The position numbers and the translations under genes are program-made. Shown here piece after piece: positions 1 to 64,000 of a stretch of 64,000 bases of DNA. Numbering within the stretch: position 1 is the stretch's first letter; the number at the start of each line of letters is the position of its first letter. Origin of the DNA: Candidatus Xenobia bacterium (GTDB taxonomy: Bacteria; Vulcanimicrobiota; Xenobia; Xenobiales; QWHO01); the NCBI GenBank assembly GCA_045863235.1, contig BTUM01000012.1, positions 60,594-124,593 on the forward strand, written 5' to 3'. The notes under the pieces are model-generated. The model did no database searches. It was not told where the DNA came from and saw only the letters and a list, made by a program, of their open reading frames with translations.

Positions 1-524
1 ACGGCTACGGCTGGCGCGAGGTCTACACGGTCGAGACCCTGGAAGAGCTGATGAAGATCTATGACGACTCCATGCAAGACGTCATGATGCTCCAGGAGTT
101 CATCGACTGGGACCACTACGTGCGTGCCTTCGTGGTGGGCAAGCGGCACGTGATGCCCAGTCGCTACGATCCCCACGAGCGGCGCTACATCGTCGACCAC
201 GCCCACCTGAGCCCCGAGTTGGGCAGGCGCATCATCGACGACTGCATCAAGCTCAACGAGGCCCTCGGCTACGACATCAACACGGTCGAGTTCGCCATCA
301 AGGACGGCGTGCCGTATGCCATCGACTTCATGAACCCGGTGCCCGACGCCAAGCCCGAGACGGTCACCCCGCTCTACTTCACCTGGCTGGTCAAGACGGT
401 GGCCGACGTGGCCATCGAGTATGCCCGTCAGGGAGCTCGCACCCCCTACCAGTTCCAGAGTGGGCCAGTCGCTCCCACCTTCATGCCGCCCCGGCTGCGT
501 CTGCCTTCTTACCTGCCGGAGTAG
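1..524 (+). CDS. ATP-grasp domain protein (RimK/glutathione synthetase-like), 5' partial
   Basis: Motifs GYGW..V, LQEFI, L.YDINTVEFAIKDGVPYAIDFMNP are typical of ATP-grasp C-terminal halves; the frame is open from the window start. Confidence 0.75.
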   Translation, partial: GYGWREVYTVETLEELMKIYDDSMQDVMMLQEFIDWDHYVRAFVVGKRHVMPSRYDPHERRYIVDHAHLSPELGRRIIDDCIKLNEALGYDINTVEFAIKDGVPYAIDFMNPVPDAKPETVTPLYFTWLVKTVADVAIEYARQGARTPYQFQSGPVAPTFMPPRLRLPSYLPE

Positions 525-2868
525 GGCTGGGCTTTTTCCAGCGCAAGAAGGCGTAACTGCGGGGCGGAAGGGTCAGCTCGATGCGGCCCTCCTGTATGGT
601 GGCTTTCTGGTCGCCCACCATGTCCTGCAGCTGCGTGCCCTCGGGAATCTGGCTCTGATCGTGCAGCTTGAAGCTCAGCTCGCGCGACTCGCTCTGGTGG
701 TTGTTGAAGACGCACACCACCTCTTCGTCGGCACGCATCCGGCTCAGAGCATAGGTGTGCCGGCTGGCCAGAAGCTCGACCTGGTGTCCGAATTGGAGCG
801 CCTCCGAGGAGCGCCGAGCCCCGGTCAACTCGGCAAAGCGCTTGGTCCACTGCGGGTTCTGGCCCCAGGCCATGTCGTTGCGATTCTCCGGCCCTACCCC
901 GGTCATGCCGACCTCGGTGCCATAGTACACGTGGGGCGTGCCTCGAGCGGCCATCAGGAAGGCGGTGGCCATCTCGAGCTTGCCCAGATCGCCCTGGCAG
1001 TCGGACATGAAGCGGATCATGTCGTGGTTGTCGAGCATGGTGCCAAGCTTGTTGGGATTGTCGTAATAAAGGTCGGCGTCGAAGGCCTTGGAGAGGTGCT
1101 CCATACTCTCCAAGCCCGGGTGGGTCAACAGCCGCAGAGCTTCCTGATTGGCGTGGCTCTTGACTGTCTTGAAGTCCTCCAGGCGCTCCTTGAGAGTGCG
1201 CTCCTCGTCCCCCGAGAAAACGTAGCGGATGCGATAGGCCAGCGGGAAGTCGAACATCGAGTCCATGGTTCGGTTCTGGTAGCCGGCCACGAAGTTGGGG
1301 TCTTGCCAGTAGGCCTCCCCGACCGCGAAGAAATCGGGATTGACGGAACGCATCTCCTGGTCGAAGCGGCGCAGGTACTCCTCGGGAACGTGGCGTACGG
1401 CGTCCATGCGGAAGGCGGAAAGACCCGTCTCCTGGAGCCATTCCTTGTGAGCGGACAAAAGCTCTTCGGCCACTTCGGGATGAGCCTGGTGCAGGTCAGG
1501 CAGCCCGGCCAGCGACCCGTTCTCGGCCTTCCATTGCCCGGGGCCGCCAATCTTGCCGTTTTGATGGAACCAGTCGCGCTTGGAGGGGTCGTTGACCCAC
1601 TCGTGGTCGTAGGCGGTGTGGTTGACCACCACGTCCAGCATCACCTTGATGTTCTTCTCGCGAGCTTTGTCGCACAGCTCCTTGAGCTTGGCCTTGTCTC
1701 CGAAGTTGGGCTCGGCCGCGCGAAAGTCGCGGGGCCAGTAGCCGTGGAAGCCATCCTTGCCGAAGAAGTCTCGCTGGTTCTCATACGGACATGAAACCCA
1801 GAGGCAGTCCACGTTGAGGCTCTGCAGATAGTCGAGCTTGTCGATCAGCCCCTGCCAGTCGCCCCCGTGAAAGCGCTCCGGGTCGCCCGCAACCACGCCC
1901 TGGTCGTTCGTCTTGTCGCCGTTCTGAAAGCGATCGGTGACGGCGTAGTAGACCAGCTTGCCCTCCCAGCGAAAGACCTGGTCGCGCCCTCCCTCCGAGG
2001 AAAGACGGCTGTGGACGCGCGTCTCGCCATCCCTGGCGGTGAGCGCCTCCAGGCGCAGCGGCTGGCCGTCCTGCCAGCCCAGCTCGCGCAGCACCTTCTT
2101 GTCCAGGTCCAGGTTGACGCGGCTGAACACGCTGGAGTGCTCGGCCTTGCCGGCGGTTGGGAGCGCGCCCTCTTGTCCATCGCAAAAGTGGAGGGTGCGA
2201 TTGGTGTCAATCTTGACGGCCAGCTTGTAGCTGCCTTCCCCCTGCCAGCCGAAGGGCAGGGCGCGCTGCCCGGCCGGGGCGCCCCAATCCACCAGCACGG
2301 TGGTGTCCAGGTTGCCGTGCTCGGCTCCGGCCCGCAGGTAGGCCACCTCGGCCTGCACCTGGTAGGGCTGGTCGGCGGCTCCCTCGCGGGCATACAGCCC
2401 GGCCAGCGAGCGGGAGCTGTCGTAGCCGTCGTAAAGGCGTTCCTGCCGACCGGGGCTGCGGGCCGCCAGCAGGTGCTCGCCGCCCAGCGGGGTGGGGCGC
2501 TCCTCGAGCACGGCCTGATCGATCTTGTGCAGCATGGAGTTCCAGCGGCTGGTGAACCTGTTGCTGGCCTCGCGAGAGAGGGCCTTCAGATCGTGGATGG
2601 GCCCGGGCCAGTTGTAGCCGCCATAGCCCCCCACCAGGGCGCCCAGGGCCGCCCCGGCCGTTCCCCCGATGGCGGGGGGAATTCCCAGCGCGGCGGTGGA
2701 CAGCCCCAACGCCGCCCCCACCCCGGCGCCCAGGGCCACTCCGACAGCGCCGCGAGTCCGACGCAGGCTCACCTGATCGGGGCTGGGCTCGGTGTTGGGG
2801 ATCGGGGCTCGAGGCGGGCTCGAGCTCGCCGCCAGAGGCCGGAACGCCATGGTGCTCTGAACCTGCAT
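481..2868 (-). CDS. GH13 alpha-amylase family protein with long N-terminal extension (Gly-rich hydrophobic hairpin)
   Basis: GH13 motifs DRFQNGD, GGDWQG, HGYW, DVVVNH, FRMDAVRH, GEAY, LDNHD, YYGTE. Confidence 0.92.
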   Translation of the reverse strand: MQVQSTMAFRPLAASSSPPRAPIPNTEPSPDQVSLRRTRGAVGVALGAGVGAALGLSTAALGIPPAIGGTAGAALGALVGGYGGYNWPGPIHDLKALSREASNRFTSRWNSMLHKIDQAVLEERPTPLGGEHLLAARSPGRQERLYDGYDSSRSLAGLYAREGAADQPYQVQAEVAYLRAGAEHGNLDTTVLVDWGAPAGQRALPFGWQGEGSYKLAVKIDTNRTLHFCDGQEGALPTAGKAEHSSVFSRVNLDLDKKVLRELGWQDGQPLRLEALTARDGETRVHSRLSSEGGRDQVFRWEGKLVYYAVTDRFQNGDKTNDQGVVAGDPERFHGGDWQGLIDKLDYLQSLNVDCLWVSCPYENQRDFFGKDGFHGYWPRDFRAAEPNFGDKAKLKELCDKAREKNIKVMLDVVVNHTAYDHEWVNDPSKRDWFHQNGKIGGPGQWKAENGSLAGLPDLHQAHPEVAEELLSAHKEWLQETGLSAFRMDAVRHVPEEYLRRFDQEMRSVNPDFFAVGEAYWQDPNFVAGYQNRTMDSMFDFPLAYRIRYVFSGDEERTLKERLEDFKTVKSHANQEALRLLTHPGLESMEHLSKAFDADLYYDNPNKLGTMLDNHDMIRFMSDCQGDLGKLEMATAFLMAARGTPHVYYGTEVGMTGVGPENRNDMAWGQNPQWTKRFAELTGARRSSEALQFGHQVELLASRHTYALSRMRADEEVVCVFNNHQSESRELSFKLHDQSQIPEGTQLQDMVGDQKATIQEGRIELTLPPRSYAFLRWKKPSPTPAGKKADAAGAA

Positions 2869-2932
2869 CGTCCGGAACTTTATGCTGTCCCCCTGAAAAG
2901 GCTCTGAAAGCCGGTCAGTCGAACAGGCCGGC

Positions 2933-4117
2933 GTGGACTACCGCAAGCGCAGCCGCAGCCTGCACCTGGCCCTGGTGCTACGCCAGAACAGCACCATCAT
3001 CTCGCTCCTGGTGGCCTGGTTCGCGGTCAACTTCGTGATCTTGCTGCTGCTCGGGCACACCTTTGCCGACACCGTGATGATCCTGACCTTCTTCAAGGAC
3101 GACAGCACGGCCTGGGGTACGTGGTACCAGAACATGTCCGATTTCGTGGTGTTCGGCCTGGTGGTGGGGGTGGTCATGGTGGACGTGCAGCGCCGCTACC
3201 GCCCCGAGGTGACCTGCCGCATCCTGGCCGGCGAGCTCACCAACCACGCGGTGATCATCAGCTTCTCGCACCTGGGCCAGCGGGTGCTCGAGTTTCTCGA
3301 CCAGCATCATGTGCCGGCCGTGGTGATCGAGCCCGACCGGGCCCTGGTCGAGGACCTGATCCGCCAGGAGCGGCCGCTGGTGCTGGGCAACGGCCGCCAG
3401 CGCACCGACCTGGAAGCGGCCAACCTCAGGCGAGCCAGGCTCGTGGTACTCTCCGCCGACGACCTGGAGACCAACTCGGTGGTGGCCAGCCTGGTCCGCC
3501 AGTTGAACTCCGATTGCAGCCTGGTGGTGCGCGTCTACGAAGACGAGATCGGGGAGGTGCTGGCCAAGCGCTATCAGGCCAGCGTCGTCTCCACCTCCCG
3601 CATGGCCGCCGAGTTCATCAAGGATTATGCCAAGCGACACAACGCCAGATTCTGCGTCATCGTGGGGGGCGGCCAGGTGGGCCGCCGCCTGATCAAGGTG
3701 ATGGAAGATCTGCACTGCGAGTACCGCCTGATCGAGTCGGACCGAGCGGTCGTGGAAGACCTGATGGACGATCACCCTGTCCTGATCGGCAAGCCGGCCG
3801 ACCCCGAGCTGCTCACCCAGGCCGAGGTGCCGCGCGCCGACCTGGTCGTGCTGACCGACGACAACCTCTCTCACAGCCTGCCGGTGATCGACCACGTGCG
3901 CGACATGAACACCGGCTGTCGCATCGTCTGCCGCGTCTTTCACGACGACGCAGCCGACATGATCACGCGCGAGCCGTTTTTGTGCGACGTCATCTCCACC
4001 TCTCGCTACGCAGTGGAGAGCCTGGCCCGCAAGGGAGTGTTCAAGAAGATCGGCCTGGATGCCGGGGCCGCAACCTCCGCCAACGCGGTGCGTGCGAGCC
4101 GGGGAAAGGAGTCTTAG
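2933..4117 (+). CDS. TrkA/RCK-domain potassium-channel-like protein (two TM segments, two RCK_N domains)
   Basis: Two hydrophobic helices, then HAVII..LG..V and IVGGGQVG Rossmann motifs, each followed by L..A.+..A.LVVL..D. Confidence 0.8.
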   Translation: MDYRKRSRSLHLALVLRQNSTIISLLVAWFAVNFVILLLLGHTFADTVMILTFFKDDSTAWGTWYQNMSDFVVFGLVVGVVMVDVQRRYRPEVTCRILAGELTNHAVIISFSHLGQRVLEFLDQHHVPAVVIEPDRALVEDLIRQERPLVLGNGRQRTDLEAANLRRARLVVLSADDLETNSVVASLVRQLNSDCSLVVRVYEDEIGEVLAKRYQASVVSTSRMAAEFIKDYAKRHNARFCVIVGGGQVGRRLIKVMEDLHCEYRLIESDRAVVEDLMDDHPVLIGKPADPELLTQAEVPRADLVVLTDDNLSHSLPVIDHVRDMNTGCRIVCRVFHDDAADMITREPFLCDVISTSRYAVESLARKGVFKKIGLDAGAATSANAVRASRGKES

Positions 4118-4120
4118 TAA

Positions 4121-4591
4121 ATGCGTAAGGTCATGGTCTGGGGTCTGGTATTACTCGCTCTGGCGGGAGCGGCCACGGCCGCCACCTGGAAGTCGTTCAC
4201 CGCACCGGATAAGAGGTTCTCCATCGACTTTCCGGGCGATCCGACCCAGATGAAGGAGCAACAGGGCATTCAGGGGTGGGCCATCTTCGCGGATATGAAG
4301 GCCTACACGGTGACCATCTCCACCGAGTCGGGCATCAAAGACCTCGACGCCGGCGCCCAGGACAAGGCACTGCTCGAGTTCGCGGCCAATTTCTTCCAGG
4401 GCGCCGAGGTGACCACCACCAACCAGAAGTCCATCTCGGGTGGCTACGAGTTTACCGGCACCATCACCGAGGACAAGGACCGCGTCAATGCCCAGGTGCT
4501 CAAGGACGCCCCCAACGATCGGGTCTACATCCTGATGACCTTTGGCGAGGCCGAGAGCCAGCGCTTCTTCGACAGCTTCAAGAAGCTCTGA
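4121..4591 (+). CDS. Secreted hypothetical protein
   Basis: Signal peptide MRKVMVWGLVLLALAGAATA; F..PD.RFSIDFPG.P start and RFFDSFK end resemble a common exported alpha/beta family. Confidence 0.75.
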   Translation: MRKVMVWGLVLLALAGAATAATWKSFTAPDKRFSIDFPGDPTQMKEQQGIQGWAIFADMKAYTVTISTESGIKDLDAGAQDKALLEFAANFFQGAEVTTTNQKSISGGYEFTGTITEDKDRVNAQVLKDAPNDRVYILMTFGEAESQRFFDSFKKL

Positions 4592-4598
4592 ATCTTGC

Positions 4599-4803
4599 AG
4601 AAGTCGGGCCCTTCATCTCGGTGCCGCTCAGAACAAGTTCTTGGCGGCACGTAATGGGCCCGACTTCTCGCACAAGAGTTGAGCGTCGCTGCTGCGCTCG
4701 GCCTCAAGTGCAAGGTCTTTGGTCTTGCACTTTACGACGCGCTGGAACGCAGTTTCGGCGCGTTCGTCAGATTGTGCGAATGTGCAAAACCAGAGTGCGA
4801 GCA
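4599..4803. repeat. Palindrome-rich intergenic element (REP/MITE-like)
   Basis: Long stem AGAAGTCGGGCCC...GGGCCCGACTTCT enclosing GTGCCGC/GCGGCAC; inverted repeat AAGTGCAAG..CTTGCACTT at 4706-4732; the 22-mer at 4782-4803 recurs at 14038-14059. Confidence 0.55.
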
Positions 4804-4805
4804 CA

Positions 4806-6029
4806 TCAGACCAGGGCGGGCACCAGGGCCACGTCGCTGCCCACCGACTTCTTGCGAGCCGGGTCGAAGAATGGCTTGGGGACGACTCTGGCGCTGACGT
4901 GGCGCCGGTCGGTGTCGATCAGGGCCTCCATCTTCATCACCGTGCCCAGCTTGGCGTAGCGGCTCTGCACGGTGGCCAGGGCGATGTAGCGCTTGAGCAG
5001 GGGCGACCAGACGCCGCTGGTGGCATAGCCCACCTGGCGGTGCGTCAGACTGTCGAAAAGCGGCACCACGCCGCGCCAGGTGGTGCAGGGCAGGTCCAGG
5101 GGCAGGCCGCGCGCGTCAAAGAGCTTCTCCAGCTCTTCCAGGGAGACATCCAGGCCCACCAGGCTCCAGGCCGAGCCCTGACGCTTCTCCTTCTCCAGGG
5201 CCGCCTTGCCGATGAAGGGCCCTTTGTCCATGTGCACCGTCCAGCCCAGCCCGATCTCATAGGGAGTGGACATCTGATCGTCGGTCACACAGTAGGTGCA
5301 GCTCCTGAAGTCGACGTCCACCATGATGAAGCCGGCCTCGACGCGCACCATGTCCAGCGCCAGGATGCCGGCGGGCAGGATGTTGTAATCCTTGCCGGCA
5401 GCCCACACGGCGTCATAAAGCTTGTTGGCGTGCTCGGCCTCCACCCACAGCTCGTAGCCCAGGTCACCGGTATAGCCGGTACGCGAGATGACCACGTCCA
5501 AGCCATCCACCTTCGCCTGGATCTGGTGGAAGTAGCGCAACTTGTCCACGTCGGCAAGCTGCGAGAGGATGGCCCGCGAGCGCGGACCTTGCAGGGCCAG
5601 TGCACCCGTCTGCACGGTGATGTCCTGCACCTCGACGTCCAGGCGCTGAGCGTTCTGCAGCAGCCAGTAGTAGCTCGGATGAGCCGAGAACAGCCGGAAG
5701 CGCTCGGGCGAGAATCGAGCCACGGTGCCATCGTCGAGCACTTTGCCGCGCTCGTCGGTCCAGCAGCTGTAGGCCACCTGGTTGTCTTTCATGCGGCCCA
5801 CGTCGCGGCACAGCACGCGATTCATCAGCTTGAGAGCGTCCTTGCCCCGGATCTCGTACTTGAAGAGAGGCGAGACATCGAGCAGTCCGGCCGATTCGCG
5901 GAAAGCGTAGTACTCCTGATCGTGGTTGAACTGGTAGCGCTCGACGGCGTAGTAGCCAGCCCACTCCTTCCACTTCAGGCTGGTGCAAAGAGCCGAGGTC
6001 CGGTCATGAAAGGGGCTTTTTATGGCCAT
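4806..6029 (-). CDS. Aminomethyltransferase (GcvT-family folate-binding protein)
   Basis: RESAGLLDVS, GKVLDDG, LALQGPRSR, ISRTGYTGDLGYEL, RVEAG, KGPFIGK, SPLLK..IALA, PFFDP; start placed at MAIKSPF. Confidence 0.9.
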   Translation of the reverse strand: MAIKSPFHDRTSALCTSLKWKEWAGYYAVERYQFNHDQEYYAFRESAGLLDVSPLFKYEIRGKDALKLMNRVLCRDVGRMKDNQVAYSCWTDERGKVLDDGTVARFSPERFRLFSAHPSYYWLLQNAQRLDVEVQDITVQTGALALQGPRSRAILSQLADVDKLRYFHQIQAKVDGLDVVISRTGYTGDLGYELWVEAEHANKLYDAVWAAGKDYNILPAGILALDMVRVEAGFIMVDVDFRSCTYCVTDDQMSTPYEIGLGWTVHMDKGPFIGKAALEKEKRQGSAWSLVGLDVSLEELEKLFDARGLPLDLPCTTWRGVVPLFDSLTHRQVGYATSGVWSPLLKRYIALATVQSRYAKLGTVMKMEALIDTDRRHVSARVVPKPFFDPARKKSVGSDVALVPALV

Positions 6030-7629
6030 TGTTGCGCGCCTGCTTTCCTTTCTCTTTCTTGGGTTTCTTGACCAGCGAGGCGACCAGGGCACCCACCCCC
6101 ATCAGGGCCACCCCGGTGCCCACGGCCAGGCCCGCCCCCACGGGAGTGGAGACGGCCGATTTGGCCCGGTCGAGATTGCTGGCCATGATCTCGCGGGCCG
6201 CATTGGCCCCGGCCGCCCCCGTGCCCACCCCGCCGGGATGACAACCCGAGCCGCACAAAAAGAGCCGCTCGACCGGCGAGGAGTAGTCGGCGTAGCCTGG
6301 CAGCGGGCGGCAGAAGTGCAACTGGTGCAGGTTGTGCTCGCCCTGGTGCAGGTGCCCGCCGCTGAGGCCATACTCGGCCTGGAAGTCTGAGGGAGTCTTG
6401 ACGACCACCTCTTGCAGGCACTCTCTAAGGTCCGGCAGGTAGGCCTCGAGTGAGCTCAGCACGCGCTCCTTGACATCCTCGCTGCAGCCGAAGGGCACGA
6501 ACTTGACCCGCAAGTCGAGCTGGCCTGGCTCGCTGAAGCGTCCCTCCAGCACCGGGCGCCCCGACAGCTTGCCGTACTTCACGTCGTCATAGGCGCGCTC
6601 GAGGGCCTCGATATCGGGCCCGAAATGGATGCGGCCTTTGAGGTAGGGGGCCGGGTCCTGCTCGCCCAGACAGGCAAAGCGCGGGGCACGGCTCAACTTC
6701 AGCCGCACCAGGGCGGTGGACCCGCGCATCTTCAGGTTGGCGACGTTGCGCACGAACTCGGGGCCGAGCTCGAGCGGAGGAACCAGCTCGAGGAACGTGC
6801 GCTTGGGATCGAGCGCCGAGACCACTCGCGTGGCCCGCACCACGGTGCCGTCCTTGAGCCGCACTCCCGTGCAGCGGCCCACCTCCACCAGGATGGACTC
6901 AAGCTCTTGCCCGAAGCGGATCTCCACCCCGCGCCGGGTGCCGGCCGCCACCAGGTCTTCCACCACCGAGCCAACGGCCACGCGCGGTCCGGCCAGCTGG
7001 TGGTAGAGCAGGGTGGCCGCCGTGCCGGGCGAGCGCGGGCCTGCAAAACGGCCTTCAAATGCCTGCATGGCCAGCGCACCAAGAATGGCCGGATGCTCGA
7101 ACCACTCTTCCAGGAAGTCCTGTACCGCCATCGGCCCCAGGCGCATCAGGCCCAGCGCGTCGGCCTGGCTCAGGTTCTTGAAGCGCAGGCCGATGTTGGC
7201 CGCGTCCACCAGCGAGGCCCAGTGCTCGGCGTCCGGGCCCACCGGAGTCTGGTCGAGCAGCGGCTCGGCGAAAGCGATCATTCGGTCCATGAAGCCCTTA
7301 TAGCCAGCGTAGCGCTGGGCGTCGGACTGGCTCAGCCGGGCCAGCTCCTGGCGGGTCTTCTCCACGTCTTGCCAGAGGGTAAAGTGGTTGCCATCGCTCA
7401 GCGGGCAGAAGGCCACCGGGTCGAGCGGCGCCTCATCGAGCAAGCCCAGCTCGCGGCGCATGCGCGGGCGCAGCGGGGTGCGCCAGGGCAACCCGCCCTC
7501 GCGGGCGAACACGCCGCCTGCGCTGTCGCGCCTCTCGAGGATGACGACCTTCTGGCCCTGATTGGCCAGGCTGGCCGCGCAGGCCAGCGCGTTGGGGTCG
7601 GACCCCAGAATGAGGGTATCGATGTCCAT
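6004..7629 (-). CDS. Phytoene-dehydrogenase-like (CrtI/PYROXD2-like) oxidoreductase with degenerate FAD motif and C-terminal membrane anchor
   Basis: Paralog of the upstream gene (GPRSPGTA, ERAYDD.KYG, LCGSGCHPGG); GSDPNAL replaces GGGHNGL; hydrophobic then Lys-rich C-terminus. Confidence 0.85.
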   Translation of the reverse strand: MDIDTLILGSDPNALACAASLANQGQKVVILERRDSAGGVFAREGGLPWRTPLRPRMRRELGLLDEAPLDPVAFCPLSDGNHFTLWQDVEKTRQELARLSQSDAQRYAGYKGFMDRMIAFAEPLLDQTPVGPDAEHWASLVDAANIGLRFKNLSQADALGLMRLGPMAVQDFLEEWFEHPAILGALAMQAFEGRFAGPRSPGTAATLLYHQLAGPRVAVGSVVEDLVAAGTRRGVEIRFGQELESILVEVGRCTGVRLKDGTVVRATRVVSALDPKRTFLELVPPLELGPEFVRNVANLKMRGSTALVRLKLSRAPRFACLGEQDPAPYLKGRIHFGPDIEALERAYDDVKYGKLSGRPVLEGRFSEPGQLDLRVKFVPFGCSEDVKERVLSSLEAYLPDLRECLQEVVVKTPSDFQAEYGLSGGHLHQGEHNLHQLHFCRPLPGYADYSSPVERLFLCGSGCHPGGVGTGAAGANAAREIMASNLDRAKSAVSTPVGAGLAVGTGVALMGVGALVASLVKKPKKEKGKQARNNGHKKPLS

Positions 7630-7638
7630 GCTGGCCTC

Positions 7639-9240
7639 CTACCGATGCGCCGGGCGCTTCTGCTTGAGATCTTTGAGCACTTCGCGGGCCCCGATCTGGC
7701 CCGGCGCTCCCATGATGCCGCCCCCGGGATGCACTCCCGAGCCGCACTGATAAAGACCCTGCAGGGGGGTGCGGTAGCGCGCCCAGGCGGCGATGGGACG
7801 CAGGAAGAACATCTGCTCGAGCGAGAGCTCGCCGTGAAAGATGTTACCTTCGGTGATCCCGAACTCGCGCTCCATGTCCAGGGGAGTGAGCACCTGGCGG
7901 AACAGGATCGACTCTTTGAGGCCCGGGATGTACTCGGCCAGCGTATCCACCACCGCATCGCCAAAGCTCTCGCGCTCGTCGTCCCAGTTCTTGCCTTTGA
8001 GCTGATAAGGAGCGTACTGCACGAAACACGAGATGACGTGCTTTCCGGGCGGCGCCATGGAGGGGTCGGAGACGGTGGGCACCACCACGTTGATGAAGGG
8101 ACGCTGGCTAAAATTGCCATACTTGGCGTCGTCGTAGGCCCGCTCGAGGTACTCCACCGAGGGAGCGATGGAGATGTCCCCCTTGAGGTGCTTGCCCATG
8201 CCGGGCAGGCACTTGAACTCGGGCAGCCGGTCGACGGCCATGTTCACCTTGCCCGAGGAGCCGCGGAACTTGTAGTGCTTCAGGCTGTCGAGCAAGCGCG
8301 GGTCGAGCTGGCCCTCGGGTACCAGCTTCTTGAAGGTGACAAACGGGTCGGCACTGCTGAGCACCGCCCTTGCCCCGATCTCCTCGCCGTTCTCGAGCAC
8401 CACGCCCTGGACCTGATCGCCCTTGAGCAGCAAGTGCTTGACCCCCGCCTCGGTGCGAATCTCGGCGCCGAAGGCCTGAGCCGCCCGGGCGATGGAGAGC
8501 GAGATCCCGCCCGTGCCTCCCACCGGGAGGCCCCAGGCGCGAAAAACACCGTCGATCTCGCCCATGTAGTGGTGCAAGAGCACGTAGGCCGTGCCCGGCG
8601 AGCGCACGCCCAGAAAAGTGCCGATGATGCCGCTGACGGACATGGAAGCGATCAGCTCGGGGCTCTCGAACCAGTCTTCCAGATAGTCGACAGCGCTCAT
8701 GGTGAAGAGCTTGATCACGTCGTAACGAAGCTCGGGGTCCATGGTGCGGAAAGCCTTGCCCAGTTCGAGCAACTTGAGGAGCTCGTTGGGGTTCCAGCTG
8801 TCCATGTCGGGGGGCACCATGGAGAGGATGGGCTTCACGAAGCGGCAGATGCGGGTCATCTGGCGGGCAAAACGGGGCAGAACCTCGGCGTCACGGCGCG
8901 AGAACTGGGCCACATTGCGGTAGCTCTCCATGGAGTCGTCGGTGCGCAAGATGTAGCGCTTGCCGTCCGGCTGGGGACAGAAGGTGGAGGGCAGGGGCAA
9001 GATCTCCAGGCCGTGGCGGGGCAGCTCGAGGTCGCGGATGATCTCGGGCCTGAGCAGGCTCACCACATAGGAGCAGACCGAGAACTTGAAGCCCGGATAG
9101 ATCTCTTCCGTCACCGAGCAGCCGCCGAGCACGTAGCGCTTCTCGCAGACCAGCACCTTCAGCCCGGCTTTGGCCAGGTAGCCGGCAGCCACCAGTCCGT
9201 TGTGGCCGCCTCCGACAATGATGGCATCATAGGTTTTCAT
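7639..9240 (-). CDS. Phytoene-dehydrogenase-like FAD-dependent oxidoreductase (PYROXD2-like)
   Basis: YDAIIVGGGHNGLVAAGYLAKAG.KV.V.E, LGG, TP.D.E..FG...GNIFHG, LYQCGSG.HPGGGI.GAPG; RBS GGAGG before the ATG at 9240. Confidence 0.92.
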   Translation of the reverse strand: MKTYDAIIVGGGHNGLVAAGYLAKAGLKVLVCEKRYVLGGCSVTEEIYPGFKFSVCSYVVSLLRPEIIRDLELPRHGLEILPLPSTFCPQPDGKRYILRTDDSMESYRNVAQFSRRDAEVLPRFARQMTRICRFVKPILSMVPPDMDSWNPNELLKLLELGKAFRTMDPELRYDVIKLFTMSAVDYLEDWFESPELIASMSVSGIIGTFLGVRSPGTAYVLLHHYMGEIDGVFRAWGLPVGGTGGISLSIARAAQAFGAEIRTEAGVKHLLLKGDQVQGVVLENGEEIGARAVLSSADPFVTFKKLVPEGQLDPRLLDSLKHYKFRGSSGKVNMAVDRLPEFKCLPGMGKHLKGDISIAPSVEYLERAYDDAKYGNFSQRPFINVVVPTVSDPSMAPPGKHVISCFVQYAPYQLKGKNWDDERESFGDAVVDTLAEYIPGLKESILFRQVLTPLDMEREFGITEGNIFHGELSLEQMFFLRPIAAWARYRTPLQGLYQCGSGVHPGGGIMGAPGQIGAREVLKDLKQKRPAHR

Positions 9241-9497
9241 GGCATGTTCCTCCGGGAGAACTGCCATGTTGCGGGATTGGAGGGGCGGGATCCTGCTTTA
9301 GGAGGTTTCAAGCCTCGCGAGACTCAATGTAGAGCCCGATTCGACCGGCCCCGCCTCGATTCGGCCATTCGGGCCGGAAACCCGTCCGCGCGCCGGGAGA
9401 CGGAAGGGTCAGGATAGTCGAGCGATGCCTCCATCACCAGTTCCAACAAACAAAAAAAACACATCCTTATTGATTAAATAATTAACAGGAGAATTTC

Positions 9498-9588
9498 TGG
9501 TGAGTGCCCCCAGAATCGAACTGGGCAATGCGACACAATATCGCTCCCGGCTTACAACCGGGCGGGACTCCATTGTCCCATGACACCC
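9498..9588 (-). tRNA. tRNA-Tyr(GTA), non-canonical, 91 nt, CCA encoded
   Basis: Reverse strand folds as acceptor GGGTGTC/GGCACTC, D arm GGGAC-AATGGA-GTCCC, anticodon arm CCCGG-TTGTAAG-CCGGG, variable arm GCGATA-TTG-TGTCGC, T arm CCCAG-TTCGATT-CTGGG, then A-CCA. Confidence 0.8.
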
Positions 9589-9684
9589 ATTTGGGCCGGA
9601 GTTACCCGGCCTGCCGAAGCGAGGCTTCGACCCATTCAGATCTCTCTGAATGCTCCTTACAGTAGCCAGGGGCCTTGACCGGTC

Positions 9685-9763
9685 TGGTCGGAGCGGCCGG
9701 ATTCGAACCGGCGACCTCTTGCTCCCAAGGCAAGCGCGCTAAGCCAGGCTGCGCCACGCTCCG
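9685..9763 (-). tRNA. tRNA-Pro(TGG)
   Basis: CGGAGCGTGGCGCAGCCTGGCTTAGCGCG CTTGC-CTTGGGA-GCAAG AGGTC GCCGG-TTCGAAT-CCGGC CGCTCCG A CCA; canonical cloverleaf. Confidence 0.97.
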
Positions 9764-9778
9764 AAGAAACGGACCGGC

Positions 9779-9814
9779 GCGGTCACCGGGGACAACCGAC
9801 TCCCCGGTGACCGC
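9779..9814 (-). terminator. 14-bp perfect hairpin between leader ORF 2 and tRNA-Pro (attenuator 2 candidate)
   Basis: GCGGTCACCGGGGA / TCCCCGGTGACCGC with an 8-nt loop; only a weak, offset U-tract (GTTTCTT). Confidence 0.5.
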
Positions 9815-9856
9815 CAGCCCTGAACGGCCGGACACCGGGCGAGCGGTATCAAGCCG

Positions 9857-10048
9857 TTACCGAATGTCAGCCCCTCCCGGGACGGGGAAGGTGCCGGGGG
9901 GACGCGGACCGGACCGGAGCTGGTAGCGGTCAGCCCCGTGGCCGGGGGACGGACCCTCCTCGGGTCGCCCGCATGCGTCGCTCATCCCGGCCGCCCACGG
10001 TCGGGGCTGCTCGGTCAGGTGCAAATTCTTCGTTCTCGTGGTCGCCAT
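9857..10048 (-). CDS. Putative leader peptide 2 (63 aa, 10 Pro, contains RPPG)
   Basis: Purine-rich RBS AGAGGGAGAG 7 nt before the ATG; lies between two terminator-like hairpins. Confidence 0.5.
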   Translation of the reverse strand: MATTRTKNLHLTEQPRPWAAGMSDACGRPEEGPSPGHGADRYQLRSGPRPPGTFPVPGGADIR

Positions 10049-10066
10049 CGGTCGACTCTCCCTCTG

Positions 10067-10107
10067 AAAACAACTTCGCCCACCCGGGGCCTTCCGCGGG
10101 TGGGCGA
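10067..10107 (-). terminator. Intrinsic terminator of attenuator 1
   Basis: 11-bp stem TCGCCCACCCG/CGGGTGGGCGA followed on the minus strand by AGTTGTTTT. Confidence 0.7.
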
Positions 10108-10132
10108 GCTTGGACGCATCTCCTGAGACAGG

Positions 10133-10240
10133 CTATGCGAGAGGCTCACCCTCCCAAATTCCGGGGAACGGCCGGTTGGCCGGGCTCAAATCGCCCCAGC
10201 CTTGATACTGTGTGGTGGTATGACACGTGGACATCTTCAT
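10133..10240 (-). CDS. Putative leader peptide 1 (35 aa, MKMSTCHTTTQYQGWGDLSPANRPFPGIWEGEPLA)
   Basis: Starts about 12 nt after the predicted TSS, stops 25 nt before the terminator and contains an antiterminator strand at 10144-10155. Confidence 0.55.
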   Translation of the reverse strand: MKMSTCHTTTQYQGWGDLSPANRPFPGIWEGEPLA

Positions 10241-10258
10241 GTTCTTCGACCTGAAGTC

Positions 10259-10287
10259 AGGATATCCGAAACGGATCATTTTGTCAA
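10259..10287 (-). promoter_or_regulatory. Sigma70-type promoter for the leader/tRNA operon
   Basis: TTGACA (10287-10282), 17-nt spacer, TATCCT (10264-10259) on the minus strand. Confidence 0.75.
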
Positions 10288-10330
10288 GGTCACGACAGAT
10301 TCATCCTGGGGAGATTTGCTCCAGGCCAAT

Positions 10331-10498
10331 TGCCTGAGTCGATGGAGAGAGCGGGAGGTTCATCATCTCTTCATCTTGGGAGGAGCGGATCTTCACCAGC
10401 CCCTGCTAGGCTGGGCGTGCCAGAAAGTCAGGCCGGCCCCCTGTCCGGTCTGCGAGGATGGTGGTTCCAAACGCCAGCCATGTTTTGCCTCTCGGGCA
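10331..10498 (+). ncRNA. ssrS: Probable 6S RNA (SsrS)
   Basis: About 170 nt closed by TGCCTGAG/CTCGGGCA; TTGGGAG on the 5' side and CTGCGAG..GGTTCCAAA on the 3' side resemble Bacillota-type 6S RNAs; followed by a terminator. Confidence 0.55.
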
Positions 10499-10504
10499 CC
10501 CCGT

Positions 10505-10539
10505 CTCCCCCGGACGGTTCCCGGGAGGCTTTCTTTTTT
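10505..10539 (+). terminator. Intrinsic terminator after the putative 6S RNA
   Basis: GC stem CTCCC..CGG / CCGGGAG followed by TTTCTTTTTT. Confidence 0.6.
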
Positions 10540-10562
10540 GGATCGCGCACCGCAGTACGTGC

Positions 10563-11456
10563 TCACTCGCCGCCGGAGCTCTGAGGAGGGGAAGCCACCG
10601 CCCCTTTGTGCTGTCGGATGAAGAGCACCGGACAGTGCGCATGGTGCACGACGCGCTCGGCCACGCTGCCCATGATCGCGTGGGCAATCCCCGAATAACC
10701 GTGGGTCGCCATCACGATCAGATCCACTTCCGACTCGGCCACCTGGAGAATTTGCTCGGCCGGGTCTCCGATGCACACCTGGGTATAGGCGCGAATCCCT
10801 CGAGCTTTGAGCTTGTCGGCCTGCCCGCTCAGGTACTGCTCGGTCACGGCGGGCAGTCTCTGGGCCCACTTCTCTTCGGTCTGGAAGCAAAGCCAGGTGG
10901 GATAGTCCACCACCCCGAGCAGGCACAGATGAGCCTGATCGCGCTCGGCCAGGTAGGCCGAGGCATCGAGCGCCCGCTCGGAGAGCGGGCTCCGGTCCAG
11001 CGGCAACAGAATGCGCCGGAAGGGCGTGCTGTGCTCCTCACCGGGCCGGTGCTCCCCCGGGCGGACGATCATCACCGGGCAGTCGGCCTCGCGCATCACC
11101 CGGGCGGTCACGCCGCCCAGCAGCCACCGACCCGTCCCCCGGCGCCCGTGCGAACTCATGACGATCAGGTCGGCAGCGCAGCTTTCGGCCAGTTGCACGA
11201 TCTCCTCGGCCGGAATCCCGGAGGCAGCCCGAACGCTGATCGGTACGCCCATCTTCTCAAAGGCCTCCCGAAGCTTGCCCAGATGCTCCTCGAGCCCCTT
11301 GCGGGCCTGACCAGGCTCAGCCTCCTCCTCGTACACCTTCTCGGCCACCCCGGCCAGGACGATCTCCGAGTGATACAGGCGCGCCATCCTCAGGGCGTAA
11401 GGCAGGGCGGCGTGACTCTCGCCCGAGCCATCGATGGGGACCAGGATTCTGCTCAT
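10563..11456 (-). CDS. Tandem-domain universal stress protein
   Basis: Two USP domains (RILVPIDGS..S, DLIVMSSHGR.G..RWLLG; RRILLPLDRS, DLIVMATHG.SG....MGSVAERVV..A.CPVL); RBS AAGGAG. Confidence 0.93.
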   Translation of the reverse strand: MSRILVPIDGSGESHAALPYALRMARLYHSEIVLAGVAEKVYEEEAEPGQARKGLEEHLGKLREAFEKMGVPISVRAASGIPAEEIVQLAESCAADLIVMSSHGRRGTGRWLLGGVTARVMREADCPVMIVRPGEHRPGEEHSTPFRRILLPLDRSPLSERALDASAYLAERDQAHLCLLGVVDYPTWLCFQTEEKWAQRLPAVTEQYLSGQADKLKARGIRAYTQVCIGDPAEQILQVAESEVDLIVMATHGYSGIAHAIMGSVAERVVHHAHCPVLFIRQHKGAVASPPQSSGGE

Positions 11457-11575
11457 GGTTGACTCCTTGTGCGGTGTGCCTTGCCTCCATGATTCCGCAA
11501 GAGCGCACAGGGTCATATGATGCAGGTCATCTTTTCGAGTGCCGCAAAGTTCTCGAGTTGCAGCCGGCCTGACGG

Positions 11576-12493
11576 TTAGCCTTCGAGAAAGGCCTCGAGT
11601 TGCTGGAGCGTCATTCCCGAGCCGAGGCGCCGAATGACCTCCAGGGTGCGCTCGGAATCGAGCCGGGAGAAGCGTTCGGCCAGGGCAGGAGCAGGAACGC
11701 CGAACTGAGACTCGGCAAGAGCCAGGGCAGCGAGCTGAAGGCCCTCCTGGCGGCCTTCCTGGCGGCCTTCCTGACGGCCTTCCGCTCGGCCACGCTCTTC
11801 CCAGGGGTTGATGAACTCAAGCACGGCTTCACGATCCTCCCTGTCCATCCGGTTTAGTTCTGCGTGATAAACCGCCTCCTCCTCTGGAGTGAGGCGCAGG
11901 GACTGGCCCACGAAGCTGGCCAGGAAGCTCTGATCGCGGGGAGTGAGGTACTTCATCCTGGAGATCAAGGACAGGCATGCCAGGAAGACCCAGGGGCGCT
12001 CGCGGTTCTTCATGCGCATCCTGCTCATCAGGGCTGCCGCGACCGGGTTGTCCACCCGGTAGCTCTGCCAGGGCAGTCGGCTCAATTGGATGACCCGGTA
12101 GCGAAACACCAGGGGCTCAAGGTCGGGAAAGGCGATCCTCAACTCCTCTGGCTGAGGGCTCTGAGGGTAGCGAAACGAAAACAGCGCAATCGGATAAACG
12201 TCGCACCCGTAACGGTCGAAGAGCCGGGAGAAGTAGGCGAACATACGCCGAGCAAAATCGGGCTCGTTTCGCGACTGGTGCTCGACGTGCACCAGATAGA
12301 GCCGGTCCGTGCCGGCCACCCTCAACCGGGCCACCACGTCCGCTTCGCGCCGTTTCTCCTCGAGAAAGGCTTCCTTATCGAGAAAGATCAGCGAGTCGCG
12401 CTCGGCCTCCCGCGCCGTCTCCGGGGCAAAGAGCTCGAAGAACTCAAAGAAGAAGTGGCTGAGAAGCTGCTTGAAAAGTCGGTCGTGCTGCAT
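11576..12493 (-). CDS. Rpn-family PD-(D/E)XK nuclease ('putative transposase') with EG-repeat linker
   Basis: HDRLFKQLL, EADVV, VHVEHQS, F..RMF.YF.RL, NPVAAAL, GRAEGRQEGRQEGRQEG. Confidence 0.88.
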   Translation of the reverse strand: MQHDRLFKQLLSHFFFEFFELFAPETAREAERDSLIFLDKEAFLEEKRREADVVARLRVAGTDRLYLVHVEHQSRNEPDFARRMFAYFSRLFDRYGCDVYPIALFSFRYPQSPQPEELRIAFPDLEPLVFRYRVIQLSRLPWQSYRVDNPVAAALMSRMRMKNRERPWVFLACLSLISRMKYLTPRDQSFLASFVGQSLRLTPEEEAVYHAELNRMDREDREAVLEFINPWEERGRAEGRQEGRQEGRQEGLQLAALALAESQFGVPAPALAERFSRLDSERTLEVIRRLGSGMTLQQLEAFLEG

Positions 12494-12633
12494 GGGCTCG
12501 ACTGTCGCTCCCCTTCGGAAGTCTGCAAGCTGACAGTCTGTCGATGCGTGGCCCAGCTCGGTGAAGGGCATTCAATTCTCGGAGGGGAGATCCTGCCGGG
12601 GAATCCCCCAACATACCCCGAAGTCCCCTCGCC

Positions 12634-14028
12634 ATGCGTCCAGGCTATGCCAGCGGATTCGAGACCATGCGCTCGCTCGTCAACGATCGACCCCTCGAGG
12701 TGACCGGCCAGCTTCCCGAGTGGCTCCAGGGCACCCTGATTCGCAACGGGCCCGGCATCTTCGAGGCCGGCCCGGACCGCCTGCGGCACTGGTTCGACGG
12801 CCTGGCCGTGCTGCACCAGTTCGAGCTCGGGCAGGGACGGGTCCATTATCGCTCCCAACCGCTCCAGTCGCCCGACTTTCTGGAGGCCCGCAGGCGTGGG
12901 CGCATCTACTACTCGAATTTTGCCACCGACCCTTGCGTGGCCAAATTCCGGCGCCTGTTCTCGGCCTTCTTCCCCCGCCTGGAGCTGGGGGCCAATGCCA
13001 ACGTCAGCGTGACCCGTCTGGGGGAGCGCTTCCTGGCGCTAACCGAGACCCCCATGGCGGTGGAGTTCGACCCCCGAACCCTGTCCACTCTGGGAGTGGT
13101 GCGCTACCAGGACCCGATGGCCGACAACCTCACCACCGCCCACCCCCACCGCGACACCAACCGCGGGTCGCTCATCAACGTGACCCTGGAGTTCGGCCCC
13201 CGCAGTACCTTTCGCCTCACCGAGCTTCTGCCCGGGGCCACCCGGCGCCAGGTGCTGGGCGCTTTTCCGGTGGAGCGCCCGAGCTATCTGCACAGCTTCG
13301 GAATGGCCGAGAACTGGTTCATCCTGACGCTGGGGGCGCTGGTGGTCGATCCGCGCAAGCTGCTGCTGCGCCGTCGGCCCTTCATCGAGAACTACCGCTT
13401 TGAGCCCGAGCGAGGCACTACCTGGGCCCTTTATGACCGGCGCACGTCCCGCTTTCAGAGCCTGCAGTCGGATGCGCTCTTCACCTTCCACCACGTCAAC
13501 GCGTTCGAGCAGGGAAGCGACCTGGTGGTGGACCTGATCACCTATCCTGACGCCACCGTGGTCGACTCGGTCTATCTCGACGCCCTGGCTCGAGCCGAGG
13601 AGGTTCCGGGAGGTCAGCTGAGACGTTTTCGTCTGGGCAGCACCGTTCGCTCAGAGCTGCTCACCGACCTCAGCCTGGAGCTGCCCCGCATCCACCCGGC
13701 CCGACTCGGGCGCCCCTACCGGTATGTCTACGGGATGAGCCAGCGCCCCGGCACCAGCCGCGACTTCTTCAACATGCTGGCCCGCATCGACGTGACCGGC
13801 GGTCCCGAGTTGACCTGGAGCGAGCCCGGCGTCTATCCCGGCGAGCCGGTCTTCGTGCCGCGCCCCGAAGGCACGGCAGAGGACGATGGCGTGGTCCTGT
13901 GCGTGCTGCTCGAAGGCTCCAGCTCCAGCCTGCTGGTGCTCGACGCGAGCAACTTCCGGGAGTTGGCCCGGGCCCGCGTGGAGCTCGCCATCCCCTTCGG
14001 CTTCCACGGCAGCTTCTATACCCTCTGA
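12634..14028 (+). CDS. Carotenoid cleavage oxygenase (RPE65 family)
   Basis: V.G.LP.WL.G.L.RNGPG, HWFDG, TAHPH, YLHSF, FHHVNAFE, ELPRI, GEPVFVP, EDDG, PFGFHG; all four Fe-binding His present. Confidence 0.93.
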   Translation: MRPGYASGFETMRSLVNDRPLEVTGQLPEWLQGTLIRNGPGIFEAGPDRLRHWFDGLAVLHQFELGQGRVHYRSQPLQSPDFLEARRRGRIYYSNFATDPCVAKFRRLFSAFFPRLELGANANVSVTRLGERFLALTETPMAVEFDPRTLSTLGVVRYQDPMADNLTTAHPHRDTNRGSLINVTLEFGPRSTFRLTELLPGATRRQVLGAFPVERPSYLHSFGMAENWFILTLGALVVDPRKLLLRRRPFIENYRFEPERGTTWALYDRRTSRFQSLQSDALFTFHHVNAFEQGSDLVVDLITYPDATVVDSVYLDALARAEEVPGGQLRRFRLGSTVRSELLTDLSLELPRIHPARLGRPYRYVYGMSQRPGTSRDFFNMLARIDVTGGPELTWSEPGVYPGEPVFVPRPEGTAEDDGVVLCVLLEGSSSSLLVLDASNFRELARARVELAIPFGFHGSFYTL

Positions 14029-14061
14029 GTATCTAAAGTGCAAAACCAAAGTGCGAGCAAT

Positions 14062-14751
14062 TTAGCGGCGCCGCGACAACCTGGTAGCCCCGACGCGGAC
14101 GGTCCCGGCGCTCAGCTCCACGCCCGCGCCGGGCTCACGGGGGCCCGCGAGTCGGCGCACCTCGGACTCCACCGCCACGCTTCTCCTGGTCGTTTCCCGC
14201 TCGCTCCGGGCCTCGACCAGCCGGGGAAACAGCCTCTCGCTCCAGCCGTTGGCACGAAACAGGAACGAATTGAACGACTCTGCCGGCCACAGCGCGGCCC
14301 GTAAGCCCTGCTCGCGAAGCCGCGTGAGGAAAGGCTGCGGACGGACGTCGATCCGATCCGGCCAGGTCGTCACCTCCATGACTTGAGCGCCCCTGTGGGC
14401 CGTGACCTGCCCGCTCGGCGTCTCCACCACGCGCAGGTCCTCGGTGGCGAAGAGCCAGTCGCCGTTGGCCGCGTAACCCTCCGTGCGCTCCCCCAGGTCC
14501 AGCCCGTACTCGAGGGTGTCGGGATGAAATGTGGCCTCAGCTTCGGTGCCAGAGTGCAGGTCCAGGCGAATGCGGCCGTCGGGCTCCTCGCGACAGGGAC
14601 AATCTTGCGTCGTGTCCTGGAGGTGAGCGCTCAAGCGCAACTCGTCACGTTCGACGACAACCGGACAAGGAAGGTAGGGCCCCTCGGGCAGCACGGCGCG
14701 CCACTTCGTGGGCCCTGAGCGATGAAATTCGACTCCGCTGCGCGTGATCAT
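14062..14751 (-). CDS. Hypothetical protein with C-terminal GV-x6-VxVG.T.L.RR motif
   Basis: ORF fills the gap between genes; the C-terminal motif is shared with ORFs 19606-22932 and 44027-45181. Confidence 0.65.
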   Translation of the reverse strand: MITRSGVEFHRSGPTKWRAVLPEGPYLPCPVVVERDELRLSAHLQDTTQDCPCREEPDGRIRLDLHSGTEAEATFHPDTLEYGLDLGERTEGYAANGDWLFATEDLRVVETPSGQVTAHRGAQVMEVTTWPDRIDVRPQPFLTRLREQGLRAALWPAESFNSFLFRANGWSERLFPRLVEARSERETTRRSVAVESEVRRLAGPREPGAGVELSAGTVRVGATRLSRRR

Positions 14752-14839
14752 CTTGTCCTGAATCTACGCGGATGAGCTGAAAGTAAGCTCAATGAAAGTG
14801 GTGCGGCTGTTACCCAGGCGCCAGGGGCTTCCACGCATC

Positions 14840-14901
14840 TTGACAACCCTTATACTCATGAGTATCATAAGTCAGGATAGTTATGCTCAAATAGAGCATA
14901 A
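14840..14901 (+). promoter_or_regulatory. nad operon promoter and palindromic operator(s) of NadQ/NrtR type
   Basis: TTGACA(14840)-17-TATCAT(14863); palindrome TTATGCTC-AAATA-GAGCATAA at 14881-14901; weaker copy TTATACTCATGAGTATCATAA at 14850-14870. Confidence 0.8.
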
Positions 14902-14923
14902 AGAGAGTCGAGCAGAACGAACC

Positions 14924-15931
14924 ATGATCCGCACCGCCGCCGAGCTCCCGGCTCAGACGCAGGCCCTGTACGAACGCGTCCGCAGCGTCGTGCCGCGCTT
15001 GGAGTGGGACCTGATGGCCCCCACCATCACCGCCATCAATCGGCTCAAGGTCGAGAAGAACGCCGTCATCCTGGCGCACAACTACCAGACGCCGGAAATC
15101 TTTCACTGCGTGGCAGACCTGGTGGGCGATTCCCTGGCTCTGGCCCAGCAGGCCGCCAGGACCACGGCCGACACCATCGTGCTGTGCGGCGTGCATTTCA
15201 TGGCCGAGACGGCCAAGATCCAGAATCCCGAGAAGACCGTGCTCATTCCTGACCTGAAGGCCGGCTGCTCTCTGGCCGAGTCCATCACCGCCGAGGATGT
15301 GCGCGCTCTGCGTCGCCAGTACCCCGGCGTGCCGGTGGTGACCTACGTCAACACCAGCGCCGAAGTCAAGGCCGAGTCGGACGTGTGCTGCACCTCGGCC
15401 AACGCGGTGGAGGTGGTGGAATCGCTGGGCGTGCCGCGGGTGCTGTGTATCCCGGACGAGTACCTGGCCCTTTATGTGGCCACCCAGACAAGGGTCGAGA
15501 TCATCCCCTGGAAGGGTCACTGCATGGTCCACGAGCAGTTTACCCCCGAGCAGGTGCGCGCTTACCGCGAGCAGTTCCCGGGGCTCACCGTGCTGGCTCA
15601 CCCCGAGTGCCCGCCCGAGGTGCTGGCTGAGGCCGACCTGGTGGGCTCCACCAGCCGCATGGTGCGCTTCGTCCACGAGGAGAAGCCGCGCCGAGTAGCC
15701 CTGATCACCGAGTGCTCGATGTCCGACAACATCGCCGCCGAGTGCCCCGAGGTGGAGTTCGTGCGCCCCTGCACGCTCTGTCCTCACATGAAGAAAATCA
15801 CCCTGCACAAGATCTACGAGTCGCTGCTCCACAACCGGTTCGAGGTTGAGGTGGAGCCCGAGGTGGCGCGCCGCGCGCGCCTGGCCATCGACCGCATGCT
15901 GGCTGTGGGGCGCGGCACGCGCCACGGCTAA
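14924..15931 (+). CDS. nadA: Quinolinate synthase A
   Basis: [59 protein letters not shown]. Confidence 0.97.
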
Positions 15932-15963
15932 TGCGCTCCCTTGGCACCTTAAAGGAGGATACC

Positions 15964-17475
15964 ATGCGCACAGACGTCGTCATCGTAGGCTCGGGTCTGG
16001 CCGGTCTGACGGCCGCCCTGCACGCAGCCACCAACGGGCTGCACGTCACCGTCGTCACCAAGAGCATGCTGGGGGGCAGCTCGCCCATGGCCCAGGGAGG
16101 AGTGGCCGTGGCCCTGGCCAGCGAGGACGATCCGGCCCTGCACGCCCGCGACACTCTGGTGGCCGGGGCCGGGCTGAGCCGTGAGGAGGTGGTCGGCGTG
16201 CTGACCCGCGAGGGTCCGAGCCGCATCCTCGAGCTGATCGGGCGGGGCGCCCACTTTGACCTGGACGAGCAGGGCAACCTTGCCCTGGGCCAGGAAGCGG
16301 CCCACTCGCGCCGGCGCATCCTGCACGCCTCGGGCGACGCCACCGGGGCCGAGCTGATGCGGGCCAGCCTCGAGGCGGTGCGCCGCCACCCCCGCATCCA
16401 TCTGCGCGAGGGCGTGTTCGTCTGTGAATTGCTGGTCAGCGAGGGCCAGGTGATGGGAGTGGCAGCTCCTGGCGAGGCGCTGGTAGCGCCCGCCACCGTG
16501 CTGGCCACCGGTGGGGTGGGGCGGCTCTACCGCTACACCACGAACGCCCGCGAGTCGACCGGGGACGGGATCGCTATGGCCGCCCGAGCCGGTGCCCGCC
16601 TGCAAGACATGGAGTTCGTGCAGTTCCATCCCACGGCTCTGGACGCCGGAGGCGACCCGCTCAGCCTCATCACCGAGGCGGTTCGCGGCGAGGGAGCCTG
16701 GCTGGTGAACGGCGCCGGCCAGCGCTTCATGCTCGAGCTCCACCCCGATGCCGAGCTGGCGCCCCGCGACGTGGTGGCCCGGGGCATCTGGGCCGAGCTG
16801 AGCCGGGGGGAGCGGGTCTACCTGGACGCTCGCAAGCTGGGCGACCGCTTCGCCGGCCGCTTCCCCACCGTGGCGCGCCTCTGCGCCGAGCACGGGCTGG
16901 CGCCGGAAAGAGATCTTCTGCCGGTGGTGCCGGCGGCCCACTACTTCATGGGCGGCATCGCCGTCGATGCCCGGGGTCGCTCCAGCCTGCCGGGCCTGTG
17001 GGCGTGCGGCGAGGCCTGCTCAAGCGGCCTGCACGGAGCCAACCGCCTGGCCAGCAACTCGCTGCTGGAGGCGCTGGTGTTCGGCGCCCGGGTGGGCGAG
17101 GACGTCGCCCAGGCTCCTCCCGTGCGCCCACTGGCGGTGCCCGCCCTGCGCCGGGCCGAGGTGGACCCGGCCCTGGAAGCTCGTCTGCGCGAGCTGATGT
17201 GGTGTCACGTGGGCCTGGTGCGCGAGGAGGCCGGCCTGGCCCTGGCCCAGCGAGAACTGGAGGAGCTGGCGCTGCCGGCTGGCTCCTCGGAGGTGTCCAA
17301 TATGCGCGAGGTGGCCTGCTTGATCGCGGCCTCGGCCCGGGCCCGTCGCGAGAGCCGGGGAGCCCACTACCGCACCGATCTGCCCGACAGCGAGGAAGCC
17401 TGGAGTCATCGCCGCGTGGTGGTGGAGCACGGCCGTGTCGAGGTGCGCGAGGAGGCCGCCCGATGCGCCTCCTGA
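15964..17475 (+). CDS. nadB: L-aspartate oxidase
   Basis: GSGLAGL, S..AQGGVA, EAAHS..RILH, MEFVQFHPT, ITEAVRGEG, ELAPRDVVAR, PAAHY.MGG, GLHGANRLASNSLLE, ESRGAHYR. Confidence 0.97.
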   Translation: MRTDVVIVGSGLAGLTAALHAATNGLHVTVVTKSMLGGSSPMAQGGVAVALASEDDPALHARDTLVAGAGLSREEVVGVLTREGPSRILELIGRGAHFDLDEQGNLALGQEAAHSRRRILHASGDATGAELMRASLEAVRRHPRIHLREGVFVCELLVSEGQVMGVAAPGEALVAPATVLATGGVGRLYRYTTNARESTGDGIAMAARAGARLQDMEFVQFHPTALDAGGDPLSLITEAVRGEGAWLVNGAGQRFMLELHPDAELAPRDVVARGIWAELSRGERVYLDARKLGDRFAGRFPTVARLCAEHGLAPERDLLPVVPAAHYFMGGIAVDARGRSSLPGLWACGEACSSGLHGANRLASNSLLEALVFGARVGEDVAQAPPVRPLAVPALRRAEVDPALEARLRELMWCHVGLVREEAGLALAQRELEELALPAGSSEVSNMREVACLIAASARARRESRGAHYRTDLPDSEEAWSHRRVVVEHGRVEVREEAARCAS

Positions 17476-18317
17476 AGCAGCACTATGCAGAGCTGGTCGC
17501 CCGGGCTCTGGCCGAGGACCTGGGCCGCGGCCCCGACTGGACCACCGACTGCATCCTGGAAGAAGCTCACAGCGCCCGGGCCCAACTGATCGCCCGCGAG
17601 GAGGGCCGGATCGCCGGGGTGGACGTGGCCCTGGAAGCCTTTCGGCAGCTCGATCCCGCCTGTGTGGTACGCGTGGGGGTGGAGGATGGCCGCGATGCCC
17701 CGGCTGGCGCCGTGGTGCTGGAGGTGGAGGGGAAAGCCCGCGCCCTGCTGACCGCCGAGCGCACCGCGCTCAACTTCCTGGGCCGCCTGAGCGGGGTGGC
17801 CACGGCCACCCGGGCCATGGTGCGCGCGGTCGAAGGCACCCGGACCCGCATCGTGGACACGCGCAAGACCACTCCCGGCCTGCGGGTGCTGGAAAAATAT
17901 GCCGTGCGCTGCGGGGGCGGCTTCAACCACCGCTTCGGGCTGGATGACGCCGTGCTGATCAAGGACAACCACCGGGCCCTGGCTGGCGGCGTGCGTCCCG
18001 CCGTGGAGCGGGTGCGAGAGCGGGTGGGTCACACCATCAAGGTCGAGGTGGAGGTGGACACGCTGGAGGAGCTGGCCGTGGCCCTGGACCTGGGCGTGGA
18101 CGCTGTGCTGCTGGACAACATGGCCCCCGCGGTGCTGCGCCAGGCGGTAAACATGGTAGGTGGAAGAGCCCTCACCGAGGCCTCGGGAGGGATTCGCCTC
18201 GAGACGGTGCGGGCCGTGGCCGAGTGCGGGGTGGACCTGATCTCGGCCGGCGCGCTGACGCACAGCGCCCGCTGTCTGGACGTCTCGCTGGACGTGGTGG
18301 TGGCCACCCGGGTCTGA
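17463..18317 (+). CDS. nadC: Quinolinate phosphoribosyltransferase
   Basis: AL.EDLG, ERTALNFL, DTRKTTPG.R..EKYAV..GGG.NHR.GL.D.VLIKDNH, EVEV, LLDNM, EASGGI. Confidence 0.97.
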   Translation: MRLLKQHYAELVARALAEDLGRGPDWTTDCILEEAHSARAQLIAREEGRIAGVDVALEAFRQLDPACVVRVGVEDGRDAPAGAVVLEVEGKARALLTAERTALNFLGRLSGVATATRAMVRAVEGTRTRIVDTRKTTPGLRVLEKYAVRCGGGFNHRFGLDDAVLIKDNHRALAGGVRPAVERVRERVGHTIKVEVEVDTLEELAVALDLGVDAVLLDNMAPAVLRQAVNMVGGRALTEASGGIRLETVRAVAECGVDLISAGALTHSARCLDVSLDVVVATRV

Positions 18318-18409
18318 GGAGGCATCTCTGCCGCTCCGATGGTCAAGCAGAGTCCATCCTGTCTGCTCCTGAAAAGGGAGCCCTCCACACATCGCCGAAC
18401 CGCAGGCAC

Positions 18410-19549
18410 TTGAGCACGCAGGCAGAGACCGGGGCTCCCGCCTTCCGGCTCGGGTATCGCCCCGAGCTTGACGGCGTCCGTGGTATCGCCATCCTCCTGG
18501 TCCTGCTCCACCACGCCGGCACCGCTCCCGTCGGGGGCTTCCTGGGGGTGGACCTCTTCTTCGTGCTGAGCGGATTCCTCATCACCTTGCTGCTGGCCCA
18601 GGAGTGGGAGGAGACGGGCACGATCAGCCTCAAGGCCTTCTACATGCGCCGCGTGCTGCGGCTGGTGCCGGCGCTGCTGGCCTTCATCCTGGTGCTGCTG
18701 GTGCTGGGTTGGTGCGGAGGGCCGGCTTGCCTGAGGCTGGGCAACGAGCTCTGGTTCACGCTGGGCTACTGCCTGAACTGGGCCATCGCCTACGGGTGGA
18801 CGAGCTACCGCTCCCCCCTGGTCATCGCCTGGTCGCTCTCCATCGAGGAGCAGTTCTACATCCTCTGGCCACCGCTCTTTCGCAGCGCCCTGCGAAGCGC
18901 CAGGGGCCACAGCTCGATCGTGGCGGTACTCGTCTTGCTGGTCCTGGGGGTGGCTTGCTGGCGGGAGTGGACGCTGGTCGACTGGCTGAGGGGCTTCCCG
19001 GCCAACCTGTATATGCAGGGAGTGACGCCTCAGGATGTCTTTCCCCGCTCGCTGTTCTTCAAGCTTTACTACTCCAGCCACACCCGGGCCGACGGGCTGT
19101 TGTTGGGATGCATTTTCGGGCTGCTGGTGGCCTGGAGGCTGGTGGATGACCGCTTGCGCTGGCTTCTCCGGGCGGTGGGTTTCGCGGCCCTGCTGGGCCT
19201 GGTGGCCTGCTTGCTGCAGGTGAACGCGCGCGACGTGCGGCTGTTCACGGTCAATCTGACCCTGATCAATCTGGGCTTTGCCCTGTGCGTGTTCAACCTG
19301 GTCCGCTGGCCGGGCGCCTGGTCGCTGAGCCTGCTGCGGCTGACCCCGCTGGTCTGGCTCGGCAAGATCTCCTACGCGCTCTATCTCTGGCACTACGCCT
19401 TCTACGTCTGGGTGGAAAGCGAGCAGCTCCGGGGCTGGACTGGCCCGGCTGTCATCGTGGTCGGCAGCATCCTGACGGCAACCGGGTCCTACTTCATCGT
19501 GGAGCGGCCCGCCCTGAAGCTCAAGAAGCGCTGGAAAACCTTCGCCTGA
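18410..19549 (+). CDS. Acyltransferase-3 (OafA-like O-acyltransferase), membrane protein
   Basis: YRPELDGVRGIAI, GGFLGVDLFFVLSGFLIT, FY.RR..RL.P, WSLSIEEQFY, LGKISY.LYLWH; start codon uncertain. Confidence 0.92.
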   Translation: MSTQAETGAPAFRLGYRPELDGVRGIAILLVLLHHAGTAPVGGFLGVDLFFVLSGFLITLLLAQEWEETGTISLKAFYMRRVLRLVPALLAFILVLLVLGWCGGPACLRLGNELWFTLGYCLNWAIAYGWTSYRSPLVIAWSLSIEEQFYILWPPLFRSALRSARGHSSIVAVLVLLVLGVACWREWTLVDWLRGFPANLYMQGVTPQDVFPRSLFFKLYYSSHTRADGLLLGCIFGLLVAWRLVDDRLRWLLRAVGFAALLGLVACLLQVNARDVRLFTVNLTLINLGFALCVFNLVRWPGAWSLSLLRLTPLVWLGKISYALYLWHYAFYVWVESEQLRGWTGPAVIVVGSILTATGSYFIVERPALKLKKRWKTFA

Positions 19550-19605
19550 GCCAGCACGCGGCCACCTGGCCAGGGTCATGCCCGTCCTCTGGCGAATAGC
19601 ACCTC

Positions 19606-22600
19606 GTGAACGTGCAGGGGATCGCCTGGTCACTCCCGCCAGCTCAGCCCATCCTTCCCCAGGCCAGCGGCCTGCCGGGGACTGGCCCGACCGACCTGGT
19701 CGAGCTGGCCCGCCTGCCCGTCGCCTCGGCCGGGCCCGAAACCAGGAGCGAGAAGCCGGAGAAGCCGGCCGGTCCGGTCAAGCAGGCCGAGTCGAGCGAG
19801 CCAGCGGAAAGCAAGTCTTCGGTCCCGATCCGGCTGACGCAAGTTGACGAAACCAGCCAGGTCCCCCGCACCGACCCGCTAGAAGCCTGGACATTGCAGC
19901 TTCGAAGGTCGTACCGACGCGAGGAGATCCCGGCCCTCGTCCAGCTGCGCTCGCAGTTGCTCGACGGCAAGCTCGAGGGCAAGGAGTTCCAGCAAGCCGC
20001 CGGGCTGCTGGTCGACCTGACCCACCACTCGGAGGACCAGCTCACATCCCGCATCGCCCGGCGCATTCTCTTTGACCGCTTCCGCTGGCCCGACACGCTC
20101 GATGACCTGAAGGCCAAGGTCGGCCATCCGCAGGGCTGCACCCAGCAACTGCGGGACATGCTCCACGGCATCGACGGGCACAGCGCCGACCGAACCTACC
20201 ACACGGAGGAAAGTGTGGGGCTGCTGCTCAGCGGCTTGGAGGACGCTGTTCCCGACCAGGAGACCATCCGGGTGGTGGCTCGCGTGGGGCGAGGCTTCTA
20301 CCAGCGGAGCAAGGCCGAGCTCACGCCCGAGATCCGCGAGCACGAAAGCCATGAGCTCGACCGGACCTTCGCTCAGCGAGCCGACCGCCTCTTGCAGAAG
20401 TGGCACAAGGAAGGCCACTTCACCTGGGAGGGGGAGACCAGCCTGGAGCTCGGGCGCGTCGAGGTCTGGCCCGGGCCGATGCTGAAGATCCTGCCCGAGG
20501 AGAAGGAGACCCGGCCCGAGAGCACCGGGCTGCACAAGCAGCTCGACCGGTGGAAGGAAGAAGAGCGGCATGTCGCTCAAGACAAGCTCGCTGAGCTGTG
20601 GCGCAAGGACCGCCCCGAGGCCGAGAGACTCATCGAGCGGCTTCTCATCGATCTCGACCAGCCGGGCCGGGAAGGCTCGCGGCGGATGACCGTCGCCCTG
20701 GGCGGAGCGGCTCGCCATCCCGAGCTGAAGGCCGCCTTCGCTCCCCACCTGGGCACCTTGACCGGCCACGTGGGCCGGGCCCAGGCCCGCGACGAGCTGG
20801 CCAGCAACAACCTGGTGGGCGCCGCCCGGGTCGACTTTGTGCGCAACCTGGCCGCCGCTTTCCCTCAGGCGGTGACCGAGGAGTGGTACCGCGGCGAAGT
20901 CCTGCCCCTGGTCCTGGCCGAGGAGATCAACACCAGGAACGGCGCTGCCGTCTTTGTGGAGGGGCTGTTCAAGGAGCATCCTGATCTGCGTGACCTGACC
21001 ATGCAGGCGGTCACCGCGTATCCCAACGACTTCTATCTCGAGCACTGCTGTCGAAGCGCCCTGGGGGCGGCAGTGAAGACCGGCTGGCAACCCACCGCCG
21101 TGCAGAAGGACTGGCTGGTGAGCTGGCTGCACGTGCCCTACGAGCCCGAAAAGAAAGACGGGCCCTCTCCGCACTCGAGCAACGACGGCTTCCGAGCCGC
21201 CGTGAATGCCACCTCGGCTTTGCTGGAAAAGGACTCGGGCGCGTTGGAGGGGTGCGAGCTTCCGAACACCAGGGGCCAGATGGTCTCGGTGGCAGAAGCC
21301 CTGTTTGACCGGCTGGCTCAGCAGGATTTTCCCAGCACCGACTCCTACCGTCGTCAACGCAACAGCGAGCTCTACCGGATTCTGGAGAGCGACCCCGGGC
21401 TCAAGGAGCGGGTCTTTCAGAAGGCGGAGGAGGATTACCGGGCGGCCGGGTCGCTGGTCCGGCTCGACGGCACCGCGACCCGCAGTCTGCAGCTTTTGGG
21501 CGAGCTGGCCCAGCAGCCCTCCGACCAGGAGCGCCTGGCGACCCTGCTGAGCCAGGAAGACACCCGCTCGAACGGGGTGTTCCACGAGCTGGTCAATCGG
21601 GTGGTGCGGATTCCAGAGCGCGCCCGTCTGGCGGAGTCTCTGGGCGAGGAAGGCGTGACGGCCGCCCAGGTCGTCGCCCAGGGCACCCGGAGCGTGCTCC
21701 TGGCTCTGAGACAGGACCCCCATGCTTCCTGGAGCAAGGTGACGGAGGCTCTCAGTCCGGTTCAGCAAGCCGCCTCGGGTTGCTCCCCGGTCGCCCTGCA
21801 AGAGCAGGGCCGCAACCTGGCGGAGCGACTTCTGCCCCGGCTGAGCGCGTGCCAGAACGCGGATGAGCTCAGCCTGCAGCTGTTCAGCGAGGTAGCTGTG
21901 CTGGGGGCTCTGGCGGCAAAGGATGCGGGCGTGCGCAAGATGCTGGAGCCTCTGTCGCCCGAGCTGGATCGACTGGCCGACGGGGGCTGGAACTCGAGCC
22001 TGCGAGCCGTGCATGAGGCGATCCCGCAAATGATTTGCAGCGCTCTGGCCGAGCAGATCGAAGAGACCGCTTCGCCCGACGAGCAGCGTGGGCTGGTGCA
22101 GGAGGCCCTCCCCTGGCCCAAGGCTCTGCACACGGTTCTGGAGTCCTGGAGCGCGGTGTGGAAGCCGCCGGCCGAGGGTCAGGGGAATCTGGGCTGGCTG
22201 GAGCGAGGCTTTGCCTGCCGGACCCAACCCGAGCTGCGGGCCGAGTGGGTCAAAGAGAGCCTGCAGCTCTCCGAGAGCCAGGCCTGGCCGGAAGGCACGA
22301 GCTACGCCTCCTGGTACCTCTGCCCCAAGCTCCAGAAAGACGCGCTGAAGATCCTTCAGCAACCCGGCCCGAGCCTGGAGGAGCGCTCTGCCGCCCTGAG
22401 CCTGGCTCACGACCTCGGCAAACTGACCGGTGAAGGGCCGGAGAAGCTGAAGAGCGCCTTCGAGGCCCACGCCACCGAGTGGGAGAAGGACTTGCTCGCG
22501 GCCCATGGCGAGCACTTCTCCGAAGCCGTGTCCACCTGCGCCGCCGTGGCGAGCACGCGGGGCGACCGGGAGCAGAACTGGAAGCAGGTGGTCGCGCCCA

Positions 22601-22932
22601 TTCTGGCCCGCCTGCCTTCCGGGGGCTATCCCCACCTGGCCGAAGCCGTGCGCCTCTCGGGCGACCTGCCCGGCGAGCTGAAGGCCCACCTTGACGACTT
22701 CAGCTACCTCCTGGGCCGGCTCGGGCCCGAGAGCTCGGGGGAAGCCCTGTCGGTGTTCATCCAGCTCAAGCAGCTCGAAGGCGAGGGAGTGGCTCGTGAA
22801 GACGCCCTGCGGATGGCGCTGGCGGCCTACCTCAACCCCGGCGGGGAGGTGGAAGTCGCTTCGGGAGTGCGCGAAACCCAGAGCTCGGTCCTGATGGGGG
22901 GCATCAACCTGCGCAAGAAGGCCCGCAGCTAG
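19606..22932 (+). CDS. Large (1108 aa) mostly helical hypothetical protein with low-complexity N-terminus and shared C-terminal motif
   Basis: Long ORF with host-like codon usage; no recognisable catalytic motif. Confidence 0.8.
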   Translation: MNVQGIAWSLPPAQPILPQASGLPGTGPTDLVELARLPVASAGPETRSEKPEKPAGPVKQAESSEPAESKSSVPIRLTQVDETSQVPRTDPLEAWTLQLRRSYRREEIPALVQLRSQLLDGKLEGKEFQQAAGLLVDLTHHSEDQLTSRIARRILFDRFRWPDTLDDLKAKVGHPQGCTQQLRDMLHGIDGHSADRTYHTEESVGLLLSGLEDAVPDQETIRVVARVGRGFYQRSKAELTPEIREHESHELDRTFAQRADRLLQKWHKEGHFTWEGETSLELGRVEVWPGPMLKILPEEKETRPESTGLHKQLDRWKEEERHVAQDKLAELWRKDRPEAERLIERLLIDLDQPGREGSRRMTVALGGAARHPELKAAFAPHLGTLTGHVGRAQARDELASNNLVGAARVDFVRNLAAAFPQAVTEEWYRGEVLPLVLAEEINTRNGAAVFVEGLFKEHPDLRDLTMQAVTAYPNDFYLEHCCRSALGAAVKTGWQPTAVQKDWLVSWLHVPYEPEKKDGPSPHSSNDGFRAAVNATSALLEKDSGALEGCELPNTRGQMVSVAEALFDRLAQQDFPSTDSYRRQRNSELYRILESDPGLKERVFQKAEEDYRAAGSLVRLDGTATRSLQLLGELAQQPSDQERLATLLSQEDTRSNGVFHELVNRVVRIPERARLAESLGEEGVTAAQVVAQGTRSVLLALRQDPHASWSKVTEALSPVQQAASGCSPVALQEQGRNLAERLLPRLSACQNADELSLQLFSEVAVLGALAAKDAGVRKMLEPLSPELDRLADGGWNSSLRAVHEAIPQMICSALAEQIEETASPDEQRGLVQEALPWPKALHTVLESWSAVWKPPAEGQGNLGWLERGFACRTQPELRAEWVKESLQLSESQAWPEGTSYASWYLCPKLQKDALKILQQPGPSLEERSAALSLAHDLGKLTGEGPEKLKSAFEAHATEWEKDLLAAHGEHFSEAVSTCAAVASTRGDREQNWKQVVAPILARLPSGGYPHLAEAVRLSGDLPGELKAHLDDFSYLLGRLGPESSGEALSVFIQLKQLEGEGVAREDALRMALAAYLNPGGEVEVASGVRETQSSVLMGGINLRKKARS

Positions 22933-22982
22933 ACCAGAGAGAATCCCCGGCCCGGCGAACAATCGGAAGGGGGATCCAGAGC

Positions 22983-23435
22983 ATGGGTCTTTTTGACAAG
23001 GTATTCGGAGTCAATCGCGCCGGAGCGGCCACCGCGGCCCTCGACGGCAAGGAGTCGGTGGCCGCGCTGATGCTGGCCACGGTGGCAGCCGACGGGGTGA
23101 TCACCGAGGACGAGTTGACCGGCTTTACCAACGCGGTGAACCGCATGAGCATGTTCCGGGCCATGGGCCAGGCTGGTTTCAGCAAGATGCTGCAGAAGCT
23201 GCTGGGCATGTTGAAGAAGGACGGGCCGGACGGTCTGGTGGGAGCGGCCGTGAACTCGGTTCCCCCCGACTATCGCGAGACCGCCTTTGCGCTCTGCGCC
23301 GACCTGGTGATGGGCGACGGCGAGGTGGACCCGGCCGAGGAGAAGCTGCTCGACCAGATGTACAAGGCGCTGGGCGTGAGCGAGGAGCTGGCCCACAAGG
23401 TCATCCAGGTGATGGCCATCAAGAACAAGGTCTGA
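22983..23435 (+). CDS. TerB-family tellurite-resistance-like protein
   Basis: VAADG.I..DE and DLV..DGEV...E..LL motifs. Confidence 0.85.
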   Translation: MGLFDKVFGVNRAGAATAALDGKESVAALMLATVAADGVITEDELTGFTNAVNRMSMFRAMGQAGFSKMLQKLLGMLKKDGPDGLVGAAVNSVPPDYRETAFALCADLVMGDGEVDPAEEKLLDQMYKALGVSEELAHKVIQVMAIKNKV

Positions 23436-23447
23436 GCCAACCTCTGC

Positions 23448-23476
23448 AAAGGCCCCGCCTCGAGCGGGGCTTTTTT
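23448..23476. terminator. Intrinsic terminator, probably bidirectional
   Basis: AAAGGCCCCGC..GCGGGGCTTTTTT between convergent genes. Confidence 0.75.
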
Positions 23477-25710
23477 CATTTGCCCTGCAGCCTCTTGAAC
23501 TCGCGCTCCAGGGCTCCGAGCCAGCCATCCAGGCGGTCCTCGGGGGGGGCCCAGCCCCACTGGATCTCGCCCAGGCTGTTGAGAAAGCCGACCGCCTCGA
23601 CGTGGGCCCCGCCGGGGTCGGGGCCGAGGTCGGGCCGCATGCGAGGGAAGCGCTCCTGCACCACGTTGAGCTGCAGCTTGAGCCCTTCGCGGATCAGCAC
23701 CAGCTGGTAGGGAGGCACTGAGCGCAGGGGAGCGATCAGCACCTCGTCCTCCAGCTTGCCGGCCAGCAGATCGCGACCCTGGCTCTCGGGCACGCTGACG
23801 TTCTGGCCGGTGACCAGGTGGAGCGCGGTGGGCAAGAGATCCATATGGCAGGTGGCCGTGCGGATCCGGCCGGGCTGCACGCCCCGGCCGAGGATGAAGC
23901 AGGGCACCCGGCACTGGATATCGGAAGCCCGCGTGCCGTGAGCCAGGGTGGTGTCCTCCCAGAAGCTCTCGCCGTGATCGCCGGTCACGATGATGACCGT
24001 GTTCTCCAGGTCGAGCTCGGACAGCATGGAGTCGATCTCGGCCTCGAGGTAGGCCACGCTGTTGGCGTAGCGATTCTTGATCAGCACCGGGTCGGCCAGG
24101 GTGAAGTCCTGCAGCCCGACGGTGGTGAGGCTGGGCTCGCGCAGCGCAAAGTCAGGCGGATAGGCGTACGGAAAGTGAGTGGACTGCGGGAAGCAGAAGA
24201 TGAACTGGGGCCGGCTGGCGGTGCGCAGGCGCTCAGGCAGCGAGCTGACCATCTCGTGGTCGGACTGGATCCAGTATTCCCAGCCCGTCTTGTCGGGCGG
24301 GTTGACCCACATCTCGTCGAAGGTGGGCTGGCTCAGGAAGCGCTCGAGCCACTTCCAGCCCCGGAAGGCCGAGCCGGCCATCAGCCGGCAGTCGTAGCCG
24401 GCGTTGCGCAGGATCTGGTTGAAGAGCGGGGGGGCGTGGTGGGCCAGATCGCGCTTGTAGAAGATGGGGTTTCGGGCGTAGAGCAGGGAGTACATGCCCA
24501 GATGGCTGGTGTTGGAGCCGGAGTAGTGCTGCTCCAGCACCAGCCCGCGCTGCATCCACTTCCAGAGCCGGGGGGTCTCGGTGGGACCGACCGAGTTGAA
24601 GCGCCAGCTCTCGAGCAAGAGCAACACCACGTGCACCGGCTTGCCTTCAGGAGTGATCGTGGTGCGCAGCTCGGGGGGGCGCTGCAGGGCCGGGCCCAGC
24701 CGCTCGAGCTCGGGCTTGGCCCGATCTTGCAGCTGGCGCAGGAAGGGCGTTCCCAGGCGAGGGTCGAGGAAGGCGATGGGGACGCCCGTCTCGACCTGCT
24801 CGGGGCGGTACTGCACCTGGTCGATCAAGCGCTGCCCCTGGAGCAAGCTGACCACGTCCTCGGACTCGGCCAGCTTGACCGGCACGCTCAGGGTCTCGCC
24901 GGCCGGAAGGCGGCCCTGGAGGGGCAGCGAGACGCCCGACCGGGTGACCAGCGACCAGCCGGTCAGGTCCAGCTCGCCACCCAGGTTGCGCAGCAGCGCG
25001 TGCGCCTGCTGGCCGGCTCCGGGGCGCGGCAGGACGGAGACCAGGGCCACCGGGCGAGGGTGGACCAGCGACCAGCTCTGCAGGGCCAGCCAGCGAAGCT
25101 CGGGATGGCGGGTAGGCAGGTGCAGGTAGGTCCGGGCGATCAGGTAGGGGTCGCTGAAAAGGAGCGGCAGCAGCGCGGCCAGCACCAGGCTGGCCGGGTA
25201 GAGAGCCACCAGCAACCGATAGCGCAGGCTCTCGGCCAGCCAGCTGCTGACCCGGGCCACCGAGACCACCAGCACCAGAAGGCCCAGCACCGTGAAAATC
25301 ACCGGCAGGGCGATGGCCGCGCCCCCGCCGGCAAACTTCATGCCTTCGCCGGGAGGCGAGTTGAGCACGTCCACGCCGAACCAGAGGAAAGGCATGATGT
25401 GGGTGCCCAGCATTTTCTGGCAGGCCAGGTCGAGCCCCAGGAAGCCGAGCAGGGCCAGCCAGCTCGAGACGGCCACCGCCGCCGCCCAGCGCGGATGGCC
25501 GCGCCGGGCCAGCCAGCACGAGACCAGGGTGGGCAGGGCCAGCAACCAGAGGTTGCGCAGAAAGAGCAGCCCGAACAATCCCAACCGGTCGGCGAGAGGA
25601 TTGGAGAGGCGCTGATCCAGCTGCAGCACCAGCTGGTAGTGCTGCCATTCGGTCAGGCTCCAGAGAAAGGCCGAGAACCAACCGAACATGAGGGCGGTGC
25701 GGGTTTTCAC
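23476..25710 (-). CDS. Membrane-anchored sulfatase/phosphatase-fold protein (YejM/LtaS-like) with an inserted lamin-tail-like domain
   Basis: About five N-terminal TM helices; LLESWR, HYSGSN.S..G.YSLLY, STHFPY, TGDHGE, H.DLLPT; insert LRN...LDLTGWSL...IDQVQY. Confidence 0.8.
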   Translation of the reverse strand: MKTRTALMFGWFSAFLWSLTEWQHYQLVLQLDQRLSNPLADRLGLFGLLFLRNLWLLALPTLVSCWLARRGHPRWAAAVAVSSWLALLGFLGLDLACQKMLGTHIMPFLWFGVDVLNSPPGEGMKFAGGGAAIALPVIFTVLGLLVLVVSVARVSSWLAESLRYRLLVALYPASLVLAALLPLLFSDPYLIARTYLHLPTRHPELRWLALQSWSLVHPRPVALVSVLPRPGAGQQAHALLRNLGGELDLTGWSLVTRSGVSLPLQGRLPAGETLSVPVKLAESEDVVSLLQGQRLIDQVQYRPEQVETGVPIAFLDPRLGTPFLRQLQDRAKPELERLGPALQRPPELRTTITPEGKPVHVVLLLLESWRFNSVGPTETPRLWKWMQRGLVLEQHYSGSNTSHLGMYSLLYARNPIFYKRDLAHHAPPLFNQILRNAGYDCRLMAGSAFRGWKWLERFLSQPTFDEMWVNPPDKTGWEYWIQSDHEMVSSLPERLRTASRPQFIFCFPQSTHFPYAYPPDFALREPSLTTVGLQDFTLADPVLIKNRYANSVAYLEAEIDSMLSELDLENTVIIVTGDHGESFWEDTTLAHGTRASDIQCRVPCFILGRGVQPGRIRTATCHMDLLPTALHLVTGQNVSVPESQGRDLLAGKLEDEVLIAPLRSVPPYQLVLIREGLKLQLNVVQERFPRMRPDLGPDPGGAHVEAVGFLNSLGEIQWGWAPPEDRLDGWLGALEREFKRLQGK

Positions 25711-25784
25711 TCGCCCTGATTAGGCTTCCAGCGGGGCAATCCTCCAGCGAGGCCCGCGGCCCCCGTCTCGCGAAGTTCTCGCTC

Positions 25785-26786
25785 GTGTCCGAGTTTCGCC
25801 AGAATCCAGCCACCCGGGAATGGATCCTGTTCGCCCCCGAGCGCTCCCGCCGGCCAGCGAAAAAGCAACGGCGGCCTCCCACCCCGCCCCGCCTGGTCCA
25901 TGATCCCGAGTGCCCGCTCTGCCCGGGCCAGGAGCAAACCTGCACGCCCGGCGAGACACTGCGCTACCTGGACTCCTCCGGCGAATGGACCGTGCGCAGC
26001 TTTCCCAACAAATTCCCGGCCGTCCAGCCCAGGGAGCTGGCCGACCGCAGTGGCAGCCTGCTGGAGCGGCGCATGCCGGCCGCCGGCCATCACGAGGTGA
26101 TCTGCGAGTCGCGCCGGCACAACGCTACTCTGGCCCGCATGCAGCCGGCCGAGGTGGAGCAGGTGGTGCGGGCCTGGTATGAGCGCATCCACGCTTTGCG
26201 CCTCTACAAGCTGACCGACTATGTGAGCCTGTTCAAGAACTACGGCGTTCGGGCCGGAACCTCTCTCGAGCATCCCCACTCACAGATCGTGACTCTGCCG
26301 ATGGTGCCCTGGCAGGTTCGCCACCGCCTCGAGGGAGCGGCCCGCTACTACGACGACAACGGTCGCTGCATCTGGTGCGACCTCTTGCACGAGGAGCGCG
26401 AGGCGGGCCTGCGGCTGGTCGCGGAGCGGCCTGGATTCACCGCTTTCGTGCCCTATGCCACCTATCGGCCCAGCACCGTCTGGCTGGTCCCCCACGCCCA
26501 CGCCGGCTGCTTCAGCCTGGCCCAGCCCGACCAGCTGCCGGCTCTGGCCTCCCTGCTGCATGAGGTGCTTTACCGGCTGGACCAGGCACTGAAGGATCCC
26601 CCCTTCAACCTGGTCTTCCGGGTGGGCAGCCGGGGGCATCTACGGACCGAGTATTGCCACTGGTATCTTGCCATCGTGCCCCGGTTGAGCAAGATGTCGG
26701 GCTTTGAGCTGGGCACGGGGATGTACATCAACACCTCCTGGCCTGAGCAGGATGCCGACAAGCTGCGCACAGTGCGTTATCCCTGA
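25785..26786 (+). CDS. galT: Galactose-1-phosphate uridylyltransferase-like HIT protein
   Basis: E.R.NP.T.EW..APER..RP, CPLCPG.E, PNKFPA, HEVI.ES..H, FKNYG..AG.SLEHPHSQ, GFELGTG..IN. Confidence 0.9.
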   Translation: MSEFRQNPATREWILFAPERSRRPAKKQRRPPTPPRLVHDPECPLCPGQEQTCTPGETLRYLDSSGEWTVRSFPNKFPAVQPRELADRSGSLLERRMPAAGHHEVICESRRHNATLARMQPAEVEQVVRAWYERIHALRLYKLTDYVSLFKNYGVRAGTSLEHPHSQIVTLPMVPWQVRHRLEGAARYYDDNGRCIWCDLLHEEREAGLRLVAERPGFTAFVPYATYRPSTVWLVPHAHAGCFSLAQPDQLPALASLLHEVLYRLDQALKDPPFNLVFRVGSRGHLRTEYCHWYLAIVPRLSKMSGFELGTGMYINTSWPEQDADKLRTVRYP

Positions 26787-28201
26787 TTGACACGGGCCCG
26801 GCGCCGCCTGGAGTCGACCAGCGAGGCGGCCCCACAGACGAGCAGGGTCAAGATCAGGTAGCTGGCCGGACAGAGTGCGCCCAGCAGGACCCTCTCGCCC
26901 TTCCAGTAGCCGAAGGGCACCTCGGGCGAGGCGGCAGTGACCGATACCAGGCTGTACATCGGGGACAGGTGGACCAGGCTCCACCAGGGCGCCCAGGGGC
27001 GGTCCAGACAGAGCAGCAGGCCCACGGCCGGGGTGCCGAAAATCAGGGCCAGCCAGAAGAAGTAGAGCAGTCGGAAGGGGGCCCGGGGCCAGGCCTTAGC
27101 CACCGCCCGCACCACCGCCGAGGTCGACCACAAGATGACGATGGAGGTGCCGCTCAGACAGATCAGCATGGCCGGCTGATCGCCCTCGAGGTACGGTCCA
27201 ACGTTCAGAGCGATCATGCCCAGCGAGAACAGGACCGTCCACACCCACCAGCGCGAGCCCGGGTATCGCTCGAACTCGTGCTGATCGCGCCGGGTGCGAT
27301 ACTCGGGACGATTCAAAAAGCAGCCCAACAAGACCAGGTTGAGGGCCGAGAGCCAGCTCCACAGCTGAGCCCAATCGCTCTCCTCTTGGAAGTGCTGGCC
27401 CAGGTAGTAGGAAAAGCAGGCCACGTCGACCACATACCAGACCAGAAATAGAAGCCCCATCTGGCGGGGATAGCGGGCCCTGGGCTCGAGGTGGTTGAGG
27501 GTCTTGAGGAAGAAGAACATCGACAGGCAGAGCAGGTTGAAGGCCAGCCAGCTATAGCCTTTCCACGGGTGCTGGAAGAGGGCTTCCACCAGCGAGCTGA
27601 GCCACGGCACGGTGGCCATGAACCAGAGGAGCAGGGGGAACCCGACCGCCAGGCTGGCATAAGTCTGGGTGGTGGCATAACCGCTGCGCTTCTCGCGGGC
27701 CGAGAGCATGAGACCGAACTGCACCAGCAAGATGGTGAACCAGAAGAGGAGGAAAGCGATCAGGCCAAGTCCCTGGATGGTGCCGCCCCCCAGCACCAGG
27801 CTTAAGACTCCCATGGGAAGACCGCCCAGCAGCAGGAGGAAGGAGAGGAGCAAGGCGTGCAGCAGCTTCCCGGCCACGATCTGGGCCGGGCTGGCTCCCC
27901 CCACCAGCAACAGGTCCAGGCTGTTGCGTTCTTTCTCGCCGCTGATGGCGGCGCTGGAGAAGGCCGGTGTGACCAGCAAGAGCACGGCAGACTGCAGCAG
28001 GATCAACACTCCCACCAGTTGGGAGGCCTCCATGCGCAGCGACCAGTAGTCGGTCTGGCTGTCGAGGTTGCGCAGCGAGAAGAGGGTGACGCCGCAGGCC
28101 AGGGCCAGGTAGATCACCTGCATCCAGACGAACTTTCTCTCCCGGAGGCCAATGCGCAGCTCCTTGCGAAAAAGGGGGTTCTTGAGCCAGACAGCCTTCA
28201 C
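26777..28201 (-). CDS. ABC-2 type transporter permease
   Basis: NPL..KELR..LR, P....AISGEKER.SLDLL, IV.GKL; multiple TM helices. Confidence 0.85.
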   Translation of the reverse strand: MKAVWLKNPLFRKELRIGLRERKFVWMQVIYLALACGVTLFSLRNLDSQTDYWSLRMEASQLVGVLILLQSAVLLLVTPAFSSAAISGEKERNSLDLLLVGGASPAQIVAGKLLHALLLSFLLLLGGLPMGVLSLVLGGGTIQGLGLIAFLLFWFTILLVQFGLMLSAREKRSGYATTQTYASLAVGFPLLLWFMATVPWLSSLVEALFQHPWKGYSWLAFNLLCLSMFFFLKTLNHLEPRARYPRQMGLLFLVWYVVDVACFSYYLGQHFQEESDWAQLWSWLSALNLVLLGCFLNRPEYRTRRDQHEFERYPGSRWWVWTVLFSLGMIALNVGPYLEGDQPAMLICLSGTSIVILWSTSAVVRAVAKAWPRAPFRLLYFFWLALIFGTPAVGLLLCLDRPWAPWWSLVHLSPMYSLVSVTAASPEVPFGYWKGERVLLGALCPASYLILTLLVCGAASLVDSRRRRARVNQG

Positions 28202-29124
28202 TCCGAGCCACCGCCCCGGGTCAGGGAGAGATAGGCGCTCTCGAGGTCGGTCCGGACAGGAACCAGCTCACACGGCTCGAGATCCTGCAGGGCCAGGGTC
28301 TTGAGAAGGGCGGCGGCGGCCTGGGGTCCGCCCGCCAGGCGGAAGGAGAACAGGCCGTCTTCCAGGCACTCGAGCTCTGCGGCTCCGGCCGCCAGCAAGA
28401 GCTCGGAGGCACGCTGGGCCGAGCCCAGCACGCGCAGCTGATAGCCCTCGCAAGCGGCCCGGTGGAGCACCTCGTCCAGGGTGCCGAAGGCCACCAGCTT
28501 GCCTTCCTCGAGAATGCCGACGCGTGTGCAGAAGTCGGCCAGCTCGGGCAGGATGTGCGAGGAGACCAGGATGGTCTTGCCCATGCGGCGCAGCTCGCGC
28601 AGCAGCTCCTTGAGCTCGGAGCGGGCGCGCGGGTCGAGGCCCGAGGCGGGCTCGTCCAGAATCAGCACCTGCGGATCGTGCAGCAGGGTGCGGGCCAGGC
28701 AGAGGCGTTGGCGCATCCCTTTGGAGAGGTGCTCGGTGAAGGCCTCGCGACGCCCTCCGAGGTCGGTCAGATCGAGCACGTCGGCGATCAGGCGCTGGCG
28801 GCGGGCCGAGCCGAAGCCGTGCAGCTCGGCGAAGAGATCGAGGTACTCCCACACTTTCAGGCCATCGTAGAGCCCGAACTGGTCGGGCATGAAACCGATG
28901 GCCTGGCGCACCCTCTCGGGCTCCTCGCGCACCGAGATGCCGGCCACATAGGCCTCGCCTTCGCTTGGCTCGAGCAGGGTGGCCAGGATGCGAATGGTCG
29001 TGGTCTTGCCGGCTCCGTTGGGACCGATGAAGGCGAAGGTGTCCTGAGGCTCGATGCGCATGCTGAGCGCGTCCAGCGCCACCTGCTCGCCGTAGCGATG
29101 AGTTACTTCGACCAGCTCGATCAT
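28198..29124 (-). CDS. ABC transporter ATP-binding protein
   Basis: Walker A GPNGAGKTT, signature LSKGMRQR, Walker B LILDEP, SSH. Confidence 0.96.
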   Translation of the reverse strand: MIELVEVTHRYGEQVALDALSMRIEPQDTFAFIGPNGAGKTTTIRILATLLEPSEGEAYVAGISVREEPERVRQAIGFMPDQFGLYDGLKVWEYLDLFAELHGFGSARRQRLIADVLDLTDLGGRREAFTEHLSKGMRQRLCLARTLLHDPQVLILDEPASGLDPRARSELKELLRELRRMGKTILVSSHILPELADFCTRVGILEEGKLVAFGTLDEVLHRAACEGYQLRVLGSAQRASELLLAAGAAELECLEDGLFSFRLAGGPQAAAALLKTLALQDLEPCELVPVRTDLESAYLSLTRGGGSE

Positions 29125-30866
29125 CGGAGCAACACCGCCAGGATGTTTTCGTCGCGGCGCCGGCCCACGCCCTGGCCGGTCACCGGGTCGGGAGACTGGG
29201 CAAGAAAGCCCGTCAGCCAGAGCCCCCCACCCCGGTGTACCGTGTCGAGCAGCACTCGACGCTGTTCAGACGGATCCCGAGGGGGAGCTTTCGAGAGGGC
29301 CATCGCAATGCTCTTGCGACCCGGCTCGAGCCGGAAGAACTCGCTGGCCAGGCCTCGGTCGGAGAACTGGCACTCCTCCAGGGTGAGCCCCGAGTCGTTC
29401 TGCACGTAGCCCACCAGTCGGTCGCCCTGACGCTCGAGGACGAGGGTGACAGGGCCCGGCAGGGGGCGGCTCTCGGTCAGCAGCAGGGTGGTGCCCGACC
29501 AGGCGTTGAGCTTGAGATCGCGCATCTCCAGTCGGCCGTTGCATAGACCGGTGCCCGAGGCAATCAGGTCCTCGCCGTAGTAACTGCCAGCCGCGCTGAG
29601 GTCGGCCTCGGCGCCGCACTCGAGGGTGTAGGTCCCCTCCCAGAGGGTATCCAGGAAGACGGTCGCCTCATAGAGCCCGCGATTCTGTCCGCTCTCCAGC
29701 CGAAGCAGCCCGAACTGCTCGAGACGGGGCTCGAACCCGCGCGTCTGGGCCGTGTACAGCACGATCAGGGCCGAGAAGGTGAGCGAGAGCAGGGGCAAGG
29801 TGAGCAGCGCCCAGACCCGTCGCTGGCGCTTGCGCAGGAACCAGAAGTTGAGAGGCCCGGCCGCCAGGAAGTAGCCGCCCAGCGCCAGCGCGATGGCCGG
29901 GTAGCGAATGCGGTCGGCGTGGCTCAGGCCCCACAGCTCTTGCGGCTGCCAGCGTGGCCAGTCATTGGGCCCCCCCATGAAGATGCGGTCGAGCAGCGCG
30001 AAGCTGGTCTTCTCCCCCAGCAGCTGAGGCCGGGTCATCTCGGCGGTAATCAGGTAGACGCGGCCCAGTCCACGACCCGCCGCGATCATGAGCGGATGGC
30101 CCTCGCGCTTGACCAGCACGGTGCCGCCAGACAAAACGTTGCCGGTCAAAAGCTCGTAGCCAGCTTTCAGCGTGACGGTCCTCACCGGCTGCAGGGGAAA
30201 GAAGGCTTCCAGAGGCGTGCCGCGGTACTCGTTCGGATCGGAGGTCGCGATGAACACAAGCTCCCCGCCCGAGCGCGCGAAGTCAGCCAGAGCAGCCATC
30301 TGGAGCTCGCTCAGAGCCAGCCGGGCCCGGTCGTGAAGCACAACCCGAGACGCCCCCAGGTAGGCTCGGGCGCTCTCCGGGGCACGCAGCACGGCCCGGC
30401 TGGTGGCCAGATGATTGACGCGCAGCTCGTGGGCGTTGACCAGCCCCAGCAGGCTCGGCTCGGGGCTGAGCACCAGGGTGGCGTTGCTCAGATAGCGGAG
30501 CTCGAGGCTCTGGACCGCCCGCAACTTGCCCTCCACCAGCAGCTTGAGCTCGAGCTTGAGGCGATCATGGCGAGGCTGCAGGTTGACACGCAGATCGGTG
30601 TGGCGACGAGAGCCGGCCGGCAGCTCCAGCTCCACCCAACCGGCCAGCTCCCCGTCCGGGAAACGCGCTTCCAGGCGGCCCTGGACGGTTCTTCCTGTCT
30701 GGTTGGAGACCTCGGCGTAGAGGCCCGGGGTGCCGACCGAGACAGGCTGGCCGAAATAACTGTCGACCCTGAGCTCGAAGTCATCCGCGGCCCCGGCAGG
30801 CATGCAGCCCAGCCAGACGAGAATGAGCCAGCATGATGAGAGGCGCGCGATGAGCCAGACCAGAAC
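29121..30866 (-). CDS. ABC-associated membrane protein (extracellular domain, GATase-like segment, two TM helices); start uncertain
   Basis: Signal-like segment ending AGAADD, L..F...GG.LV, G.GRV, GPLNFWFLRK...W...P; its stop overlaps the ABC ATPase start. Confidence 0.7.
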   Translation of the reverse strand, partial: VLVWLIARLSSCWLILVWLGCMPAGAADDFELRVDSYFGQPVSVGTPGLYAEVSNQTGRTVQGRLEARFPDGELAGWVELELPAGSRRHTDLRVNLQPRHDRLKLELKLLVEGKLRAVQSLELRYLSNATLVLSPEPSLLGLVNAHELRVNHLATSRAVLRAPESARAYLGASRVVLHDRARLALSELQMAALADFARSGGELVFIATSDPNEYRGTPLEAFFPLQPVRTVTLKAGYELLTGNVLSGGTVLVKREGHPLMIAAGRGLGRVYLITAEMTRPQLLGEKTSFALLDRIFMGGPNDWPRWQPQELWGLSHADRIRYPAIALALGGYFLAAGPLNFWFLRKRQRRVWALLTLPLLSLTFSALIVLYTAQTRGFEPRLEQFGLLRLESGQNRGLYEATVFLDTLWEGTYTLECGAEADLSAAGSYYGEDLIASGTGLCNGRLEMRDLKLNAWSGTTLLLTESRPLPGPVTLVLERQGDRLVGYVQNDSGLTLEECQFSDRGLASEFFRLEPGRKSIAMALSKAPPRDPSEQRRVLLDTVHRGGGLWLTGFLAQSPDPVTGQGVGRRRDENILAVLLR

Positions 30867-31058
30867 TTTGCGAGAAGTCCGGCCGCAAAACCCCTCGTGG
30901 TGGCGGAGGGACCCTCCACCACCACAAGATATTGCAGGCGGCCGGACTTGTCGCACAATCTGTTGGGCGTCGCGCAGCCGGAAAACTGTGCCAAGGGGGG
31001 GTCCGACCGCGCACCTGGAGCAACGGAGGCGCACTGCCAACCCATTGGACTTCAGAGG

Positions 31059-31901
31059 GTGAACTCCTTGTGGTGGCTGGTGCTGGTGGCGGCCTTGCTG
31101 GCTCCTGCCCGGGCCCAGGAGCTGGTCGGAGCCCTGCAGCCCATCGAGCCAACCTCCCTGGTGTGCGAGCACCTCGTGGTGCGGGTGACCCCGTCCCCCT
31201 CGGGCGCCCGGGTTGAGCTGGACGCCACGCTGCACAATCCCCTCAAGCAGCAGAGCGAAGCCAACCTGATGCTGCTGGACGCCGCTGAGCTGCAGGTTCT
31301 GCGGGCCGGTGCCCCGGTCAAGCTCGAAATGGTGGAGGCGCGCGAGCACAAGGTGGCCACCTTCCTCGTACGCCTCGATCCGGGCGAGCGAATGCGATTG
31401 TCAGCCCGCTGGAGCTCCCCGGGTCGCTCCTTACGACTCAAACTGCCCGAGCCCGGGTCCTGGAACGGCTACGAGAGCTGCACCCTCTTCGTGACCGCCC
31501 GGCCCACCTGGCAACTGGCCGTGAGCCCGCCGGTGGCCAGGCTCTACTCCACGGTCGAGGACGATGTCTACGGAGCCTCCCTGGGGCCCAACCAGGCTGG
31601 CTGGGTGGATGTCGAGGTGAGCTACCAGGGGCCCCCAATCTGGCTGTTTCTGATCGTCTTGCCGGCCGCCGCCAGCCTGGCCGCCGGAGCTCTGGCGCTG
31701 GCCTGGCCCGGCCCCCCGGCCAGGCGGGCGGTAGGGCTGGCCTACCTGATCAACGGGCCGCTCTACCTGTGGCTGCTCGGGGAAGGCTATACCGCCTGGC
31801 AGCCAGGGCCCATTTCCCTGTTCGTCTGCTTCGCCGCCGGGCCGGTGGCGGCAGCACTCTACTCGGTGCTTGGATTTCCCCGCCGCGGGATCATCCGCTA
31901 A
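31059..31901 (+). CDS. Exported/membrane hypothetical protein
   Basis: Signal peptide (V)NSLWWLVLVAALLAPARA and three C-terminal hydrophobic segments. Confidence 0.65.
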   Translation: MNSLWWLVLVAALLAPARAQELVGALQPIEPTSLVCEHLVVRVTPSPSGARVELDATLHNPLKQQSEANLMLLDAAELQVLRAGAPVKLEMVEAREHKVATFLVRLDPGERMRLSARWSSPGRSLRLKLPEPGSWNGYESCTLFVTARPTWQLAVSPPVARLYSTVEDDVYGASLGPNQAGWVDVEVSYQGPPIWLFLIVLPAAASLAAGALALAWPGPPARRAVGLAYLINGPLYLWLLGEGYTAWQPGPISLFVCFAAGPVAAALYSVLGFPRRGIIR

Positions 31902-32000
31902 TCCGGGCGCCGCCGGGCATGGCGGCGAAGCTGAAGCGTGTGGACGGAAAGGAGGATTTTCAAGCGGTGCAGAAAACCCGGCCGCGGAGGTCGGCTTGAA

Positions 32001-32531
32001 ATGAAGAGATTTACCAACATGATCCTGGTCGCGTGCCTGATTGCGGCCACTCGCGTGGCCAGCTACGGCGAAGATTGGACCATTACGCCCGGTCAGAGCG
32101 TCGGCCCGGTCAAGCTCGGCATGCGGCTCACCGAGGTGGAGGCCTCCAGCAAGCTCCTGCCTGGCGGCACCGGAAGCCTCATCCGCAAGGACACCCAGAC
32201 CACCTTCACGCCCAAGGGACAGATGAAGATCGTCTACACCCGCTACGGCGGCATCGAGGTGCAGTGGGACCCGCGGGCGGTCCAGATCATCGTCACCCAG
32301 CCCAAAACCACCACGGCCCAGGGACGCTCGGTGAACCTGGTGGGGCCGGGCGGCGTGCGGGTGGGCAGCAGCCTGCAGGACATGGAGCAGGCTCTCGGTC
32401 GCACCTACGAGTCGCGCGAGCTCAAGCCCCAGAAGGGGGTCTACATGTACCGCTACCTCGACAAGAACATCGGCTGCGTGGTCAAGGGCGGCAAGGTGGT
32501 CAGCATCAACATCTGGCCGGGGAAGCAGTAG
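32001..32531 (+). CDS. Secreted hypothetical protein
   Basis: RBS GGAGG, signal peptide, internal duplication I.PG.SVG.VKLGM / GVRVGSS...E..LG. Confidence 0.75.
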   Translation: MKRFTNMILVACLIAATRVASYGEDWTITPGQSVGPVKLGMRLTEVEASSKLLPGGTGSLIRKDTQTTFTPKGQMKIVYTRYGGIEVQWDPRAVQIIVTQPKTTTAQGRSVNLVGPGGVRVGSSLQDMEQALGRTYESRELKPQKGVYMYRYLDKNIGCVVKGGKVVSINIWPGKQ

Positions 32532-33465
32532 TCCGCAAAACCACTTTCCCGAAGGCACCGCTCTCCATGACCGCCCGGTGGGCGGCCGGTGCCTCCTCCA
32601 GAGCAAAGGTCTTGCCCACCACGGGCGCAAGCATCTTGCACTCCAATCCGGCCCGAATGGCGGCGTGAATCTGGCCCAGCTCCTCGGCGCTGGCGTTGGC
32701 CAGAGACAGGCCCAGCACACTCAGATCGCCGCTCATCGTCCAGCGAGGATCGATCTCGATCTTGCCCCGGCTGCCGATCACCACCACACGCCCGCGCGGG
32801 GCCAGCAGCGACAGGTCGTTCTCCAGGTTGACATTGGCCAGCATCTCCAGGATCAGATTGGGACGCAGAGCGCGCACCTCGTCGAGGTAGCCGGGCGCGG
32901 CGTGATTGAAGACGTGGTGGGCTCCCAGACGGAGGACCAGGTCGAGCCCCGGCTCGGTGGAGGCGGTGCCCAGCACCGTCAGGCCGGCCGCGCGAGCCCA
33001 CTGCACGGCCGCCTGGCCGACTCCGCCACTGGCCCCGTGCACCAGCACGGTCTCGCCAGGGCGAGCGTGAGCGCGCAGGAAAAGGGCCCGGTAGGCAGTG
33101 CCGTAGGGGACATAGAGTCCAGCCCCCTGCTCGAAGCTGGTGGACTCGGGCAGCGGATGGACCTGCTCGGGAGCGCACAGAGCGAACTCGGCATAGGTGC
33201 CGGTCAGGCTGCCGGCCAGGTAGACCCGCGCGCCGGGCTCGAAACCGGGCCCCGAGCGCACCACACCGGCCGCGTCCGTGCCCGGCGTGTAGGGTAGCTG
33301 AGGCAGCCGTCCGTACTTGCCCGAGCGGATGTAGGTGTCCACCGGATTGACCCCGGTGGCGTGCACCTCCACCAGTACCTGCTCAGGGCCGGGGACCGGG
33401 TCGGGCCGCTCCTCCACCGTCATGACCTCGGGCTCGCCAAACTCGCTGACCACAATCGCTCTCAT
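32506..33465 (-). CDS. NADPH:quinone reductase (zeta-crystallin/MDR family)
   Basis: GVNPVDTY.RSG.Y, PYTPG.D.AG, TAYRAL, VLVHGASGGVG, GKVVL. Confidence 0.93.
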   Translation of the reverse strand: MRAIVVSEFGEPEVMTVEERPDPVPGPEQVLVEVHATGVNPVDTYIRSGKYGRLPQLPYTPGTDAAGVVRSGPGFEPGARVYLAGSLTGTYAEFALCAPEQVHPLPESTSFEQGAGLYVPYGTAYRALFLRAHARPGETVLVHGASGGVGQAAVQWARAAGLTVLGTASTEPGLDLVLRLGAHHVFNHAAPGYLDEVRALRPNLILEMLANVNLENDLSLLAPRGRVVVIGSRGKIEIDPRWTMSGDLSVLGLSLANASAEELGQIHAAIRAGLECKMLAPVVGKTFALEEAPAAHRAVMESGAFGKVVLRTTASPARC

Positions 33466-33514
33466 GCAGATGGCTTCGCGAAGGAAAAGCGAGCCTCCCT
33501 GCAAACAGCAGCCC

Positions 33515-34177
33515 ATGACTTTCAAGGCTCTGCCGCTGACCCCGGTCCTGCTCGACTACCTGCGCAGCGTTTCCTTGCGCGAGACCGACCTGATGCGCAG
33601 ACTGCGCGATGAGACGGCCCGGTTGCCTTACGCCCAGATGCAGATCGCTCCTGAGCAGGGCCAGTTCATGGCCTTGCTGGTCGAGCTCATGGGGGCCCGC
33701 CGGGCGCTGGAGGTCGGGGTGTTCACCGGCTACAGCAGCCTGGCGGTGGCCCGGGCCTTGCCCGAGGATGGCCGCTTGATCGCCTGCGACATCAGCGAGG
33801 AGTGGACCAACATCGCCCGCCGCTACTGGGCCGAGGCCGGGGTGGCCCACAAGATCGACCTGCGGCTGGCCCCGGCCCTCCAGACCCTGGACGGCCTGCT
33901 GGCCGAGGGGCAGCACAACACCTTCGACTTCGCCTTCCTGGATGCCGACAAGGTCAGCTACGCCGACTACTACGAGCGCATGCTCGAGCTGGTGCGACCC
34001 GGGGGACTCGTGCTGGTGGACAACGTGCTCTGGTCGGGCGACGTGGCCGATCCGGCGGTGCAGGACCGGGACACGCTGGCTCTGCGGACCTTCAACCAGC
34101 GGTTGCACCAGGATCAGCGCATCAGCCTCTCACTCTTGCCCCTGGCCGACGGGGTGACGCTGGCTCGCAAGCGCTGA
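33515..34177 (+). CDS. Class I SAM-dependent O-methyltransferase (caffeoyl-CoA OMT-like)
   Basis: MQIAPEQGQF, LEVGVFTGYS, FDFAFLDADK, GGL.LVDNVLW.G, DG.TLA. Confidence 0.93.
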   Translation: MTFKALPLTPVLLDYLRSVSLRETDLMRRLRDETARLPYAQMQIAPEQGQFMALLVELMGARRALEVGVFTGYSSLAVARALPEDGRLIACDISEEWTNIARRYWAEAGVAHKIDLRLAPALQTLDGLLAEGQHNTFDFAFLDADKVSYADYYERMLELVRPGGLVLVDNVLWSGDVADPAVQDRDTLALRTFNQRLHQDQRISLSLLPLADGVTLARKR

Positions 34178-34277
34178 CCAGGACCGAGTAGTATATTTCT
34201 ACCGGAGGCATGGTAGGCATTTTGAGCCTTTGCCGAGGGGCAGGTTCCAGGGTATCCTGAGGCCAGAGAAAAGCTTC

Positions 34278-34316
34278 GACCCTCTGCGGGTGACCCCCCC
34301 CCGACCGCAGGGGGTC
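34278..34316. terminator. Hairpin between convergent genes
   Basis: GACCCTCTGCGG...CCGCAGGGGGTC. Confidence 0.55.
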
Positions 34317-34318
34317 AT

Positions 34319-36694
34319 TTATTTGTAGCGCCTTCCCAGCGCAAACTCGATTCGCCGCATCAGGGCTGACAGCGCGAACGGCTTGGAGACGAAGTCGAAG
34401 GCCCCTCCCTCCAGGGCCGCCTCGATCTGGCCCTCCTCGAGCTGGGCGGTCATCAAGAGGACCCTGGTGCGATTCAAGGCTCCCTTCTCGCGCAGGCGGG
34501 CCAGCAACTCGGTTCCGGTCATCCCTGGCACGAGCTGATCGAGCAGGAGCACCCGGGCCTGCAGCTGGAGCGGATCTTCCGCCAGCATCGCAGCCGCGGC
34601 CGCCCCATCCACGAACCAGTGAGTGGACAGACCCCGCGAGCGACAGGCTTTCAGAACCAGCTCTCCCAGTGCCTCGTCGTCTTCCACCAGAACCACATCC
34701 ACCGTGCGATGGGAGGCCTCTGCGAGCGCGCCATAGACCCGTGAGCGGCCTTCCTGCTTGGCCCGGTAGAGAGCCTGATCGGCCAGGCGCAGCAAGCCCT
34801 CGATGTCCTGGGCATCATCAGGGAACTGGGCCACCCCGGCCGAGAACGAGAGGGTGAAGCTGCCTCCCTCGGGAGCCGGTAGCTCCTGGATCTTGAGAGC
34901 CTCCAGGCACTGCTCCAGTCGACGAATGGCGTTGGCTCCGTCGCTGTCGAACAGGCCCACCACGAACTCCTCGCCTCCCCAGCGGATGACCGTGTCTTCC
35001 CCCCGGAAGGTGTTGGTGAGATGACGGGCGCACAGACGCAGGGCCAGGTCGCCGCTGCCGTGCCCGTAATGGTCGTTGACCTGCTTGAAGTGGTCCAGGT
35101 CCACCATGGCCACGGCCAGCGGGGCGCCGTGCCGGATGGCGATCTGCAGCAAGCGGGTCAGGTCTCGCAGGCCCCGGCGGCGGGTGGCTACCCCGGTCAA
35201 GAGGTCGGTATCGGCCAGCCGGCGGTAGTGCTGGGTGCGGGCCAGCCGGTTGGAGATGCGGGTGACCAGCTCGGAGTCCACGACCGGCTTCTGGATATAA
35301 TCGTCGGCCCCGGCCTGGTAGATGCGCTGCACCGTGCTGGTGTCGAAGTAGGCCGTCAAAAAGAGCACCGGGCGGTCGCTCCAGCGCGGATCGGTGCGCA
35401 GCACGCGACAAAGGTCGAGCCCGCTGAGGTAGGGCATGTCCACGTCCAGCAGGATCAGGTCGGGGGACGAGAGCTCGAGCGCCTCCCAGAACAGGGTGGG
35501 GTCAGAGAGGGTCTCGACGGCCAGCCCCATCGGCTCGAGCGTGCCTTTGACGGCCTCGAGGATGGAGGGGTCGTCGTCCACCGCCAGCACCCGCACTCCC
35601 AGCTGCCCCCGGCGCTCGAGCAGGATTCTGAGCTCTTCGCTGATCTGCTGGGGAGTGAAGGGCCGACAGAGCACCTCCACACTTCCCATTTCCGTCAGGG
35701 CCAGGCGGGCGTGCAGCCCCTGCTCGCCGGTCAGCACCAGCATGGGCAACTGGGGAAACTCCCAGGAAAGCTCCTTGAGCAGCTGGACGCGCGTGGCCAG
35801 ATCGCCGCTGCAGGCATCCAGCAGCAGCGCTCCGGGCAGCTGGTCACGCACCAGAGTGCGCGCTTCCTCATTGCTGGTCGCGCGGGTGAGAGTGAATCCA
35901 GGCAGGCTCTTGGCCATCTCGGGGTCGTCGCTCACGACCAGAATGCTCTTGCCTGGCTGAGTCTTCGAGGCTGCCTCCGGGCCGGGCGGCGCGGTTCCCT
36001 CGAGCTGGAAACGAATCCGCTGGGCCAGCTCGAGCAGGCGCAGGCGCTGCTCGCCGCTCAGCACGCTGGCGTGGGCAAGCAGCGACTCGGCCTCGCGGGC
36101 CAGCAGCGACGCCTCCTGAAACCCGAAAGTTCCGGCCGAGCCGACCAGCTTGTGCATCTCGCGCTCGACCTGGCGGCGCGCATTGGCTTCCAGCTCGCCG
36201 TGCTGCAGCACCTCGGCGGCCATCTCCAAGGAGTGAACGCGAGCCAGGTTGGAGGCCCGAAACTTGAGCCACAGTCCGGCCAGCGCACTGAGCGTCTGGC
36301 TGCGCGCCGCCGGCACGCGGGGGGGCTGGGGCCGCATGCGAATGCCCAGTTCGGCCGCGACCGAACGGGCCAGCTCGGGCAGATCGACCGGGGTGGCCAG
36401 CACCCGCTTGACCCCGAGGCGTCGCACCAGCCTGGTGGCAAGGCCGGCCTGGTCGTATTCATCGGGCGGCAAGCAGTAGATGATGGGGACGGCGTGCAGC
36501 GGGGTCTCCCGCTTGCGCAGCTCGCCCAGGTAGCCCAGGGGGTCGTCGCCCAGGGCGACCTGGTCGATCAAGAGCAGGCTGGGGATGCACTCAATGACCT
36601 CCAGGGTGTCCACCGGCTCGATGTCGAGGTCGTAGAAGTACTTGCGAAGGCGCTCGAGCAAGTCGGCTGATAAGCCGAGCGCAAAAACCTTCAA
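34319..36694 (-). CDS. Response-regulator diguanylate cyclase (pseudoREC-Hpt-REC-REC-GGDEF-REC)
   Basis: Hpt HKLVGSAGTFG; REC VDDD..LLDVDMP..KP; DLDHFK.VND.YGH..GD, RGED I-site, RWGGEEF; C-terminal REC domain. Confidence 0.92.
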   Translation of the reverse strand: MKVFALGLSADLLERLRKYFYDLDIEPVDTLEVIECIPSLLLIDQVALGDDPLGYLGELRKRETPLHAVPIIYCLPPDEYDQAGLATRLVRRLGVKRVLATPVDLPELARSVAAELGIRMRPQPPRVPAARSQTLSALAGLWLKFRASNLARVHSLEMAAEVLQHGELEANARRQVEREMHKLVGSAGTFGFQEASLLAREAESLLAHASVLSGEQRLRLLELAQRIRFQLEGTAPPGPEAASKTQPGKSILVVSDDPEMAKSLPGFTLTRATSNEEARTLVRDQLPGALLLDACSGDLATRVQLLKELSWEFPQLPMLVLTGEQGLHARLALTEMGSVEVLCRPFTPQQISEELRILLERRGQLGVRVLAVDDDPSILEAVKGTLEPMGLAVETLSDPTLFWEALELSSPDLILLDVDMPYLSGLDLCRVLRTDPRWSDRPVLFLTAYFDTSTVQRIYQAGADDYIQKPVVDSELVTRISNRLARTQHYRRLADTDLLTGVATRRRGLRDLTRLLQIAIRHGAPLAVAMVDLDHFKQVNDHYGHGSGDLALRLCARHLTNTFRGEDTVIRWGGEEFVVGLFDSDGANAIRRLEQCLEALKIQELPAPEGGSFTLSFSAGVAQFPDDAQDIEGLLRLADQALYRAKQEGRSRVYGALAEASHRTVDVVLVEDDEALGELVLKACRSRGLSTHWFVDGAAAAAMLAEDPLQLQARVLLLDQLVPGMTGTELLARLREKGALNRTRVLLMTAQLEEGQIEAALEGGAFDFVSKPFALSALMRRIEFALGRRYK

Positions 36695-37068
36695 GATTCC
36701 CAGGCCGCACGCATGCGAAGGGCCTCCTGGCGCAGCTGGTCCAGCTCCGAGTCGTTGATCGACAACCGCGCCGCCATGCGCTGGATGTAGTCGTACTCTT
36801 CGCTGGCCAGGGCGTTGTCGGCGAAAGCCACAGCCAGCAACAGGCGCATGGCGTTAAGTCGGCTGTCGTGATCGGGGATGTGAGTCTCCAGGTGGGCCAT
36901 ATCGGGGTGCTGCTTCAGGGAGTCTTTCAGCTGCTCGACCTCGGCGCTCTCGCACCCCATGCGCAAGAGCACATTGGCCACCATGGCCTCTTCCTCGGGC
37001 GCCCAGCGATGGTCGGCCCAGGCCATCTGGATCAGGGCCTTGACGATCTCCCTCTGACGATCATTCAC
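36691..37068 (-). CDS. TerB-family protein
   Basis: MAWAD....EE and VAFAD..L..EE...I...A..L.I. Confidence 0.75.
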   Translation of the reverse strand: MNDRQREIVKALIQMAWADHRWAPEEEAMVANVLLRMGCESAEVEQLKDSLKQHPDMAHLETHIPDHDSRLNAMRLLLAVAFADNALASEEYDYIQRMAARLSINDSELDQLRQEALRMRAAWES

Positions 37069-37118
37069 CTCGGAGCGCTTCGCAAAGAGCCTGCTCCCCC
37101 TCCTTCCGGGGGTGGAGC

Positions 37119-37637
37119 CTACTCGTCCTCTTCGGGAGGCAGGCAGCTGACCGCCACCAGCTTGGCCATCCGCTTGAGGTCGCTGTTGAGTCGCTCGGCG
37201 CTGTACTCGGCGTCGACCACCTTGAGCAGACGGTACTCGCGAGCGGTCATCTCGAACTCCATCCAGGGCTCCAGACCGCGCAGGGTATCCACGAACTCGT
37301 CGTCGAGAGTGGCCCGGGCCTCCTCGACGGTGGCATTCTTGAGGACGTAGCGCTGATCGAACTCAGGTCGTCCCAGTTTGATCTCGCCCGAGATGCCGAG
37401 CTGGTCGAGATGCTGGGTGAGATGGCTCTCGGCGCAGACCAGCAGCTTGTGGCGGGGACGGGCCCGGGCCACGATCAAAAGCTTGCCCTCCGGCACGAAG
37501 CCGAGGTGGAAAGATTGGCCGTGCTGCTCGAGACGCGTCTCCACGCTCTCGGGCTCGGCGCTGGTGGGCCGGCCCTGGGCCACGCGGGCGCGCAGGTGCT
37601 CGGCGAAGGTCTCCAGATCGAGTGTTTTTAGTTCCAT
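37119..37637 (-). CDS. Hypothetical protein
   Basis: RBS AAGGAAG; operon-like spacing; EI.LG..EFD..Y segment. Confidence 0.7.
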   Translation of the reverse strand: MELKTLDLETFAEHLRARVAQGRPTSAEPESVETRLEQHGQSFHLGFVPEGKLLIVARARPRHKLLVCAESHLTQHLDQLGISGEIKLGRPEFDQRYVLKNATVEEARATLDDEFVDTLRGLEPWMEFEMTAREYRLLKVVDAEYSAERLNSDLKRMAKLVAVSCLPPEEDE

Positions 37638-37664
37638 GCCTGCTTCCTTTGGCCTCTGGGGCGG

Positions 37665-38078
37665 CTAGTCCTCCACCAGAGCCGGCAGACGCACTTGAAG
37701 TGGGCGCGTTTCTTCCAGGAAAAACTCACCGTCCAGGGCGCTGTCGCCTCCGGGCCAGATGGAGAAGCCCCCCCGATAATGCGGTGGGATGTTCCAGTCG
37801 CCCTGGATGGTGCGTCCCTGCTGCACCCCGGAGTAGTACACGCTGTGCGAGCCGGGGTAGCTCTTGGTCCACCAGACGCGCCGCGACTCCAGATCATAGT
37901 GCCCCCCGATCAGAAAGGCACCGATGTCGTCTTGCCCGCGGCCGATCATGCGCCCGCGGCGAAAGGTCAGATCGAGCGACTGGCGATGAAACCGGCGGTC
38001 GCCCGGCTGAGTGTAGAAACCAGTCCAGGGACCTGAGGGGAAGCCAGAGTCCTTTTCGTTCTCCTCGGGTTGGGACAC
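37665..38078 (-). CDS. Conserved hypothetical beta-barrel protein
   Basis: FPSGPWTGFY, G.G.DDIG.F.I.G.Y, WTK.Y.G.H.V.Y.G, G.W..GGF.IWP. Confidence 0.75.
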   Translation of the reverse strand: MSQPEENEKDSGFPSGPWTGFYTQPGDRRFHRQSLDLTFRRGRMIGRGQDDIGAFLIGGHYDLESRRVWWTKSYPGSHSVYYSGVQQGRTIQGDWNIPPHYRGGFSIWPGGDSALDGEFFLEETRPLQVRLPALVED

Positions 38079-38087
38079 CCCTTGATT

Positions 38088-39053
38088 TTAGGAGTCTCGC
38101 TCCAGCTTGTAAAGCACCACCTGGTTCTGCTCCACCGTGGCGAAGGTCAGCACCCGACCGTCCTCGCTCAGCTTGGGCCAGAAACTGAGGCCCTCCACCG
38201 TCAGAGGGGTGGTCTGCCCGTTCTCCATGAGCATCACCTGAGGCTCGCGCGACTCGCCCGGCTTCTTGCTGCGGCGGGTCCAGGCGGCCACCGAGCCGTC
38301 TGCCGACAGGGTGGGCTCGCTTTCGTCCACCTTCTTCTCGCCGGCCAGGACCGTGACATTGCCGCCCTTATCGTGGAACCAGAACACGTCGTCATCGAAC
38401 TCCCGGGAGACCTGGGAAAATGCCACAACCCTCCCGTTGGCGCTGATGGCCGGGTCGAACTCGGACTCTGGATTCTCGGTCAGTGGCTTGATGGTGCCGT
38501 GCTCATCCTTCATCCACAGATCACCCCCGTCGAAGCGGACCTTGCGCCGGAAGAACACCCTGCTCCCATCGGCGCTGATCAGAGGGTCGGTGTTGACCCC
38601 GTCGCCCGAGGTGACCTGATCCATCTTGCCTTCCTGCTCGCGGAAGATGTCAAAGCCCCAGGGACTGCCGCTGTCGTCGTTGGTCCAGACGATGGTGCGC
38701 CCGTCGGCCGAGACCTGGGGATCGGTCTCATGGGCCGGCCCATCGGCCACCACGACCGTCTTGCCCTGGACGTGCTTTTTGATGTCCCAACTGCCCTGGC
38801 CCCACTGTTTACCGGAATAGTGGCTCCAGGCCACCACCTGGCCGTCGCGGCTGAGGGACGGCGAGATGTCGTGGCGCGGGTCATCGGTCAGTCGCTCGAC
38901 GCGATCGCCCTGGTGACGAAAGACGTCCCACTGCTCATTGTCGATCCACTTATTGTAGACCACCGTGCTGCCATCGCCGGACAGCACGGCCGGGCCCAGG
39001 TTGCCCTGGTCGATTCGGGTCAGCTTGCCCGCGAGGGCCGGGTTGATCTGCAT
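38088..39053 (-). CDS. TolB-like (PD40 repeat) beta-propeller protein lacking a signal peptide
   Basis: About seven repeats of P.[LVI]S.DG..V.[WF]. Confidence 0.85.
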   Translation of the reverse strand: MQINPALAGKLTRIDQGNLGPAVLSGDGSTVVYNKWIDNEQWDVFRHQGDRVERLTDDPRHDISPSLSRDGQVVAWSHYSGKQWGQGSWDIKKHVQGKTVVVADGPAHETDPQVSADGRTIVWTNDDSGSPWGFDIFREQEGKMDQVTSGDGVNTDPLISADGSRVFFRRKVRFDGGDLWMKDEHGTIKPLTENPESEFDPAISANGRVVAFSQVSREFDDDVFWFHDKGGNVTVLAGEKKVDESEPTLSADGSVAAWTRRSKKPGESREPQVMLMENGQTTPLTVEGLSFWPKLSEDGRVLTFATVEQNQVVLYKLERDS

Positions 39054-39162
39054 GCCGGCAGCTTAGGGGTCAGGGCGCTCCAGATTGTTGCTGTCTTTTT
39101 AACTCCTCCAAAGACGGCTCCGACTCGAGAGACCGAACCGGGCTCGTGGTGCGCACGAGTCG

Positions 39163-39303
39163 CTACAGGATTCCCGTCTGCACCGAGGGGCTCTGGGCCG
39201 TGGCCTGAGGTGGAGGAGTCAGCACCGTGCCGCCCAGCCAGGCACAGCCCAACACGGCCAGCAAGAAGAGGGCGCGGCGAATGCGGCGATGGTACCAGTT
39301 CAT
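39163..39303 (-). CDS. Small 46-aa membrane/secreted peptide, below the ORF-track cutoff
   Basis: RBS GGGAGGA 5 nt before the ATG; MNWYHRRIRRALFLLAVLGCAWLGGTVLTPPPQATAQSPSVQTGIL. Confidence 0.6.
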   Translation of the reverse strand: MNWYHRRIRRALFLLAVLGCAWLGGTVLTPPPQATAQSPSVQTGIL

Positions 39304-39410
39304 AACAAGTCCTCCCACGAGATTGAAGATATTCCAGACTGTCGCACCTTGCGGGACTCTTCTTCCCGGCTCTCGAAACTGCCCTTAACCGAACTCAGGG
39401 GAGGCAGTCC

Positions 39411-40670
39411 ATGGCCGATTACTACGTGAACGCTCTGGAAGCTCTGACCGGAATCTCCGCTCGCGATTCGATGGGGGACGTCTCCGGCCTCGAGAACCTG
39501 GGCTCAGCCGCCTCCCGTGTAGCTGGCGGACGGCCCGGCCAGGGCGCCTCGATGGCCGACCAGGCCGACATCTCCTTTGCCCGGACGCAGAGCCCTGCCT
39601 CCCAGCTCAACGGCCAGATCGCCGACATCTGGGAGGCCATCCGGCGCGGTAACAACACCTACTACTTCAGCAGCGCCACCGACGCCCAGGGGCGCTATCA
39701 CGCCGCGGTCGAGGCCAAAGCCAACGAGGTGGTGGCCAGCTTCGCCGGTGACGCCGAGGACATCGCTGAGATCCGCAACCGCCTCCTGCGAGGGGAGTCA
39801 CTCGACAGCGTGCTGGCCGACGTGCGTGAGAAGCGCCACGACCTGAACGTGGCCGCCGCCGTGGCCAAGAACAAGTCCACGGCCCAGGCAATGGTCAACA
39901 ACGACATCGTCGACCCGAACATCCACGAGAGCTCCTCGGTGGCGTACGCCAAAGACGGCTCCACCGCAGGCGCATCCTCAGGCAAGGAGTCTTCCTCGGC
40001 GGCCCACGCCGAAGGCGAATCCACCGCTGGTGCTTACGCTGACGGCAACTCCACCGCAGCCGCTAAAGCCAGGGATGGCTCCCACGCTGTCTCGGGTGCC
40101 TTCGAGCAGTCGCTCGGCTTTTCCAGCGCACGCAACAAGTCGGAAGCAACCGTGGATGCGAACAACGGCGCCACTGCGGAGGCCGAGGCCGACCTGCAAG
40201 GGGTGAGCCGCTCGGAGGCGCGCAACGACTCTCGGGCCACCTCCCGAGCTCGGGCCGGTGACGCCCACGCCGAGGCCAGCACCGGCTCCACCGCCGAGGC
40301 CAAGAGCGAGCAGGACCGCCACATGAATTTTGAGGTAGGCAAGGACGCCAAGAGCGTCTGGGGCGCCTTGCGCCAGGCCGGCTGGTCGGACGAGGAGATC
40401 GTCAAGCAGAAGATGGTCGATCAGGTGGCTCGTGAAAACCGACTCAAGGACCCCAACGTCGTCCAGCCAGGACAGAAGCTGCGGGTGCAACCAAACCCGG
40501 CTCGGCGTCCTTCGGCCGACGCCGAGGCGCGCGAGTACTCCGAGGCCAGCGCCACAGCCCGGGGGCCCGATTCCCACGCCGGCGCGCTATCCGACCAGGA
40601 AAGCAAGCTGGAGGTGAACAGCAAGCCCTTCCAGTCACACGACATCAAGGCCTCGCCCCCGCGAGAGTAG
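39411..40670 (+). CDS. Ala/Ser-rich repeat protein with a LysM-like domain
   Basis: RBS GGGGAGG; 10-residue A-x-A-x-A-x-x-x-S-x repeats; SVWG...VARENRLKDPNVVQPGQKLRV. Confidence 0.8.
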   Translation: MADYYVNALEALTGISARDSMGDVSGLENLGSAASRVAGGRPGQGASMADQADISFARTQSPASQLNGQIADIWEAIRRGNNTYYFSSATDAQGRYHAAVEAKANEVVASFAGDAEDIAEIRNRLLRGESLDSVLADVREKRHDLNVAAAVAKNKSTAQAMVNNDIVDPNIHESSSVAYAKDGSTAGASSGKESSSAAHAEGESTAGAYADGNSTAAAKARDGSHAVSGAFEQSLGFSSARNKSEATVDANNGATAEAEADLQGVSRSEARNDSRATSRARAGDAHAEASTGSTAEAKSEQDRHMNFEVGKDAKSVWGALRQAGWSDEEIVKQKMVDQVARENRLKDPNVVQPGQKLRVQPNPARRPSADAEAREYSEASATARGPDSHAGALSDQESKLEVNSKPFQSHDIKASPPRE

Positions 40671-40708
40671 AGTAGAGGCTCGCCCGCCCGGGCGTCGAAA
40701 ACTGCTGC

Positions 40709-42040
40709 GTGGACCCGCTTTATCAGCTCATCTACCAGAGCACGCAGCAGCGGATGACCGAGAATACGCAGAAGTCGAGCGACCTGCTGCGTATTCAGAA
40801 GAAAGAGCTCAAGGAAAAGAGCTCGCGGGCCAACGAGCTGGACTCGGCCGAGCTTTCCCCCGACCTCAACTCGATGGGGGAAGACCTGATGGGGTCCATG
40901 GACCCGGATATGTTCGGCCGCAGCAATTCCGCCGAGCGCTTCAAGCGCGCCTGGGAGGAAGAGCCCGAGGAGCGCAAGGAGCAGGAGGAAGAAGGCGAGG
41001 AGGAGGGCGAGCCCGGTGACGGGCCGACAGGAACTGCTGCTCTCCCCGAGGTGCAACGCGAGCCAGATTCCGAAGGGTCCGAGTCGGAGTCGGAGTCAGA
41101 GTCTCAGACGGAATCAGAATCGGAATCGGAATCCGAGTCGGAGCCGGAGCCGGACGACGCCGAAAATGAGCCCGAAGAGCCAGATTCCGGGGGGAGCGAG
41201 GCCGAGGACCTGCCCGCCGTGGTGCTCGAGCCCGACGTGCTCGATCGCTCCCAGGCCGCTCTGGCGGCCACCGACACGGTGGAGGCGCCCGAGCCCGTCG
41301 AGACCCCCTCCGAGGAGAAGCTGGAGTCAGCCGCCTCGGGCTTCACATCGCTGCTCGACCAGGGCTCGGGCTTTCTACGCTCAGACGTGAAGGCGGATAC
41401 CGCAGAGCTCGTGCTGGAGCCAGATGACCTGCCTCTGCCCGAGTTGCCTCCTGGACTGGCCGACCTGACAGCTCGCCTGATCTCGGGCGACAGCTCCCGT
41501 CCCGGTTATCGCAGACTGGCCCACCTGCTCTCCCGCTTCGGAGCCGGAGTGCTGCGCCTGGCCTTGCGCGAGAAGGTGCAGGTCTACCTCTTGCCCCCGG
41601 GCAACCGACTGCACGCCCATCCCCTGGTGGCCAACCTGCTGGAGGACGAAGAAGTCGAGGGCGCGGTCTACATCCCCGAGAAGCGCACCATGGTGGTGGA
41701 AGACTCCTGCGTTGCTCGCGTCCCGCGCGGCTTCCACCCGGTGCTCTACTACTTCGCCCACGCGTTCGACCACGTGCTCGGAGGCGGCGAGGGCTACGCC
41801 AGCCTCAAGTCGGCCGCCGTGGTGGCCAGCTACGAGAGTTGTCGTCAGAGCCTGGCCGGACACCGTTTCGCCGACGACCTGGCGGGAGCGTCCCCGGTGC
41901 ACTATTTCGCCCAGGCCGTGGAGTCGTATCTGGGCGAGAACGACAGCCTGGAACCGCTCTGGTCGCGCGACGACCTGTACGACTTCGACCGCTCGATCTA
42001 CGACTATGTCGACTACCTGCTCCGCCGGATCAACAAGTAG
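40709..42040 (+). CDS. Acidic low-complexity protein with a C-terminal lethal-factor/PPEP-like metallopeptidase fold, degenerate active site
   Basis: SE/EP repeats; G.Y.P..+.+V+, VLYYFAHAFDH (HExxH position), HYFAQA (EYFAE position), L...D...Y.Y+. Confidence 0.7.
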   Translation: MDPLYQLIYQSTQQRMTENTQKSSDLLRIQKKELKEKSSRANELDSAELSPDLNSMGEDLMGSMDPDMFGRSNSAERFKRAWEEEPEERKEQEEEGEEEGEPGDGPTGTAALPEVQREPDSEGSESESESESQTESESESESESEPEPDDAENEPEEPDSGGSEAEDLPAVVLEPDVLDRSQAALAATDTVEAPEPVETPSEEKLESAASGFTSLLDQGSGFLRSDVKADTAELVLEPDDLPLPELPPGLADLTARLISGDSSRPGYRRLAHLLSRFGAGVLRLALREKVQVYLLPPGNRLHAHPLVANLLEDEEVEGAVYIPEKRTMVVEDSCVARVPRGFHPVLYYFAHAFDHVLGGGEGYASLKSAAVVASYESCRQSLAGHRFADDLAGASPVHYFAQAVESYLGENDSLEPLWSRDDLYDFDRSIYDYVDYLLRRINK

Positions 42041-42325
42041 ATGGTCCTCTACCCCCTGCGATCGAGCAACGAAGGGCGCAAGGCGGGCGAATTCCCGGTG
42101 GGTCAGATCCACTTTGACGGCCAGACCGTAAGCATCGAGTGCCCCGACCGCGATCTCCTGGCACGCCTGCGAGAGCTCTTCGCTCAACCCCGGCGAGTGC
42201 GGGCGGTGCGGGGCGATCAGGAGCAGGTGATGGCCCACACCTGGATCACCCTCGAGCCAGGCACCGAGCAGCACTTCAGCGCCTGCGTGGCCCGACTGCA
42301 CCACTTCGGCCTCGTTCCGGGCTGA
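42041..42325 (+). CDS. Hypothetical protein, translationally coupled to the upstream gene
   Basis: ATG immediately follows the upstream TAG; host-like codon usage. Confidence 0.65.
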   Translation: MVLYPLRSSNEGRKAGEFPVGQIHFDGQTVSIECPDRDLLARLRELFAQPRRVRAVRGDQEQVMAHTWITLEPGTEQHFSACVARLHHFGLVPG

Positions 42326-42560
42326 GACAGCGACCGACCGGAACCTGGCTAAATCGGCACCCTCGGTGACGGGAGCCTGACAGGCATCCTGCCTGGTCGC
42401 GCCCGCGGCCGCGACCGAACTCGCCTCGCCTCCCCTCTGCCGACTAAACCCGCCTGCTCTGCCGACTGAACCCGTTTCCCTCCGCCGACTGAAAGCTTCA
42501 GCCGCCCAACCCGCTGCCTTTGCAGGAAGAGAGGTAACGCGCAAATCATCTCGAAGACCC

Positions 42561-42590
42561 TGTAGTGCAAAACACAAATTTTACACTACA
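42561..42590. promoter_or_regulatory. Palindromic operator-like site upstream of ORF 42603
   Basis: TGTAGTGCAAAA-CACAAA-TTTTACACTACA (12-6-12, one mismatch), AT-rich, overlaps a TACACT -10-like hexamer. Confidence 0.55.
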
Positions 42591-42602
42591 GATGGTCCGA
42601 CC

Positions 42603-43922
42603 ATGTTTTTGAGGAAGAGCGGTCGCAAGTTTCTCTTGCTGCACTCCTATCGGGAGGGCGGAAGTCGAGTGCGCCAGTTGACACTGAGACAATTTGAGGG
42701 TGTCAGCGGGCTTCGGGTGGCTCTAACTCGGGCGGGGTGGCGAGCGCTTCAGGAGGAGCTCGAGCAAGAATTCCCTCACCTGGAGGTGGACTGGGACGGT
42801 TTGAATGGTAAGCTGGCGGAGATCGTCGGCCGGGAGGCGATTCGGGAGGTAGAAGAGTCCTCGCGTGAAGCGACAGCTCGGGGAGAGAAGAGACGCGAGC
42901 AGGCCATCGACTCTGCCGAGGCTGGCGCCCAGATTCTCCGGCGGACTGCGAGACGACTGCGGCGGCTCTTGCTCGAGTCCAACCCGGAAAGCTTGCGACT
43001 CGCTGGACGCGAGCTCAATGAGCTGGGGGGGCTGATCAGCCAGGTTGCACCGCAGGAGTCAGAAGGCGTTGAGCGCGAGTTAGCTGCGGCAGCGGCCATT
43101 GAACAGGCCGGGGCCCTCCAGTCTGCCGCTGCAGATACCCTTGAGGCAGTGAACGGGAGGGCGGCTCGCGGACGGTTGCGCCGGGCTCAGAGACTCAGGC
43201 CCTGGGATGGGGGACTGTGGAGGCTGGAAGGAGATCTGCTGGTTCGTCATCGGCGCTGGAGAGAGGCCGAGAAGGCCTACCGTGAGGCCGCTCGGCTTGA
43301 CCGGCACAGCCTGCCAACGAACCGGCGGGTCTTTCACCCCGAAGAGCCCGCCGCGCAACCCTATCTGCTCGACCTGGAAGGATTGGCCACGGTTCTGGAG
43401 CGGCAGGGTCGACTGGAGGAAGCCTGCCAGGTGCTCGGGGAGCGTGTCCGCCTCTGTCCGGAACCGGCCGCTCGCGAGGCCCTGGGCGCGGCGCTGCACA
43501 GGGCCGGTCAATTCCAACGAGCCCGCCAAGAGTTCAGCAAGCTCCCTGACCACGACTGGAGGCGGCACTATCACGAAGCGGCCACGTGGCTCGAGCAGGG
43601 CGCTGCCCTGAAAGGCCTGGAGGTCTTGCTCCGGGCCATCGCGCGCAACGACGGACCGGCCTGCACCCTCCCTCCGCGGTTTCGAAGAGGGACCCGAGTG
43701 GAACGGCCCGACTACCACTACTGGGAACAGTTTGGCGAGCTTTGGGGCGAGGAAGCACGTCGTTTCCTTCGAGCCGTCCGGGAAGAACGAATGGTTCGAT
43801 TCAGGATGACCGAGCTTGGCAAGCGACGCTACCGGGTGCGCAAAGTGATGCCGCCCGAGCTGATGAGAAAGGTGGCCCGACGGGCTCTGGCCCGACTCTT
43901 GGACCCTGAGCTTGCGGCCTGA
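42603..43922 (+). CDS. TPR-containing protein with a basic N-terminal domain resembling IS1634-transposase N-termini
   Basis: MFLRKSG...LLHSYREGG.RVRQ..L; helical TPR-like repeats; more A/T at third codon positions than neighbours. Confidence 0.65.
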   Translation: MFLRKSGRKFLLLHSYREGGSRVRQLTLRQFEGVSGLRVALTRAGWRALQEELEQEFPHLEVDWDGLNGKLAEIVGREAIREVEESSREATARGEKRREQAIDSAEAGAQILRRTARRLRRLLLESNPESLRLAGRELNELGGLISQVAPQESEGVERELAAAAAIEQAGALQSAAADTLEAVNGRAARGRLRRAQRLRPWDGGLWRLEGDLLVRHRRWREAEKAYREAARLDRHSLPTNRRVFHPEEPAAQPYLLDLEGLATVLERQGRLEEACQVLGERVRLCPEPAAREALGAALHRAGQFQRARQEFSKLPDHDWRRHYHEAATWLEQGAALKGLEVLLRAIARNDGPACTLPPRFRRGTRVERPDYHYWEQFGELWGEEARRFLRAVREERMVRFRMTELGKRRYRVRKVMPPELMRKVARRALARLLDPELAA

Positions 43923-44026
43923 AAGTCTGAAGGGTCTGCTCAGGGGCACACAAAGAAACTACGAGAGAACCGGAGGCAACAATCCGTTCATCTCCTGGCC
44001 GGGGGACTGGCCTACAATCGGCTCGC

Positions 44027-45181
44027 ATGAACAGCCTGGAAACTGCCGCTCGCTTTGTCAGCCAGTATGACCAGCACGCCTCCCGCACGCTCTGGCGCAA
44101 GGAATTCGAAGGGGGTTGGGTCTACGAGCCTGCCGTCAGCTCGGAGGGCGACCTCTACGTCGGCGGAGGACGCGGCGAGTTGCTGGCCCTCGACCCGCAG
44201 GGCGAGCTGCGCTGGAAGCTGCCCGTTGGCCTGGTTCTACGGGCTCCGGTGCTGTCTCCCGATGAACAAACCGTCTACGTGGCTACCCAGGAGAGTCAAC
44301 TGATGGCTCTGGGTAGGAATGGCAACCTGCTGTGGGAGCAGCGGCTGGGCTACGGGGGGGTCAGCACTCCGGTGCTGACCCCGGGCGGTGGCCTGCTCGC
44401 CGGCAGCCTGGCTGGCGAACTGGTCGCCTTCACGCCGCAGGGCGAGCCCACCTGGAGCTTCAAGACCAGAGGCGGCATCCAGCAGCCGGCCCTGGCCACG
44501 CCCGAGGGGGAGATCTTCCTGCGTGACGATCGAGGCACGGTCTACGCGCTGGACGCGGCCGGACAGGAGCGCTGGAAGCTGGACACTCAGGGCTGCGGTC
44601 CGCTTGCTCGCAACGCCGACGGGTTGATCCTGGTCTCTGACTGGAAAGACCTCAAGGCGGTCGATCCTGCCAGCGGCCAGGTGCGTTGGCAGGTGCCGGC
44701 CAGCATCCCCCGCGACTGCGGTCCCACGGTGGCTTCCGATGGCACCATCTTCGTGCCCGGCCACGACAAGAAACTGCAGGCCCTCAATCCGGACGGCAGC
44801 GAAAAGTGGCGCGCTGAGGGACCGGTGGGCCTGGCCACCACGCCTCTGCTGTCCGGAGACCAACAGACGGTGGTGGTGCGGGGCTGGGATCGCCAGGTGC
44901 TGGTTTTTGGAGCCGAGGGCGGCCTGCGTTGGGTGGCGCCCACCTACCAGTACAATGGGGCCAGCATCATGTCCAAACTGGCCGTGGGGCGAGACGGAAC
45001 CGTCTACGCCGGCAGCCAGGACTCGAGCCTGGCTGCATTCAAGGGGTTGACCGCCGAAGAGCAGTTGGAGGCCGCCCGGAGCCATCGCAGCGACGAGACC
45101 CCGGGCGTGCACGTGGGCCGAGAGTGGGTGGTCATCGGCGGCACGCGCTTGCGACCGCGACAGACTCAGGCCGGAACCTGA
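44027..45181 (+). CDS. PQQ-like (BamB-type) beta-propeller repeat protein
   Basis: Repeats P....G.+Y.G...G.L.AL...G...W; no signal peptide; carries the shared C-terminal motif. Confidence 0.88.
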   Translation: MNSLETAARFVSQYDQHASRTLWRKEFEGGWVYEPAVSSEGDLYVGGGRGELLALDPQGELRWKLPVGLVLRAPVLSPDEQTVYVATQESQLMALGRNGNLLWEQRLGYGGVSTPVLTPGGGLLAGSLAGELVAFTPQGEPTWSFKTRGGIQQPALATPEGEIFLRDDRGTVYALDAAGQERWKLDTQGCGPLARNADGLILVSDWKDLKAVDPASGQVRWQVPASIPRDCGPTVASDGTIFVPGHDKKLQALNPDGSEKWRAEGPVGLATTPLLSGDQQTVVVRGWDRQVLVFGAEGGLRWVAPTYQYNGASIMSKLAVGRDGTVYAGSQDSSLAAFKGLTAEEQLEAARSHRSDETPGVHVGREWVVIGGTRLRPRQTQAGT

Positions 45182-45960
45182 GAGAGCGAGGCCCCCAGGC
45201 GCTTGGCGGCGGCCTGACGCAGCTTGGGGTCCTGATAGTCCACCAACTGACCGCTCAGCTCGGGATGCCCCTCCAGCGCGAGCCAGGCGGCCACCTGAGC
45301 CGGCACCTCGGGCGGCTCGAGCTCACCCTTCTGCTTGAGGCCGTGGAAATAATCGGCCAGTTCGGTCGGCATCTTGTGGCGATGCTCGCGAATCTGGCCC
45401 TGCATGTCGGTGTCAACCACACCCGGACGCAGCGACAGGCAGACGACGTCGGGCTCCTCGGCGGCTACGGTGGCGGTCAGCAGCAACAATCCGGCTTTGG
45501 TGGCGCAGTAAGCGTTCCAACTCGGAACCGGACGGCTGGCTGCCCCGGTGCTGACGTTGACGATGCGCCCCCGGCTCTGGCGCAGGGCCGGCAGGGCAGC
45601 CTGCATCAGCCGGATGGGGCTCACCAGGTTGAGCTGCACGGCCTGATGCCAGTGGGCCGGGTCGACCTCGGCCAGCTTGCCGATGGGATGGATCGTGCCG
45701 GCATTATTGACCAGGGCGTCCAGGCGACCGCACCGGTCGATCACCGACTGCACCGCGAGGGCCCCGGCCTCGGGGTTTGACAGGTCGATAGGGTAAACGA
45801 GCGCCTTGCCACCCCGCGCTTCCACCCGGCGGGCTACCTGCTCCAGGTCGTCCTGATTGCGGGCCATCAGGGCCACGATCGCCCCCGCCTGGCCGAGCCA
45901 CTCGGCCACGGCCGCCCCCAGCCCTCGGGAAGCTCCGGTTACGATGATGACGGGTTGCAT
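45166..45960 (-). CDS. Short-chain dehydrogenase/reductase
   Basis: TGASRGLG, NNAG, NVS, YCATK, PGVVDTDM. Confidence 0.93.
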   Translation of the reverse strand: MQPVIIVTGASRGLGAAVAEWLGQAGAIVALMARNQDDLEQVARRVEARGGKALVYPIDLSNPEAGALAVQSVIDRCGRLDALVNNAGTIHPIGKLAEVDPAHWHQAVQLNLVSPIRLMQAALPALRQSRGRIVNVSTGAASRPVPSWNAYCATKAGLLLLTATVAAEEPDVVCLSLRPGVVDTDMQGQIREHRHKMPTELADYFHGLKQKGELEPPEVPAQVAAWLALEGHPELSGQLVDYQDPKLRQAAAKRLGASLSQVPA

Positions 45961-46064
45961 GGGCTCTGGCACCTCCGACTCTTGCTGGCGGGGCGCTTCC
46001 GTCCGAGTGGTCAAAACCCTGTTTGTTCGAGAGGAGCTTCGATGCGTTCGAGCGGAAAGACGAG

Positions 46065-46520
46065 ATGAATTTTTCTCAGGAGGCGCCCATGCTGACCGTG
46101 GAAGTGGATACCCGTGTGATCGTCGAGAAACGCCATCCCAGAGCCCAGCTTCCCCGCAAGGCCCACGATACCGACGCTTGCTACGATCTGATCGCCGTCG
46201 AGGGAGGTCGAATCGAGCCCGACGAGACCCGCACCCTGGATACCGGCATCGCCCTCCAACTCGAGTCTGGCTGGGAGGCCCAGGTGCGCGGCCGCAGCGG
46301 GCTGGCCAGCAGGGGCATCGTGATCCACCCTGGCACCATCGACCACCTCTACCGCAAGACCGTTCGCGTGCTGGTGCACAACCTGTCGGGCCGGCCCTAC
46401 ATCGTGCAGGCCGGGGACCGGATCGCCCAGATGAAGATCAGCCGCATCTGGAACGTCGCCCTGGAGGAGGGCACAGTGGAGGAGACCGCCCGCGGAGGGC
46501 TGGGCAGCACCGGGCGCTGA
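46065..46520 (+). CDS. dut: dUTP diphosphatase
   Basis: DA.YDL, RGRSGLA, PGTID..YR, GDRIAQ, RGGLGSTG; start could be 46089. Confidence 0.93.
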   Translation: MNFSQEAPMLTVEVDTRVIVEKRHPRAQLPRKAHDTDACYDLIAVEGGRIEPDETRTLDTGIALQLESGWEAQVRGRSGLASRGIVIHPGTIDHLYRKTVRVLVHNLSGRPYIVQAGDRIAQMKISRIWNVALEEGTVEETARGGLGSTGR

Positions 46521-46535
46521 GCTTCGCAACGGCAA

Positions 46536-46569
46536 CAAAAACGCCCCGTCTCGAGACGGGGCGTTTTTT
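46536..46569. terminator. Bidirectional intrinsic terminator
   Basis: AAAAACGCCCCGTC-TCGA-GACGGGGCGTTTTTT. Confidence 0.85.
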
Positions 46570-46597
46570 GATGAACCGCTCGGCTTGTGGCCAGTTC

Positions 46598-47863
46598 CTA
46601 ACGCGCGGGTTGGGGCTCTGCGTAGATGAAGTCGTCCACCACGACCATATCGTTCGCACCGCCGTTGGTCACATCGTTGTTGGCCCCCGAGAGCGGCGCC
46701 TCGCCGGTGACCAGAGTGACCTCACGGCAGCTCGCGCCCTGGAACTGGACTCCCAGGAAGGCCAGTCCCCGCGACCCCGGCAGCGCCGTCACCGTGGGGG
46801 TGAACGTAGAGCCATCGGGCAGCACGAAGATGATCGAGCTGGTGTTGCGGTCCGGGTCGCAGAAGACCGCCCCGAAGGCCGAGGAAACAGCGGGAGTGTT
46901 GGTGTTGGGCAGGAAGAACTCGGTATCGAACCGGCTCGCGCCCAGGGTGGCGAACAGCTTCACGGGCGAGAAGGCCTGGAACTGGGTGGGGTAAGTGGCG
47001 TTCACGTCCCCGTAGGCGTTGTCGCTGACCCGGAAGCCGGATCCATTGGTGGCAAAGATCACTCCCCGGGGGCTGTTGACGTTGAAGAAGTTGGCCGGGA
47101 AGGCGTTTGTGTTTGTCTGGGCAGCGGGTACACCGTCCCAGTTGATCTCGCGCCGACCGGTGGGGAAGACCTGGGCCGTGTTGGGGTTGAGCGGCCCGAG
47201 GGCGGCCCGGAAGGAGTCTACAGTGGGCTGAATGGCCGCCGCGTTGGCCCCGCCCGCCGAGAAGATGGTCACGTCGAAGACGTTCACGGTGGCCTGGGCG
47301 GTGGTTCCGTTCTCGGACACGGCAGTGATCGTGGTCTGTCCCACGCCGACGGCGGTCACCGCTCCCACGTCATTGACGGTGGCAACAGTGGCGTCGGCGG
47401 TGGACCACTCGACCTGGTCAGAGATGTCGAGCACGGCCCTATCATCAAAAGTAGCGGTGGCGGTCAGGCGCTCGGTGGTGCCCACCCGCAGGAAGCTGCC
47501 ATCCGGGTCGACCGACAGAGCGGTCACGGCGCTGACCACCGTGACCTCGCAGAAGGCCTCGCGGCCGTTCAGGCGAGCCCGAATGTTGATCGTACCCTGA
47601 CCCGTCCCGGTCACCAGACCGGTGCTGGAGACGGTGGCCACGTTCACGGAGCCCGTGGCCCACTCGACCGAATTGGTGACATCCTGCACGCCGTCCTGAA
47701 AGAGGTTTCCGGTCGCTGTCAACTGCAACGTCTGTCCTCGAGCGATGGTGGCCGAGGTGGGGGTCACGTTCAGAACCTGAACGTTGAAGAACGGGTTGCC
47801 GGGATTGCTGCAGCCCGAAGCCAGGAGGGCCAGGGCGAGCACCAGCATGAAGTATTTTCGCAA
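46598..47863 (-). CDS. Lipoprotein with two Big_2 Ig-like domains and a C-terminal RREINWDG domain
   Basis: RBS GAGGAGG, TTG start, lipobox LLASGC; DVT..VEW....VATV...G.VT repeated twice. Confidence 0.85.
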   Translation of the reverse strand: MRKYFMLVLALALLASGCSNPGNPFFNVQVLNVTPTSATIARGQTLQLTATGNLFQDGVQDVTNSVEWATGSVNVATVSSTGLVTGTGQGTINIRARLNGREAFCEVTVVSAVTALSVDPDGSFLRVGTTERLTATATFDDRAVLDISDQVEWSTADATVATVNDVGAVTAVGVGQTTITAVSENGTTAQATVNVFDVTIFSAGGANAAAIQPTVDSFRAALGPLNPNTAQVFPTGRREINWDGVPAAQTNTNAFPANFFNVNSPRGVIFATNGSGFRVSDNAYGDVNATYPTQFQAFSPVKLFATLGASRFDTEFFLPNTNTPAVSSAFGAVFCDPDRNTSSIIFVLPDGSTFTPTVTALPGSRGLAFLGVQFQGASCREVTLVTGEAPLSGANNDVTNGGANDMVVVDDFIYAEPQPAR

Positions 47864-47873
47864 AACGACCTCC

Positions 47874-49343
47874 TCAGGCGGGGCTTGAAAGTTCTTCGCG
47901 GGATTCGAGGCCCGCGCCCGGCTTCCTCCGCAGACGCACTCCCGGAGCCACGGGACGGGCCCGCAGACAGTGATCGCAGTTATCGCAAAGACTGGCCGGG
48001 GGTTGGCCAAAGTACTCCAACAGCCGCTGGCGACGGCAGGCCGGCACCTCAAGGAAGGCCAGCATCGCGTCGAGTCGATCGCGATCGGCCTTCTTGAGGG
48101 CCAGGACCTTCATCCACCCGGCCACCGTGGTGGCCGGCTGATAGCGCAAGTTGCGCGGTCCATCGTAGCCGATGAGGGCACCCAGGGCCAGATTCCAGCG
48201 TCCATCCGTCCAGGTGGGAAACTCGTTGCGGGCCGCAAAGGGAACCCGCCGCTCCAGCGCCATGCGCACCTGCTCGAGCTCCTCCAAGGTGGGGAAGCGT
48301 CGATCGTGGTAGAAGTTCAAGATGTCCCGATCGAGCGGATCGTGAAGCACCACCGAGCGGGCGGGCCGGCCGTCGCGCCCGGCCCGGCCCGCTTCCTGGA
48401 AGTAGGCCTCCAGCGAGCTCGGGGCCTGAAAGTGCACCACCGTGCGGATGTTTGGCTTGTCTACCCCCATGCCGAAGGCCGTGGTGGCAACCAGCACGGG
48501 GATGCGCCCGCTCAAGAAAGCCTGTTGGGCCGAGCGACGTACCTCGGGGAAGAGGCCGGCGTGGTAGGCGAGCGCGGTCACCCCTCGCTCGCTGAGCCAC
48601 TCGGCCAGCTTCTGGGCGTCTCGCTTGCGAGCCACGTAGACCAGTGCCGGCAGCGCCTCGGGAGCAGTCAGCAGCTTGCCCAGCTCCTGGGTGCGGCGGA
48701 CGGCGGGACAGGGGAGCACGGCCATGGACAGGTTGGGTCGATCCACCTCGCCCACCACCCGATCGGCCGAAGGTATTCCCAGCGCGTGCAGGATGCCGCG
48801 CTGCACGCGCGGTGTGGCGGTGGCCGTCAGGGCCAGCACCGAGCGAGGCCTCAGCTCAGCCAGCACCGACTTGAGGCGCAGGTAGTCCGGCCGAAAGTCG
48901 TGGCCCCACTCGCAGATCAGGTGGGCCTCGTCGACCGCCAGCAGGGGGACGTTGCCGGAGCCGAGAGCCTGCATCAGGCCGGGCATCGTGAAGCGCTCCG
49001 GAGCGGCGAACACGAAGCGGGCCCGCCCGGCGGCGATGGCCTCCAGGGCGGACTGGTTCTCCTCGGCTGACTGCAGGTTGGTGAGCGAGTAGACATCGGT
49101 TACGCCCAGACGGCGCAAGGCTCCCACCTGGTCCTGAATCAGGGCCAGCAGGGGGCTGACGACCACGGTCGGGCCTTGGCAGAGAAGGCCGGGCAGTTGG
49201 TAGCAGAGCGACTTGCCTGAGCCTGTTGGCAGCACGGCCAGCACCGAGCGGCCAGCCAGAACGGCCTCCACCACCTCCTTCTGGTGGGGGCGAAAGCTCC
49301 CATGGGCAAAGTACGACCTGAGCTCATGTTCCAGGGAATGCAT
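47874..49343 (-). CDS. RecQ-family ATP-dependent DNA helicase, short form without HRDC
   Basis: PTGSGKSLCYQLP, DEAH...WGHDFRPDY, TATA, YHAG, ATTAFGMGVDK, QEAGRAGRDG, CRR..LL.YFG..CDNCD.C. Confidence 0.95.
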   Translation of the reverse strand: MHSLEHELRSYFAHGSFRPHQKEVVEAVLAGRSVLAVLPTGSGKSLCYQLPGLLCQGPTVVVSPLLALIQDQVGALRRLGVTDVYSLTNLQSAEENQSALEAIAAGRARFVFAAPERFTMPGLMQALGSGNVPLLAVDEAHLICEWGHDFRPDYLRLKSVLAELRPRSVLALTATATPRVQRGILHALGIPSADRVVGEVDRPNLSMAVLPCPAVRRTQELGKLLTAPEALPALVYVARKRDAQKLAEWLSERGVTALAYHAGLFPEVRRSAQQAFLSGRIPVLVATTAFGMGVDKPNIRTVVHFQAPSSLEAYFQEAGRAGRDGRPARSVVLHDPLDRDILNFYHDRRFPTLEELEQVRMALERRVPFAARNEFPTWTDGRWNLALGALIGYDGPRNLRYQPATTVAGWMKVLALKKADRDRLDAMLAFLEVPACRRQRLLEYFGQPPASLCDNCDHCLRARPVAPGVRLRRKPGAGLESREELSSPA

Positions 49344-49428
49344 GCGACGATACCTCTGAGACCGCCAGAATGAGGCCGGACTGCTCGGCCAGGAGACGAT
49401 CCTCTGAGACGATCGTAAGCCGGGCGGG

Positions 49429-49920
49429 TTAACCGGATGTGGCCGGATCGTGTCCGTCTGGTTGCCAGGGTGTATCCAAAAAATGAACGCCGGCCCAGAG
49501 GCCCACCAGGATAGCCTCGGCCGCGTCGTGTCCCAACGCGCGCGGGGGCGCAAGACCAGCCTCGCGCACCCGCACCCGGGCCAGCTCGACGGCCGTGGCC
49601 TTGGCCTGCTCGCCGCTGCGCCGCTGGCGTTGAAGGAGCAGCTCCTCGCGCCAGGTCTCGGCGCTCACCCAGTGAAAGGCCAGCTGGCGCGTGCGGGCTT
49701 GCTTTCGCCAGATCTCGGCCAGGCGGCCATCGCCCTCCACCACCAGGTAGCTCAAAGCGGGCAACTCGCCGAGCAAGGCATCGGCTCCCCGGCGCAGGCG
49801 AGCCACCGAGCCGAAGTTACGCGAGCTCCACCACAGGAGGCAGCCCTCGCGGGAGAAACCGGCCAGGCCGGTGCGCACCCCCACGTCCACCGCCAGCAGA
49901 GCCGTCAGCTGGCGCGACAC
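49429..49920 (-). CDS. RNase H-like (RuvC-like) fold hypothetical protein
   Basis: LLAVDVGVRTGLA, LVVEG, W+..LL, HDAAEAIL acidic-residue pattern. Confidence 0.65.
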   Translation of the reverse strand: MSRQLTALLAVDVGVRTGLAGFSREGCLLWWSSRNFGSVARLRRGADALLGELPALSYLVVEGDGRLAEIWRKQARTRQLAFHWVSAETWREELLLQRQRRSGEQAKATAVELARVRVREAGLAPPRALGHDAAEAILVGLWAGVHFLDTPWQPDGHDPATSG

Positions 49921-51047
49921 CAGCTGAGCGCCACTTCCACCAGGACCTCGGCCGCCAGGCCCAGGGAATCCTCCAGCACCCACTCCTCGTCCCCCGCCTC
50001 GCCGGCAGGTCCGAAGACCAGTGCCGGAATTCCGGCCGCCTGCAGCAGGGCGGCGTCGGTCCAGCCGGGATGGGCGGTGCGACGAGCTGGAAGGTCGGTA
50101 GTGCGGGCCACCGCCTGCTCCAGCACGCCCAGCAGAGGACTGGTAGGCGGGTGATGGTAGGCCGGTCGGCTCGCCGTCTGGCTGGGAGCCAGCTTGGCGC
50201 GAAAGGTGGGATCGCCCCCGGCCAGGCCCTTGAGCAGGGAGGTCAACTCGGCCTCAGCCTGGCTTTCGGCTTCGCCCGGCAAGAGCCGCCGCTCGGCTCG
50301 CAGGCGGCACTGGCGGGGTTGAGCGCCCCACTCGGCGGCCGAGAAGATGGCCGTGGGCCGAAACCAGGGCGGACCCAGCCCTTCGGGGGTGGGCAAGGCG
50401 GCCAGCCTGCGATCGAGCTCGTCCAGGCCCAGCACCACCCGGGCCATCTGGGTCACCGGATTGGAGCCGCGCGAGCGCTGGGTCTCGATCTCGAGCACGG
50501 CCGAGCCGGCGTGCAGCCAGCCGACCGAAAGCCCCGTGCACTCGCACACCAGGGCGGCCTGGGGACGGTAACGCTCGAGCAGGGCTCGCGTTCCCAGCGA
50601 GCCGATCTTCTGATCCACCACCAGGGCCACCAGCAGGTCGCCGCCCAGCTTGAGGCCGGTCTCGGCCAGGATCATGGCCGACCAGAGCATGGTGGACAGA
50701 CCCGCCTTCATGTCGGCGCTGCCCAGCCCGTACAGCTTTCCTTTCTCGCGTCGGGCCACGAAGGGCGCTCGCAGCTCTCCGGGGGCCTCGGTGTCGAGGT
50801 GGCCCAGCAGCATCAGCGAGGGGCCGTCGCCCCGCCCCCGCAGCACCCCCACCACGTTGGTGCGACCGGGGGCAACCTCCTGCACCTCCACGTCCAGGCC
50901 CGCCTCGCGCAGGCAGGTGGCGCAGTAGACGGCCAGCTCGGCCTCGCCGGTGCCCCCGGTGAAGCCGGGATTGACCGAGGGGATCTGGACCAGATCGACC
51001 AGCGTGGGCAAGAGCAGGTCGGGCGGGACGGGGATGGTTGCGGGCAT
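49905..51047 (-). CDS. M20/ArgE-DapE family protein with degenerate catalytic residues
   Basis: LVQIPSVNP, GRTNVVG, GHLDT, LYGLGSADMKAG, WTDAALL, FGP; DEE is replaced by DQK. Confidence 0.85.
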   Translation of the reverse strand: MPATIPVPPDLLLPTLVDLVQIPSVNPGFTGGTGEAELAVYCATCLREAGLDVEVQEVAPGRTNVVGVLRGRGDGPSLMLLGHLDTEAPGELRAPFVARREKGKLYGLGSADMKAGLSTMLWSAMILAETGLKLGGDLLVALVVDQKIGSLGTRALLERYRPQAALVCECTGLSVGWLHAGSAVLEIETQRSRGSNPVTQMARVVLGLDELDRRLAALPTPEGLGPPWFRPTAIFSAAEWGAQPRQCRLRAERRLLPGEAESQAEAELTSLLKGLAGGDPTFRAKLAPSQTASRPAYHHPPTSPLLGVLEQAVARTTDLPARRTAHPGWTDAALLQAAGIPALVFGPAGEAGDEEWVLEDSLGLAAEVLVEVALSWCRAS

Positions 51048-51069
51048 GGGCCGTGGGGAGGTTCGCCCG

Positions 51070-53043
51070 CTACAGCTGGAAGCCCTCCGGACCCCAGAAG
51101 GCGAGCAGCTCGCAGGGCACGATCAGGTCAAAGCCCTGCAGGCCCAACTGCAGCCGACGGTCGGCCACCGTCCAGGCCAGCGCCCGGGTGAAGGGGTGGG
51201 CGGCCCCCAGCTGAGCCCGGGCGGCGCTGGTGGCGTCGCTGTCCCCCTTGCGGGCCAGGGCGGCCTGGCAGTAGGCGATGGTGGAGGTGTCGGCAGGCGA
51301 CCAGAGGCAGAGTCCTCGCTCTTTGAGGTCGGCGGCCACATCCTCGGTGAAGTTCCCCGGCTCGGGCATAGCGTGCTCGAAGCGGCGCTTGAGGAGCGAG
51401 GCGGCAAACTGCAGCCGGACCGAGCGAGCCAGCCCAACGCTCTGCTCGGCGGCCAGCATGGTCAGCCGGTGGGCGTGTTCCCACTCCCCTACCCTGGCCT
51501 CCAGGCGAGACCGCAGCTCGAGCACCACGGGGCGCTCATCGCCCGAGCGGGCCAGCTCTGCCCGCGCCTGGGAGGGATGGTCCCGCTTCAGGGCCAGCAG
51601 GCCGCGGGCCAGCGGCGTATCGGGCAGAGCGGGGTCTTTCCAATCGAGCCAGAGATCGAGCAGGGCGCTGCGATGGTCGCGCGGGTCGAGCAGGGCGCGG
51701 GCCTCGACGAAATCGCCCGCGGCGGCGTGCAGCAGGGCCCGCTCTTCAGCCACGGCCGACCCCGGCAGGAGGGCGTGGAGCGCCTCCAGGTTGCGCAGCA
51801 GGGCCCGCAGCGCCGCCATCGACAGGGGGCCTGCCTGCCTGGTGGCCTTGAGTCGTTCCAGGAGCTGTTGCAGCACCGGTCCCCACTCCTGGTTGGTCGG
51901 CTCGAGCCAGGCCGGGGTGCATTCGCGCAGCAGGCGACCGAGCTGCTCGTCGGGGGCGGCCTGCAGCCGCCGGGCCTGCACGCTGGTCCAGGCGGCCTTG
52001 TTCACTCGCCTCTGGAAGCGCGCCGCCAGGGAGGTGAGCAAGTCGTCGGGCAGCTGGCTCTGGTGGTCGATCAGGGCCTCGTCGAGCAAGATCTGGACGG
52101 TCTCCAGGGCCTGCTTCAGAGCCTCGTCCTGGACCACCCGGGTATAGGAGAGGTCGATGCGCTGGGTGGGGCGCACCAGAGTCAAGCTGAGGAACGGATC
52201 CGGGCTGGCCGCGTCCGGCTGGGGGAAGCGGATGCCCTGGGCCACGATGGTCAGGCCCCGGTTCCGGACCGCCGAGCCCACTGCCGCAATGGCGTGGTAG
52301 TCCCCCTCGAGGGTTCGCTCGAGCACAGGGGTCTGCTCCTCCCAACGCTGCTCGATCAGGCCCTGCACGGGGTCGCGCCGCTCGCTCACCGGCGAGGCGG
52401 TGGCCAGCGCGTCCAGGGTGCGCCGGTCGGCCTGGCCAACCATCTTGACCACCAGAGCGCAGGGACCGAGCTGGAAGGTGCGATCGAGAACTCGTCCGTT
52501 GATGCTGATGGCAGTGCCCAGGCCGGCGCAGTGACGGGCGATCAGCCGGCTCTCAGGGGGCAGTTGGAGCCACTCGCCCAGGTACTTGAACAGCGCCCGC
52601 CAGCCGTAGCCTTCGCGGACCTGCAGGCGTAGCCCGGGGAAGGCCGGGCAGGCGAGGAGGCGCAGGGCCCCACGGCGGATCTCGAGCCGGTTCTCGCCTG
52701 AATCGACCTGAATGAAGCGAGGTTTGAGCGCCTGAGCGCTGAGCAGGGCCAGGCCCAGAGGGAGCATCGCACCGTCCAATCGGAACAGATCCTCCAGCTC
52801 GGCCCGGCTGAGCGGCTCTCCCAGCCAGCTGAAGATGAAGTCGTCGGCATCATTGACGATCTCCACCGCAGCCGCGCCGCGTCGGGTGGCGGCGGCCATC
52901 AGCAGCAGGCCGTAGCGGTTCTTGTCGAGCAGTTGGTGCCGGCGCAGCTTCTCGAGGCCATGGCGCAGGTCGAGCGAGAACGCGCCGCTGGAATCGACCG
53001 TGCCAGCCCCCCGCAACTCCTCGAGCAGGTTCTCCAGGCTCAT
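51070..53043 (-). CDS. Hypothetical protein with a GHKL-like N-terminal region and helical/TPR C-terminus
   Basis: G..DS.G.FSLD....EKL...QL, AA...GA..+.+, LG+AL..A pattern. Confidence 0.6.
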   Translation of the reverse strand: MSLENLLEELRGAGTVDSSGAFSLDLRHGLEKLRRHQLLDKNRYGLLLMAAATRRGAAAVEIVNDADDFIFSWLGEPLSRAELEDLFRLDGAMLPLGLALLSAQALKPRFIQVDSGENRLEIRRGALRLLACPAFPGLRLQVREGYGWRALFKYLGEWLQLPPESRLIARHCAGLGTAISINGRVLDRTFQLGPCALVVKMVGQADRRTLDALATASPVSERRDPVQGLIEQRWEEQTPVLERTLEGDYHAIAAVGSAVRNRGLTIVAQGIRFPQPDAASPDPFLSLTLVRPTQRIDLSYTRVVQDEALKQALETVQILLDEALIDHQSQLPDDLLTSLAARFQRRVNKAAWTSVQARRLQAAPDEQLGRLLRECTPAWLEPTNQEWGPVLQQLLERLKATRQAGPLSMAALRALLRNLEALHALLPGSAVAEERALLHAAAGDFVEARALLDPRDHRSALLDLWLDWKDPALPDTPLARGLLALKRDHPSQARAELARSGDERPVVLELRSRLEARVGEWEHAHRLTMLAAEQSVGLARSVRLQFAASLLKRRFEHAMPEPGNFTEDVAADLKERGLCLWSPADTSTIAYCQAALARKGDSDATSAARAQLGAAHPFTRALAWTVADRRLQLGLQGFDLIVPCELLAFWGPEGFQL

Positions 53044-53068
53044 GGAGGCTGATTTGGCCTTGAGCCGG

Positions 53069-54346
53069 CTACTCCCCCTCCAGCTCGATCAGGTAGACCT
53101 CCCAGCGACGCGTGAGCACCAGGCTCCAGCTCTGATCGTCCGGGAAGATGTAGAGCATGGCGGCGTCCCAGGAGAGCTGCTGGTCCTCCAGCTCGCGCAG
53201 GCTGGGGGCGTGCATGCGCTGCACCACGGGCGCGTATTCCTCCCAGACATTGAGGGATTGACTGCGGCGCAGCAGCTCATAACGCTCGCGCGCAGCCTGG
53301 TCGGTGCTGACCCGGCGACCGGTCAGGCTGCTCAGATGGGCCGGGGTCCAGTCCCAGTCGTAGCGACGGCCGCCCAGAAAACGTTGCTGCCACTCTTGCA
53401 TGGAAGGGGCGGCGGGAGCAGGCAAATTGAGACCCGGACTGTCCGACTCGAACCAGCTCGGACCTTCCCAGACGGCGGGCCCGCTCCCCAGGCTGGGGCG
53501 GGGTCGCGGCTCGGGCGGGGACAGGCTGGCGGCCCGCTGCAGAAGCTGGAAGCGGCGCTCGCATCCCCGCTCCTCGCTCCGATCGCCGCGCCGGCGGTGC
53601 AGCTCGAGGAGCTCTTCCTGGCAGCGGCGGGCCTCCTCGGGGCAGCCCAGGTCTAGCAGAAAGCGCAGCTCGAGCTCGTAGGGACGGGCCGACTGCGGAT
53701 CGATCTTGCGCATCTCTCGGCTCACCAGCAGGGCCTGGCGATAGAGCCCCTGATCGCGGTAGAAGGCGAAGACGACGCTGGCCTCCTCCATGGCCTGAGC
53801 GGGCTGGCTTGTGGCCACCAGCGACCGGATGCGAAGGTGGAGCGAATCGTCGGTTTCCGGGCCCCAGCCCCTCAGGGGCTCGAGGGTGACCTGGGCCTCC
53901 TCGTGCTGGCCCTCCTCGAGCAGCCGCCGCGCTTCCTGGATACGCCAGGGGGTCTGGGCCAGTTGCTCGGCCACCTCCACCGCCCGGTTGCGCCTCAGCT
54001 CCTCGTCCAGGTGGGCCACCAGCTCGCGGTTGGCAGGGTTCTCGCGGTAGATCCAGGCCCGGGCCCCTGGACGCGCCCCGGCGCGAACCAGCACCGGGAT
54101 GAGCCGCGTCAGCCGGCGCGAGACGGCCAGGTCCAGGGCGGTGAAGCCGATGGCGCCCGGGGCCAGGACCTCGGCATTGGGATGGGCGCCCTGGGCCAGC
54201 AAGACCTGCACCTCCTCCAGCCGATCACTGAGCGTGGCCAGGTGGAGCGGCGTGTAGCCTTCGGCGTAGTAGACGTTCGGGGCCCGCCAGGGTTCCTCGG
54301 GTCGCACCCCTGCATGGTAGCGCGCAAACGGTCGTTCGTCGAGCAT
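53069..54346 (-). CDS. Ankyrin-repeat and TPR-like protein
   Basis: GYTPLHLA....E.V..LL..GA.PN and G.TALDLA...L...GA. Confidence 0.75.
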   Translation of the reverse strand: MLDERPFARYHAGVRPEEPWRAPNVYYAEGYTPLHLATLSDRLEEVQVLLAQGAHPNAEVLAPGAIGFTALDLAVSRRLTRLIPVLVRAGARPGARAWIYRENPANRELVAHLDEELRRNRAVEVAEQLAQTPWRIQEARRLLEEGQHEEAQVTLEPLRGWGPETDDSLHLRIRSLVATSQPAQAMEEASVVFAFYRDQGLYRQALLVSREMRKIDPQSARPYELELRFLLDLGCPEEARRCQEELLELHRRRGDRSEERGCERRFQLLQRAASLSPPEPRPRPSLGSGPAVWEGPSWFESDSPGLNLPAPAAPSMQEWQQRFLGGRRYDWDWTPAHLSSLTGRRVSTDQAARERYELLRRSQSLNVWEEYAPVVQRMHAPSLRELEDQQLSWDAAMLYIFPDDQSWSLVLTRRWEVYLIELEGE

Positions 54347-54453
54347 GCTCCAAGGATAGCATGAAGGGTCCGGAGGGACGGTGCGGTTCTCCCGGAACGG
54401 GAGCCTGACGACTCCAGGACTCTTCCCGCGCCCTCCAGAAGGTCTGTTCTACC

Positions 54454-57400
54454 TTGGACGTACCCGAGATTCCGGGCTATCGCATCCAGGCCGAGCTGGG
54501 CCGGGGAGCTCGTGGCGTGGTCTACCGGGCCCAACGCGGCGGGGTGAGCTATGCCATCAAAGTCGAGCTCGAGGGCAATGACCGCTCCTTGTTGTCATGC
54601 GGCGCCATCCTGGCCTGCATGCGCCACCCCGGCCTGCCGGAGGTGGTCGAGGTGGGCGAGGCGGGCGGGCGGCCCTACCTGGTGCGCGAGTATGTGCCCG
54701 GCTACAGTCTGGCAGCCGAGCTCGAGACCGGGCCACTGCCCGAGAACGAGCTGATCGAGATCGCCAAGACCATCGCCGGGGCCCTCGACCAGGTGCACCG
54801 GCACGGGCTGATCCACCGCGACGTCAAGCCCTCCAACATCATGCTGAGCCGCTCGGGGGGAGCCCGGCTGATCGACTTCGGCTTCGCCACCAACATCCAC
54901 GCCTCCAAGCACGATGCCGTGGGCACCTATCTCTACGCCGCTCCCGAGCAGAGCGGGGTGCTCGACGCCCCCATCGACCAGCGCTCTGACCTCTACGCCC
55001 TGGGAACGGTGCTCTTCCACTGCGCTACCGGGCGGCCTCCCTACGAGTCGGAGAGCACCGCCAGCTTGCTCCAGATGCACGCGGCCGCCCCGGTGCCCCG
55101 CCTGGAGGACCATCGCCCCGAGCTCTCCCCCGCCCTGGGTCTGATCATCGAGAAGCTGCTGGCCAAGGACCCTCGCGACCGCTATCAGACCGGGCACAGC
55201 TTGCTGGCCGACCTGCGGGCCCTCAACAAGCTGAACCAGCGCCTGGCCGAGGAGGGCAAGGTCTCGCTGGGGGACAGCGCGCAGGAGCTGACCTCGCAGT
55301 TCCACGAGATGGTGGGCCGCGAGGCCGAGCTCGAGGAGCTGCTCGCGGCCCTCGAGCGCACCTCGCGCGGAGACGGCCAGTCGGTGCTCGTCGAGGGCGA
55401 GGGGGGTAGCGGCAAGAGCTTTCTGGCTCGCGAATTCCTGCGCAAGGCGGTCACCGCCCGTCCCCTGGTGCTGGAGGCGCGCTGCGAGCAGGGCCAGCCT
55501 CCCTATGCCCCGATGCGAGCCTGGGCGGAAGGGTACTTTCAGCAACTGCCGGGGCTGCCGGCGGTGCAGCGCAAGTTCGTGGAAGACGAGCTGGTCACGT
55601 TCCTGGAGCAGTGGGGCACGCTTTTGGGTCGGCTCAGCCCGGTCCTGGCCCGGGGTCAGGAGCACACAGCCGCGCTCGAGGCCGGCGACCGCTTCCTGGA
55701 CGCGACCGCAGCCTTCTTCTTGCAGCTTGCCCGCATGCACGGCTGCCTGATCCTGCTGCTCGACGACGCCCACCACCTCGATGAGGGCGGTCACCAGGTG
55801 CTGCGCCGCGTGCGCACCGCCCTGGAGGAGGTGCCCATCCTGCTGCTGGCCACCGCCCGCTCCTCGCTCGAGAGCCGCCAGGGGCTCGAGCTCTATCTCC
55901 GCTCGGCCCGCCCCAGCGTGCGCCTAGCCCTGGAGCCCCTGGGCAACCCGGAGATCGAGCTGCTGGTCTATTCCTATCTGGGCTCGCGCCCGGTGGACGC
56001 CGAGCTGGTGCACCAGGTGGCCGTTCGCAGCCACGGCAACCCCTTCGCCACGGCGGAGTATGTGCGGGCCATGCTCAGCTCGGGGGTGGTGCTGCCCAGC
56101 CTGGAGGGGTGGCGAGTCGACCACCAGGGCCTGCAGAGCCTCAGGCTGCCGGCCGACGTGCTGGAGCTGGTGCTGCAGCGGGCGGCCATGGTTTCGCCCG
56201 AGGTGCGAGCGTTGATGACCCTGGCCGCCGTCTACGGCAGCCGCTTCAGCCTGGCCGGCCTGGCCGCGGTGGTGGAGAAGCCCGAGGCCCAGGTGCAAGA
56301 CCTGCTGGAGGTGGCGGTGCAGTTCAGCATCGTCGAGCAGGCCGCGCCCGGCAGCTACCTGTTCGTGCACGACCGCATCCGCGAGGCCTTCCTGGGCGGG
56401 CTGGAAGACGAGGCCCGTCGCGAGCTGCACCGGCGCGTGGCGCAAGGGCTCGAGAAACTGGCCAAAATCCAGCCCGAGCTGGCCTACGCGGTGGCGCGCC
56501 ACTACGCGCTTGGGCTGGGCCAGGGGGGCCGGGTCTACGAGACCAACCTGTCGGCCGGGCTGATGGCCCTGCGCGACTTCGCCTTCGAGGACGCCTACCA
56601 GTTCTTGACCCAGGCCTGCCGCTCGGCAGAGAAGCGCACCGAGTGGATGGAGCCGCTCAGCCTGGCCTGCGAGCGCACCAACCGGGTGGAGGAGGCGATC
56701 AAGCTGCTGACCCGGCTGCTGGAAGGCAAGCCCGATTCCCTGCGCCGGGCCCAGTATCTGCACCGCGTCTCCAAGCTCCGCCTCTCCAAGCTCGACCGGG
56801 CCCAGGCCCGGGATGGCTGCCGCCAGGCGCTGGCGGCCATCGGCAAGCCGGTGCTCGATCATCCCCTCTGGAACGGGGTGGCCGCGGCCTACTACTTCGG
56901 CCTCTGGCTGCTGGCCGACTTCACCCGCATCGGCCGGGCCGGCACCGGCAACCGCGAGCGCGAGGAGACCGTGGCCGAGCTCTACCAGAGCTACTCCGAA
57001 GGCGAGTACTTCGAGATGCACTACCCGAAGATGCTCGAGATGGGGGCCCGCGCCTGCCTCTCGGGCCACCGCATCGGCCCCTCGCCCCAGATGATCACCA
57101 GCTACGCCAACATGATGATTTTCTTTGGCATGCTGCGAAAGAGCAAGATCGTCGAGCGGCGCGCATCCACCATCCAGAAGCTGGCCGACCAGCTCGGCGA
57201 TCCGGTCTCCAACAGCCATCTCCAGGTGATGCGTCACGTGGCCCTGCACATCGCGGGCGAGTGCGGGGAGGTGGAGGACGGGCTGGATCGGGTGCTGACC
57301 CAACACGGCCACCTCACCGAAGCCTGGGTCTACCTGATCGGCGTGGCCGACCTGGCCTGGGTGCTGATGATGCGCGGTTACCAGGACCGCGCCTGGGCCT

Positions 57401-59733
57401 GGGTGCAGCGGGGCATCGAGCGCTGCAAGCTGACCAGCAGTCCGGCCGGGGTGGTGCGCGACCTGGACATCCTCTCGTGCTACGCCATCTCTTGTCTGGC
57501 CGTGCTGGGCCGTCCCGGGGAAGCGCTCGAATACGTGGAGCGGCTCAGGGAGAAGTGCACCACCGGCCAGGCCGACCGCTCGCTCGAGGCCAACTACCTG
57601 GGCCACCTCTTGATGCTGCACCGCGAGACGGGCGAGCTGACCTCTCCCATGGTGGAGACGGGGGAGCAGTTCTTGAAGCTCAAGATGCTCCCGGCACTCA
57701 CTCCCCTGCACCGGCGCCACTTCTTCGTGCTGTGGGCCTACGCCAACCTGGACCGCTGCCAGCGCGGGGAGGCCAGCGAGGACGACTATGCCCGCCTGGA
57801 CCAGGCCATGAAGCTGCTCAAGAAGACGGCCAACCGGGTGGTGATCCAGGCCCACTACCTGACCGCGCTGGGGGCTCGCGAGCACCTGGCCGGCCGCCAT
57901 CACCGGGCCCTGGAGCACCTCTCCAAAGCCCAGGATCTGGCCGCCCTGCACGACGCCCCGTGGGTCACCTTCGAGGTGGGCCGCTGGCGCTCGCGCGTTC
58001 TGAGCGCCATGCAGAAGTTCGACGCCGCCAACCGCGAGGCGGCCCGAGCCTACCAGCTGGCGGTGGAGATGAACTGGCCCTCGCGGGCGCGAGCGGCGGC
58101 CCGCGAATTCGCCCTGGGTCGCTCCAGCTCCATGGGAGGCTCGGCCTCGCTCTCGGCCGGCAGCCGTCGAGTCGAGCCGGGAGATGCCGTGCAGGCCCGC
58201 CTGCAGCGCCAGCTCTCGGCCCTGCTCAACCTCAGCCTGGCCTCGGCCCGGGTGCTGCGCCCCTACGAGCAGGCCCGAGCCGTGCTCGACGAGCTGATCA
58301 AGATCCTCAACGCCGAGCGGGCCTACCTGTTCATGCTCGGTGACGAGGGGATCGGCTTCGTGACCGGTCGCGACCGCACCGGCGAAACCCTGTCCGCCCC
58401 CACCGGATACAGCCGGACGGTGGTCGACACGGTGCACTTCAGCCGCGAGCCGGTGGTCATCGCCGGCACCGAGGAGGGAGCGGCCCTGGGAGCCGTCAGC
58501 GTGGTGGCCCACGACCTGCGCAGCATCATCTGCGCTCCCCTTTTCCTGCGCGAGCAGTTCGTGGGGGTGGTCTACCTCGACAACCGGCTGGCTCGAGGGG
58601 TCTTCACCGACGAGGACATCGAGATCCTCAACGCCCTCTCCAGCCACATCGCCGTGGCCATGGAAACGGCCCGAGCCGCGCGCCTGGAGGTGGAGGTGCA
58701 GTCCGAGCGCAGCCGCCGCGAGCTCGCCGACCGGCTCAGCGAGTTCACCAGCGCTCTGTCTTCCACCCTGGACACGCGCGTCATCCTCGACCACCTGCTC
58801 GAGACCATGGCCCACATCGTGCCCTTCGTGCGGGCCAGCCTGTGGCTGGTCCACGAGCAACAGCTCCAGTCGGTCATGCTGCGGGGCTTCCCGGAGTGGC
58901 TCGGCACCAGCAGCGAGGTCGACCCCGACGGGCTGGCCCAGGCGGTGGTGAGCGCCCGCCCGGTGTTGGAGCCGTCGATGCAGAGCGAGCCGGGCTTCCC
59001 CAACCTGACCTTCCCGGCCCCCTTCAGCTGGATCGCGTCCCCGCTCTTGAGCGAGGGACGGGTGATCGGGGTGCTGACGCTGTCGGCCGCCAAAGTGGAC
59101 GCCTTCACCGACTATGAGGCCGAGGTGGCCTTCACGTTCTGCAACCAGGCCGGCATCGCCCTGGCCAACGCCAGCATGTTCCAGGAGATTGACCGGCTGG
59201 CCACCACCGACCACCTGACCGGGGTCTACAACCGGCGCCGATTCTGGGAGCTGGCCGAGCTGACGCTGGAGCAGGTGCACGAGGTGTCGGCCATCATGCT
59301 GGACGTGGATCACTTCAAGCGCTTCAACGACACCTACGGCCACGCGGTGGGCGACGAGGTGCTGCGGCTGGTGTCCTGGACCCTGCAAGACTGCATCGGT
59401 GAGGCCGGACTGCTGGCCCGTTACGGAGGCGAGGAGTTCTGCATTCTGCTCCCCGAGCAAGGCCTCGAGCAAGCGATCCGGCAGGCCGAGGCCGTCCGCC
59501 AGGCGGTCGAGCGCACCCCGCTCGAGCACGAGAAGGGTCCGCTGGGAGTCACCCTCAGCCTGGGCGTGGCCACCCTGCAGCAGGGCGAGACGCTCGACCA
59601 CCTGCTGGCCCGGGCCGATGCGGCCCTCTACCAGGCCAAGAGCGCCGGGCGCAACCGAGTGGCCGTCGGGGAAGGCGAGGCGCAGGCGTCATCTGAGCAA
59701 AGGTTGGTGCGCAGCGCGCCGCGTCAGCCGTAA
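54454..59733 (+). CDS. Ser/Thr kinase - AAA ATPase - TPR - GAF - GAF - GGDEF multidomain signalling protein
   Basis: LGRGARGVVY, AIK, HRDVKPSN, DFG, APEQ; GEGGSGKS, LLLDD, GNPF, F.HDRIRE; two GAF domains; DVDHFK.FND.YGH.VGD, RYGGEEF. Confidence 0.93.
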   Translation: MDVPEIPGYRIQAELGRGARGVVYRAQRGGVSYAIKVELEGNDRSLLSCGAILACMRHPGLPEVVEVGEAGGRPYLVREYVPGYSLAAELETGPLPENELIEIAKTIAGALDQVHRHGLIHRDVKPSNIMLSRSGGARLIDFGFATNIHASKHDAVGTYLYAAPEQSGVLDAPIDQRSDLYALGTVLFHCATGRPPYESESTASLLQMHAAAPVPRLEDHRPELSPALGLIIEKLLAKDPRDRYQTGHSLLADLRALNKLNQRLAEEGKVSLGDSAQELTSQFHEMVGREAELEELLAALERTSRGDGQSVLVEGEGGSGKSFLAREFLRKAVTARPLVLEARCEQGQPPYAPMRAWAEGYFQQLPGLPAVQRKFVEDELVTFLEQWGTLLGRLSPVLARGQEHTAALEAGDRFLDATAAFFLQLARMHGCLILLLDDAHHLDEGGHQVLRRVRTALEEVPILLLATARSSLESRQGLELYLRSARPSVRLALEPLGNPEIELLVYSYLGSRPVDAELVHQVAVRSHGNPFATAEYVRAMLSSGVVLPSLEGWRVDHQGLQSLRLPADVLELVLQRAAMVSPEVRALMTLAAVYGSRFSLAGLAAVVEKPEAQVQDLLEVAVQFSIVEQAAPGSYLFVHDRIREAFLGGLEDEARRELHRRVAQGLEKLAKIQPELAYAVARHYALGLGQGGRVYETNLSAGLMALRDFAFEDAYQFLTQACRSAEKRTEWMEPLSLACERTNRVEEAIKLLTRLLEGKPDSLRRAQYLHRVSKLRLSKLDRAQARDGCRQALAAIGKPVLDHPLWNGVAAAYYFGLWLLADFTRIGRAGTGNREREETVAELYQSYSEGEYFEMHYPKMLEMGARACLSGHRIGPSPQMITSYANMMIFFGMLRKSKIVERRASTIQKLADQLGDPVSNSHLQVMRHVALHIAGECGEVEDGLDRVLTQHGHLTEAWVYLIGVADLAWVLMMRGYQDRAWAWVQRGIERCKLTSSPAGVVRDLDILSCYAISCLAVLGRPGEALEYVERLREKCTTGQADRSLEANYLGHLLMLHRETGELTSPMVETGEQFLKLKMLPALTPLHRRHFFVLWAYANLDRCQRGEASEDDYARLDQAMKLLKKTANRVVIQAHYLTALGAREHLAGRHHRALEHLSKAQDLAALHDAPWVTFEVGRWRSRVLSAMQKFDAANREAARAYQLAVEMNWPSRARAAAREFALGRSSSMGGSASLSAGSRRVEPGDAVQARLQRQLSALLNLSLASARVLRPYEQARAVLDELIKILNAERAYLFMLGDEGIGFVTGRDRTGETLSAPTGYSRTVVDTVHFSREPVVIAGTEEGAALGAVSVVAHDLRSIICAPLFLREQFVGVVYLDNRLARGVFTDEDIEILNALSSHIAVAMETARAARLEVEVQSERSRRELADRLSEFTSALSSTLDTRVILDHLLETMAHIVPFVRASLWLVHEQQLQSVMLRGFPEWLGTSSEVDPDGLAQAVVSARPVLEPSMQSEPGFPNLTFPAPFSWIASPLLSEGRVIGVLTLSAAKVDAFTDYEAEVAFTFCNQAGIALANASMFQEIDRLATTDHLTGVYNRRRFWELAELTLEQVHEVSAIMLDVDHFKRFNDTYGHAVGDEVLRLVSWTLQDCIGEAGLLARYGGEEFCILLPEQGLEQAIRQAEAVRQAVERTPLEHEKGPLGVTLSLGVATLQQGETLDHLLARADAALYQAKSAGRNRVAVGEGEAQASSEQRLVRSAPRQP

Positions 59734-59840
59734 AGCTCGTCGAGCGAGAACGGCGCTTTAGCGCGGGACTGAACGAGGGAGCAACAGGGATCGTGGCTGT
59801 CTACCTGACCAACAGGACGATTCTGGTCTGCCACGCGGGC

Positions 59841-60090
59841 TCAATCTTGCTCCCAGTCTCGAGCATCGTCCTCGCGGCGGTCGCAGTCGTCGTCATGGCC
59901 CTTGCCCACGGTGAACTCGACCACCACGCGCGTCAGGCCGGGGCCGCTGCCCGTGTAGCCGGTCGACCGGGCTACGATCTCCAGGGTGTGGCGGCCGGGC
60001 ACGAGGGGTTGGGCTGGGCGTCCGCTCAGAAGGATGCGCTCGAAAACGCGACCCGGCTTGAGCGACTCATCGAAACACGTTGCAGTTGGA
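59841..60090 (-). pseudogene. Orphan C-terminal remnant paralogous to ORF 60188-61321
   Basis: PAQPLVPGRHTLEIVARSTGYTGSGPGLT...FTVG..DDDCD...DWEQD aligns with PPMRLSPGLHQAHLVVQVSGYQAKNSGPGQT...FRVG..EDECD...EWERDD; no credible start codon. Confidence 0.7.
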
Positions 60091-60187
60091 CAGCAGAAGT
60101 GTCTTGAGCGAGCCCAGGTCCGCGGTCGACAGAAGTGGGTCGCTCCAAGTTGCTGCTCGCTCCAGCCCGCCCACCAGACGGTTGGAA

Positions 60188-61321
60188 TCAATCGTCGCGC
60201 TCCCACTCTTTGTCATCATCCCACTCGTCGCACTCGTCTTCAGGGTTGTCCTGGTTCTGGCCGACGCGAAAGGTCCAGGTCAAGGTAGTCTGCCCCGGCC
60301 CGGAGTTTTTCGCCTGATAGCCGCTGACTTGCACGACGAGGTGTGCCTGGTGCAGACCCGGCGACAGTCTCATCGGGGGACGGGCCTCGAAACGCAGCTT
60401 CTCCGTGGGATGACCGTCCCGCAAACGATGGGGGACTTTGGTCCGGACGCTCAGATATGGCGTCATGTCTTGCCCATCCAGCGTCAACTGGATCCTGGAC
60501 AGGTCGACCTGGATGAAGCGGATGTCGCCCACGCTGGTTTCGAACCGGATGCGAGGTCGCGGTCCGGTCACCTTGCCATCCCGGGGTGAGCGCAGCTTCA
60601 CCGTGGGATTCGCGAACAACGTGCTCATCCCGGTGCGCCAGGTGCCATAGTTCAGGAAGGAAAGGTCATATAGCAGAGTAGCTGCAATATGGTCCTCGTT
60701 GCCGTCCACGGCGACAAAAGCCTGGCGTCGAAAGAGACCCACCTTCAGGCCGTCGGCGTAGCGTTCGAGCTGGCAGGAGAGGGCTCCCCGGGCCGACGCG
60801 TAAACCTCGTCCAGGCCATACTGCAGCTCCAGCGGAAGTGACCCGGCCTCGCGCGCCAGGCGATTGCGGTCGCCCTCCAGCACCTGCGTGATCGTAGGAG
60901 CGCCGTAAGAGCTCAGCAGCCGATTGCACTCGGCCAGGTAGCCCTCCCAATTCTTACGGCGAAACCGCATGTTCAGAAGATTTCTTTTGGCACAGATCTC
61001 AAAGCGTGAGTTCGGGTAGGCGGCGATCAGCGAGCGATAGATCGACTCGGCGCGGGGCCGGTCGAATTGAGCGCACCAGTAAGCAGCCCTGCTCATGGAT
61101 ACCGCTCCGAGAGTCGTGCCCGGGTGGGCCGCCGCCAGGGCCAGGAGAGCGTCCACCCCTTCGGAAAATTTCTGCTTGTTGGTCACCAACTGGTCGGCCT
61201 GCCGGAACTCGGGGGTCATCTGGAAAGGCTCATAGACGCGAGGGGGCTGGCCGACACACTCGGCCGTCTGCCAGAGCCAGAAGAGCAGAGCTAAGCCCGA
61301 GACCAGGATCGCTTTACGCAT
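60188..61321 (-). CDS. Exported TPR plus Ig-like protein with an acidic tail
   Basis: RBS GGAGG; signal peptide MRKAILVSGLALLFWLW; Y..LI..YPNS TPR motif; beta-rich C-terminal domain. Confidence 0.8.
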   Translation of the reverse strand: MRKAILVSGLALLFWLWQTAECVGQPPRVYEPFQMTPEFRQADQLVTNKQKFSEGVDALLALAAAHPGTTLGAVSMSRAAYWCAQFDRPRAESIYRSLIAAYPNSRFEICAKRNLLNMRFRRKNWEGYLAECNRLLSSYGAPTITQVLEGDRNRLAREAGSLPLELQYGLDEVYASARGALSCQLERYADGLKVGLFRRQAFVAVDGNEDHIAATLLYDLSFLNYGTWRTGMSTLFANPTVKLRSPRDGKVTGPRPRIRFETSVGDIRFIQVDLSRIQLTLDGQDMTPYLSVRTKVPHRLRDGHPTEKLRFEARPPMRLSPGLHQAHLVVQVSGYQAKNSGPGQTTLTWTFRVGQNQDNPEDECDEWDDDKEWERDD

Positions 61322-61364
61322 GGTTTCCTCCGAAGTTTCAGCGACGACAGGAGCGGTCGACAAA

Positions 61365-64000
61365 TCAGGGTACCGGAACGGCAAAGGGCATCGGCCCGTT
61401 GCCGAAAATCAAGTTGGGGGGATCCGTGTTCCAAAGGGTGCTGGGCACTCGGTACACCTGTGTGACCGAGGCCTGGTCCACTTCTGTGTCAAACGTGGTC
61501 GGATTCACAACCAGGATGAACGGAATATAGTAATAGTTGCTGTCTCCGTTGGCGTCGTTTCTTTCGATCGCGCAGGCATAGAGGAGGCTGTCATCTTCGC
61601 CTTCCTTCCAGGCCTTGAGGTTGGCCCAGACCCAGGCCGCCGGCTCGTTTCCCCCTCGAGCCACCAGCTCCGTGCGATACGCGCTCATGGCCGGCTGGTC
61701 CCCGAGAAACTGAACCGGGCCGGAGTAGCCGAGAAGGTTGGTCTGCTTGGCGAGGACGTGCCAGAAGAGCCCCCCAAATCGGCGGTTGGCGACCGGGTCG
61801 TTGGGGCCGTGGTCCGTATGCAGGTTGTTGTAGTCGTGCAGATCCAGGGCGTCGCAGCTGGTCAGGTAGAGAGTCCGCACTCCGGCGAACGCGTCCAAAG
61901 GCAGCCCTCCCTGTTCTGGCGGCACGGATGGCTCCAGGAGGTCGCCTCGCAGCGGCTCACTGTCCTGACCGAGATCGATCGAGCCGTCGTGGCTTCCGTG
62001 CTGGTCGATGAGCAGAGCATCCGCCGGGTGCCGCAGCTTGACAGTGGCCACCAGAGGAGTGACGAGGCCCTGGTTCGTGGGTGGCTGCTCACTGTCACCC
62101 GCCTCCAATCGAACCCAAACGGCCTCAAAGCCGAGACTGAGAACATTGTCGCTGGAATTGACCGCCGAAGTCGCGGGGATGTTCGGAGGGTTCCTGAGAT
62201 CGGTTACCGGAAGGCGGAATTTCTCGTCGAACACTCCCAATGGGGCGGTAGTCCCGATGTAGGGAACTACCGCCCCGAAGAGGCCCGCGAAGTCAAAATA
62301 CTGTGTGCTTTGAGCACCCTTGAAGATGCCCCTGGTAGCGCTGTAGGTGTGATCGGCCAGGCCGGTCGTCTTGATCAGATCCGTGGCGAGAAGGACCGAG
62401 CCCTCCCATTTGGCGGTCCCAGCGCGTTTCAGTACCAGTTCCTGCCGTCCCCGGCTGACCGTGCTCTCGATGACGACCTGAAGCTGCGTGGGCCCATCCA
62501 CCACGTTGTGCTGCGCGTCCTCGAACCGGAGGTTGCGGGCTTCAACAAGCCAGGTGCCCGCGTTCGGGCGGACGTGTTTGAGCAGCTCCCAGCGTTCCAT
62601 GCCGGCTGGCGTCGTGAGGTCATAGCGACCGGGCATCTCCAGCGCCAGCCGGGTACCGTTTGAGGCGGAGATGGACAGGGTGGGCAGTCCGGCCTCGACA
62701 TCGGCCTGCGCCAGGTCCTCTTGAAAGGCCAGGCTTCCCGGCGGCGGTGCCGGGTCGGACGCGATAAGTGGAATCTTGTAGGCCCTGACCTTGACGAGCA
62801 GTTGGTAACTCCCATCGGCTACGATCGCGTCGGTCTCGAAAAAGAGGCTTGCTTGCGTGCTGGAGTTGCCGGTGATCACATCGCGTGCCAGGAGCTCTGT
62901 TCCGTCGCTCTGCAAGATTCTGACATTCCACAGGTAGTAAAATCCGTACACGGGGTGCGCATCGTCTGAGTTTCCCAGAATCCTGGCTCTGGCCACCAGG
63001 CTCAGTGACTCCCCATGCTCGGGCGCAAAGGGCTGGTTGAAGCTCAATTCTGTAATCTCGACGCTGTAGTCACCGGGGCCTGGATTGAGCGAGGTTACAT
63101 CAAGGTAGAGAGGCTCGGCCTGATCACTGGCCGAGAACGCGCCGCCCTGCGCCGTGACGGTCAAGTTCGCGCGATAGAGGCCGTGGGAAAGGTCGGCGGT
63201 TTGCCATTCCACCTGAAAGTCCGGTCCCAACCGGGTGGACGAGAAGACAGGATTTCCGGCCGGGTTGGTCACCGTCAACTGCCAGGTCAGTTGCGGCTCG
63301 TCCTCGAAATCGCTGGTTTCCGCCTGAGCCCGAAACGTCACCAGAGGCGGAGGGCTGGGAGCAAAGGTGAGCGGGTTGGCGGTGAAGCTGGTGATCTGCA
63401 CCCGTACTCCTCCGCCGGGCACCAGGAAGTCAGCTGTGGCTTCGGCAGGGAGAATGATCGGGTTCCCGTTCCGGTCCACCCGTGACTTCTCGCGCACCTC
63501 CACGCTCAACGAGCCCGTGTAACTCCCGGGGGGAACCGCCTCTCCAGATTCGTCCAGGCGGTCCCAGGGAACGCTCAGCTCGAAGGTCTCGTCGAAGTCC
63601 TGCCACTGGGTTTGCTCAAAGACCCGCCCGGCGTCCTGAATCTCGAGGGACCAGCGGATCTGGGGCTCCTCGAAGAGAATGCTGACCACGTCGGCACGGA
63701 AGGTGGTGGGCTCCTGTCCCTCGGCTGCCTCTGGCTCGAAACGGACGTTCTCGAGGAAAAGCTGCCGCACGCGAGCGGGCACCATGCCGCCCCCGTGAGC
63801 GGTCGCCCGAAGGACGGGTGGGGTGCTGAAGCTGATGGCCTGCCCCTCGACCGAGTAAGGATAGATGACCTGGCCTTCGCGCGCCTGAGCCTCTTGCCGG
63901 AAAGCCTGACTGGAGGCGTATTCCTCGATCAGGCCCTCGGGCACCAGCCTGATGCTCTCAGGTCGCTCTTGCCTGGCCGAGAGCTGCAGGCTGTCCGGGT
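61365..64000 (-). CDS. Large multi-Ig (FlgD-like) protein with a C-terminal caspase-like (clan CD) domain, 5' partial
   Basis: Frame stays open to the window end; WD..D..G..VP.G.Y FlgD-type motif, further W....G.Y Ig repeats; LLIDQHG and LYLTSC. Confidence 0.75.
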   Translation of the reverse strand, partial: PDSLQLSARQERPESIRLVPEGLIEEYASSQAFRQEAQAREGQVIYPYSVEGQAISFSTPPVLRATAHGGGMVPARVRQLFLENVRFEPEAAEGQEPTTFRADVVSILFEEPQIRWSLEIQDAGRVFEQTQWQDFDETFELSVPWDRLDESGEAVPPGSYTGSLSVEVREKSRVDRNGNPIILPAEATADFLVPGGGVRVQITSFTANPLTFAPSPPPLVTFRAQAETSDFEDEPQLTWQLTVTNPAGNPVFSSTRLGPDFQVEWQTADLSHGLYRANLTVTAQGGAFSASDQAEPLYLDVTSLNPGPGDYSVEITELSFNQPFAPEHGESLSLVARARILGNSDDAHPVYGFYYLWNVRILQSDGTELLARDVITGNSSTQASLFFETDAIVADGSYQLLVKVRAYKIPLIASDPAPPPGSLAFQEDLAQADVEAGLPTLSISASNGTRLALEMPGRYDLTTPAGMERWELLKHVRPNAGTWLVEARNLRFEDAQHNVVDGPTQLQVVIESTVSRGRQELVLKRAGTAKWEGSVLLATDLIKTTGLADHTYSATRGIFKGAQSTQYFDFAGLFGAVVPYIGTTAPLGVFDEKFRLPVTDLRNPPNIPATSAVNSSDNVLSLGFEAVWVRLEAGDSEQPPTNQGLVTPLVATVKLRHPADALLIDQHGSHDGSIDLGQDSEPLRGDLLEPSVPPEQGGLPLDAFAGVRTLYLTSCDALDLHDYNNLHTDHGPNDPVANRRFGGLFWHVLAKQTNLLGYSGPVQFLGDQPAMSAYRTELVARGGNEPAAWVWANLKAWKEGEDDSLLYACAIERNDANGDSNYYYIPFILVVNPTTFDTEVDQASVTQVYRVPSTLWNTDPPNLIFGNGPMPFAVPVP

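Follow-up and report, generated by a model that had tools for sequence, protein, structure and literature searches.

A predicted translation-stress attenuator in front of two spare tRNA genes in a Xenobia bacterium

The supply of tRNAs is usually described as being set at the promoter, and the locus considered here raises the question of whether ribosomes may set it as well. On the minus strand of the window (the whole 64,000-nt stretch of Candidatus Xenobia DNA that was analysed), a promoter is followed by a short leader frame (ORF1), a terminator-like stem (terminator 1), a second short frame (ORF2), a long hairpin (hairpin 2) and two tRNA genes (Table 1). The sequence-only reading of this DNA took the arrangement for two tandem attenuators, both opened by stalled ribosomes. 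We consider it fairly likely that one whiB7-type ribosome-mediated transcription attenuator gates the two spare tRNA genes. The unit is real and conserved, and is probably a single-stage translation-stress switch, with tRNA-Pro and the tyrosine-like tRNA probably made mainly when ribosomes struggle.

Table 1. Elements of the unit in order of transcription, with positions in the window
Feature	Position	Strand	Remark
Sigma-70-type promoter, TTGACA-17-TATCCT	10259..10287	-	Predicted start ~10252
Leader ORF1, 35 aa; codons 2-25 form the near-pan-amino-acid sensing stretch	10133..10240	-	Open in 4/4 copies
Antiterminator strand, leader codons 29-33	10144..10155	-	Predicted pairing with terminator 5' arm
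Small hairpin spanning and following the leader stop, within the antiterminator	10115..10139	-	One compensatory change
Terminator 1, 11-bp stem and imperfect U-tract	10067..10109	-	Region z -3.65
Purine-rich ribosome-binding site of ORF2	10056..10064	-	Resembles the paralog's site
ORF2, 63 aa, Pro-rich, open	9857..10048	-	Frameshift-scrambled paralog of the 66-aa gene, G000:C47
Hairpin over the ORF2 stop codon	9823..9858	-	Paralog homologue lies 35-70 nt further from the stop
Hairpin 2, 20 bp, -40.5 kcal/mol	9771..9820	-	Invariant in 4/4 copies
Extra tRNA-Pro(UGG), canonical fold, G37	9685..9763	-	ARAGORN and Rfam tRNA model
Spacer with three hairpins	9589..9684	-	Fold z -2.5; last hairpin in 4/4 copies
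Non-canonical tRNA-Tyr-like RNA, 7/5 branch	9498..9588	-	ARAGORN tRNA-Tyr(GTA); cloverleaf z -3.7

The elements named in the earlier reading could be located. The promoter is in place at 10287-10259, as are the 35-aa frame (ATG at 10240) and the 63-aa frame (10048-9857). The stem of the proposed 11-bp terminator lies at 10107-10076. Its U-tract is imperfect, with 6 U in 9 nt; both are preserved in all four copies of the unit, although a simple terminator scan did not list this site. For the 14-bp hairpin claimed at 9814-9779, the two arms make a perfect inverted repeat, and pairing continues outward to give 20 bp (9820-9771). ARAGORN calls both tRNA genes, tRNA-Pro(TGG) at 9763-9685 and tRNA-Tyr(GTA) at 9588-9498, and the label "atypical" for the latter holds because the Rfam tRNA model finds only tRNA-Pro. 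Between 8000 and 12000, the promoter is the sole promoter-like site (0.4 expected from shuffles), the same scan giving no further one between terminator 1 and the tRNAs, and its -35 hexamer and spacing are preserved in all four copies. It had also been claimed that the unit holds no recognisable protein gene. Neither ORF1 nor ORF2, nor the 66-aa paralog of ORF2, gave a useful E-value in Pfam or NCBIfam, but ORF2 has a protein-coding homologue in another part of the genome and is therefore not an anonymous leader. Rfam returned no family in the leader, ORF2 or the spacer (best non-tRNA score 23.8 bits, against a cut-off of 52).

The search of related genomes that had been proposed as a check found the leader-hairpin-tRNA unit in three of four congeners, at 95%, 92% and 79% identity; the genome of the congener without it is 65% complete. 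Both frames are open in all four copies (the host genome, G000, and three congeners), and sequence comparison indicates that the conservation of the unit exceeds chance. The copies are not independent, since three of the four share 92-95% identity, and the terminator 1 stem is invariant in all four, which leaves no covariation evidence for it within these copies. In one congener, G004, the unit is retained despite different flanking genes, lacks the middle part of the spacer and carries a third tRNA, Gly(GCC), behind the other two. When 401 genomes of the phylum were searched with the 3' part of the unit, it turned up in this genus only; six weak matches of 22-36 nt were also obtained, five of them from outside the order and one from family f2. 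Three loci from a metagenome scan are near-copies of the congeners G001 and G003 and not independent, and a viral scan with the T-arm motif gave 17 matches, all of them short and within unrelated tRNAs or tRNA-like sequences. Downstream of the unit (4806-9267) lie a GcvT-like gene and two flavoprotein genes, with an AT-rich stretch (9497-9440) between them and the second, odd tRNA. Upstream (10563-12571) are a tandem-domain Usp gene and an Rpn/YhgA-like transposase gene; the Usp gene is likewise upstream in G001, where a 393-aa gene intervenes, and in G003.

For the first leader, the attenuation logic of the earlier reading is supported computationally by a predicted antiterminator, a predicted dependence on ribosome position, a near-pan-amino-acid content and the non-housekeeping character of the tRNAs. 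The sensing stretch of 24-25 codons holds 17, 17, 16 and 19 distinct residues in the four copies, where proteome windows average 12 (P 0.004, 0.004, 0.024 and <0.0001), by a test chosen after the whiB7 uORF literature was known; diversity is highest in the most distant copy, at 19 of the 20 amino acids. The ORF1 copies differ by one in-frame 3-nt insertion, and their pN/pS is 0.39-0.71 (small counts). In G004 (locus L007) only 9 nt separate the leader start codon from the -10 hexamer, which makes this copy probably near-leaderless. Control codons of the trp/his type were considered and rejected, as codons read by the payload tRNAs make up 3 of 24 (p 0.32, no enrichment). A Pro-specific first leader was rejected as well, and a queuosine (NAU-codon) sensor was dropped because NAU codons are, by eye, common in other leaders too.

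The antiterminator strand can form 11 of 12 base pairs with the terminator 5' arm (duplex about -21 kcal/mol), an energy that 4, 3, 2 and 1 of 500 codon shuffles matched in the four copies. In predicted folds of nascent RNA ending before the 3' arm, with upstream RNA blocked, the terminator arm is paired upstream at 0.84-0.89 in all four copies when the ribosome is absent or at codon 12 or 24, and at 0.07-0.12 in all four when it is at the ORF1 stop. A ribosome beyond about codon 25 is predicted to cover the antiterminator strand, and the small hairpin at the leader stop is a possible pause site. Two further predictions count against the switch. In the full-length RNA at equilibrium, the terminator forms at 0.48, 0.95, 0.89 and 0.97 even without a ribosome, so only a kinetic switch could work, and with the upstream leader left free and the ribosome at the stop, the arm re-pairs elsewhere at 0.48, 0.77, 0.82 and 0.00. 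Stage 1 has the three sequence-testable features of the whiB7 class, namely a short conserved ORF, an intrinsic terminator and, in predicted folding, a ribosome-occluded antiterminator, and its broad amino-acid content is the design of a general translation-stress sensor.

In the mechanism we favour, RNA polymerase would start near 10252, and the terminator 5' arm would be captured by leader codons 29-33 while the 3' arm has yet to be made. In healthy translation the ribosome would reach the stop, the terminator would form and the RNA would end near 10067; with a ribosome delayed anywhere in codons 2-24, the antiterminator would stay and the polymerase would continue. Since the sensing stretch samples 16-19 amino acids, the switch should respond to nearly every translation stress, be it too little charged tRNA, damage to tRNA or a drug that acts on the ribosome. 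The output would be an extra tRNA-Pro(UGG) together with a tyrosine-like RNA, which may be charged but decode poorly, or may be a decoy.

Evidence at the RNA level comes from assembled metatranscriptome contigs of four runs from four studies, out of 24 listed; such contigs give no strand, level or ends, and DNA carry-over is possible. Near-identical contigs (1-2 differences) cover 9684-10245, 9769-10237, 9708-10225 and 9802-10186. In all four runs, none with a known stress, they cross terminator 1, so that read-through occurs, and in two of the four they span hairpin 2 into tRNA-Pro, one of these contigs changing to housekeeping-like sequence where the tRNA end is shared. No run covers 10246-10598, and one contig ends at 10245 with an adapter tail; the contig ends are a weak hint of the promoter and of one transcript. 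The odd tRNA appears, in part, in the contigs of only one run, and its absence from contigs proves nothing.

The unit tRNA-Pro is a distinct isodecoder, with G26, C32 and A44 in all four copies. The housekeeping Pro(TGG) type (A26, U32, G44) was found at all 17 other loci examined, each time heading a Pro-Arg-His operon with, by eye, a promoter-like site directly upstream and no leader. The host genome has a separate tRNA-Pro(TGG) on contig C13 and a separate tRNA-Tyr(GTA) on C103, and the unit tRNAs are extras beyond the housekeeping set. For E. coli, PMC8384417 describes the UGG isoacceptor as essential and as the one that relies most on m1G37; the unit copy retains G37.

The second tRNA departs from the canonical form in its 5-bp D-stem and 5-bp variable stem, and has A8 and C14 in all four copies in place of U8 and A14. 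Its 7-bp acceptor and 5-bp T-stem are fully paired in every copy; 99% of cells are paired, with three compensatory pairs, all from G004. The identity set of bacterial tRNA-Tyr consists of G1-C72, A73, a GUA anticodon and a long variable arm. All of these are present in three of the four copies, while that of G003 deviates, with a GCA anticodon and U37. Drift is seen in the anticodon loop, which reads GCAU in G003 and has a different base at position 38 in each of the four copies, and one copy lacks CCA. A degenerate GUA relative occurs in another family (G015, L103:1500-1900), where a YrlA-like module with its own promoter-like site is followed by a long-armed tRNA-like RNA that ARAGORN missed. 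We read the odd tRNA as a tyrosine-type RNA that would be under structural selection and weak decoding selection.

Sister loci in the genome were reached by searching with hairpin 2 and terminator 1; at these, related leaders stand before a Ro60-like operon (C47) and before a second spare-tRNA array (C5). C47 has a promoter, a leader and a terminator like those of the unit, and behind them tRNA-like modules, the 66-aa gene and a 478-aa gene, whose product has a predicted Ro60/TROVE-like fold (TM 0.77). L031 (G000:C47:900-3432) and L068-L084 are attenuator-led operons of this kind, with the 66-aa protein, repeated tRNA-/Y-like modules and a Ro60/TROVE-like vWA protein; the type is widespread in the class, and its proteins have close relatives in cyanobacteria. 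The 66-aa protein itself has at least 435 relatives, many of them cyanobacterial, and of 44 genomes from the class, 18 have its gene. Foldseek gave nothing at E 0.001 or better for it, the top rows being mostly ubiquitin-like at TM ~0.4-0.5, and we call it beta-grasp-like on its strand-helix order and these weak matches. More unannotated tRNA-like modules occur in the host genome (G000:C23:89230-89660, C34:51900-52060 and C67:150-290); short motifs of the C47 modules recur in those on C34 and C67, and the C23 cluster lies behind a 243-aa ORF.

The C5 array (L095, G000:C5:130578-131132, minus strand) has a promoter, a 23-codon Leu/Arg/Gln leader and a terminator, followed by tRNA-Leu(CAG, with a short variable arm), Gln(CUG), Arg(ACG) and Leu(GAG), all with A37. 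Further loci of this type are L093, L094, L024 and L096. Eleven of the first 12 leader codons are CNN (p 3e-5), and eight of the CNN codons are read by the four tRNAs behind the leader (p 7e-4). Whereas these tRNAs have A37, all 12 housekeeping tRNAs with G36 have G37, a count from which the window copy, a degenerate module and two spurious calls were excluded. In the G004 array of this type, the leader has His codons and a tRNA-His (G37) replaces Gln. This suggests that the C5 array may be a candidate set of m1G37-independent backup tRNAs under a codon-matched attenuator.

Nineteen leaders, picked by eye, were folded: those of 11 of 24 66-aa-gene loci, of four of five spare-tRNA arrays and of the four unit copies. 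L085-L090 and L073, in which no leader was seen by eye, were left out of the folding. Nascent pairing between terminator arm and ORF was predicted at 0.55-0.98 in 18 of the 19, with differing stem sequences. At most 12 of 500 shuffles reached the duplex in nine leaders; in the other ten, 22-343 of 500 did so, and there the duplex does not clearly beat shuffles, which counts against the switch.

ORF2 is colinear with the 66-aa gene and of equal length to the stop. The two proteins match at 33% identity over 45 aa (BLASTP, E 8e-6), and a profile match was weak (probability 12.5%). At the DNA level the alignment scores 101 in the host genome and 118 in G004, against at most 96 and 94, respectively, in 2000 codon shuffles each. 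Offsetting one- and two-base gaps in that alignment imply that parts of ORF2 are read in another frame. AlphaFold gives ORF2 no fold (pLDDT 58, from a 4-row alignment) and its paralog a confident one (pLDDT 93, 24 rows), and pN/pS is 0.45-0.74 for ORF2 against 0.15-0.23 for the paralog. The start codon, ribosome-binding site and open frame are all preserved, and in a crude neutral simulation the chance of the frame staying open was ~0.03. Proline makes up 10 of 62 residues (p 0.004), and the frame contains two CCC-C sites, where a +1 frameshift sensor is conceivable; a long stem over ORF2 shows no compensatory change and several breaks in G004. Most likely, the unit arose when the 5' part of an operon for the beta-grasp-like protein, Y-like RNAs and the Ro60-like protein was copied, and ORF2 and hairpin 2 would be relics of the copied part. 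ORF2 is probably still translated, which would protect the RNA against Rho or determine how hairpin 2 folds; as Rho is present, shielding is the simpler reason for keeping the frame. The rho match (G000:C2:171497-173710) is a 772-aa frame against a 415-position model, which implies a long insertion or extension.

Hairpin 2 ends 6-9 nt short of tRNA-Pro. With the hairpin that precedes it, it is also found behind the paralog in four genomes, mid-operon and with no U-tract there, and a genome scan gave six loci and no new lineage. Ribosomes at the stop codon cause read-through in tnaC and speFL, and hairpin 2, if it switches at all, would likewise open as the ribosome reaches the ORF2 stop, with a polarity opposite to that of stage 1. 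On this possible but rather doubtful account, stage 1 would be unchanged and two gates of opposite sign would act as a band-pass, hairpin 2 being a factor-assisted terminator or pause and the tRNAs being made when translation is slowed but not dead. In predicted folds of all four copies, the base of hairpin 2 is ~0.97-0.99 closed with the ribosome upstream and opens (0.30 or less) once the front edge of the ribosome is 9-15 nt past the ORF2 stop. No such stop-dependent opening was predicted at any of the four paralog loci, and the overlap of the stop codon with the linker hairpin is unique to the unit copies. Shuffled linkers reproduced the switch in 2 of 300 and 1 of 300 cases, by a criterion picked post hoc, once the result was seen, and against a null that is generous because shuffling the linker destroys the inherited hairpin; under a looser test, 25-34 of 100 shuffles open the base. 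The open frame of a scrambled protein also speaks for such a gate, and were it real, a dead protein gene would be kept open only as a ribosome track. Against it, the U-tract is poor (U at 5 of 7 positions in the host copy and at 4 in two others, with almost none in G004), the alternative fold retains the long stem three bases from the U-tract, and RNA contigs run through hairpin 2 in half of the runs. It is similarly doubtful that such a two-gate sensor with tRNA output is a node of an attenuator-wired backup network with the C5 A37-tRNA locus and the Ro60-like RNA-repair operon.

A second alternative, which we regard as improbable, is a decaying duplicate, in which a leaky or unregulated terminator would give a constant low level of tRNA-Pro and the odd tRNA would be a pseudogene. 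The scrambling of ORF2, the drifting anticodon loop and the copy without CCA, the read-through RNA in every run and the restriction of the unit to one genus all fit decay. However, the antiterminator, terminator, hairpin 2 and tRNA stems have been kept or compensated over a synonymous divergence of ~0.4, leader diversity is at its highest in the most distant copy, and the unit persists in G004 in another gene neighbourhood.

The weakest account, and a highly improbable one, is that of the sequence-only reading, in which stalling opens both gates: the conserved ribosome-binding site and the Pro-rich ORF2, open in all four copies with invariant PRPW and RPPG motifs, are in its favour, but ORF2 is a scrambled paralog whose invariant blocks can pair mutually, its pairing with the hairpin 2 arm is inconsistent across copies (0.07, 0.52, 0.03 and 0.70), an ORF2-borne antiterminator did no better than shuffles (21-99 of 500), the one ribosome-dependent refolding that emerged runs in the opposite direction, and hairpin 2 is predicted to close (0.97-0.99) when the ribosome is held at RPPG, so that no second stall-opened attenuator follows.

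For the preferred reading, a single stall-opened gate at the first leader, the meaning would be that ribosomes could request their own adaptors, with no regulator protein, through a translation-coupled attenuator before tRNA genes. The genome would have three sister switches of one architecture with different sensing stretches, broad in the unit and of Leu/Arg/Gln codons at C5. ORF2 shows, in addition, that the reading frame of a pseudogene can outlive its protein.

Several known systems can be set beside the unit. Ro60/Y RNA (YrlA) loci, as described in the cited part of PMC4201824, are the comparison for the paralogous operon, which resembles them in its Ro60-like fold and tRNA-like modules, and the sister loci gave weak YrlA matches (37.6 and 30.8 bits, against a cut-off of 69). 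Unlike those loci, the unit in the window has no Ro60 gene, and YrlA (RF02553) has no match in 9250-10600 at E up to 10. The odd tRNA resembles allo-tRNAs in its long variable arm, lengthened D-stem, variable anticodon and polycistronic setting. Allo-tRNAs have, in the cited part of their description, an 8/4 or 9/3 branch and G73 or U73, and irregular tRNAs in polycistrons are there said to be in some cases charged yet unused in translation (PMC5389517); assignment to that class is ruled out by the 7/5 branch, A73 and 6-nt D-loop. A 2026 preprint on tRNA mimics, in its accessible part, names other families.

The cryptic trn operon of Anabaena PCC 7120 (the L-array) likewise consists of spare tRNAs beyond the housekeeping set. 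As far as the cited parts of PMC8421152 and PMC10272220 describe it, it comprises 26 genes on a megaplasmid and is repressed by TrcR at the promoter, and its tRNAs, which share their regulation with RNA-repair genes, have a link to translational stress. The unit differs in having two chromosomal genes (three in G004) behind a leader and terminator, and the string "attenuat" has 0 occurrences in PMC8421152. Spare stress-induced tRNAs are thus under repressor control in Anabaena (PMC8421152, PMC10272220) and under activator control in Streptomyces, and in the open-licence literature, with subscription papers mostly outside the search, we found no description of attenuator-gated tRNA genes. The closest likeness is to the whiB7/wblC attenuator, which also has a leader ORF before an intrinsic terminator and a leader that samples nearly all amino acids. 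In the cited sections of PMC10274678 and PMC7157823, efficient translation of that uORF leads to termination and stalling to the antiterminator, the whiB7 uORF of M. smegmatis codes for all amino acids but Cys, and six tRNA genes are induced indirectly, via WblC. The whiB7/wblC leader gates a transcription factor, whereas the present unit has tRNA genes directly behind the terminator; on our models, such direct gating would be its departure from a class that it otherwise appears to work alike.
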